A program made the translations under genes and the position numbers. This document shows positions 1 to 24,000 of a DNA stretch of 24,000 nt, one piece after another (position 1 is the stretch's first letter; each line of letters opens with the position of its first letter). The stretch comes from Paludibacteraceae bacterium. GTDB taxonomy: Bacteria > Bacteroidota > Bacteroidia > Bacteroidales > Paludibacteraceae. The DNA lies in assembly GCA_017961765.1 (NCBI GenBank), contig JAGCWQ010000016.1, forward strand, positions 8,916 through 32,915, given 5' to 3'. A model generated the notes under the pieces. It was given only the letters and a program-made list of their open reading frames with translations. It was not told the origin of the DNA and did not search any database.

Positions 1-2
1 TT

Positions 3-2519
3 TTTCGTAAAAGGATTTGGGTGTTTTTACTAACGCTCGTTGCGGGTCAACTGCAAGCAGGGATCCACATAACAGAAATAATGCAAAGTAATTTTGGTGG
101 GGTCATTGATTACTACAATGAATTTCCAGATTCCTGGGTTGAACTATATAATTCAGGAGATGAGGATATCGACTTAGAAGGGTATTCCATAGGAGAGACG
201 AATGATATTGACTCAGCCTATACCATTCCGAACTCATACTTTATTTATACACAGGATTATGCACTCATTTTCTGCGACAAGGAGAATAAAGCACAGCACA
301 CCGATTTCAGACTGAATTCGGACAAACCTGGAGCCCTCTACTTATGGGATAATCAAGGCGTCTTGATAGATTCCATCCACTATCCAGAAATGATTTCTCC
401 CGAGGTATCATGGGGACGTCTGCCTGACAATCCAGACAGTCTGTCGCATTTTAGAATAGCGACACCGGAGAAGCCGAACAACAATACCCATACGGAACGA
501 ATCCTTAAAAAAGTCGATTTCTCAAGCAAAAGTGGCGTCAAGAAAAGACCGTTTTACCTAAAATTGAGTCTGAAGGGAGACCATCCAAAGGATGCCGTCA
601 TCCGATATACAACAGATGGTACGGAGCCGACAAGCACAAGTACGCTTTACCTAGACTCCATTTACATAGACCGAAACACGGTAATTAGAGCCAAACCATT
701 CAGTGACAGTGCCATCAGTAAAATCAGCAAAACCCAAACTTATCTCTTTTACAAAGACGACAAGATGCCGATCATCAGTATCGCTTGCGACGAATCTTAT
801 TTGTATGGCGATGATTTGGGAATTTTCTCCTATTCCGAAAAATACGCCCTTTCTCATCAGGACAATCTTCCGATCAGAAGTTGGATGGGGTACCATAACT
901 ATCTATACAATTGGCGTCGCCCCATTAATATTGAGTATATTTCCAGCGATTCATTGGAACCCAATTTCAATCAGTTGTCAGAAACTCGAGTATGTGGAAA
1001 TATCTCTCGTGAATACGAAATCAAATCAATGGTCGTTTATGCCAATAAACGTTTTGGAGACAAACACTTCAATGGCGTCTTTTGGAAGAATCTGAAGCCG
1101 AACGCCAACAAACAGAAGAGCATGACCATCCGCACCTCAGACAACAGCGGATTGTATTCAATAAACGACCAACTTTCACAAACCGCAATTGGCCGATTTG
1201 CCCAATATTATGACCTTGATTTTCAAGCACAACGGAATGTACAACTCTTTATTAACGGAGAATTTCAAAAAATCATGCACCTGCAGGAACGTGACGGAGA
1301 TGATTTTGTTTGGGCTAATCATAATAAAACCACAGACATAGAGATTTTGGAGACGGCTGATGGTCTGGGTACAACTTGGTATGACGAAGAGAAGTTTCCC
1401 AACTACACGCATTTCTGGGAGACATTCCAGTCAAAGCGAACGACATACCAGCAAATGGCAGAATTGTTGGATATAAATGCCTTTATGAATTTTGTTTCCA
1501 CATTGGCTTATTTTGCCAACGTCGATTTCCCTTACAACAATGCGGCTGCATGGTATGACAAGCAGGGGACAAAGAAATGGCGTTGGATTATGAAAGACAT
1601 GGACGCGACCATTCATGAGTACGATTATAGCTATTACAACTTCTTGTTACGGGTAAAGCCGTTTGAGGACTATAGTTGGGCCAATACGCCAGAAGCTTGC
1701 GCCGTCTATATCAAAATGTTCTCTTTGGAAAAATTCAAACAACCCTATATCGACAGAACCTGTGTCTTAGCAGGTACCGCATTCTCAAAAAATACGCTGA
1801 TTTATACGTTGGATAGTATTGTTGGAGACATGTCGCTAGCACTGACAACCAATGAATTAGAAGAATATGAGAAAGAATTGGAATCGGTTTATGAGTGGTG
1901 CAACCTCAGGAACTGGTACTATTATAAAGACTTGGGGAATTTTTTCAGCTTAGGTGATACGGCACGACTGACTATCCAATCGAGTCAAAACGATTCTTTG
2001 ATCTTCTTCAACAACAATCCGTTGGTTGGAAACAAATTTGATGGATACTTCTTTGAAAACAGAGACCTATATCTGACGCATGACAACAAGATGGATATTT
2101 ATGGACTGGATATTCCCGATACGGAAAGAATCAGCTATTTAGATTTGGGTGAAATGGTGGAGACAAAAGATTCAACAGCAACCCGCTGGACTATTGCGTA
2201 CGAATTGGAGAATCAACACATTGTCAAACATTACACCAACCAGCGCCTTCAATACAAGATCCCTGTGGGTGCTAAGAACGTCTATATTACAGATGGTTAT
2301 GCCAGCAGTGGCGGTATCCTCTCATCCGAACCCGACATCACAAGCCGAAATCCAGATGATCTCAGCTATATGGTGTATAACTTAGGGGGTGTATTCCTTG
2401 GAAAATTCACTTATATGGAATTATGCAACTTCAAGCCAAAGGATGACATCAACGTAGTGGTCGTCTTAGATGCCAAAGGACAAAAACTATACTCCTTCAA
2501 ATTGCTGAAAGAGAAGTAA
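3..2519 (+). CDS. Secreted CotH-family (kinase-like) protein with an N-terminal lamin-tail domain, a chitobiase/hexosaminidase-C-like domain and a probable T9SS C-terminal sorting domain. The 5' end is probably off the window.
   Basis: The frame is open back to nt 3. The residues FRKRIWVFLLTLVAGQLQA look like the tail of a signal peptide, so the GTG at 21 is probably not the true start. The LTD-like motif is ITEIMQSN...SWVELYNSGDEDIDLEGYSIGE. VIRYTTDGTEPTSTS is typical of the CHB_HEX_C domain. The central region is CotH-like (NGEFQKIMHLQERDGDDFV). The C-terminus MVYNLGGVFLGKF...INVVVVLDAKGQKLYSFKLLKEK resembles a Por/T9SS sorting domain. Confidence 0.7.
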   Translation, partial: FRKRIWVFLLTLVAGQLQAGIHITEIMQSNFGGVIDYYNEFPDSWVELYNSGDEDIDLEGYSIGETNDIDSAYTIPNSYFIYTQDYALIFCDKENKAQHTDFRLNSDKPGALYLWDNQGVLIDSIHYPEMISPEVSWGRLPDNPDSLSHFRIATPEKPNNNTHTERILKKVDFSSKSGVKKRPFYLKLSLKGDHPKDAVIRYTTDGTEPTSTSTLYLDSIYIDRNTVIRAKPFSDSAISKISKTQTYLFYKDDKMPIISIACDESYLYGDDLGIFSYSEKYALSHQDNLPIRSWMGYHNYLYNWRRPINIEYISSDSLEPNFNQLSETRVCGNISREYEIKSMVVYANKRFGDKHFNGVFWKNLKPNANKQKSMTIRTSDNSGLYSINDQLSQTAIGRFAQYYDLDFQAQRNVQLFINGEFQKIMHLQERDGDDFVWANHNKTTDIEILETADGLGTTWYDEEKFPNYTHFWETFQSKRTTYQQMAELLDINAFMNFVSTLAYFANVDFPYNNAAAWYDKQGTKKWRWIMKDMDATIHEYDYSYYNFLLRVKPFEDYSWANTPEACAVYIKMFSLEKFKQPYIDRTCVLAGTAFSKNTLIYTLDSIVGDMSLALTTNELEEYEKELESVYEWCNLRNWYYYKDLGNFFSLGDTARLTIQSSQNDSLIFFNNNPLVGNKFDGYFFENRDLYLTHDNKMDIYGLDIPDTERISYLDLGEMVETKDSTATRWTIAYELENQHIVKHYTNQRLQYKIPVGAKNVYITDGYASSGGILSSEPDITSRNPDDLSYMVYNLGGVFLGKFTYMELCNFKPKDDINVVVVLDAKGQKLYSFKLLKEK

Positions 2520-2543
2520 TCCATAGGAAAATAAAGAAGACAA

Positions 2544-2578
2544 AGCCCTCGGAACTCACAATATGAATTTCGGGGGCT
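2544..2578 (+). terminator. Candidate hairpin terminator downstream of the CotH gene, with no U-tract
   Basis: AGCCCTCGGAA (2544-2554) pairs with TTTCGGGGGCT (2568-2578). That gives 11 bp including 2 G-U pairs, with a 13-nt loop. No T-run follows the hairpin. Confidence 0.3.
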
Positions 2579-2750
2579 CTGCGTTACGATCCACCTCCGA
2601 CCCAAAGCTCATATAATGTTCGATAAATGGGGATGCCCACAAATTCATTTTTCCCTTTATCTGTTGCCGTTTAAGAAAAAGTACGTATATTCGCATTACT
2701 AATTGAAGCAATTCACAATAAGGATTATTCCGTTGTGAAAACATTAGGTT

Positions 2751-2775
2751 GCCTCGTCCTTAACGGGGCTTTTTT
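2751..2775 (+). terminator. Short hairpin plus T6 tract, an orphan terminator or attenuator 60 nt upstream of miaA
   Basis: GCCTC-GTCCTTAAC-GGGGC is followed by TTTTTTGTG. It lies about 250 nt after the CotH stop. Confidence 0.35.
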
Positions 2776-2835
2776 GTGTTAAGGCATTGAGTTCATGCGG
2801 TATTTTCTGCGGATGGTTACAAAACACTTGGCAAA

Positions 2836-3747
2836 ATGACAAAAAAGTTAATTACGATCATAGGCCCTACGGCAAGCGGTAAGACGGCTTTGGCAGCCCA
2901 TCTGGCATATAGGTTGGACGGTGAAATCATCAGCGGCGACTCCAGGCAGATCTACCGTCACATGGATTTGGGAACGGGCAAGGACTTGGACGATTATACG
3001 GTGAACGGCAAGAATATCCCTTACCACTTGATTGATATCGCAGATCCTGGCTATAAGTACAACGTATTCGAATTTCAACGCGATTTTCTAAAGGCCTACG
3101 ACTCCATTCTAGAAAGGGGGAGACAACCCATTTTATGCGGTGGAACGGGACTTTATATCGAAGCTATCCTGAAAGGATACCGCCTCCAGCCCGTCTCTGA
3201 GAACAAAGAGCTGCGGGAAGCCCTTGCCGACAAAAGTTTGGCCGAATTGACCGAGATTTTGAAAGGGTATAAGCAACTCCACAACACCACCGATGTGGAT
3301 ACGGCCAAACGTGCCATCCGCGCCATCGAAATCGAGGAGTACTATAAAACGCATGAATACGACGAACTTCTGGCCTTCCCCAAAATGGAGAGCGTCATCA
3401 TTGGAGTTAACATCGACCGTGAAAGCCGACGCAAACGCATCTCTGAACGACTGAAAAGCAGATTGGAGAACGGAATGCTCGATGAAATCAAGCATTTGCT
3501 CGATATGGGCGTCGCTCCCGAAGACCTCATCTATTACGGTCTGGAATATAAATATCTGACAAATTATGTCATCGGGAAGATTTCCTACGAGGAAATGTAT
3601 TCCGGATTGGAGATTGCCATCCATCAATTCGCCAAAAGACAGATGACCTGGTTCAGGGGCATGGAACGCAGAGGTTTCCCTATCCATTGGATTGACTTCC
3701 ATCAACCAATGGAGGACAAAGTGAACCAAATATGCTCGTTTTTGTGA
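2836..3747 (+). CDS. miaA: tRNA dimethylallyltransferase (tRNA isopentenyltransferase)
   Basis: The P-loop start IIGPTASGKTALAAHLA is followed by GEIISGDSRQIYRHMDLGTGK and PYHLIDI, the characteristic MiaA N-terminus. The length of 303 aa is typical. Confidence 0.9.
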   Translation: MTKKLITIIGPTASGKTALAAHLAYRLDGEIISGDSRQIYRHMDLGTGKDLDDYTVNGKNIPYHLIDIADPGYKYNVFEFQRDFLKAYDSILERGRQPILCGGTGLYIEAILKGYRLQPVSENKELREALADKSLAELTEILKGYKQLHNTTDVDTAKRAIRAIEIEEYYKTHEYDELLAFPKMESVIIGVNIDRESRRKRISERLKSRLENGMLDEIKHLLDMGVAPEDLIYYGLEYKYLTNYVIGKISYEEMYSGLEIAIHQFAKRQMTWFRGMERRGFPIHWIDFHQPMEDKVNQICSFL

Positions 3748-3938
3748 TGGAATCGCGTTAAATTGATTTAGATTAATAGAAAACCACTTCTTTCTCGATG
3801 GTGATTTCAAAAAAAATGTACATCTTTGCATTGTAGGGTTGAGGAATCAAAAAAAGAAGAAAACGAACTGATTTAGATAGGGCATAAATTCCAAAACCCC
3901 AAGTAAAAAAGGTATAGTAATATTTTAATTAAAAATCA

Positions 3939-4475
3939 ATGCTTATGAAGACACTAAACGCAAAAAGTTGGTTCTTGTGTTTTTTTATTTTCTTGTTTGG
4001 ATGCAGTTCAATTGGTGAGGAAAGAAATAAAAATATGTCACTTGTGTATGGTGAGTTACTGCAAAAAATAAACTCACAAGAGCGCATTTCCCAGTTTTTC
4101 AACAGTGAGGAAGGTTCATTTCTTCCGATGGCTGAATGGTTGTTGGATTTTGACTACAAAGTGGGCAAAAAGAAGCTTTATCTTACATTGCTGAATGTCT
4201 CCGAATCAGCTCAGGCAGACTACATGGTTTCCATTACCAATGATACGATCCAAATCAAGGAAGGGGCTTCTTCTTTCAGCAATTCTATCGTGACAAAAGA
4301 CTTGAAATATGCATTGGATGACATTCAACCTAAAAAATATATTCTACAATATAAGGGATTGTCTTTGGAGTTGGATTTGACAGACATCGACCAAAAGTCT
4401 AAATACTCAATGTTGGCTGACGGTTCTTACGTAATCGTATCCAATGAAAGAGCAGTGATAGACGAGGGCGTCTGA
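3939..4475 (+). CDS. Hypothetical lipoprotein
   Basis: A signal peptide ends in the lipobox LFGC|SS. I recognise no family. An alternative ATG lies at 3945. Confidence 0.6.
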   Translation: MLMKTLNAKSWFLCFFIFLFGCSSIGEERNKNMSLVYGELLQKINSQERISQFFNSEEGSFLPMAEWLLDFDYKVGKKKLYLTLLNVSESAQADYMVSITNDTIQIKEGASSFSNSIVTKDLKYALDDIQPKKYILQYKGLSLELDLTDIDQKSKYSMLADGSYVIVSNERAVIDEGV

Positions 4476-4514
4476 TTCACCTTTGAACTTATTTGCTATC
4501 CTTCCAATGGATAG

Positions 4515-4549
4515 AAAAAAAGGAGTGGTTTGAAACCATTCCTTTTTTT
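4515..4549 (+). terminator. Rho-independent terminator after the lipoprotein gene
   Basis: GGAGTGGTT (4522-4530) pairs with AACCATTCC (4534-4542). A T7 run follows at 4543-4549 and an A-run precedes the hairpin. Confidence 0.7.
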
Positions 4550-4693
4550 GTCTCTTGACCTAAGACAAGAGCTAATTGCTATCTGAGAGGCAAGGGGCTA
4601 TAATCGACCTTTATTTCCTAAAAAAAGAGCCCTATTTTTTTGCTTATTTTTACATTTGTTTTGAATTTCCTTTTTGATTGCTTGATATTTTGT

Positions 4694-4701
4694 TACTTTT
4701 G
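4694..4701 (+). promoter_or_regulatory. Bacteroidota -7 promoter box (TAnnTTTG) for the Crp/Fnr gene
   Basis: TACTTTTG lies 24 nt upstream of the ATG at 4725. A second match, TACATTTG, is at 4651-4658. Confidence 0.35.
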
Positions 4702-4724
4702 CGACAACTAATAAAGTTGGGCGT

Positions 4725-5426
4725 ATGACGAGAAAGCAAGAGCCATTGTTGAAAAGCATTGAGGAGGTTTCCGACTTGTGGAAAGTGTTGACTCCTGAGC
4801 AATTGGCTTACTTGAAGGCTAACTACGAAGTTCAGAAGTACAAGAAGAACCAGATAGTTTATTGTGAGGGCGATACTCCCACACATGTATTGTGTTTGGT
4901 AAGCGGCAAGGTGAAGATATTCAAGACCGGAGTAGGAGGGCGCTCACAAATAGTCCGTATGGTAAAACCTGGCGAGACATTCGCATATCGAGCCATGTTT
5001 GCCGAGGAGGATTTTGTGACGGGCGCTTCCGCTTTCGAACCTTCGATTATCTATGCCATTCCCAAGGAGGTGATAAAAAAATTGATTTCCCAGAACAGCC
5101 AATTGGCATGGTATTTCATCCATGCACTCTCCGTCGATCTGGGTATTGCAGATTCAAGGGCAGTCAGCCTGACCCAAAAGCATATCCGTGGCCGATTGGC
5201 GGAATCACTCGTATTCCTACGTGACAACTACGGAGTAGAGGAGGACGGGGCGACACTGAGCATCTATTTGTCTAGGGAGGATTTGGCAAGCCTATCCAAC
5301 ATGACCACCTCCAACGCCATCCGAACCTTGTCCAACTTCGTCACCGAACACATTATCGCTTTGGATGGACGAAAGATTAAAATCATCGACGAGGAGATGC
5401 TTCGGAAGATTAGCAAAATAGGATAA
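4725..5426 (+). CDS. Crp/Fnr-family transcriptional regulator (cNMP-binding domain plus C-terminal HTH)
   Basis: The cNMP-binding-like region is YCEGDTPTHVLCLVSGKVKIFK...GRSQIVRMVKPGETFAY. The C-terminal HTH is SREDLASLSNMTTSNAIRTLSNF. The length is 233 aa. Confidence 0.8.
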   Translation: MTRKQEPLLKSIEEVSDLWKVLTPEQLAYLKANYEVQKYKKNQIVYCEGDTPTHVLCLVSGKVKIFKTGVGGRSQIVRMVKPGETFAYRAMFAEEDFVTGASAFEPSIIYAIPKEVIKKLISQNSQLAWYFIHALSVDLGIADSRAVSLTQKHIRGRLAESLVFLRDNYGVEEDGATLSIYLSREDLASLSNMTTSNAIRTLSNFVTEHIIALDGRKIKIIDEEMLRKISKIG

Positions 5427-5442
5427 ATTCAAGATAGAGTCG

Positions 5443-5479
5443 AAAAAAAATCCTCACACAGTTGTGTGGGGATTTTTTT
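5443..5479. terminator. Bidirectional terminator between convergent crp/fnr-like and nfo genes
   Basis: TCCTCACAC (5451-5459) pairs with GTGTGGGGA (5464-5472). The hairpin is flanked by A8 upstream and T7 downstream. Confidence 0.75.
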
Positions 5480-5496
5480 ATCTTGTTTCCGCCGTT

Positions 5497-6339
5497 TTAC
5501 TCGATGAATCCGTATAGTTTTTTGATCTCTTCCGGCCAAAGCGATTCATCCGGAGTCTCCAAGATAAGAGGAATTTCATCCAATCGAGGGTCGTTCATCA
5601 AAATTCGGAACGGTTCATCACCAATAGCACCCTTTCCTATGCTCTCGTGCCTATCCACATGCGATCCGACACCCTTCTTCGAGTCGTTGATGTGCATGCC
5701 CTTCAGATATTCGAATCCGATGATTTGCCCGAATTGATCGAGAGTTTCCTTCACCGCCTTCTCCGACGAAAGGTCGTAGCCTGCCGCCAACGCATGGCAC
5801 GTATCGATGCAAATGCCGACCCTGCTTTTGTCCTCGACGAGGTCGATGATAAACTTCAGCTCTTCGAACTTATTACCCACGTTGCTACCTTGCCCCGCCG
5901 TATTCTCGATGACGGCACAAACACCATGGGTCTTGTCCAAAGTGATGTTGATGGACTCTGCAATTCTTCTAAGACACTCCTCCGTAGAGATCTCCTTGAG
6001 GGAACTTCCGGGATGGAAGTTGAGTAGGGACAAACCGAGTTCTTCACATCGTTGCATCTCTCCGAGAAACGAAGCCCGAGATTTCTCCAAATTCTCATCG
6101 TTCGGATGTCCAAGGTTGATGAGGTAACTATCATGTGGCAGGATATGCTTCGCCTCAAAACCGGCCGATTCGCAATTCTGCTTGAATTTTGAAATGCTAC
6201 TTTTGGACAAAGGGGCTGCCATCCATTGTCGTTGGTTTTTCGTAAAAAGAGCAAAAGCCTTTGCTCCGATAGCAGAGGCGTTAAGGGGGGCGTTTTCAAC
6301 ACCTCCAGATGCACTGACGTGAGCTCCGATATATTTCAT
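5497..6339 (-). CDS. nfo: Deoxyribonuclease IV (endonuclease IV, AP endonuclease)
   Basis: The protein starts [13 protein letters not shown]. It also carries [29 protein letters not shown] and the ETP C-terminal motif. The length is 280 aa. Confidence 0.9.
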
Positions 6340-6352
6340 GATGACAAAATTT

Positions 6353-6401
6353 AGAGAGCCAAGGCCTTTCGATCAAAGAAAATCACCAGCCTTAACTCTC
6401 T
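6353..6401 (-). terminator. Long hairpin between the rubrerythrin stop and the nfo start, a candidate terminator of the perR-like/rbr operon
   Basis: On the minus-strand RNA, AGAGAGTTAAGGC pairs with GCCTTGGCTCTCT. This gives 13 bp when two G-U pairs are counted. On the plus strand those two positions are C-A mismatches, which favours minus-strand function. The sequence AAATTTTG follows the hairpin. Confidence 0.45.
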
Positions 6402-6425
6402 TGTTTTTAATATATATAAATATGA

Positions 6426-6971
6426 TTATTTGAAGTATCTGTTGAACAATCCTTCAAAGCCTTTTCCGTGGCGAGCTTCATCCTTTGCCATTTCGTGAAC
6501 GGTATCGTGGATTGCATCAAGGTTCAACTCTTTGGCACGTTTAGCGATTCTCAATTTATCAGTACAAGCGCCAGATTCTGCGTTCATTCTCTTTTGGAGG
6601 TTAGTCTTGGTGTCCCAAACAACATCGCCGAGAAGTTCAGCGAACTTAGAAGCGTGCTCAGCCTCCTCGAACGCGTAGCGTTTGAAAGCCTCCGCAATTT
6701 CAGGATAACCTTCACGGTCTGCTTGGCGGCTCATGGCAAGGTACATTCCGACCTCGCTGCACTCGCCGTTGAAGTGCGTGTTCAAATCCTTGATCATCTC
6801 AGCATCGCAACCCTTTGCTTCACCAAGCTTATGTTCAGTAGGGAATTGCAACTCGTTTTCATCGACAACTTTGAACTTGCTGCCTGCCGCACCACACAAT
6901 GGGCACTTCTCTGGAGCCGTTTCACCTTCATGCTCGTAACCACACACTGGACAAATGAATTTCTTTTTCAT
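6426..6971 (-). CDS. rbr: Reverse rubrerythrin (N-terminal rubredoxin-like Cys4 domain plus a C-terminal diiron ferritin-like domain)
   Basis: CPVCG...CPLCG lies at residues 7-27. The diiron ligand motifs follow: [13 protein letters not shown] and DEARH. The domain order is inverted relative to classical rubrerythrin. Confidence 0.85.
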
Positions 6972-7003
6972 AACTTTAAAATTAAATAAATGTAATCAAT
7001 ATA

Positions 7004-7432
7004 TTACTTATCGCTTTTTTCGCAGCATTTCCGACAATACCCTTTATAATAGAGGTGTGTCTCGGTAATAGTAAACAAATCCGACTCAGACGCCCTTTCC
7101 CTCACACTCGCATCCATTTCAATGTCGTAGATTTGGCCACATCCCAAACAAAAGAAGTGGGCATGACTGCTTAAATCCCCATCAAAATGGGTTGTTTTCT
7201 CATCTATGGTCAACATGAGGGCCGCCCCGTGTTCAACAAAGAGCTTCAACGTATTATATACGGTCGTCTTGGATAGAGTGGGAATACGAGGGGACAAATC
7301 GTTGTAGATGGTCTCTACTGAAGGATGGGTAGGATGCGTCCGAAGATAATCCATAATGGATATTCTTTGGAAGGATGGTTTGATACCATGTTCAACCAGA
7401 TACTTTTCTACGTTTTCCTTTCTTGATACCAT
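7004..7432 (-). CDS. Fur-family metalloregulator, PerR-like by context
   Basis: The winged-helix region is PSFQRISIMDYL...HPSVETIYNDL...LSKTTVYNTLKLF. HFDG..HAHFFCLGCG and CRKCC are the structural Zn Cys motifs. The gene sits 32 nt upstream of rbr on the same strand. Confidence 0.8.
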   Translation of the reverse strand: MVSRKENVEKYLVEHGIKPSFQRISIMDYLRTHPTHPSVETIYNDLSPRIPTLSKTTVYNTLKLFVEHGAALMLTIDEKTTHFDGDLSSHAHFFCLGCGQIYDIEMDASVRERASESDLFTITETHLYYKGYCRKCCEKSDK

Positions 7433-7462
7433 TTTGTAATCTTTACAAATTTGTTTTCATTT

Positions 7463-7470
7463 CAAATATA
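7463..7470 (-). promoter_or_regulatory. -7 promoter box (TATATTTG on the minus strand) for the perR-like/rbr operon
   Basis: The reverse complement of CAAATATA matches TAnnTTTG and lies 31 nt upstream of the start at 7432. It is flanked by the direct repeat GTAATCTTT at 7436-7444 and 7471-7479. Confidence 0.4.
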
Positions 7471-7599
7471 GTAATCTTTTTTGAGATACCCAAAGGTTTG
7501 GATTTTTTATTCAAGAAAAATTATTAGAAAAGATACCAACTCATCGAAATTTCTTTGAATTTTTGTTAAAGAGGAGAGGGGAGATCCGAGACCGTTTTC

Positions 7600-7707
7600 C
7601 ATGACAAAAATCAAGCGATAGACATATGTCAATGACATATATCTATTGATTTTCAGAGGAGTCTTGACCCTAGTCAATATGTGGAGTTTTTCCCCATTTT
7701 TGTCATG
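7600..7707. repeat. 12-bp perfect inverted repeat enclosing nested palindromes, in an intergenic region
   Basis: CATGACAAAAAT (7600-7611) is the exact reverse complement of ATTTTTGTCATG (7696-7707). Inside are the palindrome GACATATGTC (7621-7630), a second GACATAT at 7634, and TTGAC-CCTA-GTCAA (7664-7677). Confidence 0.6.
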
Positions 7708-7817
7708 CCGAAATTTGTCTTTTTCATATTCATTAACTAATTTCACAACAGATAAATAAAACGAACGCATATAAAACGAACTAAATTAATTGTCTAACAA
7801 AAAAAATTTATGGGCTT

Positions 7818-8237
7818 ATGAAAACGAACTTTTTTATATTAGTTGCTTTGATGCTTACCTCTTTTATCTCAGTAGAAGCTCAAAATAGATTGCCTTACGT
7901 TTTAAGAGGCGATGTGAATGGTTGCGATACGGTCTATACCTTACCTGAAAGGAAAGCCGAATTTCCTGGCGGTATGAATGCTATGTATGAATTTCTTAAT
8001 GAAAATATAAAGAATTCTGTTAATTTTGTGCCTGCAATGTCTTCCCATCGTATTCTAGTAAAGATGTTGGTTAACGACGAGGGTGCAATCGTTGAGACAA
8101 AGTTGATGATGCCATCCGGAACATCTTTGGACGATGAGTTGCTGAAAGTGTTCTCCACTTTCCCTGATATGGTTCCTGCTCGCTATGGCAACCGTGACGT
8201 TTGCTCTTACTTGATTGTCACATTGGGCTACGAATAA
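7818..8237 (+). CDS. Small exported protein with a TonB C-terminal-like domain
   Basis: The signal peptide is MKTNFFILVALMLTSFISVEA. The motif AEFPGGMNAMYEFLNENI is typical of Bacteroidota TonB_C-type proteins. Confidence 0.6.
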   Translation: MKTNFFILVALMLTSFISVEAQNRLPYVLRGDVNGCDTVYTLPERKAEFPGGMNAMYEFLNENIKNSVNFVPAMSSHRILVKMLVNDEGAIVETKLMMPSGTSLDDELLKVFSTFPDMVPARYGNRDVCSYLIVTLGYE

Positions 8238-8327
8238 AAAGGCGCTTATTTAACGGATTATCCCATACGGGGGAAGGCTTTTGCATATTTTATCACACGT
8301 CACCCAGTGGCGTAAAAAACAGAAGAG

Positions 8328-9467
8328 ATGATAGATTATTCAAAAGTTCCTTCCCCTTGTTATGTTGTGGATGAAGAGAGATTGAGACGCAACCTACAGT
8401 TAATCCGTTCGGTGATGGACCGTACGGGCGTGGAGATTATTTTGGCGTTCAAGGCGTTTGCCTTATGGAAGGTTTTCCCCATAATCAAGGAATATGTCGC
8501 ACATTCCACCGCAAGTTCCTTATCCGAAGCTCGTTTGGCGTACGACGAGATGGGTAATTTAGCCCATAGCTATGCGCCTATCTATACGGACGAGGAGTTT
8601 CCCGAGATTGCCCGTTGTAGCAGCCATATCACGTTCAATTCGATTTCGCACTATCTGCATCACCGTCCTTACTTGGATAAATTGGACAGACATATATCTT
8701 GCGGACTGAGGGTCAACCCTGAGTTCTCGAATGTCGAGACGGATTTGTATAATCCTTGTGCGCCAGGATCACGCTTGGGCGTGGTTGCCGATTTGTTGGG
8801 CGACAGTTTGCCTGAAGGAATCGAAGGATTGCATTTCCATACCTTGTGCGAGTCCTCCTCCCACGATTTGGAAGAGACGCTTGCCGTGGTCGAGAAAAAG
8901 TTTGCAAAATACTTTCCCCAGATTAAGTGGATCAATTTCGGTGGTGGCCATCTGATGACGCGTAAAGACTATGACGTGGACCACTTGGTTTCCGTGCTGA
9001 AGGCTTTCCGAGGACGTTATCCTTGGCTGAAGGTTATCATGGAGCCCGGTAGCGCCTTTGCTTGGCAAACGGGTGAATTGGTATCGAGCGTGGTCGATAT
9101 TGTGGAGAACTATGGCATTAAAACAGCCATTCTGAATGTCTCCTTTGCCTGCCACATGCCCGACTGTTTGGAGATGCCCTACAAGCCGACCATCATCGGA
9201 GCTACGGACGAAGTGGAGGGGAAACCCACCTACCGAATGGGGGGAAACAGTTGCCTTTCGGGCGATTTCATCGGAAGTTGGTCGTTCGACCATGAGTTGA
9301 AGGTGGGTGACCGAATCGTCTTCTATGACATGATCCACTACACGACAGTGAAAACGACGATGTTCAATGGAATCTCGCATCCTTCCCTTGCTTTGTGGAC
9401 CAAGGAGGGCGAATTGAAGATGCTCCGAACATATGGATACGAGGATTACAAGAATAGAATGGCTTAA
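8328..9467 (+). CDS. nspC: Carboxynorspermidine/carboxyspermidine decarboxylase
   Basis: The N-terminus PSPCYVVDEERLRRNL, FKAFALW, NFGGGH, EPGSA and the roughly 380 aa length fit the NspC family of PLP-dependent decarboxylases. Confidence 0.85.
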   Translation: MIDYSKVPSPCYVVDEERLRRNLQLIRSVMDRTGVEIILAFKAFALWKVFPIIKEYVAHSTASSLSEARLAYDEMGNLAHSYAPIYTDEEFPEIARCSSHITFNSISHYLHHRPYLDKLDRHISCGLRVNPEFSNVETDLYNPCAPGSRLGVVADLLGDSLPEGIEGLHFHTLCESSSHDLEETLAVVEKKFAKYFPQIKWINFGGGHLMTRKDYDVDHLVSVLKAFRGRYPWLKVIMEPGSAFAWQTGELVSSVVDIVENYGIKTAILNVSFACHMPDCLEMPYKPTIIGATDEVEGKPTYRMGGNSCLSGDFIGSWSFDHELKVGDRIVFYDMIHYTTVKTTMFNGISHPSLALWTKEGELKMLRTYGYEDYKNRMA

Positions 9468-9478
9468 AAACTAACAGC

Positions 9479-10465
9479 ATGTGGCAAGAAGGTACTGATT
9501 TGAGATTAGAGAGAAGCAAAAAGTTTCTGGTACTCTACTACATGGGATTCGTTCTCACATTTGCAGCTTTGATATGCTCGATTTACTTCGGCGGTTTGGA
9601 ATTGAAGTATTTAATCGGAGATGGAATTCTTATCTATTCTTTGGCACGGTACTACAAATCCTATCCTGACTGTCCGCCCATCACAATTGGGAAATATGGC
9701 ATAGAAGTGCAAACTTATCTGCTATTATCATGGGATTTAATCGATTACGCATTTGTCCAGAAAAAGGGCATAGGCAAAAACAGAAAGATAATCCTGACAA
9801 TACAATTCCATAATAGTGAAGGGGTGGCACAGGAAACGGAAGTTTATTTGAACAGCTATTCTTACAAATACGATGACATAGAGAGGGCGATCAACTACTG
9901 GAGCGGAAGAGAAATAGGCAGCGAGGTAGATAGGAATAGAGACGCCATGCTTGCTGAACTGAGGCAAAGCAGAGGAACCCAAGCGACTGAAATGATTGAG
10001 GATAGGGCGAAGACACTGATCCCATTGTTTCGGAAAGAGTATAAGTATGAGCTCTATACATTTTTGGGAGTTTGGGTGGCGACCTTTATGGTTTTGTTGA
10101 TAGTAGGAATCACCCAATTTCCAGACATAGATGATAGCCTACTCCCTTATGTCTGTATAGGTTTAATATCGGCCTCGGCTCTTTTGGGCTCTTTCTTTGC
10201 ATTATTGCTTAGAAGAAGATTCTATTCTCAGCCAGAAACTGCAGATTTGACAAAAGAGGATCGTAAAATCTTTCTCAAAATGGCCTACGGGAAATCAGGT
10301 TATATGAATTGGCTGCATCTAACAGGCGTGAGTGTTTTTGTCCTATTTCTCTGTCTTGGAGCGGGATACAACCCGGAGGTTGCCCCTCAAATCGGTTGTA
10401 TTCTTGCCTTACTCCCCTTTATTGGAGTAGCTTGTTGGTACATTAAAAAAAATCCACGCACCTAA
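9479..10465 (+). CDS. Hypothetical multi-pass membrane protein
   Basis: There are several hydrophobic segments at both ends around a soluble middle. The gene starts 12 nt after nspC. I recognise no family. Confidence 0.55.
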   Translation: MWQEGTDLRLERSKKFLVLYYMGFVLTFAALICSIYFGGLELKYLIGDGILIYSLARYYKSYPDCPPITIGKYGIEVQTYLLLSWDLIDYAFVQKKGIGKNRKIILTIQFHNSEGVAQETEVYLNSYSYKYDDIERAINYWSGREIGSEVDRNRDAMLAELRQSRGTQATEMIEDRAKTLIPLFRKEYKYELYTFLGVWVATFMVLLIVGITQFPDIDDSLLPYVCIGLISASALLGSFFALLLRRRFYSQPETADLTKEDRKIFLKMAYGKSGYMNWLHLTGVSVFVLFLCLGAGYNPEVAPQIGCILALLPFIGVACWYIKKNPRT

Positions 10466-10561
10466 AAGACAATTGATTAGGAGGAAAGAAAGTACTGATT
10501 TAGTTAGTAATAAGAGAAGCATCTTTAGCCTAGTGCGCTGTTGCTTAGTTATATTTATATC

Positions 10562-10598
10562 TACAAAAAGAGGGAAATTCTTATGGAAATTCCCTCTT
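10562..10598 (-). terminator. Rho-independent terminator of the murF/alr transcription unit
   Basis: AGAGGGAA (10569-10576) pairs with TTCCCTCT (10590-10597), and there is an inner TTC/GAA extension. On the minus strand the hairpin is followed by TTTTTG. Confidence 0.7.
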
Positions 10599-10622
10599 AC
10601 TATTGTCTGGCACGCAGATCGA

Positions 10623-13085
10623 TTATAACAAATAAACCCTCTTCACACGTTTGGTCAATCCTGCCAAGATCTCGTATGAGATGGTGCCCAATGTATCGGC
10701 AACCCCTTGAATCGGGTGCCCTTTGCCAAACAGAACGACCGTGTCGCCCTCCTTTGCGTCAATGTCCGTGAGGTCAATCATACAGACATCCATGCATATA
10801 TTGCCGACGATAGGGGCAAATTTGCCATTCACCAACACCTTACCCACACGATTACCCAGTTTACGGTTCCATCCATCGGCATACCCAATAGGGATGGCTC
10901 CAATGACGGAGTCTCGATTCAACGTGCCCTTTCGGCTATAACCGACCGTATCCGTGGCAGGAACTCTCCTAATTTGGAGAATATTCGTCTTGAGCGTACA
11001 AACCTCTTCCAACCGACGGTTGTCCACTGCACTCATGCCGTAGTGGCCGATACCCAAACGCACCATGTCGAACTGGTATTGGCTGAATCGTTCGATTCCT
11101 GCCGAATTGAGTATGTGGGCAATGATTTTGTGCGGGAAAGCTTTCTCCAAGCGTTCTTTGACTCTGGAGAATATCGCTATTTGCTGTTCGGTAAAAGCAT
11201 CGAATTTTGCATCGTCCGAGCCCACTAAATGAGAAAATACCGAACGGATTTTTACGCTGTCCTGATGTTTCAACTTCTCTATGAGAGCGTCGATATCCTT
11301 CTCCTCAAAACCTAAACGGTGCATTCCCGTATCAATCTTGACATGGATAGGGTAGTCCTTGATACCCATTTGGGCCGCTTCCTTAATCATGCGGTCTAAC
11401 AAACCGAAGCTATAGACCTCAGGCTCCAAATTATATTCAAAAATCTTCGCAAAACTGTTTTGTTCGGGGTTCATCACCACGATAGGGATGTGGATGCCCT
11501 CCCGACGAAGCACGGCACCCTCGTCGGCCACCGCCACCGCCAAATAGTCGCAACCATTGTGTTGCAAGGTACGAGCCACCTCCACATCACCACTTCCGTA
11601 GGCATTGGCCTTCACCATACTCATGATTTTAGTGCCCGGTTTCAAGAAGGAACGGAAGTAGTTGAAGTTGTTGACCAAAGCCCCTAAATCGACCTCCAAA
11701 ACCGTCTCATGCACGGCAGAGGAGAGTCGGTCGGATATCTCCTCGAAACGGAATTTGCGGGAGCCTTTCAAAAGAATGGCCTCACTGGTGAAGTCGCAAA
11801 TGTTCATGTGGCTTAGGAACGTATCCGTATTAGGATAGAAGACCTGGTTCTCCACATTGAAAAGCGACTGGAATAGGGAGATGTCCTCTCCGATACCAAT
11901 CAGCCTGTCAATTCCCTTTCCTTCCACCAAGGAAGCGATATTTTCGTATAACAGTTTCGGATCCTGTCCGTTCTGTTTGATATCGGATAGGATGAGGGTC
12001 TTCTTGCGCTCCTTTGCCGTAGCCTGCTGCGTCAAGAAATCGAGGGCTATGCTGAGCGACGTGATGTCGGAATTATAACTGTCGTTGATGACAAGGCATC
12101 CATTTTGTCCGTCCTTCACCTCCAGACGCATGGCGATAGGCTCAATAGCAGATAGTTTCGCATTAGCCTTTTCCACCGATACCCCCAAAACCAGCATGGC
12201 GCAGAGGCAAGAGAGTGAATTTTCAATGGATGCGTCGTCGATAAACGGAATCTCATAGGTGTAGTCTTTACCGGCAAATTGGTAGGAGATGGAACTCCAT
12301 CGGTCGGACTTGCGGTTGACTGCCAAAATGTGGACATCCGCCTCCTTGTTCGTTCCGAAGGTGAAGAATTTTGCCTTGGTGCCGGACTGAGCCGCCGTTA
12401 TATCCACTAACTTATTGTCTTTGTTGAAGATAACCGTATCACTTTGAAGGAATAGTTTCAATTTCTCGGCACACTTCACCTTCATGGAAGAGAAGTTTTC
12501 CTGGTGAGCATCACCCAAATTAGTGAAGATACCGATGGTCGGAGCGACGATCGGTTGCAAACGCTCCATCTCGCCCATTTGTGAGATACCGGCCTCGAAT
12601 ATGCCCAACTGCGTTTCGGAATTCAAATCCCAAACAGAGAGCGGCACACCTATCTGCGAGTTGTAGCTACGAGGCGAACGGGTAATCTTATAGTCTTCGT
12701 TGAGCAATTGGTAGAGCCACTCCTTGACAATGGTCTTGCCATTACTTCCGGTAATGCCGATTACGGGGATATTGAAGGAGTGCCTATGTTTGGCGGACAA
12801 AGTCTGCAACGCAAGGAGCGTGTCGTCCACTTCGATAAAATTAGCTCCTTCAAGGTTTTGAAATTCAGGGAGAACCTTGTTGACCAAGAAACTCCGTACG
12901 CCCTTCTTGTAGAGGGTGCCGATGAACTTGTGGCCATCGTTCCTATTCGACTTGAGAGCTATGAAAAGGGTATCTTCTGGGAAGGAGAGTGCCCTGCTGT
13001 CCGTCAGCAGACGGTTTATTTCAGCGGCACAGTTTCCCTGAAACTTACCGCCAACCATTTCGGCAATCTGTTTTATCGTATACAT
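10623..13085 (-). CDS. murF: Bifunctional UDP-N-acetylmuramoyl-tripeptide--D-alanyl-D-alanine ligase / alanine racemase
   Basis: The N-terminal half is MurF-like (MYTIKQIAEMVGG, GITGSNGKT, DSYNSD). The C-terminal half is alanine racemase-like (VKANAYGSG with the PLP lysine, and PIGYADGW). The length is 820 aa. Confidence 0.9.
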   Translation of the reverse strand: MYTIKQIAEMVGGKFQGNCAAEINRLLTDSRALSFPEDTLFIALKSNRNDGHKFIGTLYKKGVRSFLVNKVLPEFQNLEGANFIEVDDTLLALQTLSAKHRHSFNIPVIGITGSNGKTIVKEWLYQLLNEDYKITRSPRSYNSQIGVPLSVWDLNSETQLGIFEAGISQMGEMERLQPIVAPTIGIFTNLGDAHQENFSSMKVKCAEKLKLFLQSDTVIFNKDNKLVDITAAQSGTKAKFFTFGTNKEADVHILAVNRKSDRWSSISYQFAGKDYTYEIPFIDDASIENSLSCLCAMLVLGVSVEKANAKLSAIEPIAMRLEVKDGQNGCLVINDSYNSDITSLSIALDFLTQQATAKERKKTLILSDIKQNGQDPKLLYENIASLVEGKGIDRLIGIGEDISLFQSLFNVENQVFYPNTDTFLSHMNICDFTSEAILLKGSRKFRFEEISDRLSSAVHETVLEVDLGALVNNFNYFRSFLKPGTKIMSMVKANAYGSGDVEVARTLQHNGCDYLAVAVADEGAVLRREGIHIPIVVMNPEQNSFAKIFEYNLEPEVYSFGLLDRMIKEAAQMGIKDYPIHVKIDTGMHRLGFEEKDIDALIEKLKHQDSVKIRSVFSHLVGSDDAKFDAFTEQQIAIFSRVKERLEKAFPHKIIAHILNSAGIERFSQYQFDMVRLGIGHYGMSAVDNRRLEEVCTLKTNILQIRRVPATDTVGYSRKGTLNRDSVIGAIPIGYADGWNRKLGNRVGKVLVNGKFAPIVGNICMDVCMIDLTDIDAKEGDTVVLFGKGHPIQGVADTLGTISYEILAGLTKRVKRVYLL

Positions 13086-13115
13086 CTTGTTGATTATATC
13101 TTAATGCACTGTCTC

Positions 13116-13886
13116 TCATTGTTTTTCACTCGTTTCCTCCTCCTTGATCGAGTCTTGGAGATGGGGAGCAAGCAATCTTTCGAGAGGCAATCCTGTTATT
13201 TTTGTCATTGAACGGAAAAGGTAGAAGAGAGCCACCATCATGACAAGGCAAGAAGGGAGGGCTATCACAATATAGCTGAGACCCGTCATCTGTCCCAATT
13301 CCTGGGCGAACTCCTCTGTTCCGGAAGGACTCTTGATGAGTATTTTTGCCAAAACGAAATTGAGGATGGTGGACAATAGGAAGGAGGCCGCCACGATGTA
13401 GGTGGCATTGACCAAAACCTTCTCGAATTTATCCTCTTGGTTGGTCTCTTTCAAAATCCCGTCAATCCGCTCCACGTCCATGATCTCATCGTTATAGAGC
13501 AACTTCTTGACGAGCGGGAAAGGCGTTTTCAAGGATATAAGCAAGGCTATGCCTATAATGAAAGGAACGGAGGCCTCCTTATAGGCAATCCATTCGCTCG
13601 GAAATTCAAACACGCCTATAACCCCTGTCAGCAAGATACTGACAAAACCTATGATGGATATGAAATTGGTCTTTTTACGTTTTAGGTAGTCCCATATAAA
13701 ATATATCGTTGGGAAAGCCAATGCGATCAACAAACCTTTGAGTGGTCCTAAGCATTCCATCTCTATGCCAAAAAAGGAGACGGTTCCTGTTTTGGACAAC
13801 TTCGTCAAAATCATGACGGGCATTATGATGTTGAAGAATATGCTAACCAATGGATTTTCTCGCTTCTTTTTTTCTCCTTCTGCCAT
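13116..13886 (-). CDS. Conserved multi-pass inner-membrane protein of unknown function
   Basis: The protein has about 6 hydrophobic helices with charged N- and C-termini. The stop is 30 nt upstream of the murF start on the same strand. It may belong to the VC0807-like family, but that recollection is uncertain. Confidence 0.6.
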   Translation of the reverse strand: MAEGEKKKRENPLVSIFFNIIMPVMILTKLSKTGTVSFFGIEMECLGPLKGLLIALAFPTIYFIWDYLKRKKTNFISIIGFVSILLTGVIGVFEFPSEWIAYKEASVPFIIGIALLISLKTPFPLVKKLLYNDEIMDVERIDGILKETNQEDKFEKVLVNATYIVAASFLLSTILNFVLAKILIKSPSGTEEFAQELGQMTGLSYIVIALPSCLVMMVALFYLFRSMTKITGLPLERLLAPHLQDSIKEEETSEKQ

Positions 13887-13914
13887 TTCTTTCGTTATTG
13901 ATTTTCTAATTACG

Positions 13915-13922
13915 CAAAGTTA
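13915..13922 (-). promoter_or_regulatory. -7 promoter box (TAACTTTG on the minus strand) for the membrane-protein/murF-alr unit
   Basis: The reverse complement of CAAAGTTA matches TAnnTTTG and lies 29 nt upstream of the start at 13886. Confidence 0.4.
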
Positions 13923-14158
13923 CACTTTTTCGGGGGAGAAAACCATTCCTGCCTCTATTTTTTGTCACGGAAAATTTTCGCGGAACCGCCTCCAAACGAT
14001 ATTTTTTTGCTAAATTGCCAAAGAATGAGAAAAGACGTTGGAAACAGGAGCCTATATAGCAAATTTTGCTTGCGAATATGTTTTCAAATAATGCTATATA
14101 ACACATTCGTACAATTTAATAAACTGATTAATAATAATATAAAAACATTCATGCTATT

Positions 14159-14557
14159 ATGAAAGAAGAAAGATATGAAGAGGAGCCCAAAAGCCAAATA
14201 GAGGAGTATGGAGAGCATTATTCCCCACAAGAACTCTTCTTCAAGTTGGCTCGTGTCGCTAAAAATGCAGGTATCAAAATAGTCTATTATGTCTTGATCC
14301 TCTACTATTCATTGATGTATGGGAACCTGACGGTGAAGGAGAAAAGTATCATCATCGGGGCATTGGGATATTTCATCCTGCCGATAGACTTGATTCCTGA
14401 TTTGTTGCCATTAGGCTATTCGGACGACCTCTCCCTCATCGTTTTTGTCGTGACCAAGATGAAGAAATCCTTCACGGAAGAGATTCGTACGATGGCACTC
14501 AACAAACTGAAACGATATTTTGACAATATTGATGAGGATGCTATTTCCTTGAAATAA
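14159..14557 (+). CDS. DUF1232 (YkvA-like) membrane protein
   Basis: The signature ALGYFILPIDLIPDLLPLGYSDDL is characteristic of DUF1232. Confidence 0.7.
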   Translation: MKEERYEEEPKSQIEEYGEHYSPQELFFKLARVAKNAGIKIVYYVLILYYSLMYGNLTVKEKSIIIGALGYFILPIDLIPDLLPLGYSDDLSLIVFVVTKMKKSFTEEIRTMALNKLKRYFDNIDEDAISLK

Positions 14558-14666
14558 AAGAGGAATCGGGACAATCCTTGGGTTGTCTCCTCCAATTGAA
14601 ACAAAAAAAATCACTTTTTTCTGCATTTTTTTCTTATCACGCAAAAAGGCTGCGTACCACCGCCTA

Positions 14667-14674
14667 TACATTTG
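14667..14674 (+). promoter_or_regulatory. Candidate -7 promoter box upstream of the Y-RNA-like cluster
   Basis: TACATTTG matches TAnnTTTG and lies about 43 nt before the first module. A weaker ATCATTTG at 14704-14711 would place the transcription start exactly at the base of module A (G14717). Confidence 0.3.
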
Positions 14675-14716
14675 CAATGTCAAACGAATAAAAGAGTTCT
14701 TTGATCATTTGAAATA

Positions 14717-14817
14717 GGCAGCGGTTGCCGTAGTGGAGAGTTACTTCGAGATTCCTATTCTTAATCGAACCCTGAGGTTCGATAGCATATACTCTCTACG
14801 TTTGTCGCACCACTGTC
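14717..14817 (+). ncRNA. Y-RNA-like module A, a candidate Rsr-binding bulged helix with a small apical hairpin
   Basis: 14717-14725 pairs with 14809-14817 (one C-A mismatch). T14726 is bulged. GC 14727-28 pairs with GC 14807-08. The 3' side carries the bulge TTTGTC. CGTAG 14729-33 pairs with CTACG 14796-800. The 5' side carries the bulge TGG. AGAGT 14737-41 pairs with ACTCT 14791-95. The apical hairpin is ATCGAAC-CCTGAG-GTTCGAT (14764-14783). Modules B and C share this architecture. Confidence 0.55.
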
Positions 14818-14824
14818 CCTTTAT

Positions 14825-14953
14825 AAAGGGGTGCCGTAGGAAAGGGATACTTCGTAGTGGTCAGAGCGTCGGCTAAGCCGAAGGCGCAAGTTCGAATCTT
14901 GCCATCAGTTCGCTGATGTTAGCTCAATTCCCTACCAGCTGTCGCCTCCTTTT
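14825..14953 (+). ncRNA. yrlA: YrlA-like Y RNA: an Rsr-binding-type bulged helix enclosing a tRNA-like domain
   Basis: The stem matches modules A and C: 14825-31 pairs with 14946-52, T14832 is bulged, GC pairs with GC, GTAG pairs with CTAC, GAAA is bulged, and GGGAT pairs with ATTCC. The interior has a canonical T-arm GCAAG-TTCGAAT-CTTGC (14886-14902). It also has a D-loop-like AGTGGTCA followed by GAGC (14856-14867), which pairs with the GCTC in TAGCTCA (14922-25). A closed acceptor-like hairpin CATCAG-TTCG-CTGATG spans 14903-18. A short arm TCGGC-TAA-GCCGA spans 14869-81. The module lies directly upstream of rsr on the same strand. Confidence 0.75.
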
Positions 14954-14962
14954 AAAACTATA

Positions 14963-15056
14963 ACGGCTGCCGTAGCAGAGAAGTTCTTCGATCAGTTAGG
15001 GGAGTGGGATTAAATGCCCACTTGTAAAAGGTCTCTGCGCTTGTTGCGCCGTTTTT
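14963..15056 (+). ncRNA. Y-RNA-like module C (YrlB-like short Y RNA) ending in a T-tract
   Basis: ACGGC 14963-67 pairs with GCCGT 15048-52. T14968 is bulged. GC pairs with GC. The 3' side carries the bulge CTTGTT. CGTAG 14971-75 pairs with CTGCG 15035-39 (one G-U pair). C14976 is bulged. AGA pairs with TCT. The apical hairpin is AGTGGG-ATTAAATG-CCCACT (15003-15022). The module ends in a T5 run at 15052-15056, which looks like an intrinsic terminator. Confidence 0.6.
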
Positions 15057-15083
15057 GTATAACCATTTAGAACTTATATTCTT

Positions 15084-16601
15084 ATGATGTTTAATCAGAT
15101 GTTGAAAAATAAGGCAGAAAAGAACTATCAAGGTGGCGAAGCGTATAGACTTACTCCTGAATTGGAACTCTATACGGCCGTTGTGACCTCTTCGCTTAGC
15201 AACAAATTCTACGAGGAAAAAGAGGAACAGATGCTACGCATCTCTAATCTAGTCAGCCAAGTCTCTCCTGAATTCGTAGCCAAACTCGCTGTCTATACCC
15301 GCACGCAGATGAACTTGCGCAGCATTCCGTTGTTGCTGATCGTCCTGCTCTCCAAAATCCACAACGGAGACGACCTCGTGGCACGGACAATCGAAAAGAC
15401 GGTGTTGAGAGCCGACGAGATTGCGGAACTCCTTATGTGCTACCAACTTCTGAATCCATCAGAAGGGGAAAAGAAATTGGCGAAACTATCCCGTCAAATC
15501 CAAAACGGTCTGAAATCTGCTTTCAATAGGTTCGACGAATACCAATTTGCCAAGTACGACCGAAGCAACGCACAAGTGCAACTCCGCGACGCTCTCTTTC
15601 TCGTACACCCTAAGGCCAAAGACGATAAGCAACAAGAACTCTTCGATAAGATTGCCCAAAAGAAATTGGAGATTCCCTACACATGGGAAACGGAGCTATC
15701 CGCATTGGGTCAGCAAAAATTTGAATCGCAGGAAGAGAAGACGATGGCTTTACGAGCAAAATGGGAAGAGTTGATTTTCAGCGGGAAAGTGGGTTATATG
15801 GCCTTGCTTAGGAACTTGCGGAATATGCTCAACGCCCAAGTCTCTGGCTCTGCGATGAACCATGTCGCCGACCTATTGGCAGACGAGCACCAAGTAAAGA
15901 ACTCCAAGCAATTGCCGTTCCGCTTTCTCTCCGCCTACAGGGAAATAAAAGGGATTGAAAGCGTTAACACCCAATATGTTATGTCGGCATTGGAAACAGC
16001 TATTAAGCATTCCACTACCAACATCGAAGGGTTCGACGAACAAACAAGCGTCCTCTTGGCATGCGACGTGAGCGGATCTATGAATTGTTCCATCAGTTCC
16101 AAAAGCACCTTGCAGTATTATGACATCGGCATCCTACTTGCCATGCTTTTCAAAACACGTTGCAAGAGTGTGATTTCAGGCATCTTCGGCAATAAATGGG
16201 AAGTGGTGAATATGCCGTCCGACAACATCTTGATGGCAACCGACCAACTCAAGAATCTTGCCAACAAGGTAGGCTTCAGCACCAACGGCTATAAAGTCAT
16301 CGACTACCTCATCGACAATAAAAAGGAGATTGACAAGGTGATGTTCTTCACGGATATGCAACTCTGGGATTCCGACGGACACAATACCTCCTTGCGCCAA
16401 TCATGGGAACGTTACAAACAACGGTTTCCAAAATCGAAGCTCTATCTTTTCGACTTGTGCGGCTATGGAGTTTCCCCACTCAAAATCGCCCAGCCCGATG
16501 TCTATATCGTCTCTGGATGGAGCGACCGGGTATTCGACGTGCTTTCTGCCATCGAAAAGGGGACGGACGCCATCGAATTTATCAAGAAAGTAAAGATTTA
16601 A
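15084..16601 (+). CDS. rsr: Ro60-related protein Rsr (TROVE domain plus a C-terminal vWA domain)
   Basis: The TROVE-type N-terminus is NYQGGEAYRLTPELELYTAV...FYEEKEEQ...FVAKLAVYTRTQMNLRSIPLLL. The vWA MIDAS motif is LLACDVSGSM. The length is 505 aa. Y-RNA-like elements lie immediately upstream. Confidence 0.85.
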   Translation: MMFNQMLKNKAEKNYQGGEAYRLTPELELYTAVVTSSLSNKFYEEKEEQMLRISNLVSQVSPEFVAKLAVYTRTQMNLRSIPLLLIVLLSKIHNGDDLVARTIEKTVLRADEIAELLMCYQLLNPSEGEKKLAKLSRQIQNGLKSAFNRFDEYQFAKYDRSNAQVQLRDALFLVHPKAKDDKQQELFDKIAQKKLEIPYTWETELSALGQQKFESQEEKTMALRAKWEELIFSGKVGYMALLRNLRNMLNAQVSGSAMNHVADLLADEHQVKNSKQLPFRFLSAYREIKGIESVNTQYVMSALETAIKHSTTNIEGFDEQTSVLLACDVSGSMNCSISSKSTLQYYDIGILLAMLFKTRCKSVISGIFGNKWEVVNMPSDNILMATDQLKNLANKVGFSTNGYKVIDYLIDNKKEIDKVMFFTDMQLWDSDGHNTSLRQSWERYKQRFPKSKLYLFDLCGYGVSPLKIAQPDVYIVSGWSDRVFDVLSAIEKGTDAIEFIKKVKI

Positions 16602-16623
16602 GGTGCTGTAAATCTTTACTTTT
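16590..16623. terminator. Perfect 11-bp hairpin terminator overlapping the rsr stop and the stop of the convergent small ORF
   Basis: GTAAAGATTTA (16590-16600) pairs with TAAATCTTTAC (16609-16619) across an 8-nt loop. TTTT follows on the plus strand and TTTCTT follows on the minus strand. Confidence 0.75.
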
Positions 16624-16819
16624 CATCTGACTCGTCATCGTAGTTGTTATAGAAGGAGTTGTTGTTGTAGAGATATTTTTTTATTTCCTTTTTCACCTCT
16701 TTTTTAATTTCAACCTCCATTTCTGCCTTAAGTTCATTCTTAAGTTTTTCAATGGTCTGCTTAACGGCGAAATAGGAGCCGATGATGATAGCGAGGGCAA
16801 TGAGAATAAGAATATGCAT
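16616..16819 (-). CDS. Small single-pass membrane protein with a Lys/Glu-rich helical tail (hypothetical)
   Basis: The N-terminal TM segment is HILILIALAIIIGSYFAV, followed by KNELKAEMEVEIKKEVKKEIKK. The ORF lies 33 nt downstream of the TPR gene on the same strand. At 67 aa it is short, so this remains uncertain. Confidence 0.4.
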   Translation of the reverse strand: MHILILIALAIIIGSYFAVKQTIEKLKNELKAEMEVEIKKEVKKEIKKYLYNNNSFYNNYDDESDEK

Positions 16820-16852
16820 AACCGAAAATTTTAATGTTTGACATTGATTTTA

Positions 16853-19126
16853 TTATGATTCTGACTCATATTGAATTTTATCCAAAATGAATGGCAACGT
16901 GCTTTTTTCAAATCCGTTCCTTTCCAAATAGGGAAGGTCATCGATAAAGAGGGATTTGAAGACTTTGCTGTCAGACTTTACCTGTCTTAGGCTATTGATA
17001 TAAAGAGATATAGCATCCTTCCGGTTTCCCTTACAGAGGGCAACGTGTCCCATATTGAGCCAATCATATTGGTTCCGTTCCGACTCGTCCAACTTCTTGT
17101 AGTACTTCTCGGCTTGGTCCAATTTTCCTTCGACAAAGGAGCACCAAGCAATCGGTCGCCAAACATTCTTGTTGTTGGGACTGAGATACTCTATTTTGAA
17201 AAACACCTGAAGAGCCTCTTCATACTGCTTCATCTCCAAGCGACAGTTTCCGATGGCCAACTGAATGGAAAAATCATCCGGAGCTTGCTTTTCAGCCTGA
17301 AGATAGTAGTCGAGAGCCTTTCCCGTCTCCTTGATGCTTTTGAAGCAAAAGGCCAATTTACGAATTGTCCAAAGGGAGTCGGGCTTGAGCATATCCGCTT
17401 TTTGGTAAAAAGAGATTGCCTGAGAGAAATCGCCGAGCCGCTGGTAGCAATAGCCCGTTTTCTGAAGAAGTTCGGCGTTGGCGTTATCCTTTGGGGCCAA
17501 GTTCTCGAAGAGGGAGACACAGTCCTCAAAATAGTCCTTGCTGAAGTAGGCCTCGCCCAAGCTTCGCAAAAAGGCATCGGGATCCTCCATCTGCTGGATG
17601 AAGTTGACCTTGTAGAGTTCCAACGGCTGGAACGGGTCGTCGAAATCCGCTTTCCGAGGGTGCAACTTGAAGAAGCGATAGATGTCTTGGATATACTGGT
17701 TGCTGATGGAATCCCCCTTGGGCTCAGGCAATAGGGAAGACTCGTTTTCTTTCAGCATCTCCATCTGTTCACTGTCCATATTCACGGAACTGTAGGTCAT
17801 CTTCCGATATTGTTCCGGCATCTCAAGCAAGCCGAGAGCCAAAGAGAACTTGTCGGAATTGCAGAGGTATTGGCTTTTCATGATGACCTTCCAAAAGAGG
17901 GGCAACTCGTTTCCCTCCTCAATCTTCACAATGGCTGAATGCTTATGGAAAGGCATGAACCAATTGCCTATCTCGCTGAAGAAAGGGAATGACTTCATCG
18001 TGGAGAAGGAGCTAAGAAAGACATCGGCTCCCTCTTGCTGCATCTCCGCAAATTGATGAATTTTATCGGAAAAGCCCTTATCCAATAAATCCTGCCATTC
18101 AGGATTCTTATCCAGCAACGAATTCTGGTCTTTCAGCAAATTCCCCATTTGCAATTTCTCTTGGAGGAGCGGACTGATCTTAGCGATGTCAGGGAAAAAC
18201 TCCTCTTTGAGTTTCTTGGATATTTTTTCCGTCTCCTTACTTTTTATGAACTGTAAAAAGATGGTTTTCAAGTTTGTAACCTGCGACGGGTCTTTTGCCA
18301 ACTCATTCAGTTTTTGCTGGAGGTGAGGGTAGAGTAACGTCCGCTGGTTATGAAGGTAAGCACAAAGAACCAATCCTACAAGGGCTCGCTGGCTCACTTG
18401 AGGGTCTTCGTCATGGCTACCGATAAAGAGGATATTGAATTTCCGTTCGTCGAACATACGGATGAGGCTCATCGTGACAGACGAGATAAGCAAACACTTG
18501 TCTGCAAAGAAAACCTCCTCGTTTTGAAGAATTTGGGTAGCCAACTCCTCTTCCTGGTGCTGATATTTGTCTGTTAGCCAAAACCGGTTGAAAAGCGAAG
18601 AAACCAAACGTTCGTGCTCCAAGGCATAGCCCTCCACCTTTCCCTTTGATTTCAGACTGTCCTCCAAAAGTCCAGCCAAGGAAAGATTCGTCTTATAAGA
18701 GGTTAACTCATCCATAATCTCCTCATCACGAGGGAAGGCCTTATCACGGAAGAATCGCTTTTGGCAATAGACATAGTTGGCAGAATCCTTGGTCAAAAGG
18801 GACTCCGCCATGTGGTCGGCTGCTTCCAAAAGGGAAATTCTCAAATGATTGTATATTTGTTCCTGCTCAGGATCTTTTATGCCTTCCATAACATACTGAA
18901 GCATATAGCGGTAGGTTGTTTCCAACTCCATCCGTTTTTCGTTCCATTCGCTCCAGCACCCGTTCCCCGAAAGTTGGGACAACTTATCGAACGCACTTTT
19001 TAGGTTTTTGTCATAGACAGATTGACATATCTCATTATGTATCGCAACGATTTCCTTGTGTGTCATAGCTTCTTTTGAAAATAGGGAGGGAGCACGATTC
19101 TCATACCTGCGTTCACCCTGACCCAT
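16853..19126 (-). CDS. Large TPR-repeat protein (hypothetical)
   Basis: This is a 757-aa uninterrupted ORF. The C-terminal third has repeated TPR-like units, such as AELLQKTGYCYQRLGDFSQAISFYQKA, ALDYYLQAEKQAPDD and EEALQVFFKIEYLSPNN. Confidence 0.7.
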   Translation of the reverse strand: MGQGERRYENRAPSLFSKEAMTHKEIVAIHNEICQSVYDKNLKSAFDKLSQLSGNGCWSEWNEKRMELETTYRYMLQYVMEGIKDPEQEQIYNHLRISLLEAADHMAESLLTKDSANYVYCQKRFFRDKAFPRDEEIMDELTSYKTNLSLAGLLEDSLKSKGKVEGYALEHERLVSSLFNRFWLTDKYQHQEEELATQILQNEEVFFADKCLLISSVTMSLIRMFDERKFNILFIGSHDEDPQVSQRALVGLVLCAYLHNQRTLLYPHLQQKLNELAKDPSQVTNLKTIFLQFIKSKETEKISKKLKEEFFPDIAKISPLLQEKLQMGNLLKDQNSLLDKNPEWQDLLDKGFSDKIHQFAEMQQEGADVFLSSFSTMKSFPFFSEIGNWFMPFHKHSAIVKIEEGNELPLFWKVIMKSQYLCNSDKFSLALGLLEMPEQYRKMTYSSVNMDSEQMEMLKENESSLLPEPKGDSISNQYIQDIYRFFKLHPRKADFDDPFQPLELYKVNFIQQMEDPDAFLRSLGEAYFSKDYFEDCVSLFENLAPKDNANAELLQKTGYCYQRLGDFSQAISFYQKADMLKPDSLWTIRKLAFCFKSIKETGKALDYYLQAEKQAPDDFSIQLAIGNCRLEMKQYEEALQVFFKIEYLSPNNKNVWRPIAWCSFVEGKLDQAEKYYKKLDESERNQYDWLNMGHVALCKGNRKDAISLYINSLRQVKSDSKVFKSLFIDDLPYLERNGFEKSTLPFILDKIQYESES

Positions 19127-19173
19127 GTGAATATTCAGATGCTTTGTTCAGACTTCGTTGAGAGAGTCCTGCA

Positions 19174-19362
19174 TCACCACAAATTTATAAAAAAATCAGA
19201 TATGGGACATCGCCACGGCAGGTTTTCTGTTGCCTTGTCGGCAGAGAGGAGAGATAGATCGCCTCTGTTTTGAGAAGGAAAGCGATATGGAAATTCAAAC
19301 GATGTCAAATGTACAAAATCCCTTACATTCGAAGATATCGATTCCATCCCTTTGAATTTCAT
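19174..19362 (-). pseudogene. Possible truncated HEPN (DUF86-type) toxin remnant downstream of the MNT gene
   Basis: The 62-aa ORF overlaps the MNT 3' end. MESISSNVRDFVHLTSFEF...ATENLPW loosely resembles a DUF86 N-terminal half. The ORF stops before any Rx4-6H motif could appear. Confidence 0.3.
19180..19187 (-). promoter_or_regulatory. -7 promoter box (TAAATTTG on the minus strand) for the TPR gene
   Basis: The reverse complement of CAAATTTA matches TAnnTTTG and lies about 54 nt upstream of the ATG at 19126. Confidence 0.35.
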
Positions 19363-19681
19363 TTAACAACGATTCGTTCAATCGTTTATGATTCCTAACA
19401 AGATCCACTTTTAAGCCTATAATGTCTTCTAGATATTGTTTAACTGCAATTACTCCAAATAATTTGGCTGGCATGGTTACGAAGACATCAATATCACTTT
19501 CTTCTGTTTGTTGATTCCTGGCAAAAGAGCCCAAAAGCACAAGTTTTTCCACACCAAATTGATTTTGGAGTTTATCTTTGCTTTTTCCTAAAACAGATAT
19601 GACGTCACTTCTTGTTATAATCAAGTTGATAAAAAGAATCGTCGTTTTTGAATGATTTAACCTCCCAATTTGATACGTCAT
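19295..19681 (-). CDS. Minimal nucleotidyltransferase (MNT-type antitoxin-like) protein
   Basis: The classic motif is LLGSFARNQQTEESDIDVFV (GSxxR...DxD). At 128 aa the protein is about 25 aa longer at each end than typical MNTs. Confidence 0.7.
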   Translation of the reverse strand: MTYQIGRLNHSKTTILFINLIITRSDVISVLGKSKDKLQNQFGVEKLVLLGSFARNQQTEESDIDVFVTMPAKLFGVIAVKQYLEDIIGLKVDLVRNHKRLNESLLNEIQRDGIDIFECKGFCTFDIV

Positions 19682-20080
19682 GGTTTACGTAGGTAGTTTC
19701 TGCAAATGAGGGAGCTGTTGAGGCCAGTGCGATAATTATTTAGATAAGTATGATGTTCTTTTTTATTTGATGAATTTTGTGTTGTTCTAAATGCAAAAAT
19801 AATGGAATAATAAGAAAGAGTATGCCGATTACTCTCTTTTTGTTCCTTGCTTAACAGAAAGAATAAACATAGTCCAAGGTTGCCAATGCATCCCCAAGGT
19901 TGACACCTTCGTATTCTGTGTAATGTGTCCTCCAACCATACAATGTGACATAGCATTGATACCTTATGCGCTCGTTCCTAATAGGTTGTATTGCTTGCCT
20001 ATGATTATTGTCGTTGCATGAATTTTTACAAATCATTGCATATTTTCAGCCGATTTTTTTTGTTACAACAAAAATTTTTT

Positions 20081-20088
20081 TAAATTTG
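20081..20088 (+). promoter_or_regulatory. -7 promoter box for the 20151 gene
   Basis: TAAATTTG lies 63 nt upstream of the ATG. It is preceded by the AT palindrome TTTTTGTT-AC-AACAAAAA. Confidence 0.35.
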
Positions 20089-20150
20089 TGTAGCGTCGAG
20101 GTCGAAAGAGAGGCCCCAAATTATTTCTCGAACTGAAAAATTGATACGGT

Positions 20151-20831
20151 ATGAATTATTTTAGTTTAAGTGAAAAGAACATAACTATTTTTAATTGTAA
20201 GGTTGTGTATGCAGAAACGGAGTTGGACTCTGGCTATAAAGGCGTGGAGAATGTTTCTGTAAATTTATGTTCCGGAATTGTCGAGGTGAAGGAAGGCTTT
20301 CTGGAACGGATTCCTACGTTGCAGGAAATATCAATTCCCAACACAGTTGAACATATCGGAGTGAGTCAGAAGTTTGAAAAATACCTCTCTCAAAACGATG
20401 TGCTGATTCGGGGAGTCTTCGATTCGTACGCTGAGGACTTTGCCAAGAAATATGGATTGCGCTTTTTGCATTCCGAAATACATTTGGGTTCCCTTGGGGA
20501 TTACCGCAGTCCGGATGGCGTTGATGTTCTCAATGTCTGCTTCACGAAAGAGGGACGTGCCTATATCCGCCAGACCTGCCATTCCGACCATTTTAATTGT
20601 CATTCGGATTATACTTCGCAGCTTAGCGATGGAGGGGAGAAGCGAATAGACCTTCCCGTCGATTTCTTGGATGCACTTACACTCAAAGAGATAGCAGGCA
20701 TGTGTTGGACCCGCTGTTCTAAACTGATTTTGGGCAGCGATGTCTTCCGCCAATTCTGGTTGAAGGCGAAACAAAGGATAGGAAGTCTTGACCATGAGAA
20801 TCTGATGATTAAGTATTCACGCTGTAATTAG
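20151..20831 (+). CDS. Hypothetical protein with a BspA-type leucine-rich-repeat-like N-terminal fragment
   Basis: IPTLQEISIPNTVEHIG and IRGVFDSYAEDFAKKYGLRF resemble the repeat and capping motifs of BspA/TpLRR-type LRR proteins, but only about one repeat is present. Confidence 0.45.
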   Translation: MNYFSLSEKNITIFNCKVVYAETELDSGYKGVENVSVNLCSGIVEVKEGFLERIPTLQEISIPNTVEHIGVSQKFEKYLSQNDVLIRGVFDSYAEDFAKKYGLRFLHSEIHLGSLGDYRSPDGVDVLNVCFTKEGRAYIRQTCHSDHFNCHSDYTSQLSDGGEKRIDLPVDFLDALTLKEIAGMCWTRCSKLILGSDVFRQFWLKAKQRIGSLDHENLMIKYSRCN

Positions 20832-20918
20832 ATGTGAAGGTTCGAGATAGACTGTTGAGGCAGAATCTCTTGGTTTTGAATCAAATGAATGAATAGTATT
20901 AATTAAATTTAGAAGGAT

Positions 20919-21530
20919 ATGAAGGTTTTACAGAAAAGTGTTGTGGCTATTCTCATGGCATTTGTTGCCGTTGGTTTTTTCTCGGCTTGCCAAGATGAGG
21001 ATGAGATGGAGGATAAAATCCTTACCGGCGTATGTTGGGAAGGCAAGTTGCCTATCCGCGAGAATTATGGACAAGAGAAATATTTTAGTAGATTCTACTT
21101 CTATGATGACAATTATAAGACTGGTTATGAGGAAATCTATTACCGGGGAGAGTACCAAGAGACAATGGAGTTTGATTGGTACTGGTTGGATAGGAGTGGA
21201 GCCTATGGCGTGATGGCCTTGAATTATGGTGGACGTTGGCAGTCTGACATTATTTGTATAGACATTACGAAAGTGACCAACAACTATATTTATGGCTATT
21301 ACTACACAAGTTTGGCTGAATACGAGGCCTACAAGGAGAGTGGATCTTCCAGTCGGTCTGGTACTTATTTCGAGTTGAAACATGTGGATGTCACTCCTCA
21401 TCATAACCGAAATGGAGAGCAAGACACAAATACCGACGAGGAGCAAAACCAAGGTAGAGGTAGAGGTCAGACACAGGATCAAGGAGAGGAACAAAACCAA
21501 GATTCAGAGCAAAACCAAGGGGCGGAATAA
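20919..21530 (+). CDS. Lipoprotein with a Tyr/Trp-rich core and an acidic Gln/Asn/Glu-rich low-complexity tail
   Basis: The signal peptide ends in the lipobox FFSAC. The C-terminal tail is EEQNQGRGRGQTQDQGEEQNQDSEQNQGAE, encoded by three imperfect GA(G/A)CAAAACCAAG repeats. Confidence 0.6.
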   Translation: MKVLQKSVVAILMAFVAVGFFSACQDEDEMEDKILTGVCWEGKLPIRENYGQEKYFSRFYFYDDNYKTGYEEIYYRGEYQETMEFDWYWLDRSGAYGVMALNYGGRWQSDIICIDITKVTNNYIYGYYYTSLAEYEAYKESGSSSRSGTYFELKHVDVTPHHNRNGEQDTNTDEEQNQGRGRGQTQDQGEEQNQDSEQNQGAE

Positions 21531-21601
21531 TTCTCCCAAAAGATGTTTTCCATCTGATCTTCCTTTTACAAGGAATTTACAAAAAATAATTCATTTCATA
21601 A

Positions 21602-21643
21602 CGAAGACATCTGTATGTATTCACATATAGGTGTCTTCGCTTT
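21602..21643 (+). terminator. Long hairpin terminator after the lipoprotein gene
   Basis: CGAAGACATCT (21602-12) pairs with AGGTGTCTTCG (21629-39) with one G-U pair. There is an inner TATGT/ACATA extension. The following T tract is short (CTTT). Confidence 0.5.
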
Positions 21644-21875
21644 ATATATGAACACGAACAGAATCATTTTGTCAGTTTGAAAATAGGGGAACAATCAGAA
21701 TCTGAAAGTCAATTTTAAGGTAAAAACGCTACTTGCGCCCCCAAAGCATGTGCCAATGTGAGGGAAAAAAGCATTCAATCTTAGCCCGTTTTTTATTTTC
21801 GAAACTTTTGGCAAAAACACCTTTGTTGAGTTTCAAAATATTTTGTAAATAGCACAAAAAGTCATAAAATTTGTC

Positions 21876-21883
21876 TATATTTG
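21876..21883 (+). promoter_or_regulatory. Bacteroidota promoter (-7 TATATTTG, with a -33-like TTTG at 21842-45) for the DUF3078 gene
   Basis: Both elements are present, about 30 nt apart. This implies a 5' UTR of about 120 nt. Confidence 0.45.
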
Positions 21884-22012
21884 CGACCGTTATTTTTGAA
21901 AATCCCTAATCTTCCAAGTCTCTAATCAATAAAGAGAGAAAACGGAAGGGGACAGAACAAGAATAGCCTATTCTCTTTTGAATTTGAAGTGGCAATAAAA
22001 ATAGCAACAAAA

Positions 22013-23119
22013 ATGAAGAAGAATTTAGCGATTGCTTTATTATTAGCGTCTTCCGCCGTTGCTTATGCATCTGACGAGACGACTACGACATTGGTTAACA
22101 TTGCGGAAAGCACCAACCACAAAAGTGCTCACGCAGAAGTGTCTGATAGTATTTACTGGAAATTTCCAGGAGCAGTAGGGTTGAATGCCAACCAAGCTTA
22201 TTTTAACGAGTATTGCTCCGACGGTATGGGAAGTTCGGCAACAGTGGACGCATTCATTCGTCTCAACGCCGACTATATGAAGGATAAAATCATGTGGAAG
22301 AACTCGTTCAATGCCCAATATGGTTTTATGTATTCCGACCAATTTACGGGTGACGACCAGATCCGTAAAAACATGGACAACTTCATTTTGGCATCTAAAT
22401 TCGGTTACAAGGCTGCCGACAAGTTGTATTATTCCATCTTGGGCGACTTGGAATCCCAATTCTCCAAAGGCTACAATTACGCTTCGGATGTGAACAATCT
22501 GGATTCAGCCTACTTGGTATCCAACTTCTTCGCTCCAGCCTACGCTAAGTTGTCTCTCGGTATCGACTACACACCTAACAAATATTTGACGGTGTTCGCA
22601 TCTCCGGCTTCCGCACGCTTCACGTTCTGTACGGATACGTTGCTTTCTGCCAACTATGGCATGGAGCGTAAGGACAACGGAAAAGGGGAGTACAAGAAGG
22701 TACGGACAGAAATCGGTGCCTACGCCAAGGCGGTTTCCGATTTCGATATGACTAGCACCATCCACTTCTTCTCTTTGCTCGAAGGATTTTACGCCTACAA
22801 CAAGGCAGTTCCAACCTACAACGAAGATTTATACGACAAGGGTATCTTCTTTGATGATTTGGCAAGTTACGACGGCAAAACAGAAGGCGATTTAGCTCAC
22901 GGCTGGTTCGTAAGATGGCGTTTGGAATTGGCTCTCAAGGTGACAAAGAACATCAATGTCGCTTTCCGTACCCAGTTGAAGTACGACGTGTCTGAAACCA
23001 AGCAAAATCCACACGTTGACAAGACCAAAAAGACTACAGACAAGTGGGATTTGGGCTACCCTGTGGCAAAGACCCAATTCTGGGAAGCCACTTCTTTAGG
23101 TATTGCTTATAATTTTTAA
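22013..23119 (+). CDS. DUF3078-family outer-membrane beta-barrel-like protein
   Basis: The signal peptide MKKNLAIALLLASSAVAYA begins at the ATG at 22013, so the GTG at 21989 in the ORF track is probably too early. The sequence shows an alternating aromatic/hydrophilic beta-strand pattern and a C-terminal aromatic residue (...GIAYNF). The DUF3078 assignment is from memory of WKFPG.. GLNANQ motifs. Confidence 0.65.
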   Translation: MKKNLAIALLLASSAVAYASDETTTTLVNIAESTNHKSAHAEVSDSIYWKFPGAVGLNANQAYFNEYCSDGMGSSATVDAFIRLNADYMKDKIMWKNSFNAQYGFMYSDQFTGDDQIRKNMDNFILASKFGYKAADKLYYSILGDLESQFSKGYNYASDVNNLDSAYLVSNFFAPAYAKLSLGIDYTPNKYLTVFASPASARFTFCTDTLLSANYGMERKDNGKGEYKKVRTEIGAYAKAVSDFDMTSTIHFFSLLEGFYAYNKAVPTYNEDLYDKGIFFDDLASYDGKTEGDLAHGWFVRWRLELALKVTKNINVAFRTQLKYDVSETKQNPHVDKTKKTTDKWDLGYPVAKTQFWEATSLGIAYNF

Positions 23120-23133
23120 TTGAAATCATAGGG

Positions 23134-23176
23134 ACTTCCATAAGGCAACCAAGCTTTATGGAAGTTCTGTTTTTTT
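23134..23176 (+). terminator. Rho-independent terminator of the DUF3078 gene
   Basis: ACTTCCATAA (23134-43) pairs with TTATGGAAGT (23156-65) across a 12-nt loop. A T7 run follows at 23170-76. Confidence 0.75.
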
Positions 23177-23181
23177 ATACG

Positions 23182-23889
23182 ATGGCAGATTTTAGTGCTT
23201 TGGATAAGCTCGATTTGAAGGCTTTCTTCTTTGATATGGACGGGGTACTGTTTGATTCCATGCCCAACCATGCTAAGGCGTGGTGTACGGCATTTGAGGA
23301 CTTGGGCATCCATTTCACCCCCTACGATGCCTATATGCGTGAGGGCATGACGGGAACATCCACTATCTATCAAGCGTTTACCCGCCAATTGGGACGAGAC
23401 GCATCGGAAGAGGAATGCAAACGAATCTATAAAGTAAAGTGCGAGATTTTCGAATCTCTTCCTGAGGCAAAACCCATGCCCCACGTCTTGGAAGTATTGC
23501 AGACTGTCCAACGGGCAGGCCTGGACATCTATATTGTAACAGGATCTGGGCAACATTCACTTTTCGACCGACTGAACACCCACTTTCCCAACATTTTCAG
23601 CAGGGAAAAGATGGTTACGGCCTATGATGTGAAAAAAGGGAAGCCTGACCCAGAGCCTTATCTGATGGCTCTAAAAAAAGGAAATTTCAAGGCTGACCAA
23701 GCCATCGTGATAGAGAATGCTCCATTGGGAGTCAAATCTGCCGTCGATGCAGGAATCTTCACCATTGCCGTCAACACGGGAATCTTGAAGGACGAAGAAC
23801 TTTCCAAAAACGGGGCGGATGTGATCTATCACACAATGGAGGAGTTGCTCTCCAACCTGCCAGAAATCATAGCGAAGGCAAAAAAATGA
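23182..23889 (+). CDS. HAD-superfamily hydrolase (beta-phosphoglucomutase-like subfamily IA)
   Basis: Motif I is FFFDMDGVLFDS. The later motifs are VTGSG and KGKPDPEPY...ENAPLGVKSA. The ATG at 23158 in the ORF track lies inside the upstream terminator stem, so I prefer 23182. Confidence 0.8.
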   Translation: MADFSALDKLDLKAFFFDMDGVLFDSMPNHAKAWCTAFEDLGIHFTPYDAYMREGMTGTSTIYQAFTRQLGRDASEEECKRIYKVKCEIFESLPEAKPMPHVLEVLQTVQRAGLDIYIVTGSGQHSLFDRLNTHFPNIFSREKMVTAYDVKKGKPDPEPYLMALKKGNFKADQAIVIENAPLGVKSAVDAGIFTIAVNTGILKDEELSKNGADVIYHTMEELLSNLPEIIAKAKK

Positions 23890-23917
23890 ATGCATAATTA
23901 ACTGATCATAAGAAGTT

Positions 23918-24000
23918 ATGTTGTTTGATATCATAAATGCGAACATAGAGAAATTGGTTATCCACAAGATTGGGTCTCGTATGGATAATACGGAAAACTC
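23918..24000 (+). CDS. 5' fragment of a CDS running off the window, possibly an NdpA-like nucleoid-associated protein
   Basis: The frame from ATG 23918 is open to the window end. MLFDIINANIEKLVIHKIGSRMDNTEN resembles the N-terminus (xLxIHKVGN) of Bacteroidota nucleoid-associated proteins. Only 27 codons are visible. Confidence 0.35.
   Translation, partial: MLFDIINANIEKLVIHKIGSRMDNTEN

What the first reader, a model, noticed from the sequence alone, without database searches (positions are those of the whole stretch)
14717..16601. Ro60/Rsr orthologue preceded by three tandem, paralogous Y-RNA-like bulged helices
The CDS at 15084..16601 is a TROVE+vWA protein, a bacterial Ro60 (Rsr). The 370-nt spacer upstream has no credible ORF. 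It contains three same-strand segments that each fold into the same architecture. From the base outward this is: helix I, a single bulged U, GC:GC, a 6-8 nt 3'-side bulge containing UGU(C/U), CGUAG:CU(A/G)CG, a 1-4 nt 5'-side bulge, then helix III. The 5' strands are GGCAGCGGT-T-GC-CGTAG-TGG-AGAGT (14717), AAAGGGG-T-GC-CGTAG-GAAA-GGGAT (14825) and ACGGC-T-GC-CGTAG-C-AGA (14963). The 3' strands are ACTCT-CTACG-TTTGTC-GC-ACCACTGTC (14791-14817), ATTCC-CTAC-CAGCTGTC-GC-CTCCTTT (14927-14952) and TCT-CTGCG-CTTGTT-GC-GCCGT (15032-15052). The central TGCCGTAG / CTAC..TGTC-GC core is conserved. Helices I and III differ in sequence between copies yet stay complementary (AGAGT:ACTCT versus GGGAT:ATTCC; GGCAGCGGT:ACCACTGTC versus ACGGC:GCCGT). 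This is the pattern expected for a protein-binding RNA helix, not for a coding or random repeat. Y RNAs encoded next to rsr are established in Deinococcus, Salmonella (YrlA/YrlB) and Mycobacterium. Standard gene callers would miss these three RNAs entirely. I cannot tell whether a three-copy array with this core has been described for this lineage.
Basis: partly seen in the sequence, partly recalled or inferred. Interest (0 to 1): 0.8.

Follow-up and report, generated by a model that had tools for sequence, protein, structure and literature searches.

The report
Three Y RNA genes beside Ro60
Just upstream of a bacterial Ro60-like gene lie three small structured RNA genes of the "Y RNA" kind; they belong to a large, apparently uncatalogued family in Bacteroidota in which one to six such RNAs share one protein-docking loop but carry different tips, one of them a rearranged tRNA look-alike.

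Summary
Three same-strand units (14717-14817, 14825-14952, 14963-15052) sit between a Bacteroidetes-type promoter-like site and a TROVE+vWA (Ro60-family) gene at 15084-16601. All three share U-GC-CGUA-G ... (C)G-N-YUGUY-GC.

In 80 related Bacteroidota rsr loci the composite 5' motif occurs 189 times on the rsr strand and 3 times on the other. Of the 189, 186 lie within 1.5 kb of rsr, at 1-6 copies per locus. The basal helix and upper helix covary strongly: 15 of 17 pairs show compensatory changes, 93% of cells are paired, against 39-52% when the partners are slid.

One detail is revised. The last G of CGUAG starts a continuous 8-bp upper helix, leaving a conserved asymmetric internal loop (CGUA / G-N-YUGUY). 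This resembles the loop in the Rfam YrlA consensus.

Copy 2 carries a tRNA-like cloverleaf opened in the D loop. Relatives re-joined there are called tRNAs by ARAGORN. This is unlike canonical YrlA and apparently like Deinococcus Yrn1.

Rfam finds nothing in the window. I read these as Rsr-bound Y RNAs co-transcribed with rsr: a new sequence and architecture variant of a known kind. Expression and binding are untested.

The parts
14667..14703 (+). Promoter-like region upstream of the first unit only. It holds TACATTTG (14667-14674, matches TAnnTTTG), then 21 nt, then GTTCTTTG (14696-14703). The predicted start lies a few nt before 14717.
   Evidence: sequence. TAnnTTTG lies within 100 nt of 36/90 first units against 1/96 internal units. 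T[TC]C[TA]TTGA lies upstream of 25/90 first units against 2/96 internal units, and the spacer to the upstream TTTG has a mode of 21 nt. Reading these as Bacteroidetes -33/-7 elements is an inference from general knowledge.
14717..14817 (+). Y RNA unit 1 (the first-in-array type).
- Basal helix: 14717-14725 with 14809-14817.
- Bulged U: 14726.
- GC:GC: 14727-28 with 14807-08.
- Internal loop: CGUA 14729-32 opposite GUUUGUC 14800-06.
- Helix III: 14733-41 with 14791-99.
- UACUUCG: 14742-48.
- Apical hairpin: 14764-14783.
   Evidence: (z -3.7). The orthologue in L027 is 84% identical over 99 nt, with a compensatory change in the apical hairpin (AUCGAACC/GGUUCGAU in the window, UUGAACC/GGUUCAA in L027).
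14825..14952 (+). Y RNA unit 2, carrying a D-loop-opened tRNA-like cloverleaf.
- Basal helix: 14825-31 with 14946-52.
- Bulged U: 14832.
- GC:GC: 14833-34 with 14944-45.
- Helix III: 14839-48 with 14927-36 (two mismatches).
- ACUUCG: 14849-54.
- D-loop part UAGUGGUCA, then D-stem 3' strand GAGC 14864-67.
- Anticodon-like arm: 14869-81 (3-nt loop).
- T arm: 14886-14902.
- Closed acceptor-like hairpin: 14903-18.
- D-stem 5' strand GCUC: 14922-25.
   Evidence: sub-threshold Rfam tRNA match, 19.1 bits, at 14854-14903; the MFE fold pairs GAGC with GCUC; 75% identity over 124 nt to L009; covariation in the AC, T and AS arms; 7/8 members are called tRNA by ARAGORN after un-permuting; the window copy is not.
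14963..15056 (+). Y RNA unit 3 (the rsr-proximal type).
- Basal helix: ACGGC 14963-67 with GCCGU 15048-52.
- Bulged U: 14968.
- GC:GC: 14969-70 with 15046-47.
- Internal loop: CGUA 14971-74 opposite GCUUGUU 15039-45.
- Helix III: 14975-81 with 15032-38.
- UCUUCG: 14985-90.
- Apical hairpin: 15003-15022.
- U5 tract: 15052-56.
   Evidence: the consensus fold of 8 rsr-proximal units returns the same structure, and all end in a U tract. TTTT lies at the 3' end of 57/85 last units against 28/82 internal units.
15084..16601 (+). Ro60-family protein (TROVE ring plus vWA domain), 505 aa. It starts 27 nt after the unit 3 U tract.
   Evidence: TROVE 4e-29, vWA_Ro60 8e-9; full-length match to Thermus phage phiLo Ro60 (9L5Y/9KOP), E 2.4e-23; 5298 homologues, named TROVE domain-containing protein in Bacteroidales; distant from D. 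radiodurans Rsr.

Best explanation
The spacer encodes three paralogous noncoding Y RNAs that work with the downstream Ro60-family protein.

Inferred pathway:
1. One Bacteroidetes-type promoter just upstream of 14717 drives a single transcript through units 1-3. Read-through past the unit 3 stem and U tract reaches rsr.
2. The precursor is cut into RNAs of roughly 95-130 nt.
3. In each RNA the 5' and 3' ends pair into a basal helix. Above it sits an invariant platform: a bulged U, GC:GC, and an asymmetric internal loop (5' CGUA opposite 3' G-N-YUGUY), closed by an 8-bp upper helix and followed by a conserved single-stranded ACUUCG. This platform is the docking site for the Ro60 ring.
4. The variable tips act as the effector or gating modules. 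Units 1 and 3 have a simple hairpin. Unit 2 has a tRNA-shaped domain. By analogy with Deinococcus and Salmonella, the tips would tether Ro60 to partners such as PNPase, or control access to its cavity.

Shown here by computation: the anatomy, conservation, covariation, strand, linkage to rsr, promoter-like and U-tract placement, and the tRNA-like fold. Inferred: transcription, processing, Rsr binding and effector function.
For: Linkage to rsr:
- The 8-mer TGCCGTAG recurs on the rsr strand next to rsr in about 70 of 80 loci, and almost never on the other strand.
- The composite 5' motif occurs 189 times on the rsr strand against 3 on the other. 186 of the 189 lie within 1.5 kb of rsr, and 72/81 loci are positive.
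- Most of the remaining loci have variant cores or no flanking sequence.

Structure:
- With units anchored on motifs only, 132/229 candidates have at least 6/7 basal pairs, against 17.6 expected from swapped partners. There are 81 distinct basal 7-mers.
- On 109 units, 92.9% of cells are paired against 39-52% for slid partners. Compensatory change is seen in 15/17 pairs, and 0/500 shuffles reach the observed covariation score.
- Many G:U pairs fix the + strand as the RNA strand.
- RNAalifold on real full-length orthologues returns the same stems independently.

Link to known Y RNAs:
- Paralogous units in L007 match the Rfam YrlA tRNA-like core at 36 bits, E 4e-6.
- The YrlA consensus has the same layout: a basal stem, a 5-nt/8-nt internal loop, a 7-bp helix, and CUUGUCGCC on the 3' strand.
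- The core GCCGUAG differs by one base from the proposed Rsr-recognition motif GNCGAAN0-1G (PMC4201824).
- Known bacterial Y RNAs lie upstream of rsr on the same strand, and in M. smegmatis they are processed from one precursor (PMC4201824).
- The closest solved relative of the protein, phage phiLo Ro60, binds two upstream Y-like RNAs and forms a complex with them and PNPase (PMC12135203).

Transcription signals:
- Promoter-like motifs lie upstream of first units only.
- U tracts are enriched at last units.
Against: - There is no expression, end-mapping or binding data.
- Rfam finds nothing in the window at gathering thresholds or at E<=10, apart from a sub-threshold tRNA match.
- Fold z-scores of units 2 and 3 are unremarkable.
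- Unit 2 departs from the family consensus: A replaces the conserved loop G, helix III has two mismatches, and the anticodon-like loop is cut to 3 nt. It may be decaying.
- In the closest genome (L027) the third unit has lost the core motif while keeping its helices. Not every unit therefore needs to be a functional Rsr ligand.
- The protein is only distantly related to the Rsr proteins for which Y RNA binding was shown.
- The basal-helix statistics come from units pre-selected for at least 5/7 basal pairs. Helix III was not used for selection.
Confidence: 0.85

Rival explanations
1. The units are cis-acting elements of the rsr mRNA leader, not independent stable RNAs. Ro60 would bind them to autoregulate its own translation or stability, or they would act as attenuators.
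For: The array lies directly in front of rsr. No separate rsr promoter is evident in the 27-nt gap. Promoter-like motifs occur only before the first unit. Unit 3 ends in a stem plus U5 tract that could act as a leaky terminator.
Against: In 16 loci the arrays lie only downstream of rsr, and in 13 loci on both sides, so a leader position is not required. Up to six distinct, individually conserved paralogue types with elaborate tRNA-like tips are hard to explain as a leader. Known Y RNAs are likewise co-transcribed with rsr yet accumulate as separate RNAs (PMC4201824). The two roles are not mutually exclusive.
Confidence: 0.08
2. The units are tRNA-derived or mobile repeat debris (permuted tRNA pseudogenes, MITE-like repeats) that happens to accumulate near rsr, with no role with Ro60.
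For: Unit 2 and many relatives contain tRNA-like arms. Real tRNA genes and large tRNA arrays lie in or beside many of these loci.
Against: The shared platform is invariant across units whose helices have completely different sequences, with compensatory changes throughout. That indicates selection on an RNA structure rather than decay. The motif is essentially absent elsewhere: 3 of 189 copies lie outside the rsr neighbourhood and 3 lie on the opposite strand. Units 1 and 3 have no tRNA-like part.
Confidence: 0.03
3. The conserved platform is the recognition site of a different factor, such as a processing nuclease or an RNA-modifying or repair enzyme, and Ro60 is only a co-regulated neighbour.
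For: Ro60 binding is not tested. The protein is distant from the characterised Rsr proteins. The extra conserved ACUUCG element has no counterpart in the described Ro60 site.
Against: The only gene constantly linked to the arrays across 80 loci is the TROVE gene. The window's other neighbours are syntenic only with the closest genome. The layout parallels the YrlA stem.
Confidence: 0.04

Closest known systems
YrlA (Rfam RF02553; Salmonella/Mycobacterium-type bacterial Y RNA; Chen et al. 2014, PMC4201824)
   Same: Both are encoded next to rsr on the same strand. Both are modular: a 5'/3' stem with an asymmetric internal loop, then an upper helix, then an effector tip. The 3' strand shares YUGUCGC. 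The 5' motif differs by one base from GNCGAAN0-1G. Sister units in related loci match the YrlA tRNA-like core.
   Different: No window unit reaches any YrlA score. The core is GCCGUAG rather than GNCGAA(N)G. There is an added invariant bulged U and an ACUUCG element. The window's only tRNA-like unit has the order D(3' half)-AC-V-T-AS-D(5' half), with an anticodon-like arm retained, rather than V-T-AS-D with the Y stem in place of the anticodon stem.
Deinococcus radiodurans Yrn1 / Yrn2
   Same: These Y RNAs lie upstream of rsr. Yrn1 is described as having a T stem-loop, an 'anticodon arm' and only D-loop features, which is the same topology as unit 2. Yrn2 and YrlB are long hairpins with small loops, like units 1 and 3.
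   Different: The sequences were not compared, because the Yrn1 sequence is not held here. Relatives of unit 2 form a complete cloverleaf with a D stem, a 7-nt anticodon loop and a variable loop. The window protein is only distantly related to D. radiodurans Rsr.
Thermus phage phiLo Ro60 with Yrl1/Yrl2 (PMC12135203)
   Same: This is the closest solved protein relative (E 2.4e-23, full length). Two Y-like RNAs lie upstream of the Ro60 gene. Binding and a Ro60/Y RNA/PNPase-type complex were shown experimentally.
   Different: It is a phage system. Its RNAs were identified through a CGAA motif, and there are two RNAs rather than an array of differentiated paralogues.
Metazoan Y RNAs (RF00019)
   Same: Several paralogous Y RNAs serve one Ro60. 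A terminal stem carries a conserved bulged Ro60 site, and the RNA ends in a 3' U tract.
   Different: There is no sequence or covariance-model match. Metazoan Y RNAs are Pol III genes and have no tRNA-like module.

Membership tests
Bacterial Y RNA (functional class) | Encoded within a few kb of the Ro60/Rsr gene on the same strand | tested here: met
   The units lie at 14717-15056 and rsr at 15084-16601, both on the + strand. Family-wide, 186/189 motif copies lie within 1.5 kb of rsr on its strand.
Bacterial Y RNA (functional class) | A long stem formed by the 5' and 3' ends that carries a conserved bulged or internal-loop protein site | tested here: met
   93% of cells are paired, 15/17 pairs show compensatory change, and the platform is invariant.
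Bacterial Y RNA (functional class) | A second, variable module of stem-loops at the tip | tested here: met
   Units 1 and 3 have hairpins. Unit 2 has a tRNA-like domain.
Bacterial Y RNA (functional class) | Bound and stabilised by Rsr; accumulates as a discrete small RNA | not testable with these tools
   Needs Northern blots, RIP or EMSA.
YrlA (RF02553) | Covariance-model score at or above the gathering threshold (69 bits) | tested here: not met
   The window has no YrlA match even at E<=10. Sister units in L007 reach 36 bits, over the tRNA-like core only.
YrlA (RF02553) | GNCGAAN0-1G motif near the 5' end | tested here: not met
   All three units have GCCGUAG, with U where A is required. This holds in 115 of 129 related units; the rest have GCCGUAA.
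YrlA (RF02553) | tRNA-like domain in the order (V)-T-AS-D, with the Y stem replacing the anticodon stem-loop | tested here: not met
   Unit 2 has the order D-loop/D 3' strand, AC arm, V, T arm, AS hairpin, D 5' strand. Units 1 and 3 have no tRNA-like domain.
Yrn1-type Y RNA (D. radiodurans) | T stem-loop plus anticodon-like arm, with the Y stem entering at the D region | tested here: inconclusive
   The topology of unit 2 fits the published verbal description. There was no sequence or structure comparison with Yrn1 itself.
tRNA | Recognised as a tRNA gene (ARAGORN; Rfam RF00005 at 29 bits or more) | tested here: not met
   ARAGORN finds 0 genes in the window. RF00005 scores 19.1 bits. The window copy is not called a tRNA even after un-permuting, whereas 7/8 relatives are.
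Ro60/Rsr protein | TROVE (HEAT-repeat ring) domain followed by a Ro60-type vWA domain | tested here: met
   PF05731 4.1e-29 and PF25045 8.3e-9, both above their cutoffs. Full-length alignment to phage Ro60 9L5Y.
Ro60/Rsr protein | Equivalog of characterised bacterial Rsr (NCBIfam NF041674, cutoff 900 bits) | tested here: not met
   31.6 bits. D. radiodurans Rsr 2NVO matches at E 0.003 over the C-terminal half only.

The most novel reading that the evidence does not exclude
Bacteroidota Ro60 may be served by a co-transcribed cassette of up to six differentiated Y RNAs. All share one docking platform not described before (bulged U, GC:GC, CGUA / G-N-YUGUY loop, ACUUCG) but carry different effector tips. 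These tips include two differently permuted tRNA mimics in the same array: the anticodon-opened YrlA type, and a D-loop-opened complete cloverleaf with a free, variable anticodon loop. Genuine tRNA-Met genes are often interleaved. This would point to a programmable Ro60 RNP set tied to tRNA metabolism or surveillance in gut and rumen Bacteroidota, and it is invisible to current annotation.
Probability: 0.4. Interest if true: 0.65.

Novelty: new variant of a known kind. Interest (0 to 1): 0.5.

Why it matters
Ro60 and Y RNAs are a conserved RNA-surveillance system, and commensal Ro60 proteins have been discussed as lupus autoantigen mimics. Bacterial Y RNAs have nevertheless been studied in only a few species.

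This window and its relatives show that gut and rumen Bacteroidota carry a distinct Y RNA family that Rfam-based annotation misses. The family offers:
- a sharply defined candidate Ro60-binding platform, ready for mutagenesis;
- natural series of 1-6 paralogues per genome with different tips;
- two tRNA-mimic topologies side by side.

Together these make long-standing questions directly testable in cultivable carriers: what the second Y RNA module recruits, and why it mimics tRNA. For the window itself the gain is more modest: three unannotated ncRNA genes assigned to a known functional class.

Tried and rejected
1. Rfam at gathering and permissive thresholds. Nothing in the window except a sub-threshold tRNA match. 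RF02553 only touches the tRNA-like core of sister units in relatives.
2. A covariance model built from stem-only 'mini' units (R1). It could not bridge the 40-90 nt interiors and scored the true units at only 8-10 bits, so I abandoned it. Motif-anchored extraction plus count of structure pairs was used instead.
3. Tested and rejected at family level.
4. A Y-RNA-like 'bulged C' register (GUAG pairing with YUGU). The column pairs examined gave no support, but the columns were mis-indexed, so this register was not properly tested.
5. A viral-contig scan with a 14-base pattern. It returned at least 120 hits, but only 2 of 120 have a complete unit, so the hits are mostly chance. One contig (L129) does carry a unit plus an Rsr homologue.
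6. DUF1232 and the other neighbouring genes as parts of the system. They are syntenic only with the closest genome, so rejected.
7. The sigma-70 promoter and terminator scan. It was uninformative, as expected for Bacteroidota.
8. Literature searches for Bacteroidetes, Prevotella or Bacteroides Y RNAs found no description. However, the supplementary tables of Chen et al. 2014 and the 2020 Annual Review are not held, so prior listing of some of these RNAs cannot be excluded.
Full report
**What is in the sequence**

The spacer between a DUF1232 gene (14159-14557) and the 505-aa ORF at 15084-16601 contains the three segments exactly as quoted.

The ORF matches Pfam TROVE (4.1e-29) and vWA_Ro60 (8.3e-9). 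It aligns over its full length with the solved Ro60 of Thermus phage phiLo (E 2.4e-23). It is nevertheless far from the characterised Rsr proteins. D. radiodurans Rsr matches only at E 0.003, and the NCBIfam Rsr equivalog scores 31.6 bits against a cutoff of 900. I therefore call it a Ro60-family protein, not a proven Rsr orthologue.

The closest genome is a rumen Paludibacteraceae MAG (L027, 83% protein identity, syntenic neighbours). The other genes in the window are chromosomal housekeeping genes.

**More than chance**

- TGCCGTAG-N10-CTTC occurs three times in the window, all in the spacer on the + strand, against 0.03 expected.
- Each unit folds with paired ends. Only unit 1 beats its shuffles clearly (z -3.7). 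Units 2 and 3 have z of about -1.2, so the case rests on comparison, not on energies.
- Rfam finds nothing at gathering thresholds. At E<=10 it finds only a sub-threshold tRNA match inside unit 2 (19.1 bits).
- ARAGORN finds no tRNA.

**Comparative evidence**

I fetched 80 Bacteroidota loci encoding relatives of the protein.

- TGCCGTAG recurs next to rsr, on its strand, in about 70 of them, with up to seven occurrences per locus (at most six per locus by the stricter composite motif).
- The composite 5' motif (T[GA]CCGTA[GA], 5-12 nt, NCTT[CA]) occurs 189 times on the rsr strand and 3 times on the other strand in 556 kb.
- 186 of the 189 copies lie within 1.5 kb of rsr.
- Copies per locus: 1 in 17 loci, 2 in 24, 3 in 13, 4 in 10, 5 in 6, and 6 in 2.
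- Arrays lie upstream only in 43 loci, downstream only in 16, and on both sides in 13.
- The nine negative loci mostly have variant cores or lack flanking sequence.

A three-copy array is therefore typical of this family.

**Structure**

I first anchored units on sequence motifs alone. Of 229 candidates, 132 have at least 6/7 basal pairs, against 17.6 expected with swapped partners. There are 81 different basal 7-mers.

I then used 109 non-redundant units with interiors removed. These were selected on the motifs and on at least 5/7 basal pairs; helix III was not used for selection. For the family model, 92.9% of cells are paired against 39-52% for slid partners. Compensatory change is seen in 15 of 17 pairs, and 0/500 shuffles reach the observed covariation score.

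None of its 5 pairs shows compensatory change, and the middle pairs are broken in about half of the units. Instead the last G of CGUAG covaries with the C of the 3' 'CG' (G:C 96, A:U 7, G:U 6, no mismatch). That pair starts a continuous 8-bp helix III.

RNAalifold on real full-length orthologues of each window unit returns the same stems. The frequent G:U pairs fix the + strand as the RNA strand.

The conserved platform, from the base upward, is:
1. the basal helix;
2. an invariant bulged U;
3. invariant GC:GC;
4. an internal loop, 5' CGUA opposite 3' G-N-YUGUY;
5. helix III;
6. single-stranded (U/A)U-ACUUCG.

**Relation to known Y RNAs**

Rfam holds YrlA (RF02553). In L007, two units with the order T arm, closed acceptor-like hairpin, D arm hit its tRNA-like core at 36 bits (E about 4e-6). 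This is below the 69-bit threshold because the stems do not match.

The YrlA consensus shows the same layout: a basal stem, a 5-nt/8-nt internal loop and a 7-bp helix. It shares CUUGUCGCC on the 3' strand. The core GCCGUAG differs by one base from GNCGAAN0-1G, the motif proposed for Rsr recognition (PMC4201824).

That paper also states that bacterial Y RNAs lie within a few kb of rsr on the same strand, that species have at least two of them, and that in M. smegmatis they are processed from one precursor.

The family is therefore a sequence and architecture variant of bacterial Y RNAs. The window lacks the canonical YrlA-type paralogue, which explains the empty Rfam result.

**Unit 2**

It is 75% identical over 124 nt to a unit in L009, and it belongs to a conserved paralogue class.

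An alignment of ten members supports an anticodon-like arm, a T arm and a closed acceptor-like hairpin, with compensatory changes.

A D stem forms between GAAC early in the unit and GUUC late in it. In the window these are GAGC and GCUC, a double compensatory change.

I re-joined the D loop, opened the acceptor hairpin loop, and changed nothing else except appending ACCA to the 3' end. ARAGORN then called 7 of 8 members canonical tRNAs, with Arg, Pro or Leu anticodons. In native order most members are not called.

The domain is thus a tRNA circularly permuted in the D loop. Canonical YrlA is instead opened at the anticodon stem (10.1101/312249). The topology fits the published description of Deinococcus Yrn1, but I could not compare sequences.

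The window copy is a derived member:
- its anticodon-like loop is only 3 nt;
- helix III has two mismatches;
- the conserved loop G is an A.

**Expression signals (inference)**

TAnnTTTG lies within 100 nt upstream of 36/90 first units but only 1/96 internal units. A second element, T[TC]C[TA]TTGA, lies 14-29 nt before the core of 25/90 first units against 2/96 internal units. It typically sits 21 nt after an upstream TTTG. This matches the Bacteroidetes -33/-7 geometry as I know it.

In the window these elements are TACATTTG (14667-74) and GTTCTTTG (14696-703).

Last units end in TTTT more often than internal ones (57/85 against 28/82). Unit 3 ends in U5, 27 nt before the rsr start codon.

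I infer one promoter, a polycistronic precursor, processing into unit RNAs, and rsr expression by read-through.

**Verdict**

The window holds three unannotated Y RNA genes next to a divergent Ro60 gene.

Its novelty is that of a variant of a known kind:
- a different conserved docking platform;
- an extra ACUUCG element;
- arrays of up to six differentiated paralogues;
- a D-loop-opened tRNA mimic.

None of these is captured by Rfam or found in the searchable literature. Two limits apply. There is no expression or binding evidence. Supplementary lists from the 2014 survey could not be checked.

Noticed in passing
L006 2695-2769, L007 2698-2772, L008 2652-2725, L020 2625-2699, L026 236-310, L031 2442-2518, L041 2566-2643, L049 2463-2535, L063 2500-2572 and others: Genuine tRNA genes, most often tRNA-Met(CAU), are interleaved on the same strand inside the Y RNA arrays of many rsr loci. 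The window has none. This suggests co-transcription and shared RNase P/Z processing, or a functional link between Ro60 and tRNA.
   Followed up: partly
L031 4807-5968; L055 723-2810 and 5743-6162; L060 6031-7325; L067 915-1668: Large same-strand tRNA gene arrays (7-15 tRNAs per locus) lie directly beside rsr and its Y RNA arrays in several Bacteroidota genomes. This is reminiscent of phage or mobile tRNA arrays. Their origin was not examined.
   Followed up: no
L027 about 2895-2990 (the closest relative's counterpart of window unit 3): The third unit keeps its basal helix (ACGGC/GCCGU), upper helix (GCAGAG/CUCUGC) and U tract. It has lost the core: AACAAGG replaces UGCCGUAG, and GUUGGUUAC replaces GCUUGUUGC. 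It may be a decayed Y RNA retained as a terminator-like element.
   Followed up: partly
window 14817-14830: A perfect 14-nt palindrome, CCCTTTATAAAGGG, bridges the tail of unit 1 and the basal stem of unit 2. It could form a hairpin (CCCUU/AAGGG) that competes with the unit 2 basal helix in a precursor. Its role, if any, is unknown.
   Followed up: no
L004 245-378, L007 2262-2395, L009 2215-2347, L012 821-953, L013 2672-2805, L031 2129-2264: The anticodon-like loops of the D-loop-opened cloverleaf units keep 7 nt, with U at position 33 and a purine at position 37. Their 'anticodons' vary freely: CCG, GGG, ACG, UCG, CAG, GAG. The loop shape, not its identity, seems to be conserved.
   Followed up: partly
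L129 2157-4085 (IMGVR_UViG_3300028897_000664): A predicted viral contig carries one complete unit of this family immediately upstream of a Ro60 homologue (39% identity) on the same strand. Most other viral pattern hits were chance matches.
   Followed up: partly
L050 2860-2971: One unit appears to hold D arm, anticodon arm and T arm in native tRNA order, with the Y stem in the place of the acceptor stem (read by eye). This would be a third way of embedding a tRNA-like domain in these Y RNAs.
   Followed up: no
window 10623-13085 (- strand): A single 820-aa ORF fuses Mur ligase domains (MurF-like) with a complete alanine racemase. It is syntenic with L027 and unrelated to the finding.
   Followed up: no

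What the first reader, a model, noticed from the sequence alone, without database searches (positions are those of the whole stretch)
14825..14953. Middle module is a tRNA mimic that appears to join its Rsr-binding stem through the D-loop
Inside module B, every element of a tRNA four-way junction can be read off with canonical spacing. The string T-A-GCTC-A (14920-14926) corresponds to U8-A9, D-stem 10-13 and A14. AGTGGTCA-GAGC-G (14856-14868) corresponds to the D-loop with G18 G19, D-stem 22-25 and G26. GAGC 14864-67 pairs with GCTC 14922-25. The arm TCGGC-TAA-GCCGA (14869-81) occupies the anticodon-arm position but has only a 3-nt loop. A 4-nt variable region AGGC follows. The T-arm is GCAAG-TTCGAAT-CTTGC (14886-14902). 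Directly abutting it is a 6-bp acceptor-like stem, CATCAG/CTGATG, closed by a UUCG tetraloop (14903-18), so there is no free CCA end. The chain therefore enters and leaves the tRNA-like fold between A14 and the D-loop (T14848 pairs with A14927). As far as I recall, in the published Salmonella YrlA it is the anticodon-stem equivalent that leads to the Ro-binding module. If my fold is right, this is a differently permuted tRNA mimic.
Basis: partly seen in the sequence, partly recalled or inferred. Interest (0 to 1): 0.75.

Follow-up and report, generated by a model that had tools for sequence, protein, structure and literature searches.

The report
tRNA mimic grafted through its D-stem
The middle of three small RNAs encoded just upstream of a bacterial Ro60 (Rsr) gene is a Y RNA. 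Its head is an almost complete tRNA joined to the Ro-binding stem through the D-arm, a connectivity that differs from the published YrlA and Yrn1 tRNA mimics and recurs across Bacteroidota.

Summary

- **Sequence and fold.** Every element sits at the stated coordinates. RNAfold's minimum-energy structure of 14825-14953 reproduces the proposed fold exactly.
- **Context.** The module lies 131 nt upstream of, and on the same strand as, a TROVE/vWA Ro60 orthologue. A Y-RNA-like module without a tRNA-like domain flanks it on each side.
- **Relatives.** A covariance model found 12 clear relatives in 81 Bacteroidota rsr loci. Four to five more distant ones turned up in Chitinophagia and Saprospiria.
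- **Covariation.** On a structure-blind alignment, 99.5% of cells pair and 13 of 20 pairs show compensatory changes. The critical long-range D-stem is paired in 56 of 56 cells and switches A-U (8) to G-C (6). Both rival local pairings show no compensatory change.
- **Un-permutation test.** I cut the acceptor hairpin loop and rejoined the D-loop in silico. ARAGORN then-10 of the 12 close relatives and 3 of the 5 distant ones ordinary tRNAs, against 0 of 1200 shuffles.
- **Comparison with known types.** Published YrlA enters through the anticodon stem, and Yrn1 has the order D-AC-T. Rfam's YrlA model does not match this type.

My verdict is a new variant of a known kind. Its function is inferred, not shown.

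The parts
14720..14816 (+). Module A: Y-RNA-like module with a terminal stem carrying GCCGUAG and an invariant CUUCG. It has no tRNA-like domain.
   Evidence: Full-length match to model R1 through the shared Ro-type stem, 33.8 bits. Sequence read.
14826..14953 (+). Module B: the whole Y RNA with the D-stem-grafted tRNA-like domain.
   Evidence: R1 gives 93.9 bits, E about 1e-24, over the full model. The MFE fold equals the proposed fold.
14826..14847 (+). 5' strand of the putative Rsr-binding stem, including the GCCGUAG motif at 14833-14839.
   Evidence: Helices 1 and 2 of alignment A5 are 94-100% paired, and 8 of 13 pairs show compensatory change. The motif resembles the GNCGAAN0-1G of Chen et al. 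2014.
14848..14855 (+). 5' linker UACUUCGU, containing the CUUCG that is invariant in all module classes.
   Evidence: Its role is unexplained.
14856..14863 (+). D-loop remnant AGUGGUCA (R15, G18 G19, A21 equivalents).
   Evidence: Alignment A6. G15 with C48 here, A15 with U48 in L032.
14864..14868 (+). D-stem 3' strand GAGC (positions 22-25) followed by G26.
   Evidence: It pairs with 14922-25. 56 of 56 cells are paired in 14 RNAs, with A-U 8 and G-C 6 at pair 11-24.
14869..14881 (+). Anticodon-arm equivalent UCGGC-UAA-GCCGA. The loop is cut down to 3 nt in this window.
   Evidence: The stem is 100% paired, with 5 of 5 pairs compensatory. 8 of the 12 close relatives have 7-nt loops.
14882..14885 (+). 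Variable region AGGC (C48 equivalent at 14885).
   Evidence: Alignments A5 and A6.
14886..14902 (+). T arm GCAAG-UUCGAAU-CUUGC.
   Evidence: 100% paired, with 4 of 5 pairs compensatory. It matches Rfam tRNA model positions 49-64.
14903..14918 (+). Acceptor-stem equivalent closed by a UUCG loop (CAUCAG-UUCG-CUGAUG). There is no free CCA end.
   Evidence: Helix 6 of A5 is 98.6% paired, with 3 pairs compensatory.
14919..14926 (+). U, then U8-A9, the D-stem 5' strand GCUC (positions 10-13), and A14.
   Evidence: UAGYUCA is conserved in 11 of 12 relatives directly after the acceptor hairpin. Pairing counted.
14927..14953 (+). 3' linker and 3' strand of the putative Rsr-binding stem, ending in UUUU.
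14962..15055 (+). Module C: a Y-RNA-like module without a tRNA-like domain.
   Evidence: R1 gives 39.5 bits over the full model.
15084..16601 (+). rsr, the Ro60 orthologue (505 aa).
   Evidence: Pfam TROVE 4.1e-29 and vWA_Ro60 8.3e-09. PDB TROVE-domain chains 9l5y and 9kop at 2.4e-23. More than 5000 homologues, with Bacteroidales names.

Best explanation
Module B (14826-14953, + strand) is a bacterial Y RNA that belongs with the rsr gene 131 nt downstream. Its two ends pair into a long stem carrying the GCCGUAG motif, which is the presumed Rsr-binding module.

Its other end is a nearly complete tRNA in circularly permuted order. The order is: D-loop 3' half, D-stem 3' strand, anticodon arm, variable loop, T arm, acceptor stem closed by a loop, U8-A9, D-stem 5' strand, A14. 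The four-helix junction has tRNA spacing: 1 nt between D and AC, 4-5 nt variable region, 0 nt between T and acceptor, and 2-3 nt between acceptor and D. The D-stem is the helix that closes this junction and leads to the Rsr-binding stem. The tRNA body is therefore attached to Rsr at its D-arm, and the anticodon arm, T arm and elbow nucleotides are left free.

- **Shown here:** the sequence, the conserved secondary structure with covariation, the tRNA-likeness, the genomic linkage to rsr, and the difference from YrlA.
- **Inferred from what is published for other Y RNAs:** the RNA binds Rsr through the stem. The tRNA-like head acts as a stable, nuclease-resistant module that tethers or gates Rsr, or recruits a tRNA-binding partner (PNPase in D. 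radiodurans and Salmonella).
- **Most likely origin:** a tRNA-tRNA dimer transcript, made of tRNA 1 from position 15 to its 3' end, a spacer, and tRNA 2 positions 1-14.
For: - **Sequence and fold.** Coordinates and strings verified. The MFE fold is identical to the model.
- **Linkage to rsr.** rsr is directly downstream on the same strand.
- **Homologues.** Model R1 finds 12 full-length homologues at 67-161 bits next to rsr in 81 loci, while other Y-RNA classes score 57 bits or less.
- **Covariation.** A5 has 98.7% of cells paired, and 22 of 33 pairs have changes on both sides, reached by 0 of 500 shuffles. The MAFFT-only core alignment A6 has 99.5% paired and 13 of 20 pairs compensatory, with slid controls at or below 45%.
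- **D-stem.** 56 of 56 cells are paired in 14 RNAs, with A-U 8 and G-C 6. The constrained fold with the long-range D-stem beats the local rival by 0.8-5 kcal/mol in 11 of 11 RNAs.
- **tRNA-likeness.** Un-permuted sequences are called 72-76-nt tRNAs by ARAGORN: Arg x6, Leu, Pro and Phe among the close relatives, plus 3 of the 5 distant members. None of 1200 shuffles is called.
- **Distant members.** Core-only MFE folds of L068, L070 and L075 give the same four-way junction.
- **Not YrlA.** The published YrlA connectivity differs. Rfam RF02553 hits the neighbouring class-1 modules but no class-2 module.
- **Origin.** The core model R2 also scores on tRNA-tRNA junctions in tRNA arrays at about 50 bits, which fits a dimeric-tRNA origin. 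That origin model is published for YrlA.
Against: - There are no expression, Rsr-binding or probing data.
- The thermodynamic z-score of the window RNA is only -1.37.
- D-stem variation amounts to essentially one covarying position plus wobbles. It may reflect only one to three evolutionary events.
- The rival UUC:GAR pairing is 94.4% compatible, and RNAalifold chose it on 4 sequences.
- The window copy has lost the 7-nt anticodon loop.
- The closest relative, L028 (Rsr 83% identical), lacks the acceptor hairpin and both D-stem strands. L043 has a broken D-stem. The full fold is therefore not indispensable in every lineage.
- A5 was fitted to the model, which biases its counts. A6 and A7 were not.
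Confidence: 0.78

Rival explanations
1. The long-range D-stem does not form. Instead the invariant CUUCG pairs locally, either UUC with GAG/GAA of the D 3' strand, or CUUCG with CGAAG. The head is then an open junction of independent hairpins, a Yrn1-like three-stem-loop domain, and the GCUC/GAGC complementarity is only a relic of the ancestral tRNA.
For: RNAalifold on 4 sequences chose UUC:GAA. That pairing is 94.4% compatible, and CUUCG:CGAAG is 84.5% compatible. L028 and L043 do without the D-stem.
Against: Neither rival has a single compensatory change. CUUCG is invariant even in module classes that have no partner for it. The 11-24 pair switches A-U to G-C without one mismatch in 14 RNAs. 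The rival fold is 0.8-5 kcal/mol worse in 11 of 11 RNAs, with pair probability at or below 0.03. CUUCG:CGAAG would destroy a hairpin in which all 5 pairs covary.
Confidence: 0.1
2. It is an ordinary member of the YrlA family, drawn differently.
For: It shares with YrlA a tRNA-like T arm, a closed acceptor stem, no CCA end, and a position next to rsr on the same strand.
Against: YrlA's defining order T-AS-D, with an anticodon stem made from the 5' and 3' segments, is not present. No D stem-loop follows the acceptor hairpin. RF02553 gives no hit in the window even at E <= 10, yet it hits true YrlA-type modules that lie directly beside class-2 modules in L008, L010, L032 and L075.
Confidence: 0.02
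3. It is a decaying fusion of tRNA remnants trapped inside a Y RNA gene, with no function of its own.
For: The window copy has a 3-nt anticodon loop. L024 has a 45-nt insertion there. L043 and L028 are degenerate. rsr loci are full of tRNA genes that could donate pieces.
Against: The architecture is kept from Bacteroidales to Chitinophagia and Saprospiria, with compensatory changes in every helix. In Prevotellaceae-type loci it keeps a fixed place directly upstream of a YrlA-type module.
Confidence: 0.06
4. It is a precursor of a working tRNA or split tRNA. RNase P and 3' processing would open the acceptor hairpin, as happens in M. smegmatis YrlA, or a circularisation pathway like that of permuted algal tRNA genes would apply.
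For: Un-permuted relatives look like normal tRNAs with sensible anticodons. M. smegmatis YrlA is cleaved by RNase P and receives CCA.
Against: Acceptor stems are 6 bp and lack a discriminator or CCA. 'Anticodons' drift freely at positions 34-35. The window copy has no anticodon loop. The D-loop would remain interrupted by about 50 nt of Ro stem. No bacterial splicing endonuclease pathway is known (the paper's own statement).
Confidence: 0.04

Closest known systems
YrlA (Rfam RF02553; S. Typhimurium YrlA, crystal structure PDB 6CU1; Chen et al. 2014, Wang et al. 2018)
   Same: Both are Rsr-linked Y RNAs encoded beside rsr on the same strand. Both have a head that is a circularly permuted tRNA mimic, with a canonical T arm, G18G19-type D-loop nucleotides, an R15:Y48 pair and an acceptor stem closed by a loop, so there is no CCA end.
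   Different: YrlA is opened at the anticodon loop: the anticodon stem is formed by the 5' and 3' segments and runs into the Rsr stem. Its D arm is an intact stem-loop 3' of the acceptor hairpin, and the order is (V)-T-AS-D. Here the RNA is opened in the D-loop, the D-stem is the closing helix, and the anticodon arm is an intact hairpin. The order is D(3' half)-AC-V-T-AS-D(5' half). RF02553 does not match it. Both types occur side by side in 10 of 12 loci.
D. radiodurans Yrn1
   Same: The 5'-to-3' order is D, then an anticodon-arm hairpin, then the T arm. This orientation is opposite to YrlA.
   Different: As described in the papers, Yrn1 has three stem-loops (D, AC, T), no clear D arm, a 6-nt AC loop and no V region. 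No acceptor hairpin is described, so the Rsr stem takes the place of the acceptor stem. Here the three hairpins are AC, T and acceptor, and the D-stem closes the junction. I could not obtain the Yrn1 sequence, so this comparison rests on the papers' text. L051:2361-2472 and L028:2292-2392 look like the Yrn1-type arrangement.
Circularly permuted tRNA genes (Cyanidioschyzon merolae and some archaea; cited in Wang et al. 2018)
   Same: The acceptor ends are joined by a loop, and the transcript starts and ends inside the tRNA body.
   Different: Those are precursors processed through a circular intermediate into real tRNAs. Here the break carries a conserved stem of about 50 nt with a Ro-binding-type motif, and nothing suggests maturation.
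tRNA (Rfam RF00005)
   Same: The helix lengths, junction spacing and conserved nucleotides U8, A14, G18G19 and the T-loop match. Un-permuted relatives are called tRNAs.
   Different: In the native order it scores 19.1 bits against a threshold of 29, and it has no D-stem. ARAGORN finds nothing. There is no free acceptor end.

Membership tests
Bacterial Y RNA (Rsr-associated ncRNA, general) | Encoded within a few kb of the Ro60 orthologue, on the same strand | tested here: met
   The module ends at 14953 and rsr starts at 15084, both on the + strand. The same linkage holds in all 16-17 homologues.
Bacterial Y RNA (Rsr-associated ncRNA, general) | Long stem formed by the 5' and 3' ends, carrying a Ro-binding-type motif (GNCGAAN0-1G in the 5' strand) | tested here: met
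   The stem is 94-100% paired, with 8 of 13 pairs compensatory. The motif is GCCGUAG, one base off the published consensus.
Bacterial Y RNA (Rsr-associated ncRNA, general) | Bound and stabilised by Rsr in vivo | not testable with these tools
   This needs an Rsr pull-down or a Northern blot in an rsr deletion strain.
YrlA (RF02553) | Order (V)-T arm-acceptor hairpin-closed D stem-loop, with the anticodon-stem equivalent made of the 5' and 3' segments and leading to the Rsr stem | tested here: not met
   There is no D stem-loop after the acceptor hairpin. GCUC at 14922-25 pairs back to 14864-67, and the anticodon arm is a closed hairpin.
YrlA (RF02553) | Match to the Rfam covariance model | tested here: not met
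   No RF02553 hit in 14550-15120 at E <= 10. Class-1 neighbours in related loci score 31-47 bits, while class-2 modules there give no hit at E <= 0.01.
YrlA (RF02553) | Closed acceptor stem without a CCA end; tRNA tertiary-contact nucleotides present | tested here: met
   The UUCG-closed 6-bp stem is present. U8, A9, A14, G18G19, R15/Y48 and the T-loop UUCGAAU are present at sequence level.
YrlA (RF02553) | Modified by TruB (Psi55) and DusA; tRNA-like L-shape in 3D | not testable with these tools
   This needs modification mapping and a solved structure.
Yrn1 type (D. radiodurans) | Head of three stem-loops in the order D-AC-T, with the Rsr stem in the acceptor position | tested here: inconclusive
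   The order of the D-loop half, AC and T agrees. However, there is an extra acceptor hairpin and the D-stem closes the junction.
tRNA (RF00005) | Cloverleaf in native 5'-3' order with a free acceptor end; score above the Rfam threshold | tested here: not met
   19.1 bits against a gathering score of 29, with D-stem pairs flagged as non-pairs. ARAGORN finds 0 genes.
Permuted tRNA genes (algal or archaeal) | Processed via a circular intermediate into a mature, functional tRNA | not tested
   There is no evidence either way. The 3-nt anticodon loop in the window and the 6-bp acceptor stems argue against it.

The most novel reading that the evidence does not exclude
Bacteroidota carry a distinct, phylum-wide Y RNA subfamily in which a whole tRNA body, including an intact anticodon stem-loop (consensus YU-NN-GG-N), is hung on Rsr by its D-arm. 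It works non-redundantly next to YrlA in the same operon. For example, it could present an anticodon arm and elbow to tRNA-directed enzymes or anticodon nucleases, coupling tRNA damage or modification status to Rsr-dependent RNA decay. Together with YrlA (anticodon graft) and Yrn1 (acceptor graft), this would mean evolution has attached tRNA to Ro60 at three different points.
Probability: 0.2. Interest if true: 0.8.

Novelty: new variant of a known kind. Interest (0 to 1): 0.62.

Why it matters
What the tRNA-like head of bacterial Y RNAs binds is still an open question. YrlA hides the anticodon end in the Ro-binding stem and exposes the elbow and acceptor side. This variant does the opposite at the D-arm and keeps a free anticodon arm. 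It also sits directly beside a YrlA-type RNA in most loci.

That gives a natural pair of differently oriented tRNA mimics on the same protein. The pair constrains which face of the tRNA matters and offers a handle for pull-downs and structural work.

It also supports the dimeric-tRNA origin model for Y RNAs, with a second, independent break point.

Finally, it flags an annotation hazard. These modules are invisible to Rfam's YrlA and tRNA models, and ARAGORN sometimes miscalls them as odd tRNAs.

Tried and rejected
- **Rfam and ARAGORN on the window.** The Rfam gathering-threshold scan and ARAGORN found nothing.
- **Loose pattern scan.** I scanned metagenome and viral contigs with GCCGTAG..CTTCG..GTTCRA. 
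- **Tighter class-2 pattern on viral contigs.** It gave 7 loci, and none matched the model. The type does not appear to be viral.
- **Parent tRNA.** I looked for one among 109 tRNAs in the loci. The best identities were only 65-73% to genuine tRNAs, so there is no clear donor.
- **Contig look-ups.** P0001 returned only the window's own contig, and P0003 a contig with 314 nt upstream. Neither added members.
- **Promoter and terminator scan.** The sigma-70 and intrinsic-terminator scan of 14400-15200 found nothing. This is uninformative for Bacteroidota.
- **Mini-hairpin around CUUCG.** The U-R-C-UUC-G-Y-A test was inconclusive.
- **Literature.** The Sim & Wolin 2018 review and the supplements of Chen 2014 were not available. 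Searches found no description of a D-arm-grafted Y RNA.

Full report
**What is in the window.** The region 14700-15060 on the + strand holds three tandem modules. Each begins with GCCGUAG and ends in a complementary strand followed by a short U run. Directly downstream, ORF 15084-16601 encodes a 505-aa protein with TROVE (4.1e-29) and Ro60-vWA (8.3e-09) domains, that is, an Rsr/Ro60 orthologue. It matches solved TROVE-domain proteins and has thousands of homologues, the named ones from Bacteroidales. The rest of the window is ordinary chromosome: MiaA, a Crp-type regulator, an AP endonuclease, MurF-Alr and a TPR protein. There is no rtcBA. The Rfam gathering-threshold scan and ARAGORN find nothing in the window.

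**Checking the observation.** It has a terminal stem, a GAGC(14864-67):GCUC(14922-25) helix closing a four-way junction, a 5-bp hairpin with a UAA loop, a T arm, and a 6-bp hairpin closed by UUCG. The energy is not remarkable (z = -1.37). Rfam's tRNA model reaches only 19.1 bits, E 0.28, for 14854-14903 (model positions 7-64) and marks the D-stem as unpaired. The single sequence is therefore suggestive, not conclusive.

**Homologues.** An alignment of Rsr proteins retrieved 80 rsr loci from Bacteroidota genomes. Reading the modules upstream of rsr showed three kinds of tRNA-like Y RNA:
- **Class 1** has the published YrlA order: T arm, acceptor hairpin, and a complete D stem-loop UAGCUCAGUUGGUAGAGC.
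- **Class 2** is the window type.
- **Class 3** has only a D-like loop, a hairpin and a T arm (L028, L051).

They are L005, L008, L009, L010, L012, L013, L014, L024, L032, L043, L045 and the window at 93.9 bits. All other Y-RNA-like modules score 57 bits or less through the shared stem. A core-only model (R2) and inspection added L052 (Saprospiraceae), L068 (Segetibacter), L070 (Chitinophagaceae), L075 and the metagenomic L116. In these the module lies downstream of rsr.

**Covariation.**
- *Model-fitted alignment A5.* 98.7% of 391 cells pair, and 22 of 33 pairs show changes on both sides. No shuffle out of 500 reaches this, and slid controls stay at or below 48%.
- *Plain MAFFT alignment of the core, A6 (10 RNAs).* This alignment owes nothing to the model. 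99.5% of cells pair, and 13 of 20 pairs are compensatory.
- *The helix that decides the topology.* The long-range D-stem is paired in 56 of 56 cells in 14 RNAs. Pair 11-24 is A-U in eight RNAs and G-C in six (the window, L045, L052, L068, L070, L075), with no mismatch.
- *Junction spacing.* It is that of tRNA: one base between the D and anticodon stems, a 4-5-nt variable region, none between the T and acceptor stems, and two between the acceptor and D stems (three in the window).
- *Levitt pair.* R15/Y48 is kept in nine of nine RNAs where it can be read. The one A15 (L032) goes with U48.

**Rivals for the D-stem.**
It would destroy the anticodon-like hairpin, in which all five pairs covary.
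- *A second rival.* UUC of CUUCG could pair with GAR of the D-stem 3' strand. RNAalifold preferred this on four sequences, and it is 94.4% compatible but has no compensatory change. CUUCG is invariant in every module class, including those with no tRNA-like part, so this pairing does not explain its conservation. Constrained folding makes the long-range D-stem fold 0.8-5 kcal/mol better in all eleven RNAs with an intact D-stem. Pair probabilities are 0.05-0.57 in ten of them (about 0 in L045), against 0.03 or less for the rival.
- *Limit of the evidence.* The rival cannot be excluded as a minor conformer. D-stem variation may also reflect few evolutionary events.

**Is it really a permuted tRNA?** I cut each acceptor hairpin in its loop, removed the Ro stem and linkers, and joined A14 to the D-loop. 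ARAGORN then calls nine to ten of the twelve as ordinary 72-76-nt tRNAs. They are Arg ACG/UCG/CCG x6, Leu GAG and CAG, Pro GGG, and Phe AAA. It also calls three of the five distant members, and none of 1200 shuffles. The window copy fails because its anticodon loop is only 3 nt. L024 fails because of a 45-nt insertion there. In native order these RNAs are not recognised by Rfam's tRNA model.

**Comparison with what is known.**
- *YrlA as first described.* Chen et al. 2014 describe YrlA as (V)-T-AS-D. They state that Yrn1 differs in the orientation of T and D, and in whether the hairpin between them is the acceptor or the anticodon arm.
[quoted passage not shown] The authors call YrlAs circularly permuted tRNAs with closed acceptor stems, and they propose an origin from dimeric tRNA transcripts.
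- *Rfam's YrlA model.* RF02553 hits class-1 modules in L008, L010, L032 and L075 at 31-47 bits. It hits no class-2 module, and nothing in the window even at E <= 10.
- *Conclusion.* The window RNA is therefore not a YrlA. It is a Y RNA whose tRNA mimic is attached through the D-arm. By the papers' descriptions, YrlA is attached through the anticodon stem, and Yrn1 has the Rsr stem where the acceptor stem would be. I could not obtain the Yrn1 sequence, so that last contrast rests on text.
- *Literature.* No paper in the searchable library describes this arrangement.

**How it probably works.**
- *Shown:* a conserved, covarying RNA structure linked to rsr.
- *Inferred from D. radiodurans and Salmonella work:* the terminal stem binds Rsr. 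The head is the effector module, which stabilises the RNA and tethers or gates Rsr.

The D-arm graft leaves the anticodon arm, the T arm and, in Bacteroidales, the G18G19 elbow nucleotides free. This places Rsr at a different face of the L than in YrlA. In ten of twelve loci a class-2 module is immediately followed by a class-1 module, which suggests that the two are not redundant. The window has no class-1 module. The fold is evolutionarily labile. The closest relative, L028 (Rsr 83% identical), lacks the acceptor hairpin and both D-stem strands. L043 has lost the D-stem, and distant members have reduced the D-loop to three bases.

**Origin.** The order, tRNA positions 15-72, a loop, then positions 1-14, is what a tRNA-tRNA dimer gives when cut in both D-loops. 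Model R2 scores about 50 bits on real tRNA-tRNA junctions in the tRNA arrays that flank many of these rsr genes. This extends the published dimer model to a second break point.

**Verdict.** This is a new variant of a known kind, a tRNA-mimicking Y RNA, and its function is untested.

Noticed in passing
L001-L080, flanks of rsr (e.g. L010:1752-2352, L008:1631-2480, L056, L070, L076, L079): rsr genes in Bacteroidota are accompanied by tandem arrays of up to five or more Y-RNA-like modules on the same strand. Model R1 gave 227 matches in 81 sources. Arrays lie upstream of rsr in Bacteroidales and downstream in Chitinophagia and Cytophagia.
   Followed up: partly
L032 (15 tRNAs), L075 (15), L056 (10), L061, L066, L068, L069; tRNA-Met 200-550 nt upstream of rsr in L007, L009, L032, L033, L042, L047, L049, L050, L051, L064: Many rsr loci sit inside same-strand tRNA gene arrays, and a tRNA-Met is often embedded in the Y RNA array. 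The window itself has no tRNA gene.
   Followed up: partly
window 14850-14854, and the equivalent position in every module of the loci: CUUCG is invariant in all module classes, tRNA-like or not. A mini-hairpin U-R-C-UUC-G-Y-A (UAC-UUCG-GUA in L052 and L075) is possible but not supported statistically.
   Followed up: partly
L005:276-350, L008:1793-1867, L012:117-191, L013:852-925, L014:2203-2276: The T loop reads UCCGA, with C at position 55 instead of the universal U/Psi55. These RNAs could not be TruB substrates. The window has the canonical UUCGAAU.
   Followed up: no
Anticodon-like loops of L005, L008, L009, L010, L012, L013, L014, L032 (alignment A5): The loop consensus is YU-NN-GG-N. 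Positions 34-35 drift while U33 and G36G37 (the TrmD determinant) are kept. The window has only UAA, and L024 has a 45-nt insertion.
   Followed up: no
L028:2292-2392: The orthologous middle module of the closest relative (Rsr 83% identical) keeps the D-like loop, a hairpin and the T arm. It lacks the acceptor hairpin and both D-stem strands.
   Followed up: partly
L009:1885-1961, L008:1767-1853, L014:2177-2262: On native DNA, ARAGORN miscalls class-2 modules as odd 77-87-nt tRNAs that borrow part of the Ro stem as acceptor stem. This is an annotation hazard.
   Followed up: partly
L039:1019-1096, L032:4817-4895: The class-2 core model scores about 50 bits on junctions between adjacent genuine tRNA genes, as expected if class 2 arose from a tRNA dimer.
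   Followed up: no
window 14700-15070: When all three modules are folded together, the 5' strand of module A's stem pairs with the 3' strand of module B's stem, because the stems are alike. A polycistronic precursor could therefore misfold unless it is processed or folds co-transcriptionally.
   Followed up: no
L306:223-465, L312:11729-11999 (IMG/VR contigs): Y-RNA-like modules, including a YrlA-type one in L306, occur on contigs classed as viral.
   Followed up: no
window 2836-3747: A MiaA (tRNA isopentenyltransferase) gene lies about 11 kb upstream of the Y RNA array. This is probably coincidental.
   Followed up: no
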